Source: a virus. From it: a stretch of 64,000 nucleotides of DNA. Under the pieces are notes generated by a model, which saw nothing but the letters and a program-made list of their open reading frames with translations, had not been told where the DNA came from and made no database searches. The position numbers and the translations under genes were made by a program. Position 1 is the first letter of the stretch, and each line of letters starts with the position of its first letter. Positions 1-64,000 of the stretch are shown piece after piece. The stretch is from the IMG/VR virus record IMGVR_UViG_3300046170_000289; one strand, given 5' to 3'.

Positions 1-40
1 CCGCTTCGCGGTAACACAAACCATGCACAAAAACACTGTC

Positions 41-247
41 CTAAGTGTCTCCTACCTCTACATCATAGCACATACCCTCAGCAATGCAATAGTCACAGAA
101 TTGTTGATACTGTCTCAGGTCATCATCTAGATCTAAGTCTATCAACTCCTGTGCCAGTTGTATTTGCTCTGCTGGTGGTAGTTGTCCCTCATCGTATAAC
201 TCTAGAAGCATTTCTAGTTTATTAGATAGGGATGTGGAGTTGGTCAT
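41..247 (-). CDS. small acidic hypothetical protein
   Basis: 68-aa ORF; its start overlaps the stop of 244-411 (ATGA). Confidence 0.7.
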   Translation of the reverse strand: MTNSTSLSNKLEMLLELYDEGQLPPAEQIQLAQELIDLDLDDDLRQYQQFCDYCIAEGMCYDVEVGDT

Positions 248-411
248 AGTTGTGCTGAGAATGTGCGTGCGTCGTTAACTGCTTGCTGCTGACTCTTGAA
301 TGGTCCATTCTTTGGACAACCCTCGTAATCATACCGCCAAAAGTAACGCTTACTCTTCTCCCAGAGTTTTACATCAACTGGAGGATTGGTGTCGAGTGTG
401 ATGCTTTTCAT
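244..411 (-). CDS. hypothetical protein (55 aa, MKSITLDTNPPVDVKLW...)
   Basis: Read manually, below the ORF-track cutoff; fills the gap with coupled start/stop overlaps. Confidence 0.65.
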   Translation of the reverse strand: MKSITLDTNPPVDVKLWEKSKRYFWRYDYEGCPKNGPFKSQQQAVNDARTFSAQL

Positions 412-515
412 TAGTCTGTGTAGGTGTCAGATAGGGTGTCTTCAGTTAAGTCATCATACTCGGGTGAATCATCATCTAGGATGTCATCAATCCAGTCCTT
501 GTCGATTTCATTCAT
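411..515 (-). CDS. very acidic 34-aa peptide (MNEIDKDWIDDILDDDSPEYDDLTEDTLSDTYTD)
   Basis: Read manually; overlaps neighbours at both ends. Confidence 0.55.
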   Translation of the reverse strand: MNEIDKDWIDDILDDDSPEYDDLTEDTLSDTYTD

Positions 516-700
516 GAGTTGTAATCCTCTGGGCGATTGGTGGCATTGTCGGGCGATGGGCGTTGATACTTACCTGTGGATTCATCTGTGGAAAACTCAT
601 CACTTACTGTGCGATTCGTCTTGCCATACTGTCTCTTTTCTCTGATAGATTTGGGGCGTCGTGAGTTGTGGAGGTCGTTGCGTTTGTAGGTCCTTCCCAT
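512..700 (-). CDS. basic hypothetical protein
   Basis: 62-aa ORF directly downstream of the promoter at 742-770. Confidence 0.7.
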   Translation of the reverse strand: MGRTYKRNDLHNSRRPKSIREKRQYGKTNRTVSDEFSTDESTGKYQRPSPDNATNRPEDYNS

Positions 701-741
701 TAGTCAGCAGATCAAAAGTGTCTTTGGTTAACTACTCAGTA

Positions 742-770
742 ATAATAGAATCGATTGGCATAATTGTCAA
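742..770 (-). promoter_or_regulatory. sigma70-like promoter TTGACA-N17-TATTAT
   Basis: Perfect -35 (765-770), 17-bp spacer, -10 at 742-747. Confidence 0.75.
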
Positions 771-807
771 GTGGTCTGTGTGGGTTTGTGTAGTGGTCGC
801 TGGTATG

Positions 808-836
808 TTGACAAAAAAAACTCGCTGTGCTACGGT
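808..836 (+). promoter_or_regulatory. sigma70-like promoter TTGACA-N17-TACGGT with extended -10 TG, no downstream plus-strand ORF
   Basis: TTGACA 808-813, TG 828-829, TAnnnT 831-836. Confidence 0.5.
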
Positions 837-898
837 CTTAGGTAACGTATAACTCCGCAGATATAATTCTCGGAGGTATATTTATTAAGACATTTTAA

Positions 899-940
899 TT
901 ATCCACAGGTTTTACGGAAACTGTGGAAAACGTGTGGAAA
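899..940. promoter_or_regulatory. cluster of three DnaA-box-like 9-mers
   Basis: TTATCCACA 899-907; TGTGGAAAA 921-929 and 932-940; all match TTWTNCACA; AT-rich 878-900 adjacent. Confidence 0.55.
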
Positions 941-946
941 AGTATG

Positions 947-1573
947 TTAAACTGGGACAACATTAGCAGTGATTGTGATACGTTGGTCTGCTGGGTTGGA
1001 GTCATATCCGTGAGTGATGTTTGAGGGATATATGAGAATATCTCCTTCTGACTGTTTGAATGTTGCTTCGGTCATATTGTAAGGAGTTAGATCAGTTGTG
1101 TCTAGTTGAATAACTGGATAAAAGTGAGAAGCAACGTTTCGTCTCCACTTCATATAAGCGTGTTGTTTGTCATCATAGTTAACAAGGTAGGTGAGAGAGT
1201 AGAGGCAATTAGAATGCTCATGAGGAGCATAGATTGCGTCTTTGTTAGCAATTTCAAGGTAGGAATCAGAGAAGGCAAAGTTTGTGTTATATTTGAGTGA
1301 GTTGTTGTTATGTAGTGTTGTGGCATTGATGAGGACTTGTGCGAGATCTGGGAGATCATTTAGGAGTTGATTGTTTGGTCCTACTTGTAAAACGTTATGA
1401 CAGATTGCGTTACGTTTGTGATCAGTGAGTAAATCTTGTTTACTCATCCAATTAAGGATTTGTTGTTTTAGGTCTTCATGATTAGGGACAGAATAACGGG
1501 TGATGGGGATTGGAAACAGACCGTAAGTTTCTTGTGTTACTTTGTCTTCAATGTTGTCAGAGAGGGATGTCAT
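947..1573 (-). CDS. putative 2OG-Fe(II) oxygenase (TIGR02466-like, HxH type)
   Basis: N-terminal LFPIPI, HEHSN, distal YPSNITHG...RITITAN. Confidence 0.8.
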   Translation of the reverse strand: MTSLSDNIEDKVTQETYGLFPIPITRYSVPNHEDLKQQILNWMSKQDLLTDHKRNAICHNVLQVGPNNQLLNDLPDLAQVLINATTLHNNNSLKYNTNFAFSDSYLEIANKDAIYAPHEHSNCLYSLTYLVNYDDKQHAYMKWRRNVASHFYPVIQLDTTDLTPYNMTEATFKQSEGDILIYPSNITHGYDSNPADQRITITANVVPV

Positions 1574-1583
1574 CGTGCGGGTG

Positions 1584-1718
1584 TCAGTATCGGATATTTA
1601 GTTGAGCATTAGGGCGGACGATCTCACCCGCATTGTGTAATTGATCAGAGATGAAAAATCTTGCATCGTTACTATTATACAGTAAAACACCGATAATAGC
1701 AAGGAGGAGGAATTTCAT
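1584..1718 (-). CDS. small membrane/secreted hypothetical protein
   Basis: MKFLLLAIIGVLLY signal-like start inside track ORF 1584-1781. Confidence 0.55.
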   Translation of the reverse strand: MKFLLLAIIGVLLYNSNDARFFISDQLHNAGEIVRPNAQLNIRY

Positions 1719-1761
1719 GGTTTGAAGGTGATGATGTAGAGTAAAGAGTAATAAATGATTG

Positions 1762-1890
1762 TCATTGAGATAAGTCCTCAAATCTTTTCATTGTGATCAA
1801 CTCTTGAGTGAGTTGAGATAAAGTTGGAAACTCTTCTTGCACTTCTTCAAAAAGAGTTTCTAGGATGATTTCGTTATTGATGTTTGACAT
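1762..1890 (-). CDS. small acidic hypothetical protein (42 aa, MSNINNEIILETLFEEVQEEF...)
   Basis: Read manually; start overlaps the stop of 1890-2216. Confidence 0.6.
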   Translation of the reverse strand: MSNINNEIILETLFEEVQEEFPTLSQLTQELITMKRFEDLSQ

Positions 1891-2216
1891 TATTCTGCGA
1901 AAGTGTAACCGTTAGCGAAAGAGATTGTTTGACCATTGTCACGGACAAACCACTCATAATTCTTTTGAAATACACCGTCTGTTTGTGCATTACAGAAACG
2001 ATCGATGAGAGCGTTAAGGCGTGATTTAGTTGTAACAGTCTGCCAACCGCCATCAAAGATGCGAAGGAAGTCTTCACCGATCTCAGCGATCTTGTTGCCG
2101 TGAAGTCTTACGATTGAAAGATTCTCTTCTTCGTTGAAATGAACTGTGGTGTTGCCTGATGTCCAGTTGGTGGAGTTAGCAACCGCTTGATTCATTTGAG
2201 TTTCGATCTTACGCAT
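1890..2216 (-). CDS. hypothetical protein
   Basis: 108-aa ORF, first gene after the promoter at 2273-2342. Confidence 0.8.
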   Translation of the reverse strand: MRKIETQMNQAVANSTNWTSGNTTVHFNEEENLSIVRLHGNKIAEIGEDFLRIFDGGWQTVTTKSRLNALIDRFCNAQTDGVFQKNYEWFVRDNGQTISFANGYTFAE

Positions 2217-2272
2217 GATGAGAGATTTAGTAGAGTTGTGAGAGGCGGTCTTCTGTGCCCCTCGTTGTTTTA

Positions 2273-2342
2273 ATTATAGACCCTAGGGGCGGTCCTGTGA
2301 AGGGGTTTCACTGATTTTGGGTACAGTTTGCCAGGTGGCACA
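2273..2342 (-). promoter_or_regulatory. early-type promoter: GTGCCA-N6-AAACTG box, then TTCACA-N17-TATAAT
   Basis: -35 2296-2301, -10 2273-2278; 27 bp (2303-2329) identical to 5038-5064. Confidence 0.75.
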
Positions 2343-2858
2343 CTACATCGCATTAATGAATGAAATTGTGAAATTATGTTTATCTTCAAAGAAATTGCGG
2401 TTAGGTGTTGCTATCAGTGGCAGGTGTAAGAATTGATTAGGTTGAGGATCTGCAGAGGCAGTGATCACACTCCCCGAAACTTTCAAATTATAGAGTTGAT
2501 GACCGTGACACCATGCGATCTTCATGTTTCTGTAATCTGTGAAGAGATAGTAATCAGCAGGGTCAAATCTATCGAGAGATGGTGCGCTGTATCCATTTGC
2601 TACGATACACTGTCGCACTGCATTTACTCCTTTATTCTTGAATGTAATGCATTTAGATTCATAGGTCAGGCGAAACAGATCTTCAAGATCTTTGCCCTTC
2701 TTGTTAATCCTTGTCAATTGATTATCACTGTATTCTTGCCATGCAAACTCAATCATTCTGCCTAGATCAAAATACTCAGTGCAATCAGTATTACCGCTCA
2801 ATGTATGCATCAAGCGGGTCATTCTGTCTGTCTGGAATCGTGTTAAATCAATCATCAA
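2343..2858 (-). CDS. putative PD-(D/E)XK nuclease
   Basis: GRMIE...GKDLEDLFRLTYESK gives an E...D...ExK arrangement; ATGA-coupled to the helicase. Confidence 0.45.
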   Translation of the reverse strand: MMIDLTRFQTDRMTRLMHTLSGNTDCTEYFDLGRMIEFAWQEYSDNQLTRINKKGKDLEDLFRLTYESKCITFKNKGVNAVRQCIVANGYSAPSLDRFDPADYYLFTDYRNMKIAWCHGHQLYNLKVSGSVITASADPQPNQFLHLPLIATPNRNFFEDKHNFTISFINAM

Positions 2859-4093
2859 ACGAGTGCAGTAGCGGGGACACCTTTAACAAAGATCTCATCA
2901 ACAATACGCTGGAGACGCTTAACAACTGCTGCACCATAGTTACGATGCACGGGGACAGTCACAAAACCTGTGGGTTTGTTATACAATGCCCACTGCTGTG
3001 GTTGTAACTCACCTGACTGTAGTTTGCGAGCGTCATCACCATCGAGACGAATCACTCTGCCGATGGTTTGTGCCATCTCAACCACGTTAAGATTGCGAAG
3101 CAAAATGCAATGAGTAAGACCAGGAACGTTGATGCCTTCACTCAAAATAGAATAGTGAAACAATACAAACTTGCGTCCCTCTTCTTTGCCCCATTGTGTC
3201 AACGTGTCGAAGAATACCTCACGAGATACCTTGGTGCGATTGACATATGCACCGAATTTAGATGTAACGTGAAGCACATCATATCCACGCTCAGACAACT
3301 CATGGAGGAGATCTGTGCTGCCTAGGATGTTACCCAGCACACGACTAGAAGGCACAGCAACCAACACTTTTGCAGCGTCAGTCTCATCGAGATTGTCGAT
3401 GATGTCCTGCACGGTGTTACTGTGGACTAGGTGGGGATTCTTCTTGTCTACGCTGTGATCTGTCTCGAAAGGGACAATCGTAGGAGGGAGAATGTGACCG
3501 CCTTCGATTAACTCAGGAGCGGGGACATTGCAAAGAATAGGACCAAACACACCGACGTTATTCATGCCACGATCATGACGATTAGAGACACGAGGTGTAG
3601 CAGTGAAAAAATACTTCATATCTGCACATTCAGTCATCGCAGCAACTGGAATGAAGAAATTACGAGTGCAAGCATTGTGTGCTTCATCGAAATAGATAGC
3701 ATCAACATCAATGCCACTATCTACAACACGGCGCAAAGAGTGATAAGTCGTGAAGATAATGCAAGACTCATTTGCTGCTCGCGCAGTATCATTGAAGAGA
3801 GCAAGTTTGTCGCTCTTAGTTGTAGAGAAATGGTGTGTTTCACCGCTGTGGCAGTGTGCGACGTGTGTCCATGTGCCGCTGATGTGAGTCATGAACTCAT
3901 CGCTGAGTTGATTAGCGAGCAGGATGCGCGGAGCAACCACAACGATGGTGCGAGGTCCGTGCTGCAGCAGGTGACGAGCGTGCTCGATCATGATGATGGT
4001 CTTGCCACCACCTGTGGGGACGATCACCTGACCGTGACCAGTGGAGCAAAGCGCGTCGAGAGCGCGGGACTGGTGGGGACGGAGTGTGATCAA
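2855..4093 (-). CDS. superfamily II DEAH helicase (type III Res-like)
   Basis: PTGGGKT, DEAH, TATP, LSEGINVP, QTIGRVIR; likely TTG start at 4093 (LITLRPHQ). Confidence 0.9.
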   Translation of the reverse strand: MITLRPHQSRALDALCSTGHGQVIVPTGGGKTIIMIEHARHLLQHGPRTIVVVAPRILLANQLSDEFMTHISGTWTHVAHCHSGETHHFSTTKSDKLALFNDTARAANESCIIFTTYHSLRRVVDSGIDVDAIYFDEAHNACTRNFFIPVAAMTECADMKYFFTATPRVSNRHDRGMNNVGVFGPILCNVPAPELIEGGHILPPTIVPFETDHSVDKKNPHLVHSNTVQDIIDNLDETDAAKVLVAVPSSRVLGNILGSTDLLHELSERGYDVLHVTSKFGAYVNRTKVSREVFFDTLTQWGKEEGRKFVLFHYSILSEGINVPGLTHCILLRNLNVVEMAQTIGRVIRLDGDDARKLQSGELQPQQWALYNKPTGFVTVPVHRNYGAAVVKRLQRIVDEIFVKGVPATALV

Positions 4094-4116
4094 AATCTTG
4101 TTTTTGTTGTTAAAAC

Positions 4117-4178
4117 AATTATACACGCAAAACCCGCCAGTTGCCTAGCGGGTGTGTGACAGTTGGTCAATCGGACAG
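4117..4178 (-). promoter_or_regulatory. promoter region for the helicase: TATAAT with a degenerate upstream dyad (TGTCCGATTGACCAACTGTCAC)
   Basis: TATAAT just upstream of the start; dyad resembles the other early boxes; -35 is weak. Confidence 0.5.
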
Positions 4179-4242
4179 CGGTGTGCGTGGCACCCTGACG
4201 ATTTTCTTCTTGTTAAGAACGTCCTGAAGATATGCAGATAAG

Positions 4243-4404
4243 TTATCTGTATTTTTGGCACATTTCGTCGTATCCTGCCCCAATTGGGAGGGATTGGCAG
4301 AGTCGTTGTGTTTTGGCATCTTGCATTTTTGATACAGTATTGATCGCGCTAATCCCTATGTTAGCGCCGATGATGACAACAATGGCAGCGAGGATAATTC
4401 TCAT
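4243..4404 (-). CDS. small membrane hypothetical protein (53 aa, MRIILAAIVVIIGANIG...)
   Basis: Read manually; ATGA-type overlap with 4401-4778. Confidence 0.6.
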   Translation of the reverse strand: MRIILAAIVVIIGANIGISAINTVSKMQDAKTQRLCQSLPIGAGYDEMCQKYR

Positions 4405-4778
4405 TTACATGCCTCCAATGCGTTGCGGTGTTGATCATCGAAGATTGCCTGAGATACAGGGTCGTTGATGTAATTGAAGATGAATTCTTTGCAGTCTTCA
4501 ATTGTATCTCTCAGGATAATGTGAGGGAAGATATACAGCAACCTGTGGTCTGCTGTATATTGTTGGCGACGTGCATTTACTCTATACTTTGCACCTTCTG
4601 CCATGTTTTCAGTGATCTGAAATGCAGGAACTTTCTTGCCTGCATCATTATAAATGCAGTCATATTGAATGAATACGTCCTCACTGTAGAGGATAGAAGT
4701 GCCACTCACTGTGGTGTAATCAATGTCGATGGTTTCAGTCATGATGTTAGATAGTGTGATTAGGTTAGACTCAATCAA
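4401..4778 (-). CDS. hypothetical protein
   Basis: 125-aa ORF in a coupled run. Confidence 0.7.
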   Translation of the reverse strand: MIESNLITLSNIMTETIDIDYTTVSGTSILYSEDVFIQYDCIYNDAGKKVPAFQITENMAEGAKYRVNARRQQYTADHRLLYIFPHIILRDTIEDCKEFIFNYINDPVSQAIFDDQHRNALEACK

Positions 4779-5002
4779 GCGTCGAAAGTCTCGTGATAAA
4801 CATCATAAAAGAGATCAAATGCTTTCTCATCATTAGCAAGAGATCCAGCAGCGCCACGAGTCCATGGAGAGGGTTGCAATTGCTCCATCACCCAGTCGTA
4901 TGCCATATCCAGATCAGCGTCAGTGCTGAGCAGGAAGGCAGGCAGGTCAGCGAGTGCCTGCAGGAAGGTGGAGTCAGTGAGAAGAGAGGTTTTGTTTGTC
5001 AT
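4775..5002 (-). CDS. small acidic hypothetical protein
   Basis: 75-aa ORF directly after the promoter at 5009-5078. Confidence 0.7.
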   Translation of the reverse strand: MTNKTSLLTDSTFLQALADLPAFLLSTDADLDMAYDWVMEQLQPSPWTRGAAGSLANDEKAFDLFYDVYHETFDA

Positions 5003-5008
5003 GTGCCA

Positions 5009-5078
5009 ATCATACCAGAACTAGGGGACCATGCAACGGGTTTCACTGATTTTGGGTACAGTTTACCGATTGGCACAT
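5009..5078 (-). promoter_or_regulatory. early-type promoter: GTGCCA-N6-AAACTG box, then TTGCAT-N16-TATGAT
   Basis: Shares 27 exact bp with 2303-2329. Confidence 0.7.
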
Positions 5079-5082
5079 GGTC

Positions 5083-5268
5083 TCAGGTGTCGCTGGTGAG
5101 GTCGTCTGGATGTGCATTAGTTAATGCTAATTGTCTTTGAAGTTCATACTTTACAACGTTAGTATGCTTGAGAATGTGCTTTGAATAATGGAAATCCTCA
5201 GCAAGTTTCTCAATGCTCCTAATCTGTTGTAAGGCAGTCCTCAATCTACTAGCATTATTCAGGGTCAT
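5083..5268 (-). CDS. hypothetical protein
   Basis: 61-aa ORF in a tightly packed run. Confidence 0.65.
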   Translation of the reverse strand: MTLNNASRLRTALQQIRSIEKLAEDFHYSKHILKHTNVVKYELQRQLALTNAHPDDLTSDT

Positions 5269-5272
5269 TACA

Positions 5273-5473
5273 TCAGTTAATCAAGGTGTTATTGGGGATG
5301 AAAATAAACTCATACTCACCATCCATAGGATCGCGACCATCAACAACCCACTCATTTAAGATGCTTTTGGCATCATCAGCGCGTGAATCTTCGATGCAGA
5401 GTCTCATTGCTTCCAACAATGAATCACCCATGTTATCTAGTGAAGTTTCCTTTTCGTCGATGTCGTAGTTCAT
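5273..5473 (-). CDS. small acidic hypothetical protein
   Basis: 66-aa ORF. Confidence 0.7.
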   Translation of the reverse strand: MNYDIDEKETSLDNMGDSLLEAMRLCIEDSRADDAKSILNEWVVDGRDPMDGEYEFIFIPNNTLIN

Positions 5474-5700
5474 GAGTTGTGAGAATTAATGGGATTAGAG
5501 TAGAAATTAACGATCTCACGATAGAGTGAGACTTGTGGATCTTCTTGTTGAGTTGATGATACTAACTCTGCTTCAATGATGTCAAGAATCTCGCCACATT
5601 CATCAGCGGCATCTTCATCAATCAATACAGCATAGTCTTCGATCGCATCAGCAATCAACTCTAGTTGTCGGTTGGTGAATTTCATAATCAACCTACACAT
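5470..5700 (-). CDS. small acidic hypothetical protein
   Basis: 76-aa ORF; true start may be MKFTNRQ. Confidence 0.65.
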   Translation of the reverse strand: MCRLIMKFTNRQLELIADAIEDYAVLIDEDAADECGEILDIIEAELVSSTQQEDPQVSLYREIVNFYSNPINSHNS

Positions 5701-6026
5701 GCCATGGGGCGGTATACATTAGCGGGGATCTTGTCGGTGTGGTAGTCAGTTACGATTGCACCTCCAGCGATACGCTCTGCCCACTCATTGCGAGCGGTGA
5801 GTGCTGTAACGGTTGAATAAGACTGCTGACCGTTAGCACGAAAGGTGACACATTTAACGAAACGACGAACCGTAACTTTCATGCCTTTGACTTCATCAGA
5901 CTCAGCGATGAATGCCTCAGGGAAGAAATCGACGATGGTGACGTTGTTTGTGAGTTGCATGTGATGCGTTTCTTTGACTCTTTTAATATACACGGTTTTG
6001 GGGTGCTGTGCCGTTATAGTGGACAC
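5688..6026 (-). CDS. hypothetical protein
   Basis: 112-aa ORF; start may be internal (MQLTNN). Confidence 0.65.
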   Translation of the reverse strand: MSTITAQHPKTVYIKRVKETHHMQLTNNVTIVDFFPEAFIAESDEVKGMKVTVRRFVKCVTFRANGQQSYSTVTALTARNEWAERIAGGAIVTDYHTDKIPANVYRPMACVG

Positions 6027-6027
6027 T

Positions 6028-6243
6028 TCACGAGGTGGTCAGTTTTGAGAGACTGATCACCAGCAGAAACGAGAGCATGATCACCACGTCCCATGCTCTA
6101 GTCCTTACAAAATAGGGGACACTAATTAAATCAGCGATGAGTTGAATACTCACACCTATTAAAACATTAACATGTAAGACAACAAAGTAAGCAGTGATGA
6201 CACCAACACTGCCCACAATCCTTGCTTTACTGTCTAGTGTCAT
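6028..6243 (-). CDS. small membrane protein
   Basis: Three hydrophobic segments in 71 aa. Confidence 0.7.
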   Translation of the reverse strand: MTLDSKARIVGSVGVITAYFVVLHVNVLIGVSIQLIADLISVPYFVRTRAWDVVIMLSFLLVISLSKLTTS

Positions 6244-6482
6244 CAGAATGTTACCTTGTAAGAATTTTCAGTGGGGCACACATTGTAACCATTAGCAGGC
6301 AAGATACTGTGATCATCACTCAATGACCAGAGATTTCCTTCTTCCTTGATAACAGCGAAACCAAAAACTCCAGCAGTTGGCATCATGTAGAGACCATGCT
6401 TTTCTGCCTGTTTGAGTGATGAGAATCCACGGGCAGTGATAGTCCAATCATTGCCGAAGTATGCACAAATAAAGTCAGTCAT
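6243..6482 (-). CDS. hypothetical protein
   Basis: 79-aa ORF. Confidence 0.7.
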   Translation of the reverse strand: MTDFICAYFGNDWTITARGFSSLKQAEKHGLYMMPTAGVFGFAVIKEEGNLWSLSDDHSILPANGYNVCPTENSYKVTF

Positions 6483-6503
6483 GTTGTTAATAATTAAGGT
6501 TGA

Positions 6504-6692
6504 TCAGAAAGGGTTAGACCATGATTCATACTTGCTCATGGTGATATAACCCTCACGGCAAAGTTGATCAGTGAAGCAACTCCAGGATTCACGCTTTGCA
6601 ATAGCATCATTCGCCCATTGTGTGCCCTTGGTTGACACTTTCCAGTTGTAGCGAAACTGTTGGAGTGCTTGTGCTTTGGTGATCGTTTTCAT
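6504..6692 (-). CDS. hypothetical protein
   Basis: Start MKTITKAQ after TATAAT at about 6714-6719. Confidence 0.7.
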   Translation of the reverse strand: MKTITKAQALQQFRYNWKVSTKGTQWANDAIAKRESWSCFTDQLCREGYITMSKYESWSNPF

Positions 6693-6713
6693 GGTGTCCT
6701 GCTGATGAATCAA

Positions 6714-6772
6714 TTATAAGGGGTCAGGGTGCCCCTCTGCCGTCAATTGATACCAGTTTGCGAATTGGCACA
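6714..6772 (-). promoter_or_regulatory. early-type promoter box GTGCCA-N6-AAACTG with TTGACG and TATAAT (atypical 22-bp spacing)
   Basis: Same upstream box as at 2342 and 5078. Confidence 0.55.
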
Positions 6773-7296
6773 CTAGGATAGACTGCTCCCAGACTCACAC
6801 GATATCCGCTCTCAGGTCCCTCACCGCGATGGATGACATTTGAATTGAATATAACTAAGCGACCTAATTTCCACTTCACAACATCATCTTCAAAGACAGT
6901 ATTTCCACTGTTACCATGTCCCATGTAGATAACACTCAAATAATCATCACTATCAGCATCAGTATGATCACACCCTGATTGACCTGCAATCTGAGCATTT
7001 AAGAGCACACGATGACAATGACCCACAGTCCATTCTTTACACAAATCATTCCACATGCAGTGATTGAAATACTCAATAAACCACCATGGTTGAATGTCAA
7101 CGAATGAATCATTCTCAACTAACATCGACCCGAAGAATCGTGCTTTGTCGAAATCTGCATACGGTGAGTTATTATACCTAACAGGCATAAACTCTAGATC
7201 TTGTGATACTTTCTCCACCATCCATCGTGGAAAATAGTCATCAACTATCGTTATTTCGTCCTTGGGATGCATCATGTGCTGAGTCCAATAATTCAT
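6724..7296 (-). CDS. 2OG-Fe(II) oxygenase (prolyl-hydroxylase-like, HxD)
   Basis: HTDAD...GRLVIFNSNVIHRG...RVSL. Confidence 0.8.
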   Translation of the reverse strand: MNYWTQHMMHPKDEITIVDDYFPRWMVEKVSQDLEFMPVRYNNSPYADFDKARFFGSMLVENDSFVDIQPWWFIEYFNHCMWNDLCKEWTVGHCHRVLLNAQIAGQSGCDHTDADSDDYLSVIYMGHGNSGNTVFEDDVVKWKLGRLVIFNSNVIHRGEGPESGYRVSLGAVYPSVPIRKLVSIDGRGAP

Positions 7297-7447
7297 TTAA
7301 TTCTTGACACTTAGCGATTCGCTCGCTAATACTGTCCTCAAGTGATTCTCCACTCAATGTGGAGTCACCATATCGTGCCATCATTGCAGATAGATCCTCA
7401 ATTGCCTTAGCAACTTTCTCTCCTTCTGCTCTACCATCCTTCATCAT
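7241..7447 (-). CDS. hypothetical protein
   Basis: 68-aa ORF. Confidence 0.55.
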   Translation of the reverse strand: MMKDGRAEGEKVAKAIEDLSAMMARYGDSTLSGESLEDSISERIAKCQELNELLDSAHDASQGRNNDS

Positions 7448-7637
7448 CTTCCTCCCTGTTGAGAATTTCCCTTAAACCATTAGTGATCATTTGTTGGATC
7501 TGATTCTCATCTAGACCCTTAAACATACTATATCTAGGATCATTCTCATCCCATTCCACTTGAAATGTGCCGTCAGGATTCTCTGTAATAGACAATCCAT
7601 CAACGTCATTGAAATCCTTTGGGTTGTTGTTTAGCAT
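7431..7637 (-). CDS. small acidic hypothetical protein
   Basis: 68-aa ORF. Confidence 0.65.
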   Translation of the reverse strand: MLNNNPKDFNDVDGLSITENPDGTFQVEWDENDPRYSMFKGLDENQIQQMITNGLREILNREEDDEGW

Positions 7638-7815
7638 CGATTACCTCAATTCTGTTGATAAAGTGTTTGAAATTCCACCATGCAGTTTGTGCCTCCTCCC
7701 ATGAAGATACGATCTTCACGCTATCATCTTTGCACCAAATCTTATAACGGTGGCGGTCATAAGGGGCATCGCTGGTCTGTGTGAAATAGGGTGGCAATTC
7801 GTTAGTTGATTTCAT
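7606..7815 (-). CDS. hypothetical protein
   Basis: Likely start MKSTNEL. Confidence 0.65.
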   Translation of the reverse strand: MKSTNELPPYFTQTSDAPYDRHRYKIWCKDDSVKIVSSWEEAQTAWWNFKHFINRIEVIDAKQQPKGFQ

Positions 7816-8005
7816 TGTAGTCCCAGTCATTGTCATGTGGATAGTCTACCCAAAACCAAAAGTCAACGTTGTCAATAGCACTGAAAAACCAGCGATCAGC
7901 ACGTTTGTGCTCAATGTAGACCAGTGATTTAGAGTTTAGATTGTTGGCAAAGATGGTCTTTGCCTTGTCACTCTTGGGCGTGACTTTACATTTACCTCTT
8001 AACAT
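7802..8005 (-). CDS. hypothetical protein
   Basis: 67-aa ORF. Confidence 0.65.
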   Translation of the reverse strand: MLRGKCKVTPKSDKAKTIFANNLNSKSLVYIEHKRADRWFFSAIDNVDFWFWVDYPHDNDWDYNEIN

Positions 8006-8286
8006 AGCATTGCTGATAATGGACCTAGGTTGAGTTGCATTGACGTATACGGGCGAGTGTCAGCGAAGTCAACTACTTTGCCTGGTTTCTTTGAATTGAT
8101 TGGAGCGATGTAGGTGTGCTTTCTTGTATTGTAGAAACCCCAAATAGATTTAACAGGAGCACCACCGTTGTAAACGTATTCAGAATGATTGCAAATCCAA
8201 ATAGATAGGATACTCTGCTTATGTTGTTGAACCTCATAGGAAAAACCTTCTGGTGGGGTGTGAGTGAAACTCTCGGGTAGCATCAT
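7999..8286 (-). CDS. hypothetical protein
   Basis: Start MMLPESF overlaps the MTase stop. Confidence 0.7.
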   Translation of the reverse strand: MMLPESFTHTPPEGFSYEVQQHKQSILSIWICNHSEYVYNGGAPVKSIWGFYNTRKHTYIAPINSKKPGKVVDFADTRPYTSMQLNLGPLSAMLC

Positions 8287-9122
8287 GATAAACGAGTGAG
8301 TACATTGTCTGTCCATGGTAGCACACGATCAGCACACATTTGATGGTATGTTTCATCGATCTCAAAACCGATAAAATTGCGATTCTCTTCTAGGCACACC
8401 TGAGCGGTGGTGCCTGCTCCCATAAAAGGATCAAGAATAACATCATTAACATCAGACCATGTAAGAATGTGCCCTCGTGCTAACTCTTCAGGCATAGTTG
8501 CAGGATGTTTGTAACTTGCCTTGGATGATTGTCCGAAACCTCCTGAGTTTTTGATCTTCCAAATGTTAGTCCTGACACCATACTCACGAATAACTTTAGA
8601 CTTCTTGCCTGGGTCATTCATGGTGCCATCCTTCTTACGAGTCTTAGCATTGCCGAAACTCGTATACCCTGCCCATGCATTCTTCTTATCTTGGATAAGA
8701 TTAATGGTCTTGGGTTTACCCTTGGAGAGTATAAAACAATACTCAAAGATCTGAGTATATCTTACACTCTTAGGACCAGATGCGAAGGCAGTGCCTGTCT
8801 TCTCATATATCATGGTGTCATGTAGTTTGAGACCACATTGCTCCATAAAATATAAGCATTGACGGAAACTGCTGCCAGTCTCTGATCCTTTAACTGTCGC
8901 ATCATTAACATTCCACATGATAACTCCACCCTGCTTTAACACACGGGTGAGGTTATCTGCGACCTGTTTGAATACTTCATGATCCCATTTGCTGCTGTCG
9001 TTATAGGTCCTGAGGTCATCATACGGAGGTGATGTGACCACAAGATCTATACTTTCAGCATCCATGAGTTGCATACCATCGATGCAATTCATGAGATGAG
9101 TTTCATTAAGCGACAGTTTCAT
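8283..9122 (-). CDS. beta-class N4-C/N6-A DNA methyltransferase
   Basis: Motif IV TSPPY precedes motif I DPFMGAGTT; HPATMP; likely start MKLSLNE at 9122. Confidence 0.92.
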   Translation of the reverse strand: MKLSLNETHLMNCIDGMQLMDAESIDLVVTSPPYDDLRTYNDSSKWDHEVFKQVADNLTRVLKQGGVIMWNVNDATVKGSETGSSFRQCLYFMEQCGLKLHDTMIYEKTGTAFASGPKSVRYTQIFEYCFILSKGKPKTINLIQDKKNAWAGYTSFGNAKTRKKDGTMNDPGKKSKVIREYGVRTNIWKIKNSGGFGQSSKASYKHPATMPEELARGHILTWSDVNDVILDPFMGAGTTAQVCLEENRNFIGFEIDETYHQMCADRVLPWTDNVLTRLS

Positions 9123-9708
9123 ACTCGGTGTGGATGTACTTAGTAGTCTTTCTGATTTTACCATAGATTGGAGTGATGCACAATGCATCCTCTTTGTGGA
9201 TCTTCAGAGTGCTGAATCCGTTGTTATTCTTGCCTGTTGCTGTCACGCTATCAGACCAACCAGTGGCAGGATTAGTAGCGAGTGACAGGTCAACAATAGC
9301 AGCAAATACTTCTGGGAAGTTGTTGCCATTCTGCTGCAGTTTGCAGACGAAGATCTTATCAACCTTAGTCTTGCTGTGGTTGTTACCAGTAGCAAAGGAT
9401 GATGTTGTGCTGCCTAGTGTCAACTTATTCTCAATCTCTTCAGCGAGGAGAATAGCATCATAACCTACAGTCTCTTCAGTGACATAATCAACGCCAGCAC
9501 TCTTAGCAGCGTCTTCTAATGCAGGGTTAAAGATGTTGGCAAGGAGTTTAGTCTTGTCAACAGTGTTGTCACCAAAATACTCATCAAGGTCATTGAAACG
9601 ACCACCTGAGATGATGCTGAGACCCTTCTGAAGGCGCTGAGTGCTCAATGAGAGTGCTTTAGGGATGATGCGGAAGAGAGCGTCAGCGAGTTGTGTGTTG
9701 CTTGTCAT
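9106..9708 (-). CDS. putative PD-(D/E)XK endonuclease (possible REase partner of the MTase)
   Basis: GYDAILLAEEIENK gives D-x8-E-x-K; 17-nt overlap with the MTase. Confidence 0.45.
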   Translation of the reverse strand: MTSNTQLADALFRIIPKALSLSTQRLQKGLSIISGGRFNDLDEYFGDNTVDKTKLLANIFNPALEDAAKSAGVDYVTEETVGYDAILLAEEIENKLTLGSTTSSFATGNNHSKTKVDKIFVCKLQQNGNNFPEVFAAIVDLSLATNPATGWSDSVTATGKNNNGFSTLKIHKEDALCITPIYGKIRKTTKYIHTEYETVA

Positions 9709-9792
9709 TGTGTTGTTTCTCGGTATTTAAGGATGAGAGGGGCGGACACCTGTTTGTCGGTGCCTCTTACTGTTTTGCCCCTCAACTCCCTT

Positions 9793-9851
9793 AATATAGA
9801 CCAAAAAATGATGCACGTCAACTTTGGTGGACAGTTTGACTAACTGGCACA
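9793..9851 (-). promoter_or_regulatory. early-type promoter: dyad GTGCCAGTT-N5-AACTGTCCAC, then TTGACG-N17-TATATT
   Basis: -35 9816-9821, -10 9793-9798. Confidence 0.75.
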
Positions 9852-10181
9852 CTACCTCTTGTTGAGATCAGGCAGCATATCGTTTCCTGGGTGATCCTCT
9901 GTCGTGCCCCTGTATGCTTTGTGATCATAGAAGTGTGAGTCCTCAATCTCCAACTCATCCCAATATTGGGGATAGATGCACATGCAGCACTTGTTGTAAG
10001 GTTGTCTAAACCCTGGAGGATTAGGTTTCTGAGAGATGCATAGAGTGATATATTCATCACTCACAAATTCAATCGTGCCCTCGAAATCTTGATACCTCGC
10101 TGGCATACCAATTTCAAGAGACTTGAGGATGTTGCTGACTTCTTTAGGCACGGATTCTGAGATAAAGAGAGGGATAGTCAT
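9852..10181 (-). CDS. hypothetical protein
   Basis: 109-aa ORF, ATGA-coupled. Confidence 0.75.
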   Translation of the reverse strand: MTIPLFISESVPKEVSNILKSLEIGMPARYQDFEGTIEFVSDEYITLCISQKPNPPGFRQPYNKCCMCIYPQYWDELEIEDSHFYDHKAYRGTTEDHPGNDMLPDLNKR

Positions 10182-10798
10182 AGTGTTAATGCAGTGTCTT
10201 CATAACCAAATGGTCCTTTAAGAAAGTAATTAAAGGCACATGAGTAGCGATCTTCATCAGTCTCGCTAGGAGACACATAGTGAGGCAAGTGAGACGGGAA
10301 GATGATAATGGTCCCTTCACATGGTTCGATAGGAAACTCCCGTTGATTCAGGTAGTTGCTCTCCATGATATCAGGTTGTACCGTGCTCGTCAAGTAGGTT
10401 GGAAACATTGTTGGCATCCTCAGACGAAACTCACCACAATTCTCAGGCACCTTAATATACAAACAACCGCTAAACATACTGTTGACATGAGTATGCTCAG
10501 CGGCGCTGTCACCAATGCCATGGTAATTAATCCATGATGATTGATGTTGTAATCTGTGTTTTCGACTGATTGTTAATGCTTCATGCACATATATGTCCAT
10601 GTGTTGATCAACAATATCTTTGACATCTAAGTGATTAGATAACCACTGTGTGTCTTGTGACATAAACCCATTCTTCTTATATGCACTGTCTAGTGACATA
10701 TCTTGCATGGGTGTCTTCTCTGCTCTCCTCAATACATCAGGGTCTAAATTAACAACGTCAATATAAACTGGTTGTGAGAAGAGAGGGAGAATTTCCAT
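10178..10798 (-). CDS. putative 2OG-Fe(II) oxygenase (TIGR02466-like)
   Basis: PLFSQP, HTHVNS, FPSHLPHYV...RYSCAFN. Confidence 0.85.
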   Translation of the reverse strand: MEILPLFSQPVYIDVVNLDPDVLRRAEKTPMQDMSLDSAYKKNGFMSQDTQWLSNHLDVKDIVDQHMDIYVHEALTISRKHRLQHQSSWINYHGIGDSAAEHTHVNSMFSGCLYIKVPENCGEFRLRMPTMFPTYLTSTVQPDIMESNYLNQREFPIEPCEGTIIIFPSHLPHYVSPSETDEDRYSCAFNYFLKGPFGYEDTALTL

Positions 10799-10953
10799 TA
10801 CAAATGCAGGGCGTCAACAATGTGTTTAAGTGAATCATTTTGCACGGTTGTCATATGTCCGTGTTTTTCATATGCATTCTTCTGATACAAGAAGAGAGCG
10901 TGCTTTAGCAGTGATTTCTCCTGCTGTGTGAGGATGGCAGACTTGTTAAACAT
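10798..10953 (-). CDS. hypothetical protein (51 aa, MFNKSAILTQQEK...)
   Basis: Read manually; its stop overlaps the next start. Confidence 0.6.
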   Translation of the reverse strand: MFNKSAILTQQEKSLLKHALFLYQKNAYEKHGHMTTVQNDSLKHIVDALHL

Positions 10954-10991
10954 GAGTGATACTCCGACATGAATATCTTATCGTATTCAGA

Positions 10992-11696
10992 TCAGTTGTC
11001 CATGGATTTCCAAATGTTTTTCACGGTTTCAACATTCAACCCAGCGATGCCTTGATCTTCAACGGGTGGCATATTATTTATCTCATGATCAACAAATAGT
11101 TTATGTCTAGTATCAGGATCCATATATTTGAATGCCAGAATATATCTATTGTACATAAACTTGGGCGTTGGTGGTCTACCAGTGTGAGGAATACGCCCAT
11201 CAAACATAACAACACGCCCAGGTTTTGGTAGCACAATACGACGTGGTTCTAATTCATTGTCATAAAATATAGTTTCACCACCCCAGTCAGGGTGCCACTC
11301 TGCATTCAGATATACTAATACAGTGCATTGATCATCCACATGATATGGTGCATCACAATGAATCCCTGGGTTATCATTATACTTAAGCACATTAATATAT
11401 GCTGAGTAACAATTCTCTCGTGGTGGAATATCAGGCAACGTTGCCTCAAGATATGACAACACATCTGCCCACAACATGTTAGCACTACCCTGTAATCCTG
11501 GTGCTAGTGACTGATCAGGATTATCAATTGGACAATAGTTATAAAACTGATGTGTCCAATACATACGAGCAAGATCTAACTCGGGTGCTGATTTAGTGGG
11601 TGGCACATCAATCCTAGTATAATAGTATGGGAGATGCACCACTTGAGAAAACATCTCATCACTTACTACCTTAGTATCAAATACTTTAATTGACAT
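10992..11696 (-). CDS. 2OG-Fe(II) oxygenase (prolyl-4-hydroxylase-like)
   Basis: HCDAP, WHPDWGGET, GRVVMFDGRIPHTG, RY. Confidence 0.9.
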   Translation of the reverse strand: MSIKVFDTKVVSDEMFSQVVHLPYYYTRIDVPPTKSAPELDLARMYWTHQFYNYCPIDNPDQSLAPGLQGSANMLWADVLSYLEATLPDIPPRENCYSAYINVLKYNDNPGIHCDAPYHVDDQCTVLVYLNAEWHPDWGGETIFYDNELEPRRIVLPKPGRVVMFDGRIPHTGRPPTPKFMYNRYILAFKYMDPDTRHKLFVDHEINNMPPVEDQGIAGLNVETVKNIWKSMDN

Positions 11697-12303
11697 AATT
11701 ACCCATCACATTCATGGACATAACGTATCTATCTTTGTTTGTGTTATTAACTTCAGTCTTATGTGTCAACCATCCTGGGAAGAATAGCACATCATTAGTA
11801 TGCACATCAATATACTCCCAGTCCATACCCATGTCATAATAATTATAATCAAGAGGTTCTGATAGTTTATATTGACAGTATGGATTCTTCACCATAAATC
11901 TACCACTACCCTCAGGCACTGATAGATAAGCAGCACAGGCAACTGTGACATTTTGATGATGATGCTCTGATGTCCATGCACCATTAGGATGCACATTGAT
12001 CCATGATTCTGACAGCATTTTATTCATTGGAGTGAGATGCCATAGATCCCAGATCCTATTAACACGCTCGTAAAACCATGGCATAAAATCTTCAAACTCC
12101 TCCCATATATGAGGTGGAGTGATTCTATTAATGACTACACTTGTAGTGCCGCCACCTTTCTCGTGAGTTTGATATTTATTATCATCGATCACCTGTTGTG
12201 CTGCTTCAAGGTGACCCATAGTTCTTGCTTGTAGTTTTGAATCTTCAAAACCAAAGTCATACTTACATCGATGAATGATGGGAAATGGATTATACGATTT
12301 CAT
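11686..12303 (-). CDS. putative 2OG-Fe(II) oxygenase (TIGR02466-like)
   Basis: SWINVH...EHHH, FFPGWLTHKT...RYVMSMN. Confidence 0.85.
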   Translation of the reverse strand: MKSYNPFPIIHRCKYDFGFEDSKLQARTMGHLEAAQQVIDDNKYQTHEKGGGTTSVVINRITPPHIWEEFEDFMPWFYERVNRIWDLWHLTPMNKMLSESWINVHPNGAWTSEHHHQNVTVACAAYLSVPEGSGRFMVKNPYCQYKLSEPLDYNYYDMGMDWEYIDVHTNDVLFFPGWLTHKTEVNNTNKDRYVMSMNVMGNYVN

Positions 12304-12985
12304 GCCATCTCCTGTCTTTACGCTTCAACGGACACATATGTTGCATTGGAATAGATACACTCAAACGTTTACCGCTAGGTTTTGCTTGGTGATAACATCT
12401 AGCGGGGATGTATAACATATCACCTGCAGTCATTGTAACATCAATAGCACAATCTAGATAGTCATGGTCTGGATTTTCATGTCTTGCTGACATTAGATTA
12501 GAGCAACGATTATTGTATACTCTCCAGTGTGTCTCTCCCTCTACTTGAATAATAAAATTGTTAGCAAAGTCTTCATGGATTTTGAATGACTTAGTTTCAC
12601 CTATACCAGCATATATGTGCATACTTGCCTGCACTGGAGGAAACATCTCCTCTACACTTTGCATGATATTCTGTCTCTTTTGATCAATGAAATCAAACTC
12701 ATTGATGATAAGATTATGACCATCATTAAACATCTTAACTAATGTCTCAGCATCAGGAGATGGAGCACCCCATGCTCTCTCATATACTGGGTAGTTTTCA
12801 AACGTTGCAACAATTCTATTGATAAACTGCATCTTGAAATACTCAGGATGATTGAGACAATACTCTACATCTTTCCAAGTACAGTAATAGTGAGGATCCT
12901 CAATCACTCCCTTCCAATAATGTGGTGTGTCATCAAGTGACCAGTCTTTATTAAGACTTTGTAAAATCGAATAGATCATGCTCAC
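12290..12985 (-). CDS. JmjC/cupin-4 family oxygenase
   Basis: HEDFANNFIIQVEGETHW, GDMLYIPARCYH. Confidence 0.85.
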   Translation of the reverse strand: MSMIYSILQSLNKDWSLDDTPHYWKGVIEDPHYYCTWKDVEYCLNHPEYFKMQFINRIVATFENYPVYERAWGAPSPDAETLVKMFNDGHNLIINEFDFIDQKRQNIMQSVEEMFPPVQASMHIYAGIGETKSFKIHEDFANNFIIQVEGETHWRVYNNRCSNLMSARHENPDHDYLDCAIDVTMTAGDMLYIPARCYHQAKPSGKRLSVSIPMQHMCPLKRKDRRWHEIV

Positions 12986-13604
12986 AATAAAAATTAAGAT
13001 TCAATATAACCCTGAATGGATTAGTTGTTGGGTTAGACGATGAATGGAATTGATGACCATCAAATGCAAATAGTTTATTTGCTTTCGGTGTTGATCTAAA
13101 GCACTCATTATATGACTGTAGTCTTGCTTTCTGCCAACGTTGATTAACATCACCATACATGGGATTATCATACTCGTGGAAGAATACAGTGTCACCACTG
13201 CTGTCATGTAAGTAAAACAATGCTGCATAATGATCACTCTCATGATCAGTATGTGGTCCGTTATGTGAGTCTTTACCGTTTGCTAGTTGTAATGCCAACC
13301 TAGCACGAAAGAATTCAACAGGATAAGGTAATGCATCACTCACACTATCTAGTAGTGGTTGAAACATAGGCAGAAATGGACTCTCTATGCCTTCCTGATC
13401 TAACAGTACATGAGTAAATCCCAGAGTCTTTTGCTCCTCTGGAATATCACCTAGTGGCACATCACCAAACTGTGCAGTGGTTGGTGTGTAACTAATATCC
13501 TCTGATAGAAAAAACCATGGGAATCCATTCATCCCTGAGGTCAACTTATACAACCTCTGAAGATAACTAGGTGTCAGTAGATCGTCTACTTGGATATATT
13601 TCAT
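12951..13604 (-). CDS. 2OG-Fe(II) oxygenase (HxD)
   Basis: PHTDH, GDTVFF, AFDGHQFHSS...RVILN; likely start MKYIQVDD. Confidence 0.85.
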   Translation of the reverse strand: MKYIQVDDLLTPSYLQRLYKLTSGMNGFPWFFLSEDISYTPTTAQFGDVPLGDIPEEQKTLGFTHVLLDQEGIESPFLPMFQPLLDSVSDALPYPVEFFRARLALQLANGKDSHNGPHTDHESDHYAALFYLHDSSGDTVFFHEYDNPMYGDVNQRWQKARLQSYNECFRSTPKANKLFAFDGHQFHSSSNPTTNPFRVILNLNFYCEHDLFDFTKS

Positions 13605-14217
13605 GATAATGATTAGAAAATGCTGTGATATTAAATGATAGAGAGATCCTATCACCTTCACCAGATGATTTACCAACGGCATGTTGTAACCATGCTGGAA
13701 AGATTACGAGTTGATCCTCTTCTGGGAATACATCATGCTCTGTCTCATTCATGTGCTCCCATCGATGCACATTGTTACCATCACCCCAGTATTCTTTCAT
13801 CTGTGAATAACTAAGGTCACGAATGAATGAGAGATGACCATAACAACAGTCAGGTAGTTTTAGATAATAAACACCAGATAACACACCCCCAGGATGTGTG
13901 TGGACGTGATTGAATGCACCTTTGTTGTTGATATTGATCCACATGTTGATCATCTTCAACGTGTAGTCACTGAATCCAAACTCATCAGCAGCAGCATATG
14001 CTCGCTCCATGATGGCATCTCTAATATCTTTGAGTGGATTGATATCCATGACACTATCAATAAAGTCATGCGATTGCCATCCACCCATGTTGGATTGTTT
14101 ACGACCCTCAGGGTCTTCATCCTTCACATGATATACAAAATTAGTGAGTGATTCTCTGTCTACACCTACATTATCAAACTTCCAAACTGGTGTTGGAAAT
14201 ATCAACTCAGTCTTCAT
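13567..14217 (-). CDS. putative 2OG-Fe(II) oxygenase (TIGR02466-like)
   Basis: LIFPTP, HTHPGGVLSGVYY, FPAWLQHAV...RISLSFN. Confidence 0.9.
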   Translation of the reverse strand: MKTELIFPTPVWKFDNVGVDRESLTNFVYHVKDEDPEGRKQSNMGGWQSHDFIDSVMDINPLKDIRDAIMERAYAAADEFGFSDYTLKMINMWININNKGAFNHVHTHPGGVLSGVYYLKLPDCCYGHLSFIRDLSYSQMKEYWGDGNNVHRWEHMNETEHDVFPEEDQLVIFPAWLQHAVGKSSGEGDRISLSFNITAFSNHYHEIYPSRRSTDT

Positions 14218-14594
14218 CAGTCATCAAGAAACGTAAATTCACGGTCGGTGACATCTGGATCCACATGATTCTTATACAGAGACAATGCTTCAACAGCACC
14301 AGAGAGTTTATTCATTAGATCTCTTTTGATCTGCAATTCTTCTAGAGAGATCTTTGTGATCGTAGAAGTATAATGCATGTTATCAAGTGCTTCCTGCAGT
14401 TTGATATACTCTTCCTTGACATCATCATACTGTTGGATGAAATTCATGACGAGTTGATCAAAAGAGATAAGTCCTTCGATTTCTTCTAATACTCCTTTCT
14501 TTTCTTCTTCAGTAGCAACTCCTGCCTCAGCGGCGAGATCCACTTCAAGCACATCCTGTTGTGGTACAACAATCTGCGATTCTTCTTTTGCCAT
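14217..14594 (-). CDS. acidic coiled-coil hypothetical protein
   Basis: 125-aa ORF with heptad-like composition. Confidence 0.75.
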   Translation of the reverse strand: MAKEESQIVVPQQDVLEVDLAAEAGVATEEEKKGVLEEIEGLISFDQLVMNFIQQYDDVKEEYIKLQEALDNMHYTSTITKISLEELQIKRDLMNKLSGAVEALSLYKNHVDPDVTDREFTFLDD

Positions 14595-14596
14595 AG

Positions 14597-15484
14597 TTAC
14601 ATAAACCTCTTGATGTTTTTATTTAGTGCAAGTATTACCTTGTGTGATGCAATACGCTCCTTAATGGTTTCCATCTCCATAAAATGCTTATGTCGTTGGT
14701 ATTCCATAATAGCATTGTTTTCAAAGTCTGCCTCATTGGCAGTCTCACAATGAAAATCAATGTTCCTATTACTTAGGAAACTTCTATGCACTGGCACCCA
14801 TTGACAGAGTGGAGTGCCTGCTTTAATCAGATACTCACCCTCCTCAATCTTATGCCAGAATAGTTGTAAGTTAATCTCGTATGAATACGATGGATCAACT
14901 ACACCTGTGGGTGGTGTAAATCTATCCTCATCCCAGTAGGGAATAGGCATTTGAATAAACACTATATCAGGATGTGCTTGGACTCTCCATGGCAATTCTA
15001 GTTTAATTGTCCAGTCAAGTACATCTTTCTGCTGATTAACTAACTGACGCACACCCTCAGTCTGCTCAGGTATATGTGCTGACACATATTTTCCTGGGTT
15101 ACCTGGACCACCAGTTTGTGTGCAGAATCTCATTTGTGAGATCCACTGGAAGTTTACACCAGTGCCATCAGTCTTGATCAGAATATCAGCAGGACATTTT
15201 AACACATAACCTGAGTCCATAACATCACGCAATGCAGGGCATGTTACGGCATGTTCGTATAACTCAGGGATGCTATCATCTCCTCTTAATTCAGCAGACA
15301 TTCTCTCCCAGAGTTTAGTTACCCTGAGATATGGGCAGCGTTTCTCTTTACTAGCAGTATTCTTTAATGCTGCTGTCCTCCACTTACGATGCAGTTTTGC
15401 AGCAGGGATCCACGGTTGCAACTCTGCAACTCCTGCATCGACGGAATAGAATCTAACCCACGGTTTCTTCTTCTTGAAGATCAT
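14597..15484 (-). CDS. hypothetical protein within the oxygenase/halogenase island
   Basis: 295-aa ORF with TCPALRD...SGY motif; no confident family. Confidence 0.75.
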   Translation of the reverse strand: MIFKKKKPWVRFYSVDAGVAELQPWIPAAKLHRKWRTAALKNTASKEKRCPYLRVTKLWERMSAELRGDDSIPELYEHAVTCPALRDVMDSGYVLKCPADILIKTDGTGVNFQWISQMRFCTQTGGPGNPGKYVSAHIPEQTEGVRQLVNQQKDVLDWTIKLELPWRVQAHPDIVFIQMPIPYWDEDRFTPPTGVVDPSYSYEINLQLFWHKIEEGEYLIKAGTPLCQWVPVHRSFLSNRNIDFHCETANEADFENNAIMEYQRHKHFMEMETIKERIASHKVILALNKNIKRFM

Positions 15485-17066
15485 AAATGTTGTCCCTCAG
15501 GTACTCATAGTGTGATGGTAGTTGATCAACCCAGTCGATCATAGTTTTGCGGTCTTGTTGGTATTTAGTATGAATATCATGGATGTCATTCTCCCACTCA
15601 TCTAATTGAGGAGTAGTAGACTTCTTCTCGTGATACATTCCTTCTGAGAATGGACGATAACCCTGACCAGCAGCAATATAGATGGATCCACTATGTTGCT
15701 CTAGGTTACCGAATGCAGTTTCCATACCTTCAAGCATTACAACTGTATTACCGTGAGCGACCCTAGTGGAATGTCTCCATGTAGGATCAATGTCAAAGTT
15801 AATGTTAGTGCAATCTCTCCAGTATTGGTTGTCATCACGTTGACTGAGTGCATAGTGAAGTGCAACGAAACACTTCATTGCCTCAATCATGTTATCACAA
15901 CTGTAGTTAAATGCGTCCTGCTCCATTCTAGCATAGAATCCCTGTCTTTTCTCTAGAGTATCACACAACAGCAAGACATTCTCGTGTGTTGTCATCAGTC
16001 CAGTAGATTCCAGAGGTTCTAAGAATGCATAGGACAATCCAATGCCCACAACATTCTTAACCCATGCCTTATCACGTTTACCATGTTTGATATCGATCTT
16101 GCGTAGTTTGGCATCTTTAGCAATTTCAGGCGTATATCTCTCACTGAGATACTCTCTAAACTCTACCTCTGCCTCACACTCATTGATATAATCTGATGCA
16201 TAAACATATCCTGTGCCAACACGATTCCATAGTGGGATATTCCATACCCATCCTGCATCCATTGCAACACAGTCAGTATATGTTTCCATCTGATTCTCAC
16301 GATCAGAGTATGGAATCTGTGTTGCTAGTGCTGTGTCATTGAATAGTTTATCTTTGAATGATATAAACTCACTACCCATGTGCTGCTCAAGTAACAGTGA
16401 CTGAAAACCTGTGCAGTCAATGTATAGATCAGCACGAATCAATCCATCCTGATCAGTAACAAGTGAGTCAATACTGCCATCAGGATTCTTCATCACCTTC
16501 TCAATCGTGCCCTTGAGGTGTAACACACCATTAGGAATACAAATGTTATCCCTTAGATAGTTACCAAACAATCCTGCATCAAAATGATATGCAGTGTCCT
16601 TGTCCATATTATAAATGCACTCAGGAATAGGATCAGCAGAGATCTTACATTGATCTGCTAAGTATGTCTGATTGTTTGCAAAGTTAGCAAATTGCTCTGG
16701 TGGATACTTCTCCATACCATATTCACATTGCAACTCAAAGTATCTCATCAGTGAGTCTTTATAATCAAATAGATCAAACTCTCCGAATGGATATTGGAAT
16801 CTCTCTCCCTTACCATCTCTGAAATTCTTAAATGCAATTGATGTCTTGTAAGTTGCATTACATGCAGGCATCCAGTCTTTATCTTCCAATCCCAATCTTC
16901 TTAGGAATCGATTGAAGTGTCCTAATGTAGACTCACCCACACCAATTGGTCCCTGAGCACCTTCAATCAGACCAATCTGCATCTTAGGGAATGTTTTAGA
17001 CAGCATTGCTGCTGTCATCCAACCACTGCTACCACCACCAACAATAACAATAGATTCAACTCGCAT
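15453..17066 (-). CDS. flavin-dependent halogenase, tryptophan halogenase (PrnA-like) family
   Basis: GGGSSG, GVGEST, ATYK (catalytic Lys), GWVWNIP, FLEPLESTG. Confidence 0.92.
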   Translation of the reverse strand: MRVESIVIVGGGSSGWMTAAMLSKTFPKMQIGLIEGAQGPIGVGESTLGHFNRFLRRLGLEDKDWMPACNATYKTSIAFKNFRDGKGERFQYPFGEFDLFDYKDSLMRYFELQCEYGMEKYPPEQFANFANNQTYLADQCKISADPIPECIYNMDKDTAYHFDAGLFGNYLRDNICIPNGVLHLKGTIEKVMKNPDGSIDSLVTDQDGLIRADLYIDCTGFQSLLLEQHMGSEFISFKDKLFNDTALATQIPYSDRENQMETYTDCVAMDAGWVWNIPLWNRVGTGYVYASDYINECEAEVEFREYLSERYTPEIAKDAKLRKIDIKHGKRDKAWVKNVVGIGLSYAFLEPLESTGLMTTHENVLLLCDTLEKRQGFYARMEQDAFNYSCDNMIEAMKCFVALHYALSQRDDNQYWRDCTNINFDIDPTWRHSTRVAHGNTVVMLEGMETAFGNLEQHSGSIYIAAGQGYRPFSEGMYHEKKSTTPQLDEWENDIHDIHTKYQQDRKTMIDWVDQLPSHYEYLRDNIYDLQEEETVG

Positions 17067-18501
17067 ATAATGTCCTCAAATAATAATTAAGCGGTGTCGT
17101 CATAGTATCTATACCGTTATAGGGAGGGATCTCAAAGGTATTCGCACGAGCATGTTCAGGCACACCCCCGAAGAATTCCATCTCATCTAGTATAACATCA
17201 TTGAATGGATTCCATCCATGTCCTGCCATCACACACAACAGTGAATCAATCTCCCATGTAATCTTAAAAGGGAAGTGAATCGATTGCTCCATATAATTGA
17301 TCTGAGCAGTCTTAAACAGATTATCATATGGATATCTGATATTAGAAACTGCTCTCCAATATGGTGAGTCATTGCGTTGAGTCATTGCATAGTGTAGTGC
17401 AACGAAAGAAGCAAACCCATCGAAATTAAAGTTGGAGTTGTTATTGAAGGTGTCTCTCATAAACTGAGTGACATGATCCTTACCTGCCATTACTCGGCAG
17501 AATTGTGTTAAGAATGTATGTGTAGATAGCAGACCATTTGACTCTAGAGGTTCGATAAATCCTGCACTCAAACCAATAGAAATGACCTTACCATTCCATA
17601 TCTCTTTCTTACGTCCTGTCTTATATTCTATCAGTCTAAATCCATGCTCATCACTATCAACCTTGAGGTGAGTTGCAAACTCATGCAATGCATCATCTAC
17701 AGAGATATACTTATCACAGAAATTATATCCCGTGCCAATTCTCTCCCATGTTGGCACATTCCACACCCATCCTGATGACAATGCAGTGCAATCAGTGACA
17801 GGTTTCATCTCCTGCTCTTTGTTTATGTAAGGGAGACGTGTTACCCATGCTCTATTGTTAGGTAGGTAGTCACTATAATCAATCCACTCACTATCATTCA
17901 ACAGTGATTTGAATCCAGTGCAATCAAAGAATAGATCATAGTCTTCATTTAATATATCCCTGCTTACATGCTCTTGCTTATACTTTACACCACGAGGCAT
18001 TGCATAGTTATTCTTTAACCAGTTTGCAAACTTAACTGCATCAAAGTGAAATCCTGTCTGCCTATTAAGGTTGAAGTATTCATGATCAACAGGCAGCAAA
18101 TTCTTTTCAGCACAATATGCTGTCACAAAAAAGTCTTTGGCAAACTGATCATTAGTCCACCCACGTTGTGACTGAGCATACCACCACACATCTGGTGGGA
18201 TATCAATATCAGTCCTTGGCGAACCAAAAGGATACTGCCAAGGTCTATCACCAATCTTGTTAAAATTATGAAACCTTACACTAATCTTATAAGTTGCATC
18301 ACATGCAGGCATCCACTCTTCATCTTTAAGATCTAGGAAGTGCGTCCACTGTCTAAACATCTGAGTCGTAGATTCACCCACGCCAACACTGGCAACCTTG
18401 GGCGATTCGATCAGAGTTATATCCCAATCAGGAAATGCTTTTACAAGAGTAGAGGCGGTCATCCATCCAGACGATCCGCCACCAACAATACAAATTTTCA
18501 T
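17056..18501 (-). CDS. flavin-dependent halogenase, tryptophan halogenase (PrnA-like) family
   Basis: GGGSSG, GVGEST, ATYK, GWVWNVP, FIEPLESNG. Confidence 0.92.
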   Translation of the reverse strand: MKICIVGGGSSGWMTASTLVKAFPDWDITLIESPKVASVGVGESTTQMFRQWTHFLDLKDEEWMPACDATYKISVRFHNFNKIGDRPWQYPFGSPRTDIDIPPDVWWYAQSQRGWTNDQFAKDFFVTAYCAEKNLLPVDHEYFNLNRQTGFHFDAVKFANWLKNNYAMPRGVKYKQEHVSRDILNEDYDLFFDCTGFKSLLNDSEWIDYSDYLPNNRAWVTRLPYINKEQEMKPVTDCTALSSGWVWNVPTWERIGTGYNFCDKYISVDDALHEFATHLKVDSDEHGFRLIEYKTGRKKEIWNGKVISIGLSAGFIEPLESNGLLSTHTFLTQFCRVMAGKDHVTQFMRDTFNNNSNFNFDGFASFVALHYAMTQRNDSPYWRAVSNIRYPYDNLFKTAQINYMEQSIHFPFKITWEIDSLLCVMAGHGWNPFNDVILDEMEFFGGVPEHARANTFEIPPYNGIDTMTTPLNYYLRTLYAS

Positions 18502-18537
18502 ATAACAAAATTAAGTCTAAGACTTTAGATCACTATT

Positions 18538-18966
18538 TTACACAGGTGGGGTCCAATTGTCAACCCAATCTTCCCATGCTTTACGTCCTTCCAGTTGCGT
18601 ATGCTTAGGATTAGGTACGTATTCAGGAATACCACTAGGTGATGGTGTAGTTGCTCTTACGTTAGCAATATGATCTTTCCAACGTGTGCCACCGTCAGTT
18701 TGGTCCAAATATTGCATCTCCAATTGCTCACCAGTAGTGCCATATCCTAGCACACGAGTAACAGTTGCACGCTCTCTATGATCCTCAAGGTCATCCCTGT
18801 GGACACATACGCCGTTAATCATGGAGTGCTCATAGGTGACATCATCAGGAACTGGCACCCACTTCATATTAGCGTCGGGACCTTCGTAGATCTCAAACTT
18901 GTCTTCTTCATCGCAGATGTCGTTTAATTGACCTGTCGCTGCGTCGCAGATTGCCCATTTAGCCAT
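18538..18966 (-). CDS. putative tail-fibre-associated/assembly protein
   Basis: Follows the fibre-like paralogs; late promoter ATAAATA upstream; WKDHI motif. Confidence 0.55.
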   Translation of the reverse strand: MAKWAICDAATGQLNDICDEEDKFEIYEGPDANMKWVPVPDDVTYEHSMINGVCVHRDDLEDHRERATVTRVLGYGTTGEQLEMQYLDQTDGGTRWKDHIANVRATTPSPSGIPEYVPNPKHTQLEGRKAWEDWVDNWTPPV

Positions 18967-18997
18967 GATAGATTAAAAACTCCTTCGTTGTTATTTA

Positions 18998-19807
18998 TTA
19001 GCTGTAGTATTCGTAAACTACAACTACACCTTCACGTCCTCTAGCACCTCTGTTACCGTGCTGAGATCCGTTACCACCTGCGCCCCATGCGGCGTGTGAT
19101 TGGTGTCTGTGTGAATAGTTGCCTTGGTTGTGTGATGATGGTTGAGATCCACCCATAAAGGATGATCCACCAGAGTGGTTGCCATAACTATGGTGAGATC
19201 CGTGACCATTGCCACCTCCACCATATACATTCAGGGTGCCACCTGACCCATTGCCACCGATACCACCAGCATGTTGCTGACGGCAGTTTGCGCCATATCC
19301 GCCCGATGCTGAGCAGAATGATCCAAAACTTGATGAGTTACCGTTACCACCACATCCAGCGTAGTTTGTACCACCGCCAGGACTACCGATAGTAACTGAG
19401 ACACTCGTAGTGTTAGTTACGTCAATAACTCTCTCTGACATACCACCAGCGCCTGCTGATTCACAATACCCAGATCCCCCGCCACCAGCGCCGACTACGA
19501 CGACTTTAATTGATGCAACGCCACTAGGTCTAGACCATGTGCCATTAGATGTCCACACTTGCATGGACCTGAATCCACCAGTAGCAGAAACTCCTGACCA
19601 TTGTAGACTACTACCATTAGTAGATAGATACTTACCACTTTGCCCCGAAAGCGACGGGATCACATAAGTAGATGCCCCCGAAATGGTGCCGTTGATGTTG
19701 AGGTTTGTGACCTTCAATTCACCATTCGCGGTAATAGATCCACTGTTGAGGGTAAAACCACCAACACCAGAAGGATCTCGTACTGTAGTAACTTTTAAGA
19801 CGCTCAT
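18998..19807 (-). CDS. Gly/His-rich tail-fibre-like protein, paralog 3 (269 aa)
   Basis: QVWTSNGTW..P...VVGAGGGG Gly-rich domain; own ATAAATA late promoter. Confidence 0.75.
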   Translation of the reverse strand: MSVLKVTTVRDPSGVGGFTLNSGSITANGELKVTNLNINGTISGASTYVIPSLSGQSGKYLSTNGSSLQWSGVSATGGFRSMQVWTSNGTWSRPSGVASIKVVVVGAGGGGSGYCESAGAGGMSERVIDVTNTTSVSVTIGSPGGGTNYAGCGGNGNSSSFGSFCSASGGYGANCRQQHAGGIGGNGSGGTLNVYGGGGNGHGSHHSYGNHSGGSSFMGGSQPSSHNQGNYSHRHQSHAAWGAGGNGSQHGNRGARGREGVVVVYEYYS

Positions 19808-19830
19808 TTCGTAATGCCTTGACTTAGTAT

Positions 19831-20640
19831 TTATCCGAAGAATTCTTGGACCACAACTACACCCTCACGACCTCTAGCACCTCGGTTGCCATGCTGAGAT
19901 CCATTTCCACCAGCACCCCACGCGGCGTGAGATTGGTGTCTATGGGAATAGTTTGATTGACCATGAGATGATGGTTGTCCACCACCATAATATGATCTAC
20001 CAGAGGAATGGTTACCATAACTGTGGTGTGATCCATGACCATTACCACCGCCACCGTATACATTCAAGGTGCCACCTGATCCATTACCACCAATACCGCC
20101 AGAATGTTGTTGGCGACAGTTAGCACCGTATCCACCAGATGCAGAGCAATAACTACCGAAAGATGAGGAGTTACCGTTACCACCACATCCTGCATAGTTT
20201 GTACCACCACCAGGACTACCAACAGTAACAGAAACTGACGATATATTAGTTACGTCAATTACTCTTTCAGATGTGCCACCAGCACCAGCAGATTCAGTAT
20301 ATCCACTGCCACCACCACCTGCTCCAGTAACAGTCACGATGATAGATTTACAGTCGCTAGGTCTATTCCAAGTGCCATTAGATGTCCACACTTGCATAGA
20401 TCTAATACCAGATCCACCACCAGCACCTGCCCATTCAAGACCCGATGCACCTGCTCGCAAGAATTTACCGTTGTTACCATCCATATTGGGGATGATATAA
20501 TCACTGTTACCAGCGATCTTACCGTTGATGACAATATTAGAGACAGTCAACGTCCCGATAGCATGGATTTTACCCGTAGAGAGGAGAAACCCAGAGGTAT
20601 CAGAAAGATCTTTAATAGATGATACTCTAATCTGTGACAT
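19831..20640 (-). CDS. Gly/His-rich tail-fibre-like protein, paralog 2 (269 aa)
   Basis: Same architecture and length; own ATAAATA. Confidence 0.75.
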   Translation of the reverse strand: MSQIRVSSIKDLSDTSGFLLSTGKIHAIGTLTVSNIVINGKIAGNSDYIIPNMDGNNGKFLRAGASGLEWAGAGGGSGIRSMQVWTSNGTWNRPSDCKSIIVTVTGAGGGGSGYTESAGAGGTSERVIDVTNISSVSVTVGSPGGGTNYAGCGGNGNSSSFGSYCSASGGYGANCRQQHSGGIGGNGSGGTLNVYGGGGNGHGSHHSYGNHSSGRSYYGGGQPSSHGQSNYSHRHQSHAAWGAGGNGSQHGNRGARGREGVVVVQEFFG

Positions 20641-20660
20641 AATAGTCTCTTTTTTAGTAT

Positions 20661-21470
20661 TTATCCGTAGAATTCGTGGACTACGACCACACCCTCACGT
20701 CCTCTAGCACCTCTGTTACCGTGCTGAGATCCGTTACCACCAGATCCCCATGCAGCATGAGACTGGTGTCTGTGAGAATAGTTTGATTGACTGTGAGATG
20801 ATGGTTGTGCTCCACCGAAGTAACTCACTCCTGAAGTGTGGTTACCATATGAGTGGTGAGATCCGTGTCCGTTACCTCCACCACCGTAGATGTTAAGGGA
20901 TCCACCACTTCCGTTACCACCGTATCCCCCTGCGTGCTGGGTACTACAGTTTGCACCGATTCCACCACTGGCACTACAGTAGGATCCAAAGGAAGAAGAG
21001 TTGCCGTTGCCGCCACAACCGCTGTAATTAGTGCCTCCACCAGGACTACCAATAGTAACTGATACTGATGATATATTGGTCACATCAACCTGTCTCTGTG
21101 AAGTACCACCAGCACCTCCAGATTCACAGTGTCCGCTACCTCCACCACCTGCACCTGTCACAGTAACCATAATGGTTTTAACACCAGATGGTCTGCTCCA
21201 AGTACCATTAGAAGTCCATACTTGCATGGATCTCACACCAGCAGCACTACTCAGATCACCCCAAGAAAGTGACGATCCGTTAGTTGTCAGGAATTGACCC
21301 TGATTTGACGAGGGGTTTGGAATAATATAGTTAGACGATCCAGCGATAGTCCCATCCACAGAGAGATTAGTAACAGTCAAAGTGCCGTTAGCAGTAAGAC
21401 CACCGCTGGATAAAGTAAATCCACCGATGCCCCCTAAGTCTTTAATAGCGTTTACATTTAGCTGTGCCAT
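20661..21470 (-). CDS. Gly/His-rich tail-fibre-like protein, paralog 1 (269 aa)
   Basis: Same architecture and length; own CTAAATA. Confidence 0.75.
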   Translation of the reverse strand: MAQLNVNAIKDLGGIGGFTLSSGGLTANGTLTVTNLSVDGTIAGSSNYIIPNPSSNQGQFLTTNGSSLSWGDLSSAAGVRSMQVWTSNGTWSRPSGVKTIMVTVTGAGGGGSGHCESGGAGGTSQRQVDVTNISSVSVTIGSPGGGTNYSGCGGNGNSSSFGSYCSASGGIGANCSTQHAGGYGGNGSGGSLNIYGGGGNGHGSHHSYGNHTSGVSYFGGAQPSSHSQSNYSHRHQSHAAWGSGGNGSQHGNRGARGREGVVVVHEFYG

Positions 21471-21497
21471 GCTACTTTAATTCCTGTCCTCTTGTAT

Positions 21498-21716
21498 TTA
21501 GTCGGGATAATAGTGTATGATCTTTTCCCTAATATAATTTAGGGTTGGAGCATCCTCCAACTCAGGTACCTTTGCAGCAAACTCATCAATAGTTTGTCTA
21601 CCCATCTCAACTTCATACATTTCATCTGCCATTTTCATAGCATGTTGAGATATATGAGTGCCTGCTTGGGTGCCGATCCACTTCTTTGCATTAACAACGT
21701 AGTTTTTATATGTCAT
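21498..21716 (-). CDS. hypothetical protein
   Basis: 72-aa ORF, ATGA-coupled. Confidence 0.7.
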   Translation of the reverse strand: MTYKNYVVNAKKWIGTQAGTHISQHAMKMADEMYEVEMGRQTIDEFAAKVPELEDAPTLNYIREKIIHYYPD

Positions 21717-22504
21717 CGTACCCAGATCTCCGCTCTAATTGATCTGTTAACACCAGTAGTGCTCTGACAGCAGTAGATATGATCACCTGCTGAGGTACCA
21801 GATCTATCCAATCCTATACCTGAGATAACATCATTAGATCCTGGACCACCCTCATTATTCCAACCAAATCCCCATCTAGTATTGGAAGAGTGTCCACCAA
21901 ATGTATAGTAGAAACCATACCACTGATGACCACCTTGTGCAGAGAATCCAGATCCACTCCACATACTCTCACCACGAGGGTTACCACTAATTTGTGACTG
22001 AGATTGCAACCTAGCAAGCATGGTCATATTGATGTTTGGTTGATACCAACTCCAACCATTACCATAACCAGATGCCTGACCGCCATTATTTAGATCAGGA
22101 AAGATTGCCATACAATCTTGTGCTGTGAAATAATTATAAGTCTGATACTTTGCATCGGAATCATTCCGAGACATATCACTGGTGCTCAACGTATTCGTAG
22201 ATGTCCAGTAACTAGATCCAAAAGGAAATGTGCTACCTCGTGTACACTTCCATGCGAGCATCCAACCACCACCCTGGAAACTAGATTGTGGAGCACAATA
22301 TATTTGTGTTACACCCACACTAGGCAGGTTGATATAGTATGGACCTTCAGTAGATTGACCAGAGTCTCTAATCTCACGGGCATTGTTGGCAGGATTGCTC
22401 TGAGTACCAGGCAAGGCAGCACCACCTCCGCCACCGCCGCCGCCACCTTTGCCAGCAACAGTTGCGCCAAGCGCACCAAACATCCCAGACATACCCAAAC
22501 TCAT
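21713..22504 (-). CDS. fibrinogen-C-like domain protein (putative receptor-binding/lectin)
   Basis: GPYYINLP...QIYC...GGGWMLAWK; Gly linker near the N-terminus. Confidence 0.65.
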   Translation of the reverse strand: MSLGMSGMFGALGATVAGKGGGGGGGGGAALPGTQSNPANNAREIRDSGQSTEGPYYINLPSVGVTQIYCAPQSSFQGGGWMLAWKCTRGSTFPFGSSYWTSTNTLSTSDMSRNDSDAKYQTYNYFTAQDCMAIFPDLNNGGQASGYGNGWSWYQPNINMTMLARLQSQSQISGNPRGESMWSGSGFSAQGGHQWYGFYYTFGGHSSNTRWGFGWNNEGGPGSNDVISGIGLDRSGTSAGDHIYCCQSTTGVNRSIRAEIWVR

Positions 22505-23355
22505 GAGTAGTTTCCTCCACTACCTAACACTGTATACTGACCCGTGGATCCAGTGTTGAATGCAATGAATGAGAAAGATACAACACAAATACCACCGCCA
22601 CTATGACTAGGTGCAGATCCACCAGACCATTTAATTGTTTGTTGTTGACCATCAACGTTAACTGTTGTTGGGACACCTGTGCCACCAGCGTCGTTAATGA
22701 TGACAGTAATTGTATATGCCGCAGAGTCTGTGGGCATATTATTAATACTTAGGGTGAAGTTACCACCACCAGTTTTTTCAATAAAGATAGCACCATTGTT
22801 GTTAAAATCGTGAGTGATACTACCACTGGTGTTATAGAAGGTTACACTCTCTTTAATTTCAGAGAAGTGGAAAGTACCTGTGCTGGTCATGTGACCAGAT
22901 GTAATCTCTACGAATTCTGCAGTGCTGGAGTTTTCCTCACCAATAACGTTCCATGCAGCACCATTTTCAACGGTAACTGTGAAACCATTGTCAATAGTAA
23001 CAGGACCAATTGTGGCACCGTTGGCAAACTCAGGACCACCATTAGCAGTTGATCCAACAGTAATATTCTCTTGAATATTCTTACCGTTTGTCCTAATGAT
23101 GGAGTCTTCACCCAGTGAAGGACCACCACCACCGACATCATCCCAACCAGGCACACCTTGGGCAGCATCTGCCTTGTAGATCTGCGCCATGTCTTCGGTG
23201 GTATTATACACCAAAGTGCCGTAGGCAGGAGTACCTAAGGCAGTGACTTGTGATTGGTTTAGTGCAGGCAGGTTGATCTGCTCGGTTACCTGCAGTGCCT
23301 CCATAATGGCACGGGTAACCTGATCAATCTGATTGCCTATAATTTTGGTGGACAT
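22501..23355 (-). CDS. virion structural/tail-fibre protein
   Basis: GGGGPSLGEDSIIRTN...GPVTIDNG fibre-type segments. Confidence 0.65.
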   Translation of the reverse strand: MSTKIIGNQIDQVTRAIMEALQVTEQINLPALNQSQVTALGTPAYGTLVYNTTEDMAQIYKADAAQGVPGWDDVGGGGPSLGEDSIIRTNGKNIQENITVGSTANGGPEFANGATIGPVTIDNGFTVTVENGAAWNVIGEENSSTAEFVEITSGHMTSTGTFHFSEIKESVTFYNTSGSITHDFNNNGAIFIEKTGGGNFTLSINNMPTDSAAYTITVIINDAGGTGVPTTVNVDGQQQTIKWSGGSAPSHSGGGICVVSFSFIAFNTGSTGQYTVLGSGGNYS

Positions 23356-23380
23356 TCTAGACCCCGATTAGTGTATTAAT

Positions 23381-26300
23381 TTAGATAACCAATTCACGGA
23401 TTTGAATGTTGTCTCCAGTCTGAGGCACAGTGCCAACTGAGAAGTCAACTGCGTTAGCAGTAACTGTGTAGTCAGTCCCAGGACGTTGACAAACACCATT
23501 CAAGAATACTAATAACGAATATGCATTATGACCAGGCGAGATAGCAAAGGATGACGTTGATCCATTGCCTGTATACATCACGCCATTGTTTCCATTATTA
23601 ATTCCAGTCGCCAATGAGTATTTATCAGCGCAACCATATTTACCAGTCACATCAATGTCACCGCTAACCATTACGTTACCAGCAATCTTCATGCGATTGG
23701 ATGCATCAGGTGCGATGCCAATACCATAATGTGTTTCACCACTGAATCTATTAGATGTAATAGGTGCAGTATCACTTAGACCAAACTTATACCATACACC
23801 TGAGTCGTAAATCCAACCCAAAGGAGCACCTGGAGCCCAGTCAATGTTATAGCAGAGATCACCGCTGTTGTATGCTTCAGTAGCATCAACTTCAGGGTTA
23901 CCACTACCATCCTCTTCTGCCATGAGGATGTTTCTTAGCACCGTGCCGTCATCATTTGACAGGGTGAAGTTAACAGTCTGGATAGTATCCTGTGACGTAA
24001 TCTTCTTCTGGAAGGTTACAGGACCAGAGAATACTGATTCCAATTGGTTAGACGCACCACCAATAACAGTCAGTTTATCAGTCAGCACCAACTCAGAGAA
24101 TGTCTCAATAGTTGTGCCTTCTTCACCCAACACGTTAAGTTGTGCAATATCCTCGTTAGTGATCTGACCTGTAACTGGGTTAATAACTTGGTTACCAACA
24201 AACAACTCACCGTCAGAGTTAACACCAGAGTAGTATGCAACACCTGCTGCTTCTTTCAGCGACTGTGATAGTCTCACCTGTTGTGGTGATAGCACTTCCA
24301 CCTGAGTAGATGGGAATGCAGTTGAATAGTTACCAGGACCGAAACCAAGATACTCAAACGTGTGACCAGATGCTCTAAGAATAGAGTATCTTCTCAATTC
24401 ACAGAGAATAGGTTGGACACTGTTATCAGCGTTAAGTTTCAGTGGGATCTTACGTTCTTCTGCTTCACCCAGGCGTGCAGTGACAGAAATGCCATTCAAC
24501 ACGTTAGATGTAGTGTTATAACCTAAGTTATTCTCACTCTCAAGCAGGAAGAATTGTGATGTCTCCTTCGTAATTGATCTCTCAGTATCCTTATTGGGGA
24601 CAGGAGATGCACCATCAGTTGTAGTAACTAGACCTAAAGTTTCGTTGTCTGCAATTGAGACTGCAGCAGAAGGATCAGCGACAGGGTTATCTCTGTCGAA
24701 TGCAGGATAAAGGTCAACTGTCTGCTGTGAGAAGAAGAAATCGTTGAAGTTAGAGGTAGATGGTGATACTGACGCATTCAATAGTGTCAGATAGTAGATA
24801 CCATCGGTAACACCCCTTTCAAATGTCTGATATGTCTCAGTAGCATAGACATAATATGTCTTACTATATGCAGGGGAGTTTGTTTCACTGGATCTAGGTT
24901 GAATAACGAAACCAGTGATAGGTTCTCTAGGCACTGGGAATGCATCTTTGTCCAGCACATAGCGATAACGATATACTCTGTCAACCAAGTTACGGGCATC
25001 AGGCACACGACGAATATAAGTCGTAGGTGTGAATCCGAGGTTTTGATAGAGTGAGTTTGCTTGTAGCGTAGTATAAATGGTATTCTGTGCTGCGTTACCG
25101 TCAACCTGAATATACCATTGATTGTTGCTACTATCCCACTTGAGTGGTGATTCATCATCACCAGCACGGGTGCCAGTTACATCCTTACCAGAAGGATTGA
25201 TGTCTGCATAGTGTGCAGTGGGTTCAGACGCGCCAGATGCAAGCAAGAGGACATATAGACGGTCAGGAGTATTAACGTCGTCTCTTCTCGCACCAACAGT
25301 ATAACCTTGGACCTTACTTGGTGGTCTTGCAGTTTCTACTGTGTATCCGTAAATGAATAGTTTAGTTGGGTCTGCTACAGATCGGGTCTTGGTAATATCA
25401 ATGGTAACCCAGTTGATTGAAATTTCATCAACATCTGACAGCGACTTGGGAGGGATAACGTGAGTAATCTGTCCCGCTTTATCCTTGGTAAATGATGCTG
25501 CTTTGAAACCTTTGCTTCGCAGCGACGTATTTCCGAAGTTAGAGTTAGAGTTAGTAATGGATAAGTCACCACCAGACTCACTAAAGAAATGGTCACCAAA
25601 TCCCACAGCAAACACAGACACAACCTGAATGAATGAATCATTGGATGCATGAATATGGACGTGACGCCATCCTTTACGGTACTTACATAGTCCGTTAATG
25701 TGTGCGCCAGATCCTGAAGCTTGTGCTTCATAGTTTCCTGTGTTTGGATTATACAGCACGAATGCACGGTCATCCTTTTGAAGGGAAATACCAGTGAATT
25801 GTGCCACAACCATTGATTTGAAACCAGTTGCTTCACTACCATCGGCGTGCATACCGTTGATACCCCACACTGATCTCAGTGATAGGTTGAAACAATATGG
25901 TGAGGCAGAGTCAACCGTGTCAATCTCAACCTTAACTAGAACATTACTACCCAAAGCATTACCTGAGGGCTCTGCTGACATCTGATAGGTAAACTGGTTA
26001 CCCTGTGCAGATGTTACCAGGAATGATCCATTATAGAGGAGAGCATCTTGATCAGTAGGACCTGTAACCCCAGAAATATTAACAGCGACACCCACGGAGA
26101 ATCCGTGATTCTTCGGGTTGCCCAACTCATCCACCGTAAAGGCAGTTGCGGTTTGTCCATTTCGGATAATCTGTGAGACTGCGAATTCGTCAGAAATAGG
26201 ACCAACGATTCTATTTTCTTCAACTCTTGGTTGCAACTGGTCTTGTGCTGGCAAACCTGAAGTATCAGGAATAACTGCATAACCTTTAGAGATCTTCTGA

Positions 26301-26959
26301 TAGTAGAGCTCTAGGTCTGCAGTGTTTGCATACTCAAAACAAGTAATCTTATGGTGTGAGAAGTTAGGTGCAATCTGACTCAGGTCATCTCTATAATAGA
26401 CACCAGTATTGTCCCCATCAAAGAAGGACATCTGCCAGAAATAACAACCACCAGTTAACCTAAAGATAGCAGTAGTGCCAGGTTCATTAGCAGCAGTAAT
26501 ACCGAGACTACCCTGTACTGTGGGATAAGGGACGTATTTCGGAATGATTTTGGTTCTACGAAGGTCCGAACCAACAACAGAGACACCACGAGGACAAATA
26601 ACACCGCCACGAGTTGAATTAAATTTATAAAGCTCATTACTCGCTGAGGTTAGATCAAAGTTGGTGTTTTCGTTAAACGGTTGAATCTGGTTATAATCTG
26701 TAAGACCAGGACGGTTATCAATAACATACTCTGATGGATACAGGTAGATACTGAATGCGTCAAATTCGTCATTACTTAGACCAACACGATATGAGAAACG
26801 TGCCACCTCAAGGAAAGCACGTTGCAACGACTTAAATGGACGCAGTGCCGAGTTACCTCGGTTGTCAAATGCATCCGACGCATCAAAGTCATCGGGGTTG
26901 ACGTAAATAATACGCCCCGTCCTTGACGTGATTATATTTTTAAGACGTGTTAATGCCAT
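23381..26959 (-). CDS. large virion structural protein (tail fibre/baseplate-associated)
   Basis: 1192 aa; C-terminal YTGNGSTSSF...VFLNGV.Q.PG.DY motif; ATAAATA upstream. Confidence 0.75.
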   Translation of the reverse strand: MALTRLKNIITSRTGRIIYVNPDDFDASDAFDNRGNSALRPFKSLQRAFLEVARFSYRVGLSNDEFDAFSIYLYPSEYVIDNRPGLTDYNQIQPFNENTNFDLTSASNELYKFNSTRGGVICPRGVSVVGSDLRRTKIIPKYVPYPTVQGSLGITAANEPGTTAIFRLTGGCYFWQMSFFDGDNTGVYYRDDLSQIAPNFSHHKITCFEYANTADLELYYQKISKGYAVIPDTSGLPAQDQLQPRVEENRIVGPISDEFAVSQIIRNGQTATAFTVDELGNPKNHGFSVGVAVNISGVTGPTDQDALLYNGSFLVTSAQGNQFTYQMSAEPSGNALGSNVLVKVEIDTVDSASPYCFNLSLRSVWGINGMHADGSEATGFKSMVVAQFTGISLQKDDRAFVLYNPNTGNYEAQASGSGAHINGLCKYRKGWRHVHIHASNDSFIQVVSVFAVGFGDHFFSESGGDLSITNSNSNFGNTSLRSKGFKAASFTKDKAGQITHVIPPKSLSDVDEISINWVTIDITKTRSVADPTKLFIYGYTVETARPPSKVQGYTVGARRDDVNTPDRLYVLLLASGASEPTAHYADINPSGKDVTGTRAGDDESPLKWDSSNNQWYIQVDGNAAQNTIYTTLQANSLYQNLGFTPTTYIRRVPDARNLVDRVYRYRYVLDKDAFPVPREPITGFVIQPRSSETNSPAYSKTYYVYATETYQTFERGVTDGIYYLTLLNASVSPSTSNFNDFFFSQQTVDLYPAFDRDNPVADPSAAVSIADNETLGLVTTTDGASPVPNKDTERSITKETSQFFLLESENNLGYNTTSNVLNGISVTARLGEAEERKIPLKLNADNSVQPILCELRRYSILRASGHTFEYLGFGPGNYSTAFPSTQVEVLSPQQVRLSQSLKEAAGVAYYSGVNSDGELFVGNQVINPVTGQITNEDIAQLNVLGEEGTTIETFSELVLTDKLTVIGGASNQLESVFSGPVTFQKKITSQDTIQTVNFTLSNDDGTVLRNILMAEEDGSGNPEVDATEAYNSGDLCYNIDWAPGAPLGWIYDSGVWYKFGLSDTAPITSNRFSGETHYGIGIAPDASNRMKIAGNVMVSGDIDVTGKYGCADKYSLATGINNGNNGVMYTGNGSTSSFAISPGHNAYSLLVFLNGVCQRPGTDYTVTANAVDFSVGTVPQTGDNIQIRELVI

Positions 26960-27005
26960 CTTCTATAAGAGTCCTGTCTATATGGTTATTTATTAGGGGT
27001 CAAGA

Positions 27006-29240
27006 CTATGGAGGGGGAGCAGCGCCACCACCAGCATCGGTAACAATCTTGGACAACTGGATAACTTCAAGGTCATCTGAGGCAGACTCAAAACCATTGA
27101 CAACGTAACTTAGATCAGCAGCAGAGGAATAGACGAGCAGATTCTGCCCAGGACCCACTACGATACCAGAATTCTTTTCTGTATCATTTGCTGCGATAGC
27201 ATTGTCATAGTAAAGATAATCTTCTGCGCTATACAGACCTGTCTGACTCGTTTGCTCAGCAGTAGAGATAGTAGCAGCATTAAATGTTAATGCAGCACCA
27301 CCACCGTTGCCCAGTTGTGAATCATTGATCTGAATAGTTTCAGCAGCGGCGAAGTCTTCACCACCATCAACAATAGTAACAGTTGCAGCACCAGACCCAT
27401 CAACAACTACAGTGAATTTTGCCTTAGCAATATTACCTGAAGCACCCGTGGCATTTGCGGTCAAACTAGCGTATGTGCCAGCAGAGCGAGATGCATCAGC
27501 AGCACCAATAGTGTCAACAGATAGGATCTTACCAGTGACTGCTTTAGTCATGATACGAGTGCCATTATTTAATGTGGGAGTGTCAAGGAATTCAGTGTTA
27601 TCTGTGAATGCAATAGATCCTTCACCCAAAGCAACTTTAAGGTGTGCTTTTGCAGGATCCCAATCCATCACATAACCGTAAGGACCAACGGCAACGCCAC
27701 CTTGCTGGACAGTCTGAGTCACGTTGTTAATCGTGAAGGTGTCACCTGCAATCAGGGGCTCACCACCAACATCATAGATGAAGATATCTTCATAACTAGG
27801 ATTAGTTTGGACGCCAACACCGAAACCAATACCAGTTGTTGCAGCAGGAGGACTACCAATAGTGCCATCTGCATATACAAACAGTGAGATTCCAGTATTC
27901 TCATCGATAGAGATCGATGTGTATGCACCTGCTTGACCTGCAGTACCTACCTTACTAACACCCTGAGTGTATTCTGTGCCAGGAGTAGGATCATTAGGAC
28001 CCTCTGTAGCATCACTAGAGAATTTAAGGGGATAGTTTGCAACGGAAGCATCCGATAGATCAAACTTATAGGTGCGGTCAATATTAAGTTGCAACTGACC
28101 AATGTAAATATGATCGGTAGCAGAAGGTCCAGTTGGAGTAACAACGTATTTTGTGTTAATAATTGCACTCACGTTGGTTGTGAAGTTAAGACCAGCAGAA
28201 GCATTAGATGTGCTACCAGTAATTGTTTCACCTTCACTGAAGTAGTTAACCAGATAGGTGCCGTTATCAATCAGCAGAGTAACGTTAACACCATCGTTAT
28301 GATCAACATCAGCAGTGCCGTAGATACCACGAGTCAGGGTAAGATCATTACCGTTAACCTGATCAATGGTGCAGAGCTCGTTATCAATTACAACCACACC
28401 ACCAGATACAAATCCAGTAGAGTCAGTAACAGTTAGAGTTGAGTCACCAGTAGCAAAAGTTGCACCCTCGTTAATAGTTGTAACAGTAGCAGATGCAGAC
28501 CATGCATTAGATGCAAGACCAGCAGGCACTGTGCGAGCAGTTGTGCCCAGTCCAGAGCGAGTAACTGTGACGATATTAGTAACAGTGTCAACACCAGATG
28601 CATCGATAGTAACAACTTCAGCAGCAGTATCGTCTGTGGTGCCTAGAGTGACATACATGCCATCTGCAAGACCCGTTGTGCGGGAGAATGCCATCGCCGT
28701 GGCACCCGTGGCAAGAGTGGTAAATTCTAAATCTGCACCAGTAAGTGATCCACCACGGTAGGTAGCAGTGAAACCAGATACACCACCAGTTACAGTCTCA
28801 CCACCCACAAATGTGCCAGCAGCAGAGTCTGCCTGGAATTGGGTAGTAGAGATATCTTTCACCTGTGTGTAATAGATGACCTCACCCGTTGCCTTGAAGA
28901 TGTCAAGGATCTTACCAGTTGATGCATTGGTAGAGATAAATTCTCCTCCAGGAATTGCATCAGCAAATGAAAACCCAGGGTTTACAGTAACTTTATATGC
29001 ACTGATTGGGTTGCCCTTGGTAAACTTATAGGTAGATGCTGACCCACCATTCTCGGATTCGGGTCCATCTAGGTGCAGCACCTGATCATAGTCTCTTAGT
29101 GCCATCCGATAAGTGGCACCACTACCAGACTGGTTGCACACGTTAACGACCGTGCTGCCAGTTACAGTGGTAGGACAACGATAGAGCACCGTATTAGTGG
29201 TCGCTCCTGGTTTTTTAGCTGCGAGTCTTCCTGCTGTCAT
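27006..29240 (-). CDS. virion structural protein
   Basis: 744 aa, Thr/Gly-rich beta-structure; similar N- and C-terminal segments. Confidence 0.7.
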   Translation of the reverse strand: MTAGRLAAKKPGATTNTVLYRCPTTVTGSTVVNVCNQSGSGATYRMALRDYDQVLHLDGPESENGGSASTYKFTKGNPISAYKVTVNPGFSFADAIPGGEFISTNASTGKILDIFKATGEVIYYTQVKDISTTQFQADSAAGTFVGGETVTGGVSGFTATYRGGSLTGADLEFTTLATGATAMAFSRTTGLADGMYVTLGTTDDTAAEVVTIDASGVDTVTNIVTVTRSGLGTTARTVPAGLASNAWSASATVTTINEGATFATGDSTLTVTDSTGFVSGGVVVIDNELCTIDQVNGNDLTLTRGIYGTADVDHNDGVNVTLLIDNGTYLVNYFSEGETITGSTSNASAGLNFTTNVSAIINTKYVVTPTGPSATDHIYIGQLQLNIDRTYKFDLSDASVANYPLKFSSDATEGPNDPTPGTEYTQGVSKVGTAGQAGAYTSISIDENTGISLFVYADGTIGSPPAATTGIGFGVGVQTNPSYEDIFIYDVGGEPLIAGDTFTINNVTQTVQQGGVAVGPYGYVMDWDPAKAHLKVALGEGSIAFTDNTEFLDTPTLNNGTRIMTKAVTGKILSVDTIGAADASRSAGTYASLTANATGASGNIAKAKFTVVVDGSGAATVTIVDGGEDFAAAETIQINDSQLGNGGGAALTFNAATISTAEQTSQTGLYSAEDYLYYDNAIAANDTEKNSGIVVGPGQNLLVYSSAADLSYVVNGFESASDDLEVIQLSKIVTDAGGGAAPPP

Positions 29241-29247
29241 TTGTTAA

Positions 29248-30585
29248 TTACCAACCTGCTTGGAAAAATGATTGTAGTCTTAGTTGCCCACCTAACACAG
29301 GTGCGGCAAGTGCTCCACCGAAACTAATTGCAACGTTACTAATGTTATTAGTAGATAGAAGTGTTGCATCAGCGTCAGGGAACCGAATGGAGCGAGCTCC
29401 AGTCAAGTTGCTGGCATCAATAGTAATGATACCGTTAACGTCATCTGGGTTATTTATCTTCGCCAGTTCTAACGTTTTATTATAAAGAGTTTGTGTCTTT
29501 CTTTCAGACACCAGCATATTAGTTAATGTGCCGTTATTCAAAGGTGCCGCTGGATCGTCATCAGGGAAAGCAAACACATAAGTTTGGTTGTCCTCAATGT
29601 TACTCAGATCCAACTGAATCTTTCTGGTATCATCACCAACGTCAGCAAGAATTGCACCTTTGTAAATCTTGTTAGTAAGTGTCTGTGATGCTGCTTCACC
29701 AACCACCTTGATGTTTAGATCAGGGAATGTAACCGTGCGGTTATTAGTCAGTAAAGATGAATCAAAGATCACATACCTTGTGGGGTCATTCTCTTCATCC
29801 GCTGAGGGAGTGTTGGAGAATGTGGGGTTGACCATATTCTTATTGAAGACATTCTGGTCAGAGATGTCGTCCAACAAAGTAGACTGAGTATTAGCAGCAC
29901 CAAAGTCAGGCAACTTGTAAGTGTGCTGACCAGGACTCTCCCAAGCGTCACACTCAAATTTTGCGATCTTATCAGTTGACGTAGATCCAGTAATCTGGAA
30001 TTCACCGTCTTTAATAATGATCGTCTTGTTTGTGACAGTCTGGAAAGTATCATTCGCCAGCAGAGTGGTGCTTGTGTTTGTACCTACATTAGGTAGATCG
30101 AAACGACGGGTGCCAGACTGGGTTGAGATTGTATCAACGTTGAATTGCACTCTCTTTGCAGGGTTTTGATCACCTTGCAAGAAGAATTGTGCATCAGTCT
30201 GAATGATAGGACCATTAACAGTAAAAAATCCACTACCCTGTGGAGTCATTTCCATGCTTGACGTTGCAGATGCACTGTCAACAGCACGAATGATCAGGGT
30301 AGAGGATCCATCAGTGTTTTCTCTTCTAGTATTATAGAGAGATGCTGATCCAAATGCTAGTCCAATCTCATTGATTGCAGACTGATATATCCCACTGTCT
30401 CGGTCCAAGTCAAACGCCAGTCCTGGTGCTGTTGCGCTACCTGCGCTCACACCACGGAATAGTTGATTGACCTTTGCCTTACGGTTTGGAATCAGAGGAT
30501 CAGAGATAACGATAGGCAGAATTGCCTCGCCAGTAACGAGCGCATCTGCAATCGTATCTAATTGGGATATACGTTTAGTTGCCAC
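29248..30585 (-). CDS. virion structural protein (fibre-like repeats)
   Basis: Repeated QT.TNK segments; TATAAATA at about 30613-30620. Confidence 0.7.
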   Translation of the reverse strand: MATKRISQLDTIADALVTGEAILPIVISDPLIPNRKAKVNQLFRGVSAGSATAPGLAFDLDRDSGIYQSAINEIGLAFGSASLYNTRRENTDGSSTLIIRAVDSASATSSMEMTPQGSGFFTVNGPIIQTDAQFFLQGDQNPAKRVQFNVDTISTQSGTRRFDLPNVGTNTSTTLLANDTFQTVTNKTIIIKDGEFQITGSTSTDKIAKFECDAWESPGQHTYKLPDFGAANTQSTLLDDISDQNVFNKNMVNPTFSNTPSADEENDPTRYVIFDSSLLTNNRTVTFPDLNIKVVGEAASQTLTNKIYKGAILADVGDDTRKIQLDLSNIEDNQTYVFAFPDDDPAAPLNNGTLTNMLVSERKTQTLYNKTLELAKINNPDDVNGIITIDASNLTGARSIRFPDADATLLSTNNISNVAISFGGALAAPVLGGQLRLQSFFQAGW

Positions 30586-30611
30586 GAAATCTCAGCACAA
30601 TTGCTACAGTT

Positions 30612-31289
30612 TTATTTATAACCGTTTTTCCTGAGCCATTCATCAGTCATGGGAGTTGGGGTGTAAGTTTCCCACATATTACCCCGCGCACATGCTTGAA
30701 GCGCACTCATTGTCATACCTTCAGTCTTACCTGCCCAGAATGCTTCTTTCTCCCAAGGGATTGCTCCTGGTTGAAATCTGTAGGTGTCAGCAGCAATCTC
30801 TTGCCAGATCTTGGGCACCTTGTCCTCATCCATAATGATAGCAATCATGGAGTTGTTGATAGTGCCTGCCATACAATCTTGTGCGGCGTGCCATCCTTCA
30901 TGACGCATTACACTCATCAGAGTTTCAGGACGATGCATGAATGCTTTGTTGAGGTAGAAGTTGTTGCTTACAGTATGGTAAACACCACGATGTCCAACAG
31001 GGAAGTATTTTGAATCTGCCAAGTATACTCGGACACCGACAGTATTCAATGCAACCATCATGCTGTTAAATTCAGCGGAAGCAAAGGTATACCTCTCAGG
31101 ATCTTCATACTGACTAGAAACATCAAGGAGTGAGGTGATCTCACTTACTCCCTCTGTACACTCCTGGAGCAGCATACACCCCATAGAATGATTAGTGAAG
31201 TATTCACTATCTTTAAGTGGTTTGGCATCAACTGACAAAGTTGTCAGTCCCAGCAGTGCTCCTGCCAGTAATACATTGCGAAGTTTCAT
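30612..31289 (-). CDS. signal-peptide-bearing HExxH (zincin-like) protein
   Basis: N-terminal signal peptide; MRHEGWHAAQDC and downstream WEKEA. Confidence 0.65.
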   Translation of the reverse strand: MKLRNVLLAGALLGLTTLSVDAKPLKDSEYFTNHSMGCMLLQECTEGVSEITSLLDVSSQYEDPERYTFASAEFNSMMVALNTVGVRVYLADSKYFPVGHRGVYHTVSNNFYLNKAFMHRPETLMSVMRHEGWHAAQDCMAGTINNSMIAIIMDEDKVPKIWQEIAADTYRFQPGAIPWEKEAFWAGKTEGMTMSALQACARGNMWETYTPTPMTDEWLRKNGYK

Positions 31290-31612
31290 ACTAATAGTTG
31301 CTTTAGTTTACCATCAACAAATTCAAGTCCTAACCTAGGATAGGGTGCATAGTGTGCATTCCAAACTGCAGGGTAGACTTCAATCTTTTTCGTAGCATAG
31401 TAAGGTCTTACTTTACCATGCAAACCATTGGGCACATAACCTCTAGGATCATCTCTTGAAAAGTCCTGAGTTTCTGTGTAATCAATTTCCCATAAGTGAC
31501 CTTTAGGATCTAAGAAAAATGTATACATCCATCCGTCAAGATCTTTGGTTTGTAGAGGTTTCTTGTAAAAACCTGCACCAAGATTAAAATGACATAGGAT
31601 GGTGTCATACAT
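31286..31612 (-). CDS. hypothetical protein
   Basis: 108-aa ORF. Confidence 0.7.
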   Translation of the reverse strand: MYDTILCHFNLGAGFYKKPLQTKDLDGWMYTFFLDPKGHLWEIDYTETQDFSRDDPRGYVPNGLHGKVRPYYATKKIEVYPAVWNAHYAPYPRLGLEFVDGKLKQLLV

Positions 31613-31622
31613 TATAAAATCC

Positions 31623-32108
31623 TCAAGAAAAACTCAATGTTGCCCTAGGTCCTAACACCAAAGGCTCATGATGCAGGTATTTAGGTATGAATAGTGCATC
31701 GCCTGGCTCCATAAAAACTTCACCAAGACCATCTACACCATAACCTATATCTCCAATAATAGGCACAATCATAACATCCACTGTATCATTGTGCCTACCA
31801 AAGGTGCTAGATCCACCACTCAATGAGACATACTGGTGGAAATCTTTCATACCATAGTTGATTTTCATATGATCTGCAAGAGGGCGCATACTCCATGGAA
31901 TATATTTCCCCTCGGAGATCATAGTATTCATACCACCCCTGTGTAAGACAAGTGTCCTTGATTCGTTAAGGATTTCTTCAGGTTTGATTTTTGGTGCGAT
32001 CACCGTGAAATCTTTTTGTTGCCTGTCGGTTTCCAACTTATCAAATACATCTTCCCAGGTGATGTTACTTACATCAACTATTTTTTTTGACAGCTTTGCT
32101 TGACTCAT
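31623..32108 (-). CDS. JmjC/cupin-like oxygenase
   Basis: TFGRHNDTVDV...GDALFIPKYLHH. Confidence 0.75.
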   Translation of the reverse strand: MSQAKLSKKIVDVSNITWEDVFDKLETDRQQKDFTVIAPKIKPEEILNESRTLVLHRGGMNTMISEGKYIPWSMRPLADHMKINYGMKDFHQYVSLSGGSSTFGRHNDTVDVMIVPIIGDIGYGVDGLGEVFMEPGDALFIPKYLHHEPLVLGPRATLSFS

Positions 32109-32196
32109 GGAGTTTCTTAACTGCTTTAACTACTGCGGGTGTCTCTTCCCATTCCCAGGTGTCTCCACCCTTCGCAATGAATTGTTTCTTAGGCAT
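32074..32196 (-). CDS. hypothetical peptide (40 aa, MPKKQFIAKGGDTWEWEE...)
   Basis: Read manually; fills the gap. Confidence 0.5.
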   Translation of the reverse strand: MPKKQFIAKGGDTWEWEETPAVVKAVKKLHESSKAVKKNS

Positions 32197-32380
32197 TTTT
32201 CTCCTCCTTTTTAGTTTTGAAGTAGAGTTTATAATACCTCTTCTTCATTTCATTGATAGTGTCCATGTCTTCTTTGAATCCCATATACTTGAGATGTTGG
32301 GATGTACCTTCCATCTCACTAATGAGAAGTAGAAGACCCACCGCTGTGACAGGTCTCCCACCAAAGTCATAGGACCGCAT
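32189..32380 (-). CDS. hypothetical protein
   Basis: Likely start MRSYDF. Confidence 0.65.
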   Translation of the reverse strand: MRSYDFGGRPVTAVGLLLLISEMEGTSQHLKYMGFKEDMDTINEMKKRYYKLYFKTKKEEKNA

Positions 32381-32390
32381 GACTGAAGGA

Positions 32391-32663
32391 TCAGTCAGGG
32401 ACTTCTTCATAGTTTTCAATCCAATCACTGAGATCAAATAAGATCGGATGACATCCCTCTAAGACCAAATAGTCCGACGAGGTGTAGAGATCATCCAACG
32501 TATACTCTCGTGCAGTATCTGCATCGAGTTTGACTTCATCTAATTCACTCATGAATTTCGGTAACTCTTCAAATGTAAACGGCATACCCTGGATGAAATA
32601 CATCTGGACTATACCTATGTCTTTCAAATGATGAAACGAGCTAGTGATCCGAATCTTATTCAT
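32391..32663 (-). CDS. acidic hypothetical protein
   Basis: 90-aa ORF. Confidence 0.7.
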   Translation of the reverse strand: MNKIRITSSFHHLKDIGIVQMYFIQGMPFTFEELPKFMSELDEVKLDADTAREYTLDDLYTSSDYLVLEGCHPILFDLSDWIENYEEVPD

Positions 32664-32664
32664 T

Positions 32665-32913
32665 TTAGAAGTTTTGCGTCATTTCTCCTAGGGACTCTGC
32701 GACATATGCACTGACCGCAGCGGGATCAGGCACAAATTCTTCAGGGTCTGGAATATTTATCTCAGACCCTTTGTCCTTGGTGACGAGAGGTGTCATCATA
32801 CAAATACCGCCTGGATGGACGATTTTGATTGTATGTCCTCTCTCAACAAGGGAGAATACGAAGTCGAAGTTTGCCTGGACTTCGGCACAGTCTAATGTAA
32901 TAATGCTATTCAT
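32665..32913 (-). CDS. Phd/YefM-antitoxin-like protein (orphan)
   Basis: IITLDCAEVQANFDFVFSLVERGHTIKI...MMTP fits the Phd N-terminal pattern; acidic tail. Confidence 0.45.
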   Translation of the reverse strand: MNSIITLDCAEVQANFDFVFSLVERGHTIKIVHPGGICMMTPLVTKDKGSEINIPDPEEFVPDPAAVSAYVAESLGEMTQNF

Positions 32914-33101
32914 GCGAGATAGGTAATTAGATCTTGGGGAATGTTTTCATTGAAGGAAACAATAGTCTCCTGAAAACCCTCGGCACCCTCTTCATCAAAC
33001 TTCCATTTGATAACCTCGTCCACACCCTCGTTGTCCATCATTCTGATGGTGCGTTGAGAGATGTTGACCCAGATGTGCTCAAGGTAGGTTTCGGTGTCCA
33101 T
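32910..33101 (-). CDS. small acidic hypothetical protein
   Basis: 63-aa ORF. Confidence 0.65.
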   Translation of the reverse strand: MDTETYLEHIWVNISQRTIRMMDNEGVDEVIKWKFDEEGAEGFQETIVSFNENIPQDLITYLA

Positions 33102-33132
33102 GGAAGCATGATGAAGACTTCCATATCATACA

Positions 33133-35862
33133 TCAATTTAGCAGTAATGGCAAGCCATAGACCTGATGGGGTCCGAGTCCGCAACCTGTTGCCATGTAAC
33201 CCGTGCCAACACCCGTGTGGATGAGACCAGTGGCAACCTGATTCAAGATGGCACCAGAGGGCACAAATTCAGCAATCACACCAGTAGGAGTTGCAATGAA
33301 GGTTGAGTGGACACCTGCTTGTGATCCCATGATGATGTCATTCATGGATGCAGGCATCGATGTGCCTAAGCAGATCCTAGTCTGTGTTGGTGGTGCAAGA
33401 CCAGGGATAGGAAGGTCAGTAGTGATATCAATGATCGCACCATTCACAAAGGTGAATTGACCAGACAGTGCTTTGAGTGGGTTGAATACTGCAACGATCT
33501 CGAATCTACCACTGTTGAGGAAGGAAGAGATCCAGTTTGCTTCGTTAGTAATCTCACCAGATGCCACGTTTTCAATCGTGTTTGCTTCAGACTTAATAGT
33601 CTGAGCGTTGAATGCTAGTGAGTTAATACCAGTGATCTTAACCTTTGCACCCTGAATACTAACGTCACCAGTGTATGCAATGTCATGATCACCCTCTTTA
33701 CGAGATGCAGACTTCTGCTCTTTCTTATCTTCCAACTTACCTTCCAGTTGACTACCCCATGGCACTCTACCGTGAGCATCTGCCTCAGGATGGAAAGGAA
33801 TCTCATCAACAGGATAGAAGTGACCACCAGGCAATGCCTTGAAGTATTGATCACGCTCCTGTTGCTGAATGTGGACCATGTTAATCATGTCATTCTTCTT
33901 CTTGGTAGAAGACTTATCAGCACCAGCAGTATCAATAGAAGATGTAACGTCTGTGCCCTGTTGAGCAATCTTAGTTTGCTTAGCATCAGTACGATCAGTT
34001 ACTTTGATTGCCTGAGCATCAAGGTCACTCTTTGCTTGAGTCTTATCTGCCTTCTTACTTGATCCCTTAGACTTTGCTTGAGGACCCTGAGATGCGTTGT
34101 CATTCTTAGATCCTGTCACTTCCTCATGATAGTTACCCATGACTTTCAGATAGAAGTCACCCTCAACTGTCAACACATAGTTACCTTTAATGGTCTCACA
34201 CTTGTCCTTAGCAATGATCTTAGTCTCATTGTTAGGGACATTCTTGTGCTCGTTACCATGGGCATCTTGGAATGTAGAAACACCACCAGGACCCTGTTTG
34301 ATTTGCTTCTCAATACCAGGGGTGGCATCGTTGATCTCCTTAGCACCATTTAGTTGGGTAACAACCTCCATGAGGTTTGTATTGATGCCAGTAAACATCT
34401 TATCGATGTAACTACCACTACCACCTTTACCAGTGATACCATCATCAAAACTAGAGAATGGTGTGCCAACGATTGCTTCATTAATATTGCCACATTCCGT
34501 GGTCCCGATCAACGGATACCACGCCTTTGATTTCGGTCGTTTAATCTTCCTCCCGCAATCCTTCTTGAAGAACATGCTGAGGAGAGCAAACAGAAGTTTG
34601 ATCAAACCTGCCCAGTTAAGAGAAGTAAAGTCAAACTCAAAGATCGATGTTACTGCATCTCCAAGTGATCTTGCTGCTCCAGCAATACCCTTTGCCATAT
34701 CAACAGCAGCAATCACGTCTCCAGCAATATCTTTAACGCGATTCATCGTCTTAGTGATACCACTAAGGATACGATTCGTAACACCCTTAACAGCAGAGTC
34801 AACACCCTTAAGTTTATCAGCAATCTTATCTACAATCTGCGTCGCTATATTATTAGCGAACGCAGAGACATCCGATATTGCGGCTTGCACTAGCCCCAAC
34901 CACATCGGTTTCTTCATGCAGAAGATATCAAAGATCATCTCAAGAAACATCATGATTGTGTTGATCACAACCAGAGGGACGAAACTAGAAATGATTTGCA
35001 CAATCTTACCAACAACCTCAGCAATGAGTTTGGCAAGCATTTCCTTCAGTGGTGCAAGAATACCAGCGATACCACCAGCAAGGAAATTCATGATCTTACC
35101 CATGTGCTCCATCACCTTATCGCCTGCAACCTTCTTACCCGTTGCAAGGGAGATGAATCCAGAAGGACCACTAGCAAGAGTCGCTGCCATGTTACCGAGC
35201 TCAGTCAGCTGACGCTCTAGGTCAATCGAGAATCCTTCACCACCAGCACCAGCAACACCATCAGCAATCGATTGCTTCTCTACAGGAGGTTTAGCAGGAT
35301 TGGTAACAGCATTACCAGGCAGAGTTTCTTCAGCAGCAGAGATAGCACCGCGTGCTTCTTCACCACCTGCCTGCCCAGGTTGTGTAGGCGTGGATGTCTG
35401 CTTCTTCGGCATTGGATTGCCGTCGTTTCTTTCGTTACCTGCTAAGTCTTTTTTCTGAGGTGAATCAGTTTTCAACTCTTCTGCAACTGTGCCATCAGCA
35501 GCAGTCGTTTTCTTCTTAGGATCTTCCTTTGTTTGGAATCCACGGAATGCACCCATGACAATAGGCAACTGTGCCTCATCACCATCAAGGAAGAATCCCA
35601 TGACCCATGCGCCAGGTTGCAACCCAGTGGTGGATCCAGTACTTTTAATCTGTGCCTTATCACATGGCAGCAAGACCTGTGCCCAGGGCAGCACTTCTGT
35701 AGGCAGCTCTTTGGTGTATGCCTGCTTTGCCTTGTGACCAGTATACCAACCAAGAATACGCACTTGGACACGACCGATCTCAGAGGGGTCCTTGATATTC
35801 TCAACTTCCCCGATCCACCAAGTGTAACCGTCCCTTCCTAGGTAATCAGTGCGTTCTCTCAT
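33133..35862 (-). CDS. gp5: gp5 baseplate hub/spike protein (no lysozyme domain recognised)
   Basis: WWIGEVEN..DP..IGRVQVRILG, LPWAQVLLP, GAWVMGFFLDG OB-fold; later ETIKGNYVLTVEGD beta-helix repeats. Confidence 0.88.
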   Translation of the reverse strand: MRERTDYLGRDGYTWWIGEVENIKDPSEIGRVQVRILGWYTGHKAKQAYTKELPTEVLPWAQVLLPCDKAQIKSTGSTTGLQPGAWVMGFFLDGDEAQLPIVMGAFRGFQTKEDPKKKTTAADGTVAEELKTDSPQKKDLAGNERNDGNPMPKKQTSTPTQPGQAGGEEARGAISAAEETLPGNAVTNPAKPPVEKQSIADGVAGAGGEGFSIDLERQLTELGNMAATLASGPSGFISLATGKKVAGDKVMEHMGKIMNFLAGGIAGILAPLKEMLAKLIAEVVGKIVQIISSFVPLVVINTIMMFLEMIFDIFCMKKPMWLGLVQAAISDVSAFANNIATQIVDKIADKLKGVDSAVKGVTNRILSGITKTMNRVKDIAGDVIAAVDMAKGIAGAARSLGDAVTSIFEFDFTSLNWAGLIKLLFALLSMFFKKDCGRKIKRPKSKAWYPLIGTTECGNINEAIVGTPFSSFDDGITGKGGSGSYIDKMFTGINTNLMEVVTQLNGAKEINDATPGIEKQIKQGPGGVSTFQDAHGNEHKNVPNNETKIIAKDKCETIKGNYVLTVEGDFYLKVMGNYHEEVTGSKNDNASQGPQAKSKGSSKKADKTQAKSDLDAQAIKVTDRTDAKQTKIAQQGTDVTSSIDTAGADKSSTKKKNDMINMVHIQQQERDQYFKALPGGHFYPVDEIPFHPEADAHGRVPWGSQLEGKLEDKKEQKSASRKEGDHDIAYTGDVSIQGAKVKITGINSLAFNAQTIKSEANTIENVASGEITNEANWISSFLNSGRFEIVAVFNPLKALSGQFTFVNGAIIDITTDLPIPGLAPPTQTRICLGTSMPASMNDIIMGSQAGVHSTFIATPTGVIAEFVPSGAILNQVATGLIHTGVGTGYMATGCGLGPHQVYGLPLLLN

Positions 35863-35883
35863 TTGAATAATAATTCCGTATGA

Positions 35884-36351
35884 TTATTTATCGAGTAATA
35901 CGAATTGGAATTCACCTTCCGCTTCAGGTTTACCCCATGCTTGCTTATCTGTTTCAGTATCCCATCCTTGATCCAAGGATCTATAGTCTAATCCGTTGAA
36001 TCGAATCCTAGACTTAATTAAAAACTTACCTACCTGACACCAACCATCAGGAATACCTGTCCACCATTTACCGTCCCACGTCCATACAAAAGGACAACTG
36101 TCCTCTGTGCTCAAGTAGTTGTAGATATCTGTCTTAACAGTATCCTCAGTAAACTCGGTGATCCTATATCTCAACCAATTATACGGTTCTTTCTCACCTT
36201 TATACTTGTACCAGGACTTGGATTCAAAAACTCCAGATGATGTCTGCCAAATCCTGATATCTATCTGTGGCCATTGAGAGGGATTACTCTGTGCCTGCAG
36301 TTTATTACGATAATGCCCATATAAGAGCTCTTCAAAGTTATTCATTTTCAA
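35884..36351 (-). CDS. cpeT: T-type phycobiliprotein lyase (CpeT/CpcT-like)
   Basis: F..LL.GHYRNK.QAQ.NP..W, SWY.Y...PY, YRSLDQGWD...WG...GEFQF. Confidence 0.8.
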   Translation of the reverse strand: MKMNNFEELLYGHYRNKLQAQSNPSQWPQIDIRIWQTSSGVFESKSWYKYKGEKEPYNWLRYRITEFTEDTVKTDIYNYLSTEDSCPFVWTWDGKWWTGIPDGWCQVGKFLIKSRIRFNGLDYRSLDQGWDTETDKQAWGKPEAEGEFQFVLLDK

Positions 36352-36389
36352 CCCTTACATGGTTATTATAATAATTTATTCTATGTTTG

Positions 36390-36617
36390 TCAATCCTCGT
36401 AAACTAGACACTCAGGCTCTGAGGGATTTTGATCACAGTAGAGCTCAAGGTATGTGGGATCGTGATGATCTCCTGCCTCAATCTCTTTCTTGTGATGCTC
36501 AACATAATCCTCCAATTCATGCAATTCGCCCTCAATGTGACGACGTTGATTCGGAGAGATCATAGGGTTATCTAGAATCTCTTTGTCCTTTTCGATGTGC
36601 TTTTCGATACTTTCCAT
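36390..36617 (-). CDS. cp12: CP12 Calvin-cycle inhibitor, phage type
   Basis: C-terminal DPTYLELYCDQNPSEPECLVYED. Confidence 0.9.
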   Translation of the reverse strand: MESIEKHIEKDKEILDNPMISPNQRRHIEGELHELEDYVEHHKKEIEAGDHHDPTYLELYCDQNPSEPECLVYED

Positions 36618-36622
36618 TTCAG

Positions 36623-37993
36623 TTACTTGTTGGGAATTGAGTCTCTAATCAAAAGCAATTCAGAAGTGCAACCCTTCTTGGTGTAGGTAAACGTATGGGC
36701 AGCAATGAGATACTTTCCACTGAATTTCCTATCTCTAGTAACTTTCTTTCCCTTCTCGCGAGATCCAGGAATGATAAGTTTGATAATGTCCCCCGCACAG
36801 AGTGCGGTGTTTCCAGGTACCTTAATGGTTAACTGAATTGCTTTCATTAAATTATATCTAGCCGCTGCGTATTCTGCAACTGCTAATGTGTCGAAGGATT
36901 GAGTCCCATTGTCAGGATCTCCTTTCGGTTGACCCCTGTCACCCTGCTGATGGGCAAGGGCTGGAATGATTCTCATCTTCTGTCTCGTGGGAGATGCGCC
37001 ATCACCCTTGACTTCCTCGGGCATGTCAAAAGGTGGTGCCGTTTCTAGAGTCTTTGCTCTTCCAAAGACTTTATCAAACGCTGTCTCTCTAGCAGGGTAT
37101 ACCGTGCCTGAGGGTGCGCTCTTCTTGCCACTACTACCGCCTGACTGTGTTGTATTATTCAACGTAGGAATAGACATACAGATACCAGTAGTAACTGTTT
37201 TGTATGTGCCCAATCTCATATGTCTGAGATGATTTGCCTTGTCAGGATATTGAATAGATTCAATATTGTAGTAACCAGGGTCTCCTTCTTCTAATTGACC
37301 CTGCTGTTTGTATGTATATGTAAATTCAAACCCTTGCTCACAGAGCATATCAATAGACTTGAAGTGATATCCTTTCTGAGTCTCAAAGAATAAGAATCCA
37401 GATTGCTTCGCATCACCCTTACCACCTGTCACCCTAGTAACCTTGTCAGAGACGTATGAGATAAGGTCTACAGGTCTCCAGTTAGGAGACACAACTATAA
37501 TTCTAGAGTGATTCTCAAAATTCTCTTCCTTAAGTCTCTTGCCAGGTGCTTTCAGGTATTTCTTACAGACGTGCTTGGGAATGTTGTCAACGTCCTTAGC
37601 TCCACCCTCATCGATAGGACCGAATGCTTTGAAAACTTTATTCAACTCATTGTTATACATCTCTGGTGAGCAGCAGAAGAGTTTATACATCTGCCCTCTT
37701 TCAGACTTGATGATGTCACCAATCTTGTAGACTCTAAAGTCTAACTTCAACTCACCTTTACCATCTGAGGATAACGTCTTAAGGTTGACCGAGACTTCTT
37801 CACCACCTTGCAGATTCAAGTTGAAGTCAATCGAGTCAATCATCGTAAGCTCAATACGTACGAATGGTGCCTCAATAGACTCATAGTAGAGAAAGTTTCC
37901 CACCATATCCTTGAGATCATACTCTTTCTCATCCCTGATAGTCTTCAGAGTAATCTTATTACACTTGAATTCTCTGGACTGATTTTCTGCCAT
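36623..37993 (-). CDS. baseplate hub protein (gp27-like)
   Basis: YYESIEAPF..IE, FLFFETQKGYHFKSIDML, PGNTALCAGDII...SGKYLI; position after the tape-measure-like genes. Confidence 0.7.
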   Translation of the reverse strand: MAENQSREFKCNKITLKTIRDEKEYDLKDMVGNFLYYESIEAPFVRIELTMIDSIDFNLNLQGGEEVSVNLKTLSSDGKGELKLDFRVYKIGDIIKSERGQMYKLFCCSPEMYNNELNKVFKAFGPIDEGGAKDVDNIPKHVCKKYLKAPGKRLKEENFENHSRIIVVSPNWRPVDLISYVSDKVTRVTGGKGDAKQSGFLFFETQKGYHFKSIDMLCEQGFEFTYTYKQQGQLEEGDPGYYNIESIQYPDKANHLRHMRLGTYKTVTTGICMSIPTLNNTTQSGGSSGKKSAPSGTVYPARETAFDKVFGRAKTLETAPPFDMPEEVKGDGASPTRQKMRIIPALAHQQGDRGQPKGDPDNGTQSFDTLAVAEYAAARYNLMKAIQLTIKVPGNTALCAGDIIKLIIPGSREKGKKVTRDRKFSGKYLIAAHTFTYTKKGCTSELLLIRDSIPNK

Positions 37994-40900
37994 TACATTA
38001 AGTTACTAAGGGTTGAGTTAAACTCAGTGAGGACACCGAATTTGGGCATCAAGAAGTCGTCAGCATCATTCTTATCTGGACCTGGAATAATGATCTCATT
38101 ATCATCACCACCCATGATAGGTGCTTCACTCTTCTCCATAACAAGAGGTTGCATTGCTGCATCACGTTGGGCAGTCAATGCCTTCAGGTTATCTAGCTTA
38201 CTTTCAGACTTCTGCTGCTGAGCATCCTCTACTTTGGTGCCACTGGTATTAGTAGTCGTAGCCTTACCTAATTCTGTAAGACCTTTCTTAAGGGCACCAC
38301 CATCTCTTTTACCATCCACCTCTTTACCAAAGAGTCTATCGAGGATATCATCAGCAGATTCTCCTTTCTTCTCTGTATCTGTCTTTGTTTCTGCTGCTGC
38401 TTTTTCTTCCTGACGCTCTTTCTCAGTGATAACAGCATCCTTCATGGTCTCAGGTGCTGCAAACTCATTATCAGCGCCAGGTTTGACAGACATCTTAGTT
38501 ACAGGGTCAATCTGATAACCCTCTGCTGCTGCTCTCGCTGCATTCTGATCACTAGCACCTTCTGATTTATGATCTTGATATGATTTGTTAAACCAGTATG
38601 CAGTATCTGCCTGTGGGTGGATCTTAATCTCACTGATATTTGCTGGTGTAGATCTTCCCCTCTTACCTGTACTAACCCTATGCCTATTGGCAATGTCAGT
38701 CTTCAGACCACCTGAATTCATTACTGCCTTGAATTCTGGAGAGTCAGGTTTAACACCCTGTCTCTCTTCACCCATGCCCATGACTCCTGCCTTTGTCCTC
38801 TTGGACATGCTCTTGATATTAATCTTGGCATCTTTAGGCGATCCTTCAAAACCATAAACCACATAGTATGACTTGTCATTTAAGACAACTCTACTTGCTT
38901 TGAAACTATCCTTCTTATACTTCTCAGGATCAAACTTACCACCAGAAGAAAACTTAGGTAAGAATCCACCCTTAGAGAAAGGCATAGTGTATCCACCACG
39001 GGATGCCTCACCCATTCTTTGTCCTGTAAGACCAGGATTCATTCTAGTTGCAGGAGTATCAAATGGCACAACAAATGCACCACCACCTGCGAATCCCTTC
39101 ATACCTACCCACTCAGTGCCATGACCGATGAATGAGGTTGTAGCACCACCATCCAGTGACACAGGATAACCTGATTGTGGACCTTGAATCCATCCACCCA
39201 TGGATGCCTTAGGTAAGACACCACCCTCAGAGAATCCAAAGAAGTTACCAACAGCGCCCAGGATACCTCCTGCTACTGCCTTCACACCCTTGAAGATAGG
39301 ATGCTCTACGATTGCTTTGAATAGTTTACCAATCAGTGAGATAGTGCCATCATCACCAGCAATTGCTTCTAGGAGTTTCTCTTCCCAGGTAACTCCTGGA
39401 TCATCTTTTGCTTTTCCTTTATCTTCACCCTTCATATCTTCTTTATTGGAAGCACTACCACCAATAACAGAAGTCGATACACCAAAGATCTTAGCAAGAG
39501 GTGCGATCATTGCACCTAGCATGTTTCTAATAGGTGCGGGGAGGAATGCTCCGAATACTTTACCAATACCACCGATGGCAGTCATAATGCCAACACCCAG
39601 TGCTTTGAATGGGAGTTGCATCAACTGACCGAAAGCTCTAGCAACCTTCGCAGTCTTGCGAAGTTGCTTCGCCATCTCATCTTGCAGGTTAAATGACCCA
39701 CCAGATGCCATCTTAGGTTTGACCATCTTAGCGGTCTGGAAGGACCCTCCTGCCGCCTTACCTGACTTACTCTTCTCCTTATCTATCTCATCTGTCTTAG
39801 GTGCAAAGAATTTCAGCACCGTAGTCAGTGCTTTGATTCCCAGGAATAATGGTGCAAACATGACCTGGATACCAACACCCAGGATCTTACTGATCATTGG
39901 GAGGTGAGGTTGGATGAAGTCAAGCACCCCAGTCATTACCTTTCCAAGGATCTCAAAGAAACCACTCAGACTATCTTTAATAGGTGCCATCACCTGCTTA
40001 AAGACATCACCAATCATTCCGAAGAATCTACCGATTGGTTTGAAGATGGGTTCCATAAACCCACCGATTGCTTTACCTGCCTTACCACCAACGAATGCAC
40101 CAGCAGCACCACCGATCATCCCACCAAGGGGACCACCGAGCTTACTACCAATAGCTTCACCAACTAAGGCACCACCTGCTGTGCCTACACCAGCACCAAC
40201 TGCTTCACTCTGACTAGCACCAGCAGCTTTCTCGCCCAGGTATGCACCAACACCAAGACCACCAGCAACCAAACCCTTACCGAGTTTGGTGCCCATAAAC
40301 TTCTTAAGCTTGGCACCAGCTTGAGCTGCCTTACCAATGTTTAAGACACCTTTGATCAGACTGGTTACGACCCATCCGACAGTCTTAGCAGTCGCTAATG
40401 GATTCTTGAGGAATGCTATCCCCAGGAATATGGGAGCAGCAGACAGCAGGAACTGTCCTAATCCTATAATCCCTTTCAGAGATATAGGATTCTCCATAAA
40501 CTTCACCAGTCCATCAAACGCCGACCCCACTAGGAATGACGTTATCTTCCAGACAAACTTACCAATAGCAGCAAGTCCTTCTACAAGTTTCTGGACCTTA
40601 TCTGGATTCTTAGAGATCCAATCTAATGCAGCAAATCCAATGAAGAGCTTAAAGATACCACCTAAGAATCTAGCAATAGCACCAAGGAATCCACCGAAGG
40701 CACCTTTTGCTGCCTCCTTAAAATTCTGGACTACCTCAGATCCTGCCTTCTTTTCCTTCTTCTCGCTTTGATCTTCTGCCTCGTCTCTCTTCTTCTTTAA
40801 TTCTCTACGCTTCTCTTCAGCAGTTTTCTTCTTTTCTCTTGTTTCCTCTAACTTATCTGCAGCAACCTCTTGCTTCTTAGTAATATTGTCGCCTCTGATC

Positions 40901-41157
40901 TTAGCAGAGACGCGATCTTTCATCGCTTGAGTCATTGCCTCTACTTGGATAGCAATGCCATTCATCGATGCACCCAAGGAATTCATACCTGAGGTGATTT
41001 TCTTAAATGCCTTATCCTGATCCTTGACAATCTTACCTAACTCGTCAGCAGCAGTCAGGGCAGTAAACTTCTTGCCACCACCAGTACCCCTATAAGATAT
41101 CATCTTATAAAGTTTTGGTTTTGAGACCCTAGTTGATGGTGCTTTTGGTGATGCCAT
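37993..41157 (-). CDS. tape-measure-like/hub protein
   Basis: 1054 aa, helical Lys/Glu N-terminus, GA-rich amphipathic repeats, repeated ASGG motifs. Confidence 0.65.
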   Translation of the reverse strand: MASPKAPSTRVSKPKLYKMISYRGTGGGKKFTALTAADELGKIVKDQDKAFKKITSGMNSLGASMNGIAIQVEAMTQAMKDRVSAKIRGDNITKKQEVAADKLEETREKKKTAEEKRRELKKKRDEAEDQSEKKEKKAGSEVVQNFKEAAKGAFGGFLGAIARFLGGIFKLFIGFAALDWISKNPDKVQKLVEGLAAIGKFVWKITSFLVGSAFDGLVKFMENPISLKGIIGLGQFLLSAAPIFLGIAFLKNPLATAKTVGWVVTSLIKGVLNIGKAAQAGAKLKKFMGTKLGKGLVAGGLGVGAYLGEKAAGASQSEAVGAGVGTAGGALVGEAIGSKLGGPLGGMIGGAAGAFVGGKAGKAIGGFMEPIFKPIGRFFGMIGDVFKQVMAPIKDSLSGFFEILGKVMTGVLDFIQPHLPMISKILGVGIQVMFAPLFLGIKALTTVLKFFAPKTDEIDKEKSKSGKAAGGSFQTAKMVKPKMASGGSFNLQDEMAKQLRKTAKVARAFGQLMQLPFKALGVGIMTAIGGIGKVFGAFLPAPIRNMLGAMIAPLAKIFGVSTSVIGGSASNKEDMKGEDKGKAKDDPGVTWEEKLLEAIAGDDGTISLIGKLFKAIVEHPIFKGVKAVAGGILGAVGNFFGFSEGGVLPKASMGGWIQGPQSGYPVSLDGGATTSFIGHGTEWVGMKGFAGGGAFVVPFDTPATRMNPGLTGQRMGEASRGGYTMPFSKGGFLPKFSSGGKFDPEKYKKDSFKASRVVLNDKSYYVVYGFEGSPKDAKINIKSMSKRTKAGVMGMGEERQGVKPDSPEFKAVMNSGGLKTDIANRHRVSTGKRGRSTPANISEIKIHPQADTAYWFNKSYQDHKSEGASDQNAARAAAEGYQIDPVTKMSVKPGADNEFAAPETMKDAVITEKERQEEKAAAETKTDTEKKGESADDILDRLFGKEVDGKRDGGALKKGLTELGKATTTNTSGTKVEDAQQQKSESKLDNLKALTAQRDAAMQPLVMEKSEAPIMGGDDNEIIIPGPDKNDADDFLMPKFGVLTEFNSTLSNLM

Positions 41158-44100
41158 TACTTAGTGAGAAGTGGCGATGGTGAGGTATACACTGCGCTTG
41201 TGCTACCTCTTGTATTTATCTGCTGTGTAACCTTTTGCACAACTAATTTCTCCATGACAACAGGGACAATGTTTGCTTCCTCATCACGCTGTGCTTTATC
41301 TGCGATTGCTCTGAGATCTTGGACAGCTTTATCTCTGACATTTCCCAGTGGTTTGATTTTAGATGAATCAATGTTTGCAGGAGTTTCACTCACGGTGGGA
41401 CCCGTGGCATCAACTGCAGAAGTATCTGCAGGATCCGTTGGTGTTGCTGAGACGTTGGTGCTGATCTTTGTCAAGGCAGATGTTAAACCTGTCTTGAATG
41501 CCTCCATCATCTCTTCGAGAGTCTTGGGTTTTTCAGGTTTGGCATCATCTCCACCGTCACCACCGCCATTACTGCTGCTTAGGGATGTAATTTGACCCTC
41601 AGACGTTGTGGTGGATATATCAGATCCATCACCAAACTTAGTAGATGGTTTGATAGATCTAGGTGCTTTCCACATCCAGACATCACCATCAGGCAACTGA
41701 TTCTGGAAGAGATTCTTGTCCATGAAGTAATACTTACCAGGACCATTTTTCTTATCACCAGCACTGTTAGTTTTCTTCCAAGCGCCTCCCATGTTTAGTT
41801 GTCCAAATGGATCATGAACCACGAATCCATTATTTTTGTAACCAACGACCATACCCCAGTGTCCAGATCCCTTGTATTTGAATCCAACTGGGACAGGATA
41901 CCCTGCTTTTATCTCTGAGCGAAGATCTTCCCAACTCTGACCAGTTTGCAATACAGAATCAATACCAAAGTCTGCAAGTGCTTTCTTCTGAGGATATGCC
42001 AGAGTGGAAATACCATACTGACTACGGACTTTGTTATATTCCTCAGCAGATAACGATTTACCAGTGAGTTGTGATGTCCACATTGCCATTGTGGTTGAAT
42101 AGCACTGTGTATCACCAGGGCGACCATATTTGTCTGATTTGTTTGCTCTCTGGTTAAGATAAGGCACATCTTTGATGATCTTACCACCCTCAGCAGCAAA
42201 CTGAATACCAGCACGCTTACTGCTGCCAGATTCCATCACACCTGCTTCATCGTTACGACGCCAGTCATTCATGCCGCCGTTATGCTTAGCAAGCTTATTA
42301 CGATATGCAGCAATAACTGGACCGTAATCACCACTCTTCAGTGCCTGTTGCACAGTGCCTTTGATACCAGCACCATCTAAAGATCCATAGTTAAAGACTA
42401 CAGACTCAAGACCAGCTTTTACTTTATTAGGTGCCTTGTTATAGTCACCACCAACCTCATCGACGAGGCGTTGACGGTGCTCAATAATATGCTTAGATTT
42501 GATCCAATATGCTTCCTCTTCGGTGATCGTGTCACCTCTCTTGACTTTACCCGACTTACGGAATCCAGATGGATAATAAGTTGCACCAATACCAATGGTA
42601 GGGATTTCCCAACCATAGTTAGCATCGGCATATGCCTCTGTCCTCAATCCCTCATAGCTACCTAGAAGTGCTGCAAACTTCTCATCAAATCCACCAGGAA
42701 TGTTTTTAACTGGAGTGGTGCTACCAGGACCATTATTGGTGCTTGCTGAAGACCCCATCTGATTCCCAGACTGAGATCTTTGCTTCTCTATCTCTGCTGC
42801 CTTTGCAGGATCAAAGATCTTGATACCACTGATGAGGAGTTTATTCAGTCCATTATGGATGGCATCGAAGATATTCTCCTTATAAGTGAAATTCTTAACT
42901 GCCTCGACCTTTTTCTGCTCAGTCTGAGTTGCTTGGAATTGTACGCTATTACTTACACCACCAGCAGTGCCACCACCACCAGTGCTGACATTTACACCTA
43001 GTCCACTAGAGATCCTTTGGATGTCAGGTGCTAGGACAGATTTTACTTTGTTGCCAACGAATCCAAATGCACCAAATGATCCAACTATGGATTTAAGGTA
43101 GAGACCACCCACCATGCCTAGCATGTCGGGGTGACTACCAAACTGCATAGCACCACCCGCTGCCATCTCTACAGGACCGCCTGCTGCCTTCTTATTCTCT
43201 TTGTCAAAGTCAAACAGGTTGAATGTCAACGCATCAGCAATACCACCTGCCACAGAGGCAGGATTCATCAGACGCTTGGCATTATTGACGACAAACTGGA
43301 CAGTGCCCTTGATAGCATCCATCATGCCACCAAAGATAAACCCAATGAAGTCACCAAGGATCTTGGCAGCATCCATCAGGACTTTGCCGAGTCCTCCTAT
43401 GAGACCAAATATCAACCCTAAGGGCTCAGAGAGCTGCTGGAATAGAGGTCCGATGGTCATCTTGACCACCTCAAACATCATCTTAAATGCTCGACCGATA
43501 GGACCAAAGATAGGCTCCATGATCGGACCTAACTCTTTACCTACCCACTCACCTAAGAAACTACCGATCGCATTACCAACGATAGGTGCAAAGGGTCCTA
43601 GGAATGGTCCTAAGAGTGCTGTGCCAGCGATACCGCCAACTAAACCACCAACACCCTGACCGACACCAGCACCAATAGCAGAGGATGCCTTCTCACCGCT
43701 TGCAAGACCTGCTGCGATCCTTCCAGCGCCACCTACGACGCTCATGCCGACGTTTAACTTACCGCCGAGCTTACCAAATGCTTTGTTAGCACCAGCACCA
43801 AATCTCTTGCGTGCTGCAGATGCTTTACCTTTGAATTTAGAGAAACGACTTTCTTTGCCAAATCTATCCTCAAATGCTTTACCAGCACCAGGATTCTTGC
43901 GTTCTGCCTTTGCGGCAGACTTCTTCATCGCTTCGTATTCTTCTTTGGAGTAGATAACTCCAGTCTTCTTATCTCTAAACCCGCTCTTTCTTACCTTCTG
44001 GTTTTGATCCTGCTCTGCAGACTGCTGGTTAGACATCTGGAAGATCATTCTCAGACGATTAACGTCCTTCATCAACTTCCAAGGCATGATCATATACTGT

Positions 44101-44774
44101 GCAGTCCTTAGCACAGCAAGACCACCCATCAGTTGCACAACTCCGAGTATACCTCGGAATGCACGTCTGATCGGACCTTCTTCCTTAAAATTACCAATTA
44201 CATTAGTCAGTCCATCAAGGAGCAGACCAACCCCAAATTTAGTAACTTTGAATGCAAACTTACCTATGGTAAAGAGTATCTTGAATACCTTTACGGCACT
44301 CTCAGCATTCTTGGGGTTACTTAACCAGTTTAATGCTCCAAATATAATCATATATTTGAAGACTTTGAATAGACCATTGAAGAATCCACCAAGCATATTT
44401 AACTTGGGTTTCTGCTTCTCAACCGCCTTTCTACCTTCCTCTTTACCTTCCTCTACGCCCTTCTCTGCTTCATCTTCTAAGCGAGCACGTTTCTTCTTTC
44501 TGAAAGTGCGTCGGATATCCCGCATGGATGTAGTCCACTTGGTCTTATCCTTCTTTGATTTCTTCTTGATCTCCGTGACTTCTGTCTTAGAAGTGTCTGA
44601 AAGATACTCCTTTTCAAACTTTAGAAGCTCAGTCGTATCATAAAAACTCTTGGCAATGCCATCCGTCACGCTACCCATGCGATTGATGCTTTTACGCACC
44701 TGATCCATGTTTTTAGCGATACCTGACTTACCAGTTATCGGTTGAATTTTTACGAAACTACGGATTGCTGCCAT
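41157..44774 (-). CDS. tape-measure-like protein with GH24-like lysozyme and C39-like peptidase domains
   Basis: GA-rich repeats; EGLRTEAYAD...PTIGIG; VPYLNQ...TQCYST...GHW...HDP. Confidence 0.75.
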   Translation of the reverse strand: MAAIRSFVKIQPITGKSGIAKNMDQVRKSINRMGSVTDGIAKSFYDTTELLKFEKEYLSDTSKTEVTEIKKKSKKDKTKWTTSMRDIRRTFRKKKRARLEDEAEKGVEEGKEEGRKAVEKQKPKLNMLGGFFNGLFKVFKYMIIFGALNWLSNPKNAESAVKVFKILFTIGKFAFKVTKFGVGLLLDGLTNVIGNFKEEGPIRRAFRGILGVVQLMGGLAVLRTAQYMIMPWKLMKDVNRLRMIFQMSNQQSAEQDQNQKVRKSGFRDKKTGVIYSKEEYEAMKKSAAKAERKNPGAGKAFEDRFGKESRFSKFKGKASAARKRFGAGANKAFGKLGGKLNVGMSVVGGAGRIAAGLASGEKASSAIGAGVGQGVGGLVGGIAGTALLGPFLGPFAPIVGNAIGSFLGEWVGKELGPIMEPIFGPIGRAFKMMFEVVKMTIGPLFQQLSEPLGLIFGLIGGLGKVLMDAAKILGDFIGFIFGGMMDAIKGTVQFVVNNAKRLMNPASVAGGIADALTFNLFDFDKENKKAAGGPVEMAAGGAMQFGSHPDMLGMVGGLYLKSIVGSFGAFGFVGNKVKSVLAPDIQRISSGLGVNVSTGGGGTAGGVSNSVQFQATQTEQKKVEAVKNFTYKENIFDAIHNGLNKLLISGIKIFDPAKAAEIEKQRSQSGNQMGSSASTNNGPGSTTPVKNIPGGFDEKFAALLGSYEGLRTEAYADANYGWEIPTIGIGATYYPSGFRKSGKVKRGDTITEEEAYWIKSKHIIEHRQRLVDEVGGDYNKAPNKVKAGLESVVFNYGSLDGAGIKGTVQQALKSGDYGPVIAAYRNKLAKHNGGMNDWRRNDEAGVMESGSSKRAGIQFAAEGGKIIKDVPYLNQRANKSDKYGRPGDTQCYSTTMAMWTSQLTGKSLSAEEYNKVRSQYGISTLAYPQKKALADFGIDSVLQTGQSWEDLRSEIKAGYPVPVGFKYKGSGHWGMVVGYKNNGFVVHDPFGQLNMGGAWKKTNSAGDKKNGPGKYYFMDKNLFQNQLPDGDVWMWKAPRSIKPSTKFGDGSDISTTTSEGQITSLSSSNGGGDGGDDAKPEKPKTLEEMMEAFKTGLTSALTKISTNVSATPTDPADTSAVDATGPTVSETPANIDSSKIKPLGNVRDKAVQDLRAIADKAQRDEEANIVPVVMEKLVVQKVTQQINTRGSTSAVYTSPSPLLTK

Positions 44775-44914
44775 TAGAGGGCCATGCGTGACTGATCTTG
44801 GTTTTGCCTTCTTTCTTCCTCAGCAATGTGTGCGAGGAGAAGATTCACATATACATCACGTTCCCACGGTATCATATTCTCTAACTCGGTCAGTGAATAT
44901 TTGTGGTGCTGCAT
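44774..44914 (-). CDS. gp51: gp51-like baseplate hub assembly protein (frame stays open back to 44971; likely the frameshifted extension of gp26)
   Basis: MQHHKYSLTELENMIPWERDVYV, read manually. Confidence 0.75.
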   Translation of the reverse strand: MQHHKYSLTELENMIPWERDVYVNLLLAHIAEEERRQNQDQSRMAL

Positions 44915-44964
44915 CAAAGCAAAGTTTGTTTTATAGTAGTTTTCAAGACTATCGTGCAGTAGGG

Positions 44965-45669
44965 CTATGCGAAAAAACTTGCAAGTCCTTCAAGCACAAC
45001 ATCAGATACGACTTTAGTGTTGGGGTTAACAACTTCAAGTGTGTATGATAGTTTGGGCATAGTCTCAAAGAATTTTTGGACTTTAGCAAACTGCTCGGAA
45101 TTCAAGTCTTCCAAGAATTCAAGTGCTTCTTTCTTAGTGAAGTTGTCATAGACTTCTTCCTTATCGTAAACACTTTCAATACACCCTGCTGCCAACTCGA
45201 AGATATCCTCGATATTGGGATCATCCGACATATTTTGACTGATGAATACATCAATCGACGGATACTTCATAACGATACCTACATTGTCATCAAGAAGCAT
45301 TTTCTTCTCATGATCTGCAGGAATAACAACCTCAACTTCATTCAGAGGGACCATCACTTCGACTTGGGTCTCATTATCATCAGGGCAGGTGATCTTGAAT
45401 TCACTTGCTTCACCGACAGCAGTAGCACGGATGCGAAGGAAGATATATTCGATCTCGAAGGTTGCGAGATCTTCAACCTTACCTTTCAGGTTGGTGCAGT
45501 TTCTGATGATGGTCTTAACTGCTTTGATCATCTGCTTGTCGTCTTGCGACTCCATAGCGAGATACAGCAGTTTTTCCTCCTTAACGAGGAAAGGTCTATA
45601 TGTGATTTTCGTGCCAGTGATAGGCAGCGTCAAATCATACTCGGGGATAGCGAGCTTAGGTAAAGGCAT
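44965..45669 (-). CDS. gp26: gp26 baseplate hub assembly chaperone
   Basis: MPLPK...YRPFLVKEEKLL...DIEYIFL-like segment...GLASFF. Confidence 0.88.
   Translation of the reverse strand: MPLPKLAIPEYDLTLPITGTKITYRPFLVKEEKLLYLAMESQDDKQMIKAVKTIIRNCTNLKGKVEDLATFEIEYIFLRIRATAVGEASEFKITCPDDNETQVEVMVPLNEVEVVIPADHEKKMLLDDNVGIVMKYPSIDVFISQNMSDDPNIEDIFELAAGCIESVYDKEEVYDNFTKKEALEFLEDLNSEQFAKVQKFFETMPKLSYTLEVVNPNTKVVSDVVLEGLASFFA
44971..44977 (-). promoter_or_regulatory. putative -1 frameshift slippery heptamer T TTT TTC
   Basis: In frame, immediately before the last codon (GCA) and stop of gp26; a -1 slip enters the gp51 frame. Confidence 0.65.
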
Positions 45670-45694
45670 AATGCTCCATAACTATTAAATTTAT

Positions 45695-46447
45695 TTAGGT
45701 GCCAAAGAAGGATGAATCTATTTGATCGGCAGAGAATCCTAAGCGAGCAAATATCTCATCAAAGTTACGAATAACTTTATCATTGACTTCAGGTTTGAAT
45801 GATAACACGTCCTCTGCAACTGTATCAAATCTGAATCTCTCATATTTGAAGTCAACATCAATCTTCAATAGATCTGCTGGACCATTGTTGAGAGACATTG
45901 CTGAGATGTCGAAGGGATATGCACCATACATTTGCCAGACTGCAGTGGATCTATTCATCCTCTGCTCAAACTGGACTGGTCTTCCAGCACCATTATTAGC
46001 AGTGCCTTTATATACAACGTTAGCAGCATTCTCCCACTTCAGGATCTGAATGGATGACGTGTATTCATCGTAAAATGTAACTCTATTTTCAGCATCATTA
46101 GCAGTCATATTCATCCAATTCTCAAAGAATTGACGATGATACATGTCCTTTGTCATGATGAATGACATTCGGACTTCTTGCTTCTGCTGACCATATGCAT
46201 AGTCATATGGCATACCAACAGTCTTGACTGATTGTGTCTTAATCCTTCTAGCAGGGATAGTTACACTGTCAGCGAAGTAGTTGATAGACTCATAATGCTC
46301 CTTATAGGAAGGCTGTATCCTCTGAGCATACAACATCGGGGGGAGAGTGATCTCAACCGAAAATAGATTCGACTTTGCAATATCCTTCTCACCACTGCTG
46401 ACCAGATCAGCAAATCGGAGAAAACTATTGGGATTTCTGTAACTCAT
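45695..46447 (-). CDS. tail tube/baseplate initiator (gp19/gp54-like)
   Basis: SVTIPAR, NWMN, YPFDISAMSL, VDFKY tube-protein pattern. Confidence 0.75.
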   Translation of the reverse strand: MSYRNPNSFLRFADLVSSGEKDIAKSNLFSVEITLPPMLYAQRIQPSYKEHYESINYFADSVTIPARRIKTQSVKTVGMPYDYAYGQQKQEVRMSFIMTKDMYHRQFFENWMNMTANDAENRVTFYDEYTSSIQILKWENAANVVYKGTANNGAGRPVQFEQRMNRSTAVWQMYGAYPFDISAMSLNNGPADLLKIDVDFKYERFRFDTVAEDVLSFKPEVNDKVIRNFDEIFARLGFSADQIDSSFFGT

Positions 46448-46917
46448 TAAACTCGACTCCAGATGTGACTGCTAGGGACTTCGATCCAGCGACCTGCTGC
46501 ATTAAATAAGAATTGCTCTATAGGCAATGGAGTCATATCCTGCAGATCAATCGGTTTAACAGTATAGACGTTGGTAGCATTTGACATAAAGTATTTATGA
46601 TGGCAACGGGCAGGATAAGCAGGACTACCCATAGACCACTGTGCAGCAATCGTCCTTCTTGCTGATGGTTGTAGATAATGCAAGTTACCACCTGAGAATT
46701 GCATGTTTGGTTTATCCAGATCGGATATCTGCACCATAGGGAATCTGTCATAAAATGACAGTTTCTCAGTTGCAGCAGAATACGCAAAGAAGATGATATC
46801 ACCAACTGCAAAGGTGCCTTCATAAGGCTCTAAACCAAATTGTAGTTGTGAGCGATACCACTCTTTGGATTGACTCTTACCTTCGGCAAGATCTTTGACA
46901 TCACTGAAGATGCTCAT
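46447..46917 (-). CDS. gp2: gp2 DNA end protector
   Basis: WYR, YDRFPMV, GGNLHYL; adjacent to gp4. Confidence 0.8.
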   Translation of the reverse strand: MSIFSDVKDLAEGKSQSKEWYRSQLQFGLEPYEGTFAVGDIIFFAYSAATEKLSFYDRFPMVQISDLDKPNMQFSGGNLHYLQPSARRTIAAQWSMGSPAYPARCHHKYFMSNATNVYTVKPIDLQDMTPLPIEQFLFNAAGRWIEVPSSHIWSRV

Positions 46918-47348
46918 ACGTTTAACTCTGTTTCTGTGAGAATTAGGAATTCCATACGACGATCCTTACAGTATTCTCTTGCTGCCTTCCACTTTGCTTG
47001 GTTGACACCGTAAGTTTTCACTTCAGTTATGTATCTTTTAGTCTGCCTCTTTGGGCGCTTCGGGGGCGAGCACTGTATCTTCGGTTTAACCTCGATAATG
47101 AACTTCTGAGTCCCTCCGTTTCTAGTTCTTGCTCTGACGTAGAAGTCGGGAAAATAGCGGTGAATCCGACTGTCAACAGGACTGATGTATGGAATAACGA
47201 TCTCTTCACTGCCCCACTCCAATACGTTTACATTTTTATCACACCAGACCATAAACTTTCTTTCCCACAAACTCCTATAAATAATATTGGTGGGATCACC
47301 CTTATACTTATGTCTATTTGATGGTCTGAATTTGCCCGAATAACTCAT
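46914..47348 (-). CDS. gp4: gp4 head completion nuclease
   Basis: YKGDPTNIIYRSLWE, HRYFPDF, IEVKP, VNQAKW; start MSYSG at 47348. Confidence 0.92.
   Translation of the reverse strand: MSYSGKFRPSNRHKYKGDPTNIIYRSLWERKFMVWCDKNVNVLEWGSEEIVIPYISPVDSRIHRYFPDFYVRARTRNGGTQKFIIEVKPKIQCSPPKRPKRQTKRYITEVKTYGVNQAKWKAAREYCKDRRMEFLILTETELNV
47276..47283 (+). promoter_or_regulatory. T4-type late promoter TATAAATA for gp48 (lies inside gp4)
   Basis: Exact T4 late consensus 64 bp upstream of the gp48 start. Confidence 0.65.
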
Positions 47349-48258
47349 GTCAGAAACCTTAGTATTTCCAAGGGTCAAACCGTTAGGGACCAGCGGTAGC
47401 ACCAGAGCGTCTATCAGAGATAAAGCTGCTTTCCCAACGGAAGTCATAGACTACCTTAAGTTAAATATTTATAAACACCAAAAGAGAGGTGATAAAGGAA
47501 GTGGTGGAATTCAAAAATCCCTCTACCTATATCTTCCTCCTGGTTTGAATGAGAGATATTCTGCCAAGTATGAAGGTAAAAACCTTGGTGCAGTTGGTAA
47601 TGCAGTACTTGATGCTGCTGCTGACGTGGTTGGTAGTGGTGGATCTCTTGACAATATTGGTAAAAATGTTTCAGCAGCGGCAGCTGCAGCAAAACCTGCT
47701 CTAGGATTTAAGATTGGTGCTGCAGCCATCAACACGACGGTGGGTGAAGTGTCACCTTATGGGTTTAACATTGATTCTAACGACCTTTCCCAAATAACGC
47801 AAGGTAAAGTATTCAACCCTTATGAAGAGATGCTCTTCAAAGGTGTTGGGTTTATCTCTCATAGTTTTAAGTTTACCTTTGTGCCTAAGAGTGCTGCTGA
47901 TGTGCAGACAATCTATGAGATCATTAGTTCTCTTAGACAGTCAATGCACCCTGCAAAAGAAGGAAACGACTGGTTGCTCATCCCTGATAAGTTTAAGGCA
48001 GAAATTGTTAGATACGTTTCTAAGGATGATAGAGAAGAATTGGGTGAGGGTAATGCAGCAAAAGGATATATGAATACACTCATGCGATTCCCTCACAAGA
48101 TGGTGTTGCAAGACATGAGTGTTGACTTTGGTGATTCAACTGCAATTCGCACCCAGATTCCTGGCATGGAATCAAAGGATTTCGGTTTCGCTGTCTATAA
48201 CATGACTCTTACTTTCCAAGAAACCAAATACCGCACACGCGAAAACTTTGAAGACTAA
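47347..48258 (+). CDS. gp48: gp48 baseplate tail tube cap
   Basis: LYLPP, NPYEEMLFKG...F.F.FVPKS..D, IPDKF, LTFQE. Confidence 0.85.
   Translation: MSETLVFPRVKPLGTSGSTRASIRDKAAFPTEVIDYLKLNIYKHQKRGDKGSGGIQKSLYLYLPPGLNERYSAKYEGKNLGAVGNAVLDAAADVVGSGGSLDNIGKNVSAAAAAAKPALGFKIGAAAINTTVGEVSPYGFNIDSNDLSQITQGKVFNPYEEMLFKGVGFISHSFKFTFVPKSAADVQTIYEIISSLRQSMHPAKEGNDWLLIPDKFKAEIVRYVSKDDREELGEGNAAKGYMNTLMRFPHKMVLQDMSVDFGDSTAIRTQIPGMESKDFGFAVYNMTLTFQETKYRTRENFED
47466..47473 (-). promoter_or_regulatory. T4-type late promoter TATAAATA for gp4 (lies inside gp48)
   Basis: Exact consensus about 118 bp upstream of the gp4 start. Confidence 0.55.
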
Positions 48259-49217
48259 TGGCAAATTATTTCTCCTACTTACCAGATGTATTCGTAAGGA
48301 CATCAAGTTATCGCACAGGTAGCAATGATCCTTACGTTAGAGCGAAGAATCTCTTTCGTCGTATTAAGATCAGAGATGATCTGAGTGATGTGATTCTTGG
48401 ATTTGAAAAATACATTATTCAACATAATGAAAGACCTGAGCAGATTGCTGACAGGGTATATGGTGATGTTGACTATGATTGGGTTGTGCTCCTCACTAAT
48501 AACATCATCAACATCTATGATGAATGGCCTATGAGTGAGCAGGAGATGTATCAGCACATGGTCCGTAAGTATGGTGTTGCTCATGTAGAGAGTGTCCACC
48601 ACTGGGTGACACAAGAAATTAAAAGCACAAGGGGTGATGTAGTCCTTAGAGATGGATTTGAGGTCCCAGAGGACTTCCAATACCAGAGACCTGATGGCAC
48701 AGTTATCCCTAGAGAAGAGTTAATTAGACCCGTCTCCAATTATGACTATGAAACTCAATTGAATGACTATAAGAGAGGTATACACATCCTTAAACCTCAA
48801 TATATCGATGCATTCGTTGAAGAATTTGAGAAACTGGTTGAATACCTTCCTTCTAATGAAGTTGATGCTGCTACAGGCATTAAGAAGACTTCTAACGTTG
48901 TTGCAGAAGCATTTACCAACGTCAAACCCACATACGAGACTCTTGTGGGAAGAACATCGTCTATCGACTTCTCCTCTTCAGCAGAATACACCTCCAGAAA
49001 CTTTGGATCTTCTGATCCTACTATCTCTGAAGGTGATGTGCTTGCTGATGGTAGCACCGTTGCAGTTACTGTCTCTACTGGCACTAATAGTGCTACTATT
49101 GAGCAGGCAGGACAGATGGATACAACTGAAACTAACCAATATGGATCTGCTGGATCTTCTAGTGGTCAGACATCAGGATCCTCAGGATCGTCCTACAGCG
49201 GTGGTGGTGGATATTAA
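48258..49217 (+). CDS. gp53: gp53 baseplate wedge subunit with Ser/Gly/Thr-rich C-terminal extension
   Basis: YFSYLP, ERPEQIA..VYGD..YDWVVLLTNNIIN...EWP. Confidence 0.9.
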   Translation: MANYFSYLPDVFVRTSSYRTGSNDPYVRAKNLFRRIKIRDDLSDVILGFEKYIIQHNERPEQIADRVYGDVDYDWVVLLTNNIINIYDEWPMSEQEMYQHMVRKYGVAHVESVHHWVTQEIKSTRGDVVLRDGFEVPEDFQYQRPDGTVIPREELIRPVSNYDYETQLNDYKRGIHILKPQYIDAFVEEFEKLVEYLPSNEVDAATGIKKTSNVVAEAFTNVKPTYETLVGRTSSIDFSSSAEYTSRNFGSSDPTISEGDVLADGSTVAVTVSTGTNSATIEQAGQMDTTETNQYGSAGSSSGQTSGSSGSSYSGGGGY

Positions 49218-49459
49218 ATAAGTCCTCTGTCTTTTGCTACATGTAGCAATTCTTTCAAATTACCCACATGTTGCGCTCCAAGTGCAATTTGTGGGTATTC
49301 TGCTTTTGGTCCAAATTCGTTTTCAAACGCTCTTTGGTCAAAATGCTGATCTAGGCGATATTCGAGATATTCGCCATCTAGTGCTTTTAGCAGTTGTGCT
49401 GCTCTTTCACATTCAAGGCTTCCATTAGAATAGATTACGGCGGTCTGAGGTACTACCAT
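49214..49459 (-). CDS. glutaredoxin-like protein (degenerate, single Cys)
   Basis: IYSNG..EC...EFG..AEYPQI..G..HVG.L Grx fold. Confidence 0.7.
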   Translation of the reverse strand: MVVPQTAVIYSNGSLECERAAQLLKALDGEYLEYRLDQHFDQRAFENEFGPKAEYPQIALGAQHVGNLKELLHVAKDRGLI

Positions 49460-49611
49460 TACTTCTCCTTGTGATCGTAGGTAATTACTATCTTTTGATG
49501 CTGGGTCTTTCTATCAGTGCAGATATAGTGACTTACTTCGCCACCTAATATCCTGCATATATTATCTAGTTGCAATTCAAGTGCGAAACCTTTATCATTT
49601 TCAAATTTCAT
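49459..49611 (-). CDS. hypothetical protein (50 aa, MKFENDKGFALELQL...)
   Basis: Read manually; coupled overlaps at both ends. Confidence 0.6.
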   Translation of the reverse strand: MKFENDKGFALELQLDNICRILGGEVSHYICTDRKTQHQKIVITYDHKEK

Positions 49612-49838
49612 AGATCTAGCTCAAGTTGTAGTTTTGCCTCTTCTTCTATTCGGTGTTGCTCTGCCCACATCTCAGCAACCATATCTACTGCTGGTGGGGT
49701 CTTATAGTGCTCGGGTGGTTTTGACTTCCACTCGTCAATTGCTTCCTGTGTAGGAATAGAGATTCGGAAAGGAATATCATCCTCCACGAATTCCTTATTC
49801 ATATCAATATAAGTCTGTGGAGTGATCTTTTCACTCAT
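49608..49838 (-). CDS. hypothetical protein
   Basis: 76-aa ORF. Confidence 0.7.
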   Translation of the reverse strand: MSEKITPQTYIDMNKEFVEDDIPFRISIPTQEAIDEWKSKPPEHYKTPPAVDMVAEMWAEQHRIEEEAKLQLELDL

Positions 49839-50122
49839 AGTGTCCTCTCTAAGCGATTGGTTGCTTGGTCTGGAAAGTCTCTTGGTCTGCTATCAGTGGC
49901 ATTGTCGGTTTTAGGAGATCCTTCATTTGCCTTCATAGTGTGCTGATAGTTGGGTCGTGGATATCTCATATAAAATGGATCAGGCATCCAATAGGTCACC
50001 TGCCATTCTTGCTCAGGACACAACTCAAGGTGTTTTTCTACACTATGGGAGAAACTACCAAGTTGGATATATCCATCGTGACTGATGCATCTGCCATCTC
50101 CTGCATCAACCAAAAACAGCAT
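49835..50122 (-). CDS. hypothetical protein
   Basis: Likely start MLFLVDAG. Confidence 0.65.
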   Translation of the reverse strand: MLFLVDAGDGRCISHDGYIQLGSFSHSVEKHLELCPEQEWQVTYWMPDPFYMRYPRPNYQHTMKANEGSPKTDNATDSRPRDFPDQATNRLERTL

Positions 50123-50130
50123 TTTACTAC

Positions 50131-50445
50131 TCAATCTCGCTGCCTCCAATCATCAGGTTTGTCTTGATGAAACCAATTCTTAATATCGTCTGCACTGTCA
50201 AACCCCGTTTTGTGGTTGGATGGGTCGGGGTCGCCTAATCCCATCCTATTCATAAAATCATCGATACTTCCTTCTTCAATGTCTTGGGAAGCTTGTCGTC
50301 GTGCTTGCTTTAACCAGTCTCGGGCAGTTGTATACTGTTTGGCAATTTTCTCTGCCCAGATCATGTCCTCTAGTTTTACTTCTTCCTTGTTAGCGATCTT
50401 CTTACAGATAAACTCTAGTCTAAGTCTGTATTGAGTGGATAACAT
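50131..50445 (-). CDS. hypothetical protein
   Basis: MLSTQYRLRLEFIC...MGLGDPDPSNH. Confidence 0.75.
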   Translation of the reverse strand: MLSTQYRLRLEFICKKIANKEEVKLEDMIWAEKIAKQYTTARDWLKQARRQASQDIEEGSIDDFMNRMGLGDPDPSNHKTGFDSADDIKNWFHQDKPDDWRQRD

Positions 50446-50446
50446 G

Positions 50447-50653
50447 TTAGTCTCTAAAATCGAGTTTGAGTTCGAGGTCTTCCAGTCTATGGAATTCAGC
50501 GTGTGCTCTTTCTTGGCGTTCACAGACGATACCTAGGATATCCTTCATGATAGTGTCATTATCGACGTAATCGTCAATATACTTATCTAGTGCCTCCTTC
50601 AAATAGCGGTATCTGTGCCATTCTTGGGAATATGGTTTGTAGTGTGTTGTCAT
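50447..50653 (-). CDS. hypothetical protein
   Basis: 68-aa ORF. Confidence 0.7.
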   Translation of the reverse strand: MTTHYKPYSQEWHRYRYLKEALDKYIDDYVDNDTIMKDILGIVCERQERAHAEFHRLEDLELKLDFRD

Positions 50654-50744
50654 AGTAAAATAGTGAAAAACCCTGGAGACGAAAAATTACCCCGAATTTT
50701 TTTCCGCCGATCCTGTGAATCAAAAGTGAAATAATATATAGGGG

Positions 50745-51026
50745 TTAATAGTGTCGTCCACAAGGTTTATACTTGAGACGTGTCTGCTTCTCGTAGTAAC
50801 CTTCGACGTATTCGTAGCGCCCTAACCAACGACCAGGGACCCAAACACGTCGGGTTACTTGCACTTCACACATGCGTCTCCTAGGACGCTCATAATAATG
50901 ATGGTAGTGATGAGATTCATAATGCCCATGCCCATCAAACGGCTCCCAGAATTCCTTCCAGGTTAGTGCGTTGGCAGGTGCCGCAGCAGACAGTAGCAGC
51001 AGAGTGGCAAGGGCAAGTTTTTTCAT
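50745..51026 (-). CDS. secreted-type His/Tyr/Arg-rich hypothetical protein
   Basis: Signal peptide MKKLALATLLLLSAAAPANA. Confidence 0.7.
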   Translation of the reverse strand: MKKLALATLLLLSAAAPANALTWKEFWEPFDGHGHYESHHYHHYYERPRRRMCEVQVTRRVWVPGRWLGRYEYVEGYYEKQTRLKYKPCGRHY

Positions 51027-51027
51027 G

Positions 51028-51966
51028 TTAGTCGTTAGCGAGTGCGGCGAAGTAGTCCAAGTCAGGACCATCATCTGCCTTATTTAACTCTTCAATCTTA
51101 GCACCGAATCCACTGGGTGTGGGGTCGGGAGCGACCACTTGTGCAGGTGGCATAATGTCAGGCGAGTTGAAATTGCCACGTCCCTCAGACTCATCCTCGA
51201 AGGACTCGTCACGAGTGCGGACCTGAGTACGACCCTTGTTAAGGACCATATTCAAACGCTCTTCCAGTTTCTCGTAAGACTTGAATGCAGTAGGATCAGT
51301 GAATTCCTTGAGGGAATACTGAGACTTCCACAGTGCTTCCAGTTTGTCATCATCGAAACCACCCAACGTAGCAGGTGATGCGAAGTCAGACTTATCGTAA
51401 TTCCAGTAACCACCAATGGTCTGGATCTTGATACGGAAGTCAGCGCCTTGCCAAAGATCGAAAGGATTGATAGGCTCTTCATCCTCAAACTGAGGTTGCA
51501 TAGAGGACACCACCTTGTCGTGGATCTTCTTACCATACTTATAGAGGAATACTTTACCCTCATTCTGAGGATTCAGTTGATCCTTCACCACATAGATGTT
51601 GCTGTAGTAGGAGAGTTTCCTCTTCTGCTTACGAGCAATCTCTTTGTCAGCATCGAGACCACTATTCCAGAGTGTGCGATTCAATTCACCAACAGGATCT
51701 TTCTGACCCAATGTAGTGAGAGAGTTTTCAATATACCATCCACCAGGACCTTGGAAAGCGTGGCTCCACACCTGTGCCCAAGGAAGGTCTTCACCATCAG
51801 GCTCAGGAAGGAAACGGATCACGGCATAACCGTTTCCGCTCTTGTCCACCCCAGGTTTCCAGAGACGCTCGTCAGGACCAGCACCCTGTGGTTTGGACAT
51901 CTTTTCAATCTGCTGGGTCAGTTTATCAAACGTGCCAGACTTTTTCTTAAGACTTGCAAAAGACAT
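51028..51966 (-). CDS. gp32: gp32 single-stranded DNA-binding protein
   Basis: DERLWKP..DKSGNGYAVIRFLP, HAFQGPGGWYIENS, acidic C-terminus. Confidence 0.95.
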   Translation of the reverse strand: MSFASLKKKSGTFDKLTQQIEKMSKPQGAGPDERLWKPGVDKSGNGYAVIRFLPEPDGEDLPWAQVWSHAFQGPGGWYIENSLTTLGQKDPVGELNRTLWNSGLDADKEIARKQKRKLSYYSNIYVVKDQLNPQNEGKVFLYKYGKKIHDKVVSSMQPQFEDEEPINPFDLWQGADFRIKIQTIGGYWNYDKSDFASPATLGGFDDDKLEALWKSQYSLKEFTDPTAFKSYEKLEERLNMVLNKGRTQVRTRDESFEDESEGRGNFNSPDIMPPAQVVAPDPTPSGFGAKIEELNKADDGPDLDYFAALAND

Positions 51967-52011
51967 GTGTTTCTCCGTTGTGTTGTGTTTTGTTGTGTTT
52001 GCCACCGTATT

Positions 52012-52041
52012 ATGGTAGCACTCTTATTTAGCGTTTGTCAA
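52012..52041 (-). promoter_or_regulatory. promoter for gp32: TTGACA-N18-TACCAT with an internal CTAAATA late element
   Basis: Read directly upstream of gp32. Confidence 0.5.
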
Positions 52042-52180
52042 GCGCCCGTGTGCGGTTTATGATCAGGACCTTCTCACCATCGTGAGTGAATTGTAGCTCG
52101 TCGTCAGCGTCCCACAGTAACTCTTCGTATAGGTCATCGAGTTTCTGCATGTCTTGCCATAGTGCTTCAGGATTTGGCAT
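52028..52180 (-). CDS. small acidic hypothetical protein (50 aa, MPNPEALWQDM...)
   Basis: Read manually. Confidence 0.6.
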   Translation of the reverse strand: MPNPEALWQDMQKLDDLYEELLWDADDELQFTHDGEKVLIINRTRALDKR

Positions 52181-52535
52181 CTTTCAACTCCTTTCTCCAA
52201 GTTTGCAGTTTGTCTTCCATCGTCTGGAGGATCATCATTAGATTCAATCCACCAGAATACTCTTGTGATAGGAGATCAATCCTATCCTTCACATACTTTG
52301 CTTCATTGTCTTTGTCATCAGTAGGATCCAACCCATGTGATGCTAGTGCCAAGCGTGAGTAGAATACTTTCTGCTTAGCAATCAACTCCAGGGTCTTCTC
52401 CACATGCTCTAGACGTTGCTCAGGATCAAACTCCTTAAGACCTGCAGACATCTTCAAGAGATCTGTATAACACTCCTGAATCTCTTCTACTTCCTCTTTT
52501 ACTACGTCACTCTTGAAAAATTCGTTGTCTGTCAT
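52167..52535 (-). CDS. DUF1825-like protein
   Basis: FFKSDVV.EE...LIAKQKVFY.RL.L. Confidence 0.7.
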   Translation of the reverse strand: MTDNEFFKSDVVKEEVEEIQECYTDLLKMSAGLKEFDPEQRLEHVEKTLELIAKQKVFYSRLALASHGLDPTDDKDNEAKYVKDRIDLLSQEYSGGLNLMMILQTMEDKLQTWRKELKDAKS

Positions 52536-52777
52536 AGTGGCAGGATACCTCTACTCGTTCGTTTAATGTAATTTAATTGCTGTGCGTCCCATTTAATTTT
52601 GTCCTTGAGTGGTTTCGAGATGAGTTTACTCACAGTTTCAACCTCGATCTCAAACTCCTCGCAAACAGATGCGACTGCTTCTATGTAGTTGATGAGTCCT
52701 TGAGACTCTTTGACTCGCATTTCCACGAGTGAGGTAAACTTACCTTGTGTCATGAATTTTTCTTCAATCTCTTTCAT
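52532..52777 (-). CDS. gp33: gp33 late transcription co-activator
   Basis: YIEAV...CEE..IE.E.V.KLISKPLKDKI...A..LNY. Confidence 0.9.
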   Translation of the reverse strand: MKEIEEKFMTQGKFTSLVEMRVKESQGLINYIEAVASVCEEFEIEVETVSKLISKPLKDKIKWDAQQLNYIKRTSRGILPL

Positions 52778-53448
52778 TTAAGTCCCTCGACATAGTAGCG
52801 ATACTCTTCGATCCATTTGATGAGTGTATCCATATAAGGTATCTTATCATACTTTTCCACAACTTGCATGGATCCTTGCTCGGATACTGAAATTGTGACA
52901 AGTTTGTCCACTTCAACACCTGTCATCTCATAATACATGTAAGCATACGCTGCTTCCTGCACGAAGTATGACTTAAGATACTCTTCTTTCTTAATTCGAG
53001 TTGTAGTTTTGAAGTCAATGATTGCTAGAGAATTATCAAACTCAGCAATGCAATCAACACGACCAGCAATCCCCAACTTAAGAGAATGAAGAGGGGCTTC
53101 AATACAATGAATGTTAGAAATACGATCAAGATCCTGACGAGCAAACCCAAAAAGGTACTTGGGAAGACCCTCGCTTTTTTCAACTTCTTCCAATTCATTT
53201 TTAAGATAGTGCTCCACGATGGTATGGTATTTGGTGCCACGCCATGATGCTGCACGGCGGATGCGCTCTGCCTCAGTATATCCTACTCGTTTCTCCCAGG
53301 CAAGGATACCTGCCTTAGTATTATGACCGACAACAGTTGTGACGCTAGGCATCCAACCACTATCGGTCTTATAGAATCTTCCGTGAGGAAGAGTCCTACT
53401 CTCCAACTCTTTGAGGGGAGAAGCAGGACCCACATAATTAAAAGACAT
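52774..53448 (-). CDS. PD-(D/E)XK (Cas4-like) exonuclease
   Basis: PSVTTV, RGT.YH, IAGRVDCIAEF...IIDFKT, Q..AY. Confidence 0.88.
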   Translation of the reverse strand: MSFNYVGPASPLKELESRTLPHGRFYKTDSGWMPSVTTVVGHNTKAGILAWEKRVGYTEAERIRRAASWRGTKYHTIVEHYLKNELEEVEKSEGLPKYLFGFARQDLDRISNIHCIEAPLHSLKLGIAGRVDCIAEFDNSLAIIDFKTTTRIKKEEYLKSYFVQEAAYAYMYYEMTGVEVDKLVTISVSEQGSMQVVEKYDKIPYMDTLIKWIEEYRYYVEGLK

Positions 53449-54213
53449 TCACATTCCCATGTTAATTTTAGATACAAGATACTCTTTCACTAAACCAGAC
53501 CTTACGATGTCCTCGATACCAAACTCAACACAGTCGAAGGATGGCATAGATTGTAGGATCTTCATGAAGTCAAGGACGCCATTGCGCTCATTAGATTTCA
53601 CGAGATCGGACTGGGAGTAGTCACCAGAGAAGATGATCTTAGAATCTTCACCAACACGAGTGATAATGGAATCAAGCTCATGGAAGTTGAGATTACTAAA
53701 CTCATCTACAATTATAATACACTTGTCAAGTGTCACGCCACGAATGAATGAGGTAGACCAGAAAGAGACAGTCTCCTGTGCTCTGAGGTTATCATACAGT
53801 GCCTCGAAGGCATTGTCATCTGGCATCTCAAACATATACTTCACCATATTCTTATAGGGAATCTGGTAAAGGTTACTCTTGTCCTCATGATCACCAGGGA
53901 GAAAACCAATCTCTCTAGTAGGGACCAGTGATCGGACCATGTAAACCTTCTCGTATGGAGTCTCAGGATCCAAGACCTCACGCAATGCTAAGTAAAGACT
54001 AATGAATGTCTTACCTGTGCCAGCGGCACCATGCAATACTAGATTCTTACCTTCAGCGTAAGAGTTGAAGATAGTTTCTTGATTGTCTGTGAGTGGATTG
54101 ATCTGCTTGAGATGCTCAAGATTGATAGGTTTCTTTCTTCTCATTTGCTTTGCTGTGAGTGTCTCCAGTTTCATGGAGCGACGGCGTGTCTTGGACTTGA
54201 CAGATGTTGGCAT
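53449..54213 (-). CDS. phoH: PhoH family ATPase
   Basis: GAAGTGKT, IGFLPG, TSFIRG.T, DEFSN, GD..QSDL. Confidence 0.93.
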   Translation of the reverse strand: MPTSVKSKTRRRSMKLETLTAKQMRRKKPINLEHLKQINPLTDNQETIFNSYAEGKNLVLHGAAGTGKTFISLYLALREVLDPETPYEKVYMVRSLVPTREIGFLPGDHEDKSNLYQIPYKNMVKYMFEMPDDNAFEALYDNLRAQETVSFWSTSFIRGVTLDKCIIIVDEFSNLNFHELDSIITRVGEDSKIIFSGDYSQSDLVKSNERNGVLDFMKILQSMPSFDCVEFGIEDIVRSGLVKEYLVSKINMGM

Positions 54214-54227
54214 AGAGGGGGTGTTGG

Positions 54228-54458
54228 TTAGGTGTAACGGGACAAGTTTGCTCTAGGGTGGTCGGCTTGCATCTTCTGCATGACCTCTTTGAATCCATCC
54301 GATTGTTTGGGTTCTCCGTAGGTAGTGCCAGCGACACCTGCCTGCCAGTCCTTATCCCAGTCGGGATTATCTTTACGCCACTGATCATAGGCGACCATTG
54401 ACATAGAGAATTCTTTTTTCTCGCCTGTCTTTAGATTCTTTACACTGTATGTAGGCAT
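54228..54458 (-). CDS. hypothetical protein
   Basis: Start MPTYSVKN. Confidence 0.7.
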   Translation of the reverse strand: MPTYSVKNLKTGEKKEFSMSMVAYDQWRKDNPDWDKDWQAGVAGTTYGEPKQSDGFKEVMQKMQADHPRANLSRYT

Positions 54459-54613
54459 TACAAACTCCTGCTTTGGGGCATTACACCACTGCAAATCCAC
54501 TTAGCAGTAGGCACGTCTGCTTCAAAGAGTTGCCTTGATTCAGACTGGGATCGTGCTTCCACGATCCTGAAGTGGTGACGATTACCTGTAGCAGGTAACG
54601 TATATGTGATCAT
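54458..54613 (-). CDS. hypothetical protein (51 aa, MITYTLPATGNRHH...)
   Basis: Read manually; stop overlaps the next start. Confidence 0.55.
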   Translation of the reverse strand: MITYTLPATGNRHHFRIVEARSQSESRQLFEADVPTAKWICSGVMPQSRSL

Positions 54614-54630
54614 GTATCTAATTAATTTCA

Positions 54631-55371
54631 TTAATCAATCCTCAAACAAGGTTGTAGGTCTTCCCAATAGGTATCATTATCCTCACACCCACACTCACTA
54701 GGGTTAGGACACCAGTCCAGTGCCTTAGAGATAGTAGGAAACTGACAGATGAAATGCTTCTGACATAGTTTAGCGATGTCCATGTGCTCCTGCTGTGTGC
54801 CATTAGCAGACCTCAGTTGGATGTAATGGATCCATGAACGCACAGAGCCCGTCATGAAAATTCTGGTGGGTGCGGCGAGGGGAAGCACAAAACGAGCACA
54901 TTCCTTTGCAATACCTTCACGCAGCAATTCATTGTAGAGATCCATTCCCTCAATAAAGTATTGATGAATGCGTCCCTGCAGGAATGCTTTCTGCTCTGCA
55001 TCCACAGCGTCAATACTATTCTGACGATTCTTTGTGTCTTGCAGACGCAAGTCAGGCACCTCAATCATTTCACTCAGCAGATTAGTATCTGCATAGCGTT
55101 GTGAGAACTCTTGGTAGGTAAAACTACGGTGCCTCAGGATTTGAGCTGCCAGTCCTCTGGTAGTGTTGATCTCAAGCGTCATGAATGCTTGCTCAAACAC
55201 ACTCCAGTGTCCATGCTTAATACAATACTTCAATAGACCAGCAACCTCAGGGTTGTCCTGGTTGTTGGGGTTGCTCACACGAGCGACGTATCCCATATGC
55301 TTCTCAGCATCAGGGGTCACAGATACCATACACACCTTAGAGGAGTGCTCTACAGGAGAAATTTTAGTCAT
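54631..55371 (-). CDS. thyX: flavin-dependent thymidylate synthase ThyX
   Basis: HWSVFE, RHRSFTYQEFSQRY, ECARFVLP, RSWIHY..LR. Confidence 0.95.
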   Translation of the reverse strand: MTKISPVEHSSKVCMVSVTPDAEKHMGYVARVSNPNNQDNPEVAGLLKYCIKHGHWSVFEQAFMTLEINTTRGLAAQILRHRSFTYQEFSQRYADTNLLSEMIEVPDLRLQDTKNRQNSIDAVDAEQKAFLQGRIHQYFIEGMDLYNELLREGIAKECARFVLPLAAPTRIFMTGSVRSWIHYIQLRSANGTQQEHMDIAKLCQKHFICQFPTISKALDWCPNPSECGCEDNDTYWEDLQPCLRID

Positions 55372-55663
55372 TCTTAGGGATAAGCAGGCGAGAGATTACG
55401 ATTAGTCCCATGCTTGTCCAGTAGGTTAGCACAGGTAGTGCGAATAGTCCTGGCATAAAAATATTCCAGACAAACATCAACACCAGTGGTGAGATGAAGA
55501 GAGTGCCGAGACCTGCAACAATAGATTTACCCATCTCAATGTTGCTCAGTTTCTCCTGCTCCTCTTCTTCCTTCTTCAATGCAGCATCAACTGCTGCTTT
55601 CATGTCCTCGATCTGCTGCTCAGCAGATTGTCGGGGGTCAAAATAGACTTGATCTTTAGTCAT
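55364..55663 (-). CDS. membrane hypothetical protein
   Basis: Two C-terminal TM segments; start MTKDQV. Confidence 0.7.
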   Translation of the reverse strand: MTKDQVYFDPRQSAEQQIEDMKAAVDAALKKEEEEQEKLSNIEMGKSIVAGLGTLFISPLVLMFVWNIFMPGLFALPVLTYWTSMGLIVISRLLIPKND

Positions 55664-55938
55664 CCTTTGCCTTTGGTTACCTTTGCTTGGGGTTTGTTTG
55701 GATCTTGCCATAGTTTGGGATTGATTCTTCCTTCTGCTTGTTTATACCATTTCAAGTCATGCTTATACTTGTCCCAATAATGGTCAAAGATATCAACATT
55801 CTTACCGCTGGTAACGATGTCGTAGTGCTCCTTACCCTCGATCAGATAGCAGACGATAAATGCTGAGGTTGGTAGCGATCTATCCTCTGCTGCTTCAAGG
55901 TTACAGTCAGATTGTAAGGTCTTGATCTTACTGCTCAT
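55660..55938 (-). CDS. hypothetical protein
   Basis: Start MSSKIKT. Confidence 0.7.
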   Translation of the reverse strand: MSSKIKTLQSDCNLEAAEDRSLPTSAFIVCYLIEGKEHYDIVTSGKNVDIFDHYWDKYKHDLKWYKQAEGRINPKLWQDPNKPQAKVTKGKG

Positions 55939-56375
55939 CGAGCTCTGCCTCCCCACTCAATCATGGGGAATGCCTCTTGGACTACTGCTTTGGTGATACG
56001 AAACTTCTTGTGGAGAGTCTTATTCACTGCCTTGATAAGGACTTCTGCCTCTGTTGCGTGCAGTCCTTCAAGCATCTGAATAAACATACTCTCTACCTTC
56101 ATCCCAGGCAGTGTATCATCACCACCCTTAAAGAATCGATAGAGTTTCTTTCCTTCCTTCTCTAGCAGTGTGTGCTCAGTGCCTACAGGTGCATCGTTAG
56201 GACGGTAAGGGACATCTTCACCCATGGGGACACGAGGCTCTACACTATCATCAAAGTTAATGATGAAGATAGACCTCAGTGTCTGGGTGTTGTTGTCTTG
56301 CAAGATTTTAATCTTTGCTGCTTTCGTCTTAGCGTTATGTGCTTTCTGAAGCACTTCAGAAATCATCAGTTTCAT
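55935..56375 (-). CDS. hypothetical protein
   Basis: MKLMISEVL...MFIQMLEGLH..EAE. Confidence 0.75.
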   Translation of the reverse strand: MKLMISEVLQKAHNAKTKAAKIKILQDNNTQTLRSIFIINFDDSVEPRVPMGEDVPYRPNDAPVGTEHTLLEKEGKKLYRFFKGGDDTLPGMKVESMFIQMLEGLHATEAEVLIKAVNKTLHKKFRITKAVVQEAFPMIEWGGRAR

Positions 56376-56397
56376 GGTGTGAGTAGTAAGTTTACAT

Positions 56398-56634
56398 TCA
56401 ATCTTCGTCATCCATCATATCATCTTCATCTGCAATCCGCAAGTAGAGAAGCTCAGACGGGTCTACCATGCCATCCTCACCCTGCATTTCAGGGTGCATA
56501 ACAACAGCAGCATACTCTGCTCTATCTATCCACAGATCAAACACATGCTTCAGATTCCAGGATACGATAAACCCTAGGAGGAATGCTCCGAGGGTCAGAA
56601 AGAAGGCAATGTACAGAAATGAAAGATCAGCCAT
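56398..56634 (-). CDS. membrane-anchored hypothetical protein
   Basis: N-terminal TM; SD AAGGAGG and CTAAATA upstream. Confidence 0.75.
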   Translation of the reverse strand: MADLSFLYIAFFLTLGAFLLGFIVSWNLKHVFDLWIDRAEYAAVVMHPEMQGEDGMVDPSELLYLRIADEDDMMDDED

Positions 56635-56661
56635 GATGCCTCCTTTAGGGGGTAGTTAAAA

Positions 56662-57015
56662 TTATTTAGCAACCTTTTTGCGCCTGCCAGGCTTCCTTTC
56701 AGCGTGATACTTCCAGGTGTCTTCAAGGATGCCGTAGAGATAGTCACGAATCTTTCGTGCCTTTGGTTTAGGGATGTGACCATACGCTTCTTTGAGTGTC
56801 TTGTCACCTCCCTTGATGTAACCATTCAATTCCTCAACTGTGTTGCTCAGTTGTGCAGCAGTGGACGACTCAATGAATTCATTTGTCTCACGTCGTGTCC
56901 ACTTACCTGCCTTGAGGTAGTTATACATCTTAAATAGGAATCGCTGGTTGAGCATTGCCTCGTCGAGTGCTCGCTCAACTAATTGATAAACTTCAGTTGT
57001 GTCTTTTGACTTCAC
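56662..57015 (-). CDS. hypothetical protein
   Basis: 117-aa ORF. Confidence 0.75.
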   Translation of the reverse strand: MKSKDTTEVYQLVERALDEAMLNQRFLFKMYNYLKAGKWTRRETNEFIESSTAAQLSNTVEELNGYIKGGDKTLKEAYGHIPKPKARKIRDYLYGILEDTWKYHAERKPGRRKKVAK

Positions 57016-57260
57016 AGTAGGTTGTTTTCTCTCAGGTACTTGACAGTTTCAGTGCAACCACCCATCTGTCTCCCATTGATCAGGACTTGAGGGAAGGTAG
57101 CACCAGGACCAAACTCTTTGTAGAATTGCTCCCTAGTAAAGTTAACATTCAAAGTGAATTCTGCAAAGGGGTAACCTTTCATTCGATACACTTCTTTAAT
57201 CTTAGTGCAGAAAGGGCATCCAGGTCGTGTGTAAATTGCTGTGTTTCCAGGTTTTGCCAT
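57012..57260 (-). CDS. glutaredoxin (NrdH/NrdC-like)
   Basis: CPFC active site, TFPQV, GGCTE. Confidence 0.9.
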   Translation of the reverse strand: MAKPGNTAIYTRPGCPFCTKIKEVYRMKGYPFAEFTLNVNFTREQFYKEFGPGATFPQVLINGRQMGGCTETVKYLRENNLL

Positions 57261-57280
57261 CGTGATATATGATAGAGAAT

Positions 57281-57303
57281 AAAAAGGGGTCCCGAAGGAC
57301 CCC
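57281..57303 (-). terminator. intrinsic terminator with UUCG tetraloop
   Basis: GGGGTCC-TTCG-GGACCCC-TTTTT. Confidence 0.88.
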
Positions 57304-57335
57304 AACAGAGCATCAGATTCCGTCTAGATTATATA

Positions 57336-57713
57336 TCAGAAGGAATACTTGACACCCAGTTTACCACCGTAGCCACGGTCGATGCTGTCATCGCCGCTGC
57401 CCACGAAGGAGACTTCACCATACGCACCCAGAGCATCGCTCAGGGCAACACCAACACCTGCCTTACCAGAAGGAACGGTGTCATTCTCAGCGCCATCAGG
57501 AGAAACCAGCGTAGCACCGCCTTGGACATAGTATGAAGCGGATTCGCCAAGTGCGCCTTCGTAGCCCACATGGAAATCTGTATTTGCCCCATTGTAATCA
57601 GCGCCAGTCCAACCAGCATTGGTTTCTACGTTAACGTAGGGACCTGCGAGGGCAGCAGACGGAGCCACAATTGCGGCAGTGGCGGCGAGAGTTGCGATAG
57701 CAGTTTTGATCAT
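57336..57713 (-). CDS. small outer-membrane beta-barrel-like protein
   Basis: Signal peptide, alternating beta-strands, terminal ...GVKYSF. Confidence 0.7.
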   Translation of the reverse strand: MIKTAIATLAATAAIVAPSAALAGPYVNVETNAGWTGADYNGANTDFHVGYEGALGESASYYVQGGATLVSPDGAENDTVPSGKAGVGVALSDALGAYGEVSFVGSGDDSIDRGYGGKLGVKYSF

Positions 57714-57791
57714 TTGGTATTTACCTCTTAGTGTTTTCTTGTGGAGTGTTTACCCACAGATGATAGGGGATTCGACTCTCCCCGTGTTTGA

Positions 57792-57809
57792 GTTGTAACA
57801 ATTCGTAAC
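57792..57809 (-). promoter_or_regulatory. HLR1-like (RpaB) direct repeat GTTACGAA-TT-GTTACAAC
   Basis: Near match to (G/T)TTACA(T/A)(T/A)-N2-(G/T)TTACA(T/A)(T/A), just downstream of the promoter. Confidence 0.45.
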
Positions 57810-57829
57810 CAAGGTGGGTCACGAATGGT

Positions 57830-57860
57830 TATTTATAACAGAAAAATCTTAAAGTGTCAA
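57830..57860 (-). promoter_or_regulatory. dual promoter: TTGACA-N17-TATAAA overlapping T4 late TATAAATA
   Basis: -35 57855-57860, -10 57832-57837; AACTGGCAC half-dyad 6 bp upstream. Confidence 0.75.
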
Positions 57861-58075
57861 GACCTTGTGCCAGTTGGACAACGCTTGACCTTCTCGATCA
57901 ACTGCTCCTTGAGATTATAGTAGAGGGCATGGGTTTCTGTCAAGACATAATACCCAGTCAAGTCCTTACCATTATCTGTCCAACCGTAGGACACCACACG
58001 CTCATGCACCTCAGCACAATCCAGCAACCTGTTTGTGTTTAGGTAATGGTTATACTTCTGGTGCAGATTGATCAT
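57857..58075 (-). CDS. hypothetical protein
   Basis: Start MINLHQKY. Confidence 0.6.
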   Translation of the reverse strand: MINLHQKYNHYLNTNRLLDCAEVHERVVSYGWTDNGKDLTGYYVLTETHALYYNLKEQLIEKVKRCPTGTRS

Positions 58076-58454
58076 GGGTCTCTTCTCCCTTGGACTTAGA
58101 TAGTATATCACGAATCTCTGACATTTGTCCAGTCGTTAGATTCTCTTCAGGATCTGGACCGTCATCTTTGGTATCTTCTACAGGAGAAAGATGCTTCTGG
58201 ACTGCTGCTAGGTCTTCGACCATACCTACAGGGACAAACCCACCACCAAACGCTTGAGTCTTGCCAGGTTTGTGATCCATACCCTGCACCTCTGCAAGGT
58301 TAGACCTCCAATACTTCTGCATCTTCTTCATCATCTTCCGACGACCCTTAGGATCGTCTTTGTATTTCTCGATGACTTTCCTGAGTGCCTTCAACTCACG
58401 GGAGGTTTTCTCCATGGACCTTTCGGCACGTCCAGTATTACCAAATCCTGTCAT
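58050..58454 (-). CDS. hypothetical protein
   Basis: 134-aa ORF. Confidence 0.7.
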   Translation of the reverse strand: MTGFGNTGRAERSMEKTSRELKALRKVIEKYKDDPKGRRKMMKKMQKYWRSNLAEVQGMDHKPGKTQAFGGGFVPVGMVEDLAAVQKHLSPVEDTKDDGPDPEENLTTGQMSEIRDILSKSKGEETHDQSAPEV

Positions 58455-58456
58455 AA

Positions 58457-61400
58457 TTAGCTCGTTTGGGTGATGATTAGTTTGAATTTAACTCGGTGTT
58501 TGTCTCTATCAGAGCTAGTATACCACACAGGTGAGTCTTTGTTGTGTGATTCTTGATAGAATGCTTCCTTCGCTGTCCTCTTTTGACCATCCTTCTCATA
58601 GAAGGCAGCAAGTTTACGAGGTAGTCTGAAGTTACCCTTCATATCTGGGTAGTAGGGGGACGTTGCAGTGTCCTCCATAGCATTGTAAGCAGCGTCTTCT
58701 GATTGTCCACCGCCACCATCAGTAGTTAGGTCTGCAATCTCCATTGTAGCATTGGTGTCAAATCCATTGCCAGCATCGTCATCCCATTGAATCTTCTGAC
58801 CACCATCTCTGATCCTGTGACCAGCAGTCTCACTCTGTCCAGTAATAGTCCAGAGATATTCGTTGCCACCTTCGACATTGAAGGATCTAGTCTGGTTACC
58901 AGTGGTGCTAGTGCCTTGATCAAATGTTTGACCAGCAATATCTAATTGCTTAACTGCCTGACCAGAGACATACACCTTGTCATCCCAATCAAAGTCCAGG
59001 GTGATGGTGCCAGTGCCACTACCTTCGACAGCGATACCTGTGCCATCTGGTTTGAAGTATGCCGTCAAGGTGCCACTGGATCCAACGTTGTATCTCTTAG
59101 GTGGCCATTGGAGATCATACTCCTGCCCCTCAGAGTATCCTATACCCGCCTGCAGCACCTCTAGGAGGGTGATGGCACACAACCACCTCTCAGGGTTGTC
59201 AGCACCGCCTTGTGCCTTGCCCAGCTCGTTAGGGATTCCCTTGGTGGAGTAGAAGGTGAATGCGATTCTAACCTTTGCATACAATGCAGATGCTACGCTC
59301 ACATTCTCAACAGCATCATTCTCAAACTCATTACCATCTAGGTAGTAGTCTTGAATGAAAGTATTTGCATTAAAGAAAGTAGTATCCTGTGGAGACTGTG
59401 TTGATCCAGGGAATTGTGTTGCTGCTGCTGATCTAACGTTAGCAACTTCATACCATGGTTTCTCTTTCCTAGCAAAGCAGACAGGAGAATTCTTTAGGAA
59501 TTCACCACGCTGAGAGAAGTTACCAGCAACCTTATCGAAACGTGTGATGAGATGTCTTCTTACAAGGTCACCGTAGTCACCACCCAACACCTGAATACGA
59601 TACCCTTGCCTTCCTCCTCTCTCATAGTTACCTTCTGCTTCCTCAGGATAACCTGTGTCAATATATCCATTAGAGATGTTAGGCATCAGAGGGTTGTGGA
59701 GATCCCTATCAACACCACCTAGAATTTCAGGGTTGCTCTGCAGCAGACCATGCATGGATGTCCTTGCAGAGTTTTCAAACACCGTAGTAGATGCCTGCTT
59801 AGGACCAGAGGATTTCTTGTTATCTCTAGCAGTATTGTGCCAAGAGTCACCACTGTAACTACCTGCTCGCACCTTACCATCTGCCTTAGCATTAACCTGA
59901 CTACCGTATGATGGATAGAATTGCATATCAAATCCAGTGATAGCACCAGCAGCAGTAATAGAAAGCAACTGTGTGTTTGCCATCATCATTGGACTGAGTG
60001 GTGTGTCACCTGATGATGTAGTCAACTGCAGACCCCACTGCATCTCAAACTTACCTGTATCTACATTCCATAGAGCACAGTAAGGTGTGATCGTACCTGT
60101 AGGGGGACCAGTGATAATTGATATCAGTTTGAAGTTGAGTTTATCTCCAGGTGCAAGGGAAATGGTGCCATCATATAGGTCTTGCCCAATGCTCGGCCAT
60201 GACCCTGCATCATACCTGTCGTTAAATATCTGCGACCCATTCTTTTTCATTCTCATTTTGAATCTGATGCAGTCACCTGTGCTACCACCAGTGATTCCAC
60301 CAAAGGACTTCAACTTAAAGTTACCACCTGTGATCGAAGTAATAGTTTGGTCACGACCTTGTGAGATTGTATAGTCTCCCTCACACTTACCACACTCATG
60401 GTTTTCATCCCACTCACCGAATGTGATTGGTGAATCGTTACCACACTCCTGACGTTGGAGGATAACATCCTTAAAGTTTTTCTTGAATGACTGAGGATCA
60501 CATGGGTTAGACAGATCAATCTTCAGCATGACAGGCTCAGGTCTGTCCTGTGCATACACATAGCACTGAATACCCTCGTATCTGTATCCAGGGTAGGTAG
60601 TAAACTCTACGGTATGCCAGAGGATCAGGTCATCATAGTCATCATCACCATCAATAAGGTCTTCCCACATCTGTTTGTTAGGACCCTTCCACTTGGTGTA
60701 GTCCTTCTCATCCTCAGGATTCCACTTCTTATCTGAGAAGAGAGCGTAGTTATTTTCTTTGGTTTGAATACCACTGCCCCTAAAACCCTGGCCATGTCCA
60801 CCACTAGAGTGAGAATTAAAGTTGAATGTCTGGTTAATACTCAGGTTGTTTTGACCAGCACCATCTGACAGCAGGAAGAATCCCATGGTGCCACCTTTGT
60901 ATTGCTCCAACTCAGACTGACTGATTGTAATAGTGCTGGTCTCGTTACCACCACCCTCTTCAGCATTCTTAGCACTAGGCACAACGATCTTGCCCCACTG
61001 AGGACCATCTTTATCTGCTAGGTAGTAACCAAAAGCATTGTCATATCCTGCCTTACCCTTCTCAACATCCATACGGACTTCAAGAGCGTTGGTTACATTC
61101 TGAGGGATACGATATGCAAACCTACTATCAGAGACTCTCTGTGGAGTGGTGTTATTCTGCGGGTCAATTGTATACCTATGGTCCTTTGTAGAGGGGTTAT
61201 AGAAGCGATGGAGTGCCCACAACTTCTCCTTGTTAGCAAGGTATGAGATGCCATCAGGTCTTTTCTGGAAGACATATCCTAGGACACTGTGGAAGACCAT
61301 GCCAGCAGCATTCATGGACTCTCTTTCACCAGGACCCTGAGTATCAGGAGCACCAGGGTTTGTAGTTAGGAAGTGATCGCTTTGATTACCCTTATACTTA

Positions 61401-62803
61401 AACAGAGGCACGACCTTCTCTCTTGACTCAGGTCCAAGCACATTGATAGTAATGTACATGACTCTCTGACCATCCTTACCATTCTGCTGAGGCATGAATG
61501 AGAATGGAATCTCTACACCAGACTCAGGCAGTTTGCCAGTCCAAGATGTGACTCTCCATTCACTGTCAATATCATCTGCCTTACCATCACCACCGACATC
61601 ATATACAGGTCGGACTTCAAAGTTAATCTCAGCACCACCATATCTGACAGTGTGCTGTGCAATATCTCCTCGTCTTCCGTTGCCACTACTTAGACCAAGG
61701 TTTTTCTTAGGCCAGAAGTCAGCACCACCCTCATTATAAACCCAGTTACCGTTACTCTGACCTGTTTTGTCAGTGGTTTTGATCGGTGGATTCTTTTCAG
61801 AGTTAGTGAAACCTGAGTTAGTAGTAGTAATTATCTCAACGTTGACACCACTGCCACCTGCTGCACCAGGAATCTTATCCTTTAACACCCACCATGCAGG
61901 ATCACTGTCAGTCAGAGAGTATCCACTAGGACCAGACGATTCATTGTGATAGTTATACTCATCACCATCTACTGACTCATAGACAGGAAGTCTTTCGGGG
62001 AAGCAATTCTTGATACAAACTTCAGTCTTGTTAGCAGACCATCCACGCGGGTGCATTCCTTCACAGTCTGCCTTGGCAGGTGTCCAACCACCACCTAAGT
62101 ATGGTTTGAATGTACATTCAAGAGTCTTTCTAACACACTTCTCCCACTCTATATTTGGTGTAGGTCTATCAGGACAGTAAAGGATCTCTTCAGGATCACT
62201 GCCGATGACTTTCCAGTATCCACCACCAATATCTTCTACCTTACTACGGACCTTTAACCTAGAAACACGAGCACAATCATCCCCACCAGTTGAGATCCAG
62301 GGACCATCAGGGATCTTAGGATCTGGAATCTTGATGACGATATCATCGCCACATTCCATACCAGGAATTTCTATACCTAACTGGTCCGTTACGAAACAAA
62401 TAACAGGATCAACAGGGATGATCGTAGGTAGATCAGGGATATCTGCATCAGGTGGGGGTGGCAGCAGTGGTGGGAGCTCAGGATAGCATCGCCCAACCAG
62501 TCCCTGAATAACCTGATTAGGTGTGGGTACATCTGGAGCATCAGGTACAACAGGACGCTCAGGAATATTGATTGAATCCAGCGGGTTGGGAGCCAGTACT
62601 GGTGGAGTAGGACCATAGCATCTACCAACCAGGCTCTGGATTACTTCAGCAGGAGTCAGGGATTGGATAGGACCAGACGATGATGCTGATGCGGGGGTGA
62701 ATTCACTCGCAGGATTCTGACCGTCAAGAGCGTTGGGCTCTAGACCGATAGGACCAGTCACGTTATAGCAACGTGCAACTAAATTACGAATATGCTCGGA
62801 CAT
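58457..62803 (-). CDS. large virion-associated protein with Pro-rich N-terminus and DUF4114-like segment
   Basis: 1448 aa; AGYDNAFGYY...GFFL..DG...WEDL..GDDDYDDL; HFLTT/HRYT repeats; late promoter upstream. Confidence 0.7.
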   Translation of the reverse strand: MSEHIRNLVARCYNVTGPIGLEPNALDGQNPASEFTPASASSSGPIQSLTPAEVIQSLVGRCYGPTPPVLAPNPLDSINIPERPVVPDAPDVPTPNQVIQGLVGRCYPELPPLLPPPPDADIPDLPTIIPVDPVICFVTDQLGIEIPGMECGDDIVIKIPDPKIPDGPWISTGGDDCARVSRLKVRSKVEDIGGGYWKVIGSDPEEILYCPDRPTPNIEWEKCVRKTLECTFKPYLGGGWTPAKADCEGMHPRGWSANKTEVCIKNCFPERLPVYESVDGDEYNYHNESSGPSGYSLTDSDPAWWVLKDKIPGAAGGSGVNVEIITTTNSGFTNSEKNPPIKTTDKTGQSNGNWVYNEGGADFWPKKNLGLSSGNGRRGDIAQHTVRYGGAEINFEVRPVYDVGGDGKADDIDSEWRVTSWTGKLPESGVEIPFSFMPQQNGKDGQRVMYITINVLGPESREKVVPLFKYKGNQSDHFLTTNPGAPDTQGPGERESMNAAGMVFHSVLGYVFQKRPDGISYLANKEKLWALHRFYNPSTKDHRYTIDPQNNTTPQRVSDSRFAYRIPQNVTNALEVRMDVEKGKAGYDNAFGYYLADKDGPQWGKIVVPSAKNAEEGGGNETSTITISQSELEQYKGGTMGFFLLSDGAGQNNLSINQTFNFNSHSSGGHGQGFRGSGIQTKENNYALFSDKKWNPEDEKDYTKWKGPNKQMWEDLIDGDDDYDDLILWHTVEFTTYPGYRYEGIQCYVYAQDRPEPVMLKIDLSNPCDPQSFKKNFKDVILQRQECGNDSPITFGEWDENHECGKCEGDYTISQGRDQTITSITGGNFKLKSFGGITGGSTGDCIRFKMRMKKNGSQIFNDRYDAGSWPSIGQDLYDGTISLAPGDKLNFKLISIITGPPTGTITPYCALWNVDTGKFEMQWGLQLTTSSGDTPLSPMMMANTQLLSITAAGAITGFDMQFYPSYGSQVNAKADGKVRAGSYSGDSWHNTARDNKKSSGPKQASTTVFENSARTSMHGLLQSNPEILGGVDRDLHNPLMPNISNGYIDTGYPEEAEGNYERGGRQGYRIQVLGGDYGDLVRRHLITRFDKVAGNFSQRGEFLKNSPVCFARKEKPWYEVANVRSAAATQFPGSTQSPQDTTFFNANTFIQDYYLDGNEFENDAVENVSVASALYAKVRIAFTFYSTKGIPNELGKAQGGADNPERWLCAITLLEVLQAGIGYSEGQEYDLQWPPKRYNVGSSGTLTAYFKPDGTGIAVEGSGTGTITLDFDWDDKVYVSGQAVKQLDIAGQTFDQGTSTTGNQTRSFNVEGGNEYLWTITGQSETAGHRIRDGGQKIQWDDDAGNGFDTNATMEIADLTTDGGGGQSEDAAYNAMEDTATSPYYPDMKGNFRLPRKLAAFYEKDGQKRTAKEAFYQESHNKDSPVWYTSSDRDKHRVKFKLIITQTS

Positions 62804-62804
62804 T

Positions 62805-62832
62805 AAAAAAGAGGAGCAAGTGCTGCTCCTCT
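62805..62832 (-). terminator. intrinsic terminator directly before the 1448-aa gene start
   Basis: AGAGGAGCA-GCACT-TGCTCCTCT-TTTTT. Confidence 0.75.
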
Positions 62833-62888
62833 ATTTAGTGCGATGTGTCTGATGGATTTTGCCATCCACATCAGCGGCGACGATACTT

Positions 62889-62896
62889 TATTTATA
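62889..62896 (-). promoter_or_regulatory. T4-type late promoter TATAAATA overlapping the psbD stop
   Basis: Exact consensus; a second CTAAATA at 62832-62838. Confidence 0.65.
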
Positions 62897-63947
62897 GAGC
62901 ATTACCTCTAGGCAAAACTTCCTCAGGGAATACAAAGTTTTCATGTGGTTGATCAACTGGTGCCAACCATGCACGAAGTCCTTCATTCAATAGGATGTTT
63001 TTAGTGTAGAAGGTTTCAAATTCAGGATCCTCCGCCGCACGAATCTCCTGAGATACAAAGTCGTAAGCACGAAGATTAAGAGCGAGTCCAATAATACCGA
63101 TAGAAGAAGTCCAGAGACCCATGACGGGCACGAAGAGCATAAAGAAATGCAACCAACGCTTATTAGAAAAAGCAACACCGAAGATCTGTGACCAGAAACG
63201 GTTCGCAGTAACCATCGAGTAAGTCTCCTCCTCTTGCGTAGGTTCGAAAGCCTTGAAAGTATTTGCTTGCTCACCATCTTCAAACAGCGTGTTTTCTACA
63301 GTAGCACCATGGATTGCACATAACAATGCTCCACCCAGGATACCTGCCACGCCCATCATGTGGAAGGGATTCAAGGTCCAGTTGTGGAATCCTTGAAGGA
63401 AGAGGAGGAATCGGAAGATCGCTGCCACTCCAAAAGATGGAGCGAAAAACCAACTCGATTGACCCAGAGGGTAGATGAGGAAGACGCTAACAAAGACAGC
63501 AATAGGACCAGAAAAAGCAATCGCATTGTAAGGACGGATACCAACTAGACGAGCGATCTCAAACTGTCGAAGCATGAAACCAATGAGAGCGAAGGCACCG
63601 TGGAGAGCCACGAAAGCCCAGAGTCCCCCAAGTTGGATCCACCTGACGAAATCCCCCTGAGACTCAGGACCCCAAAGTAGAAGAAGAGAATGACCCATAG
63701 CATCAGCAGGCGTTGAGACAGCTGACGTAAGAAAATTAGCACCTTCAAGATAGGAAGTAGCAAGTCCGTGGGTGTACCAACTCGTGACAAAAGTCGTGCC
63801 AGTAAGCCAACCGCCAATGGCAAGATAAGCAGTGGGAAGAAGTAGTAGTCCAGACCAACCCACAAAGACAAAGCGATCCCGTTTAAGCCAGTCATCGAGG
63901 ACATCGAACCACCCCCTCGTCGGTTGTTGTAGTGTGCTTGTAGTCAT
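62892..63947 (-). CDS. psbD: photosystem II D2 protein
   Basis: [21 protein letters not shown]...[10 protein letters not shown]...EVLPRGNAL; uninterrupted 351 aa. Confidence 0.99.
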
Positions 63948-64000
63948 GTTTTTTCATTCCTTTTAGGTAGTACAGTTGAGGCCAAGTATCACGAATTATT

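Follow-up and report, generated by a model that had tools for sequence, protein, structure and literature searches.

A probable -1 ribosomal frameshift linking gp26 to the short 'gp51' reading frame of a T4-like phage

T4-like myoviruses rank with the most abundant marine viruses, and for about 15 years the 'gp51' of their cyanophage members has been annotated as a tiny free-standing ORF, equivalent to no more than the final fifth of T4 gp51. In cyanophages and vibriophages, gp51 is without its first ~200 amino acids (Sullivan et al. 2010, PMC3037559). For T4, Table 2 of Leiman et al. 2010 (PMC3004832) counts gp26 and gp51 among the baseplate hub assembly chaperones, and gp51 is needed, yet missing from the particle (PMC3004832). 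Where, then, is the rest of gp51 in the phages that carry only the short ORF? We considered this question for a stretch of 64,000 nucleotides from a marine T4-like cyanophage, IMG/VR record IMGVR_UViG_3300046170_000289, hereafter called the window. The patterns of sequence described below lead us to propose, with a probability that we put at roughly 85%, that gp26 and the short 'gp51' ORF make up a single recoded gene, fused by a -1 slip. No report of a slip in gp26/gp51 was found in the papers and GenBank records searched, a search in which coverage of subscription journals was poor.

Two reading frames at the end of gp26

The features of the locus are collected in Table 1. The ATG of gp26 is preceded by GGAG at a distance of 6-9 nt, and its zero-frame product matches PF12322 over residues 9-234, covering the full profile (E 4.5e-69), as well as phrog_150 (E 3.8e-75). 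The gene before it belongs to the tube family (PF23849 Phage_TTP_2, E 5.7e-9; phrog_45 'tail tube', E 4e-42), and the records of Vibrio D482, phiM7 and OLIVR5 give the gene at this position as tail tube or tube initiator. The product of the large gene that follows carries PF00959 at residues 706-833 and PF13529 at 869-989. It matches the tape-measure protein (TMP) profile phrog_794 with an E-value of only 2.4e-5, and its counterparts in relatives match TMP phrogs 4200 and 305; these profile matches, together with its position, weakly suggest that it is the TMP, and we call it tape-measure-like. The gene order is tube-family gene, gp26/51, TMP-like gene.

Table 1. Features of the gp26/gp51 locus (positions in the window)
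Feature	Position	Strand	Description	Basis
Tube-family gene (gp54/gp48-like)	45698-46447	minus	directly upstream of gp26	
gp26 ORF	44965-45669	minus	234 aa, zero-frame product, predicted baseplate hub assembly chaperone	ORF list and PF12322 T4_baseplate
SD-like GAAGG	44987-44991	minus	ends 9 nt 5' of the heptamer; possible dnaX-type upstream stimulator	
Candidate slippery heptamer T TTT TTC	44971-44977	minus	X XXY YYZ phase; gp26 codons Phe232-Phe233	
gp26 zero-frame stop TAG	44965-44967	minus	one codon past the heptamer	
-1-frame extension, Gp51_C domain	44777-44971	minus	65 codons, RIALLHDSLENYYKTNFAL-MQHHKYSL...MAL	
ATG annotated as 'gp51' start in relatives	44912-44914	minus	Met codon	
Tape-measure-like gene	41157-44774	minus	1205 aa; lysozyme and C39-like peptidase domains	

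The C-terminus of gp26, ...GLASFFA*, is encoded by GCA AGT TTT TTC GCA TAG. A preliminary description of this locus had pointed to a slippery heptamer here, and T TTT TTC is indeed found in the phase of gp26, AG[T TTT TTC], ahead of the last codon GCA. Both zero-frame codons of the heptamer encode Phe, and the phase permits re-pairing of both tRNAs. Taken by itself, the number of T TTT TTC motifs in the window is at chance level (10 seen versus 9.97 expected). What is far above chance, as judged from the alignments presented below, is the in-phase conservation of the heptamer at one place, combined with the coding pattern of the stretch that separates it from the annotated ATG (the pre-ATG stretch). 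The other reported properties of the -1 frame also hold. It is closed by a TGA four codons 5' of the heptamer and open from the heptamer into the short gp51 ORF, reading RTCK-FF-RIALLHDSLENYYKTNFAL-MQHHKYSL... up to a TAA (44774-44776) that shares bases with the ATG of the tape-measure-like gene in a TAATG overlap. Neither ATG nor GTG occurs from the heptamer to the ATG at 44914. A slip would join gp26 residues 1-233 to the 65-codon extension and so give the transframe product of 298 aa (233 + 65) that had been calculated. The corresponding peptides predicted for the window are VVSDVVLEGLASFFR at the slip junction, IALLHDSLENYYK in the pre-ATG stretch and VVSDVVLEGLASFFA at the gp26 C-terminus. 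A TTG lies directly 5' of the ATG at 44914.

The extension is the C-terminal domain of gp51. The -1-frame peptide, when started at FF, matches phrog_634 from residue 2 (E 8.3e-31), the extension also matches positions 231-276 of the phrog_150 profile, and its nearest Atlas clusters carry PF28602 Gp51_C. In T4 gp51 (249 aa) both elements are in the same frame, with a full PF12322 domain over residues 1-201 (E 3.9e-52) and Gp51_C over residues 147-246 (phrog_634, E 1.2e-23). The -1 extension aligns with T4 gp51 residues ~195-244, unbroken over the predicted junction (hhalign 92%), and T4 gp26 (208 aa) ends at the matching motif ...GLKEFFEL. A long form with both domains in a gene of its own was not found in the window, where tblastn over the 64 kb detected one PF12322 copy; cyanophage genomes likewise have one copy each (643 records, 643 places). 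Since the two domains lie in different frames and there is a single PF12322 gene, they could come to lie in one chain only by way of a slip. Such a slip would supply the ~200 N-terminal amino acids missing from the annotated cyanophage gp51, and would thus explain its shortness.

Conservation of the junction in related phages

Alignment of the gp26-gp51 junction across relatives, put forward in the preliminary description as a check on the slip, found the heptamer and its frame conserved in 156/156 related loci. The sequence TTTTTTC occupies the same phase in 81/81 distinct cyanophage-type junctions, whose gp26 identities range from 49 to 99%. Silent sites beside it vary among these junctions, and the base before Phe-Phe is always T even though the preceding amino acid varies (S, A, D, N). 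Elsewhere in gp26, 69% of Phe codons are TTT, from which TTT-TTC would be expected in ~0.22 of independent sequences. In 75 more distant marine relatives, with only 30-40% identity to phiM7 gp26, T TTT TT[CT] is in phase in every case (75/75); here the -1 frame matches a Gp51_C HMM made for this analysis in 75/75 loci (E <= 2e-9), as against 0/75 for the +1 frame. A zero-frame stop follows in relatives 6-30 nt past the start of the Phe-Phe codons. The pattern recurs in isolates from five further phage groups, T TTT TT[CT] being present in eight of nine isolates of other groups; it is seen in S-RIM8, MA10, Vibrio D482, phiM7, Stenotrophomonas Bhz51, Melnitz, Cronobacter LPCS28 and Agrobacterium OLIVR5. 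The heptamer is not present in gp26 of T4, Octan, RB16 and 44RR, four T4-type phages with a separate gene 51. A scan of viral contigs seeded with the Vibrio D482 protein gave no match. T4 gp26 keeps Phe-Phe, encoded as TTC TTT, so conservation of the heptamer is partly a matter of the protein. However, conservation at that level leaves the codon choice and the preceding T unexplained, and the alignments indicate that the heptamer is kept in homologues beyond what the protein sequence needs.

The pre-ATG stretch varies in the manner of coding sequence. Over its 19 codons, entropy amounts to 16.8/11.4/24.4 bits at codon positions 1/2/3 (81 junctions); there is no indel in the 81 sequences, and R, H, L, Y, N and F are near-invariant. 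The Arg codon of the -1 frame begins within the heptamer, position +7 being G in 80/81 junctions, and the zero-frame residue at this place varies. This pattern indicates that the pre-ATG stretch encodes protein, and that the gp26 and -1 frames are both under purifying selection. The resemblance of the pre-ATG peptide to that of related phages, stated in the preliminary description, is verified by these alignments.

Conservation also extends to a candidate stimulator 5' of the heptamer. Most relatives have GAGGG where the window has GAAGG, positions -14..-10 reading G-A-[G/A]-G-G in 81/81 junctions, and the Glu codon of this SD-like element is GAG in 62/81, compared with 34% GAG elsewhere in the same genes. 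The same bases encode the conserved residues E-G, which makes constraints on RNA and protein inseparable; GA[GA]GG may act as a stimulator. On the 3' side, the 90 nt past the heptamer in the window fold no better than shuffled sequences (-7.8 kcal/mol, z +0.73), and RNAalifold on 32 junctions returned no common structure and no predicted pairs. Two hand-drawn downstream helices were rejected, being 70% paired versus 67.5% in shuffled sequences, with covariation of 0.227 versus 0.189. Downstream folding gives z < -2 in 50/126 relatives, and locus L003 has a downstream hairpin of -25.4 kcal/mol; in many relatives such a hairpin may act as a stimulator. With no downstream stimulator in the window, the efficiency of the slip there may be low.

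Alternatives to a ribosomal slip

An alternative that needs no recoding is that translation of the short ORF starts independently, at the ATG at 44914 or the TTG next to it, possibly when ribosomes re-initiate past the gp26 stop, which lies 50 nt upstream. A free Gp51_C peptide of ~46 aa would result, and conservation 5' of the ATG would come from the longer gp51 ORFs or the RNA elements of other phages. This idea matches the annotation in every GenBank record examined, all of which show the short ORF as free-standing. Additionally, an ATG is found at that position in 67/81 junctions, and translation in marine cyanobacteria and their phages frequently proceeds without a strong SD sequence. However, the coding signature reaches 19 codons 5' of the ATG, as far as the Arg codon inside the heptamer, over a stretch where the window has no ATG or GTG. 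The ATG itself is replaced in 14/81 junctions by ATT, ATA, ATC, GCA, GTA, CTT or GTG, the other ATGs in the -1 frame, at codons 5 and 8, each occur in no more than about half of the junctions, and Cronobacter LPCS28 has no annotatable small ORF for gp51 at all. Furthermore, a strong ribosome-binding site at the ATG, named in the preliminary description as evidence that would speak against a slip, was not found: the window has no SD-like sequence upstream of 44914, as opposed to the GGAG at gp26. Nor would independent translation explain why the phased heptamer is invariant, or why it is absent exactly where gene 51 is full-length. We therefore consider this alternative very unlikely and the ATG probably just an internal Met codon, while a free 46-aa peptide may be made additionally, given the ATG in 67/81 junctions. 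The phased heptamer, the coding pre-ATG stretch, the dispensable ATG, the lack of a ribosome-binding site and the in-frame equivalent in T4 gp51 all argue strongly for the original suggestion of a -1 slip that joins gp26 to the short ORF, gp51 having been mis-annotated as a separate gene.

The 298-aa protein could also be made without any ribosomal slip if RNA polymerase stuttered on the T6 run (A6 in the template) and so added an extra U to some transcripts. A homopolymer run is present in all relatives, lengthened to T7-T8 in some (Melnitz, L096), and singleton in-frame metagenome fusions of ~299 aa contain the predicted junction (P0019, ...SSFFRIALSH...). Productive transcriptional slippage usually needs ~9 or more U, for which U6 is short, and in 156/156 loci the run is always X XXY YYZ, always ending in a Phe codon (TTC/TTT); this phase matters to tRNA re-pairing, not to polymerase stuttering, and so argues against a transcriptional origin. 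RNA-library contigs from seawater that span the junction read T6 with nothing inserted, a weak argument since rare variants are hidden in contigs, and the in-frame metagenome ORFs are single sequences that may be homopolymer errors. Transcriptional slippage thus seems to us very unlikely. The error-prone nature of homopolymers and the in-frame ~299-aa versions in some assemblies might equally suggest a decayed or mis-assembled gene, that is, an ancestral in-frame fusion broken by a 1-nt homopolymer deletion or a sequencing error and now functionless. Against this, the same T6C and frame offset recur at 156 independent loci, finished isolate genomes from several families have them too, and T6C is also read, with no indel, in DNA contigs of independent seawater runs. 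The zero-frame stop always lies within 6-30 nt, and purifying selection acts on both frames. The conservation data effectively refute decay or mis-assembly, to which we attach a negligible probability.

From these patterns we infer how a -1 slip of the ribosome, the reading that we favour, would operate. Most ribosomes would stop at the gp26 TAG to give the 234-aa chaperone. A minority would shift with two tRNA-Phe on UUU-UUC (44977-44972), both tRNAs moving back one base onto U UUU UU with perfect re-pairing. Reading would resume in the -1 frame at Arg (CGC) and add 65 residues of Gp51_C, the outcome being a 298-aa transframe protein with the two-domain build of T4 gp51. The short and long forms might then act as T4 gp26 and gp51 do, as non-structural chaperones for the central hub and the tape-measure protein, the long form being required in small ('catalytic') quantities only, as in the logic of lambda G/GT.

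Comparison with T4 and with recoded systems

T4 gp26, T4 gp51 and the gp26 of the window are homologous, all having PF12322, and T4 and the window share a short form ending in ...GL..FF.. and a long form (predicted, in the window) with ~50-65 further C-terminal residues. However, T4 has a gene for each form, the two being paralogues on opposite strands and having no heptamer, whereas the window has one gene and a predicted slip; also, T4 has genes 27 and 28 between gene 51 and the tape-measure gene 29, whereas in the window the TMP-like gene follows directly. The earlier statement that T4 lacks the system thus needs refining, since T4 has the short and long forms as two paralogous genes. In the record of Acinetobacter phage Octan, gp26, gp51 and gp28 are named 'tape measure protein assembly chaperone'. 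A tree of PF12322 domains contains three groups, a gp51 clade, a T4-type gp26 clade and the frameshift type; as it is unrooted and has long branches, it does not show the ancestral state. We suggest tentatively, at somewhat less than even odds, that the lineage with T4 swapped the slip for a gene duplication in which the shifted form became fixed as gene 51. The slip would then be ancestral in the T4-like superfamily (cyanophages, pelagiphage-type marine myoviruses, KVP40-like vibriophages, rhizobiophages and some Straboviridae, e.g. Nanhuvirus) and a distant homologue of the lambda G/GT frameshift. On the same tentative footing, T4 would be no exception to a near-universal chaperone frameshift, and its 'catalytic' need for gp51 would go back to a long form of low abundance, through which the tape measure is coupled to hub and tube.

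If a slip does occur at this site, thousands of records mis-annotate an essential assembly protein, and the missing part of gp51 is accounted for. T4 gp26 and gp51, both obscure hub factors, would become linked to the well-understood lambda G/GT paradigm, and the usual view of T4-type phages as lacking the tail-chaperone frameshift would need revising. The T4-like phages would also offer a natural experiment, in which some lineages reach the same two-protein output through recoding and others through gene duplication.

That gp26 and gp51 form a lambda G/GT-like chaperone pair, as the preliminary description proposed, is plausible by analogy. Gene order, the modelled fold and the T4 literature and annotation speak for it; the lack of a Pfam tail assembly chaperone (TAC) family speaks against it. 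When two independent models of the N-terminal ~90 residues of gp26 were used in a structure search of 48,161 chains, the top three matches were 3fgx (Z 7.3/7.5), the HK97 TAC 2ob9 (Z 7.1/5.6) and YqbN 3klu (Z 6.7/7.1), over 80-86 residues at rmsd 3.6-4.3 and with unrelated rows at Z <= 5.2 and <= 4.9; these matches are all at Z < 8, the range in which, according to the search tool, a common arrangement is possible. Foldseek of the gp26 model against the PDB gave no match, and the gp26 sequence gave only chance-level matches there. By sequence, no TAC family was hit in Pfam, PHROGs or NCBIfam, the only hits being PF12322, phrog_150 and phrog_634; NCBIfam had no model for gp26 or the extension. 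To probe the parallel with lambda, where the T domain binds the tube protein, a complex of a 67-aa extension with the upstream tube-family protein was predicted; it scored 0.00, which neither supports nor contradicts the parallel.

A -1 frameshift is reportedly conserved in the tail assembly chaperone genes of long-tailed phages (Xu, Hendrix and Duda 2004), and P2 (E/E+E') and Mu provide further tail chaperone frameshifts. Lambda G/GT and the window are alike in having an X XXY YYZ heptamer for a -1 slip (predicted, in the window) close to the 3' end of the upstream ORF, at a locus that comes after a tube-family gene and directly before a tape-measure or tape-measure-like gene. The products are also alike as far as they can be predicted for the window, with an abundant short form and a rare one extended at the C-terminus, the two being probably non-structural assembly factors as in lambda. 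In contrast to lambda G, gp26 is ~100 residues longer, has an extra alpha/beta domain and carries PF12322 instead of a Pfam TAC family. Where lambda has G GGA AAG, the window has T TTT TTC, and its 65-aa extension, unlike that of lambda, is short and helical. The tau/gamma gene dnaX of E. coli differs in its heptamer (A AAA AAG), in its strong downstream hairpin, which the window lacks, and in that its product is shortened by the slip whereas that of the window would be lengthened. It nevertheless resembles the candidate site described here in that a bacterial-type -1 slip (predicted, in the window) goes together with an internal SD-like sequence ~10 nt 5' of the heptamer, in the window a candidate stimulator.

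The gp26-gp51 junction in the window

Every gene of the region lies on the minus strand. The preliminary description had claimed that a -1 slip joins gp26 to the short ORF downstream, and its statements about the sequence (heptamer, phase, TGA, open -1 frame and product length) all proved correct on re-reading. The gene ends GCA AGT TTT TTC GCA TAG, with T TTT TTC in the X XXY YYZ phase of gp26. A TGA four codons 5' of the heptamer closes the -1 frame, which then reads FF-RIALLHDSLENYYKTNFAL-MQHHKYSL... as far as a TAA, giving a predicted slip product of 298 aa (233 + 65). This stop overlaps the ATG of the next gene (TAATG), whose 1205-aa product contains glycine-rich hydrophobic stretches, a phage lysozyme domain (PF00959, residues 706-833) and then a C39-like cysteine peptidase domain (PF13529, 869-989).

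Features around the gp26-gp51 junction
Feature	Position	Strand	Matches
gp2-like DNA end protector	46450-46917	-	
Tube-family protein	45698-46447	-	PF23849, phrog_45
gp26, 234 aa	44965-45669	-	PF12322, E 4.5e-69
Heptamer T TTT TTC	44977->44971	-	
Short ORF, "gp51" in databases	ATG 44914, stop 44774-44776	-	
1205-aa tape-measure-like protein	41157-44774	-	tape-measure profiles, weak

On the simplest reading, two tRNA-Phe would slip -1 in tandem on U UUU UUC, yielding gp26 plus a 298-aa protein that carries the gp51-specific C-terminal domain, Gp51_C. We consider such a programmed frameshift the best explanation of the junction, with a probability of about 0.85. The proposed fusion is supported by conservation of the phased heptamer, by a coding signature ahead of the gp51 ATG and by homology to T4 gp51.

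Conservation of the predicted slip site and of the frame beyond it

The heptamer by itself occurs at chance frequency in the window (10 copies against 9.97 expected). With gp26 as query, 80 IMG/VR loci were collected (49-99% identity), giving 81 distinct junctions including that of the window. TTTTTTC is invariant in 81/81, although its first T is the third position of a codon that specifies Ser, Ala, Asp or Asn depending on the junction; in all 81, the zero frame meets a stop one or two codons past the heptamer and the -1 frame is open into gp51-like sequence. Since TTT makes up 69% of Phe codons elsewhere in the same genes, TTT-TTC would be expected in only about one-fifth of unconstrained sequences. 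A second set, seeded with gp26 of Sinorhizobium phage phiM7, comprised 75 usable loci that are 30-40% identical to the seed. T TTT TT[CT] is in phase at all of them, and the -1 frame matches the HMM of the extension in 75/75 (E <= 2e-9), as against 0/75 for the +1 frame. The alignment across relatives that the preliminary description had proposed finds heptamer, frame and pre-ATG stretch all conserved, and we take these comparative data to be decisive that the junction exceeds chance.

Between the heptamer and the methionine of MQHH, the annotated start of the short gp51, lie 19 codons. In the 81 junctions they contain no indels, and some of the residues they encode are near-invariant (R 80/81, H 78/81, L 80/81, N 78/81, F 81/81). 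Entropy summed over these codons is 16.8 bits at codon position 1, 11.4 at position 2 and 24.4 at position 3, the signature of coding sequence. The first codon is an Arg CGN that takes its C from the end of the heptamer. The G of this codon is retained in 80/81 while the zero-frame residue at that point varies (Ala, Glu, Gly), which indicates that selection on the -1 frame sets in precisely at the slip site, before any codon that could serve for initiation. We infer that the stretch before the ATG is translated. The MQHH ATG is itself replaced in 14/81 (by ATT, ATA, ATC, GCA, GTA, CTT or GTG), and two other positions each carry an ATG in no more than about half of the 81 sequences. A strong ribosome-binding site at this ATG, named beforehand as evidence against a slip, was not found in the window: there is no Shine-Dalgarno sequence upstream of it, whereas the gp26 start has GGAG.

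Slippage of RNA polymerase on the T6 run could generate the same fusion, and the break between frames could be an error; we consider both unlikely. Six U is short for polymerase stuttering, and the T run invariably keeps its phase and closes with a Phe codon. Contigs from seawater DNA and RNA libraries, from independent runs, show T6 without indels, which argues against slippage and error alike, albeit weakly for rare variants. About ten singleton metagenome ORFs of ~299 aa (including P0003, P0007, P0010, P0012, P0019, P0029 and P0039) carry PF12322 and Gp51_C in one frame. In P0019 the junction is precisely the predicted one (...LEGLSSFFRIALSH...); others shift frame a few codons before it. 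These fusions may be real variants or may stem from assembly errors in the homopolymer, and were given little weight.

T4 gp51 and the distribution of the signal

From residue 2 on, the -1 peptide fits the gp51 family phrog_634 (E 8.3e-31). A further match is to the C-terminal end of phrog_150, the gp26 family profile (positions 231-276 of 282), because T4 gp51 (249 aa) combines a complete PF12322 domain (residues 1-201, E 3.9e-52) with a gp51-specific domain C-terminal to it, PF28602 (Gp51_C) in Pfam 38.1. Profile-based alignment of the fused form to T4 gp51 runs unbroken across the predicted junction (...SNYSL... against ...GLSSFFRIALSHMDLENYYKLNFALLQYHKYSL...), and T4 gp26 ends at the homologous ...GLKEFFEL. 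T4 therefore encodes the short and the long form in separate paralogous genes on opposite strands, whereas the window phage, with one PF12322 gene, could make the long form only through the predicted slip.

In four phages where gene 51 is separate (T4, Acinetobacter phage Octan, RB16 and Aeromonas phage 44RR), gp26 lacks the heptamer; T4 gp26 retains Phe-Phe, but encoded TTC TTT. Genes 26 and 51 are divergent in T4, Octan and 44RR; in RB16 (locus L092) the order is 48-54-51-26-25 on one strand, gene 26 directly following gene 51. Rearrangement of the pair has taken place in the two-gene lineages. T4 gp26 (L090:3806-4429, minus strand) also matches the gp28 family phrog_1140 weakly (E 9e-4), and gp28 may be a third relative of the gp26/gp51 fold. 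Among 26 T4-like genomes only Aeromonas phage Aeh1 was reported to lack gp51, and gp51 of cyanophages and marine vibriophages to lack the first ~200 residues, a frameshift being unmentioned (Sullivan et al. 2010, PMC3037559). The slip would account for the missing residues.

The heptamer and -1 arrangement are present in eight isolates of different groups: S-RIM8 and MA10 (Kyanoviridae), Methylophilales phage Melnitz, Vibrio phage D482, phiM7 (Emdodecavirus), Stenotrophomonas phage Bhz51 (Menderavirus), Cronobacter phage LPCS28 (Straboviridae, Nanhuvirus) and Agrobacterium phage OLIVR5 (Pootjesviridae). Their database records annotate no slip. LPCS28, a member of T4's own family, has the slip arrangement instead of two genes; although no small ORF is annotated past its gp26, reading on from T TTT TTC in the -1 frame gives a Gp51_C-like peptide (L087:3211-3375). 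The signal is missing in one Ackermannviridae-like vibriophage, 1.244.A (L089:3090-3300), where the gp26 homologue ends CTT TTT CGC TAA, without a perfect heptamer, and the ATG of a small -1 ORF overlaps the stop. This lineage may use independent initiation, or a slip on a single tRNA-Phe.

Candidate stimulators and likeness to tail assembly chaperones

In 81/81 junctions GA[GA]GG ends 9 nt 5' of the heptamer, a spacing that recalls the upstream Shine-Dalgarno stimulator of dnaX. Its Glu codon is GAG in 62/81, against 34% elsewhere in gp26 (nominal p ~4e-15, inflated by relatedness). Since the same bases encode a conserved Glu-Gly, the motif is only a candidate stimulator. Many relatives fold well 3' of the heptamer (z < -2 at 50/126 junctions); at locus L003 a hairpin begins 5 nt past it (-25.4 kcal/mol, z -4.0). 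The L003-L015 clade (60-80% gp26 identity to the window) has a strong two-tier hairpin, in each case 5 nt past the heptamer (L003:3200-3260, -25 kcal/mol, z about -4 to -7). Such a hairpin is absent from the window and from loci L001 and L002. Neither the window (z +0.73) nor its closest relatives show a downstream fold, and no structure common to the relatives was found; a downstream stimulator seems to have been gained and lost between close lineages. Lacking one, the window may shift with low efficiency, which would fit gp51 as a factor required in catalytic amounts, as it has long been described in T4. Both gp26 and gp51 are listed as hub assembly chaperones, gp51 being required yet absent from the particle (Leiman et al. 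2010, PMC3004832).

Modelled with AlphaFold (pLDDT 80.8), a natural fused form has a confident PF12322 part and an extension that is helical and less confident. Foldseek found no match to this model in the PDB. An exhaustive aligner run against ~48,000 chains ranked highest 3fgx (Z 7.3), the HK97 tail assembly chaperone 2ob9 (Z 7.1) and YqbN, 3klu (Z 6.7), an XkdN-type protein, all aligning to residues 1-95. A separate model of window gp26 residues 1-100 gave the same three chains (Z 7.5, 5.6 and 7.1; unrelated rows <= 4.9). As these values fall in the tool's middling range, a tail-assembly-chaperone fold is likely rather than established.

The preliminary description had also proposed a G/GT-like pair ahead of the tape-measure gene. 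Gene order and the middling fold matches agree with this; by sequence, gp26 falls outside every tail-assembly-chaperone family. We regard such a role for gp26 and its long form as plausible, and rather favour it. The functional idea is not new, since the GenBank record of Octan (L091) names gp26, gp51 and gp28 "tape measure protein assembly chaperone"; what appears to be new is the slip. No paper describing it was found in full-text searches of literature mostly outside the subscription journals, and none of the database records inspected annotates it. The order of tube-family gene, slip-bearing chaperone and tape-measure-like gene mirrors lambda V-G/GT-H, and the gp26/gp51 slip, with its wide taxonomic reach and direct consequences for annotation, would add a new and, it appears, unreported case to the known class of frameshifts in tail-chaperone genes.
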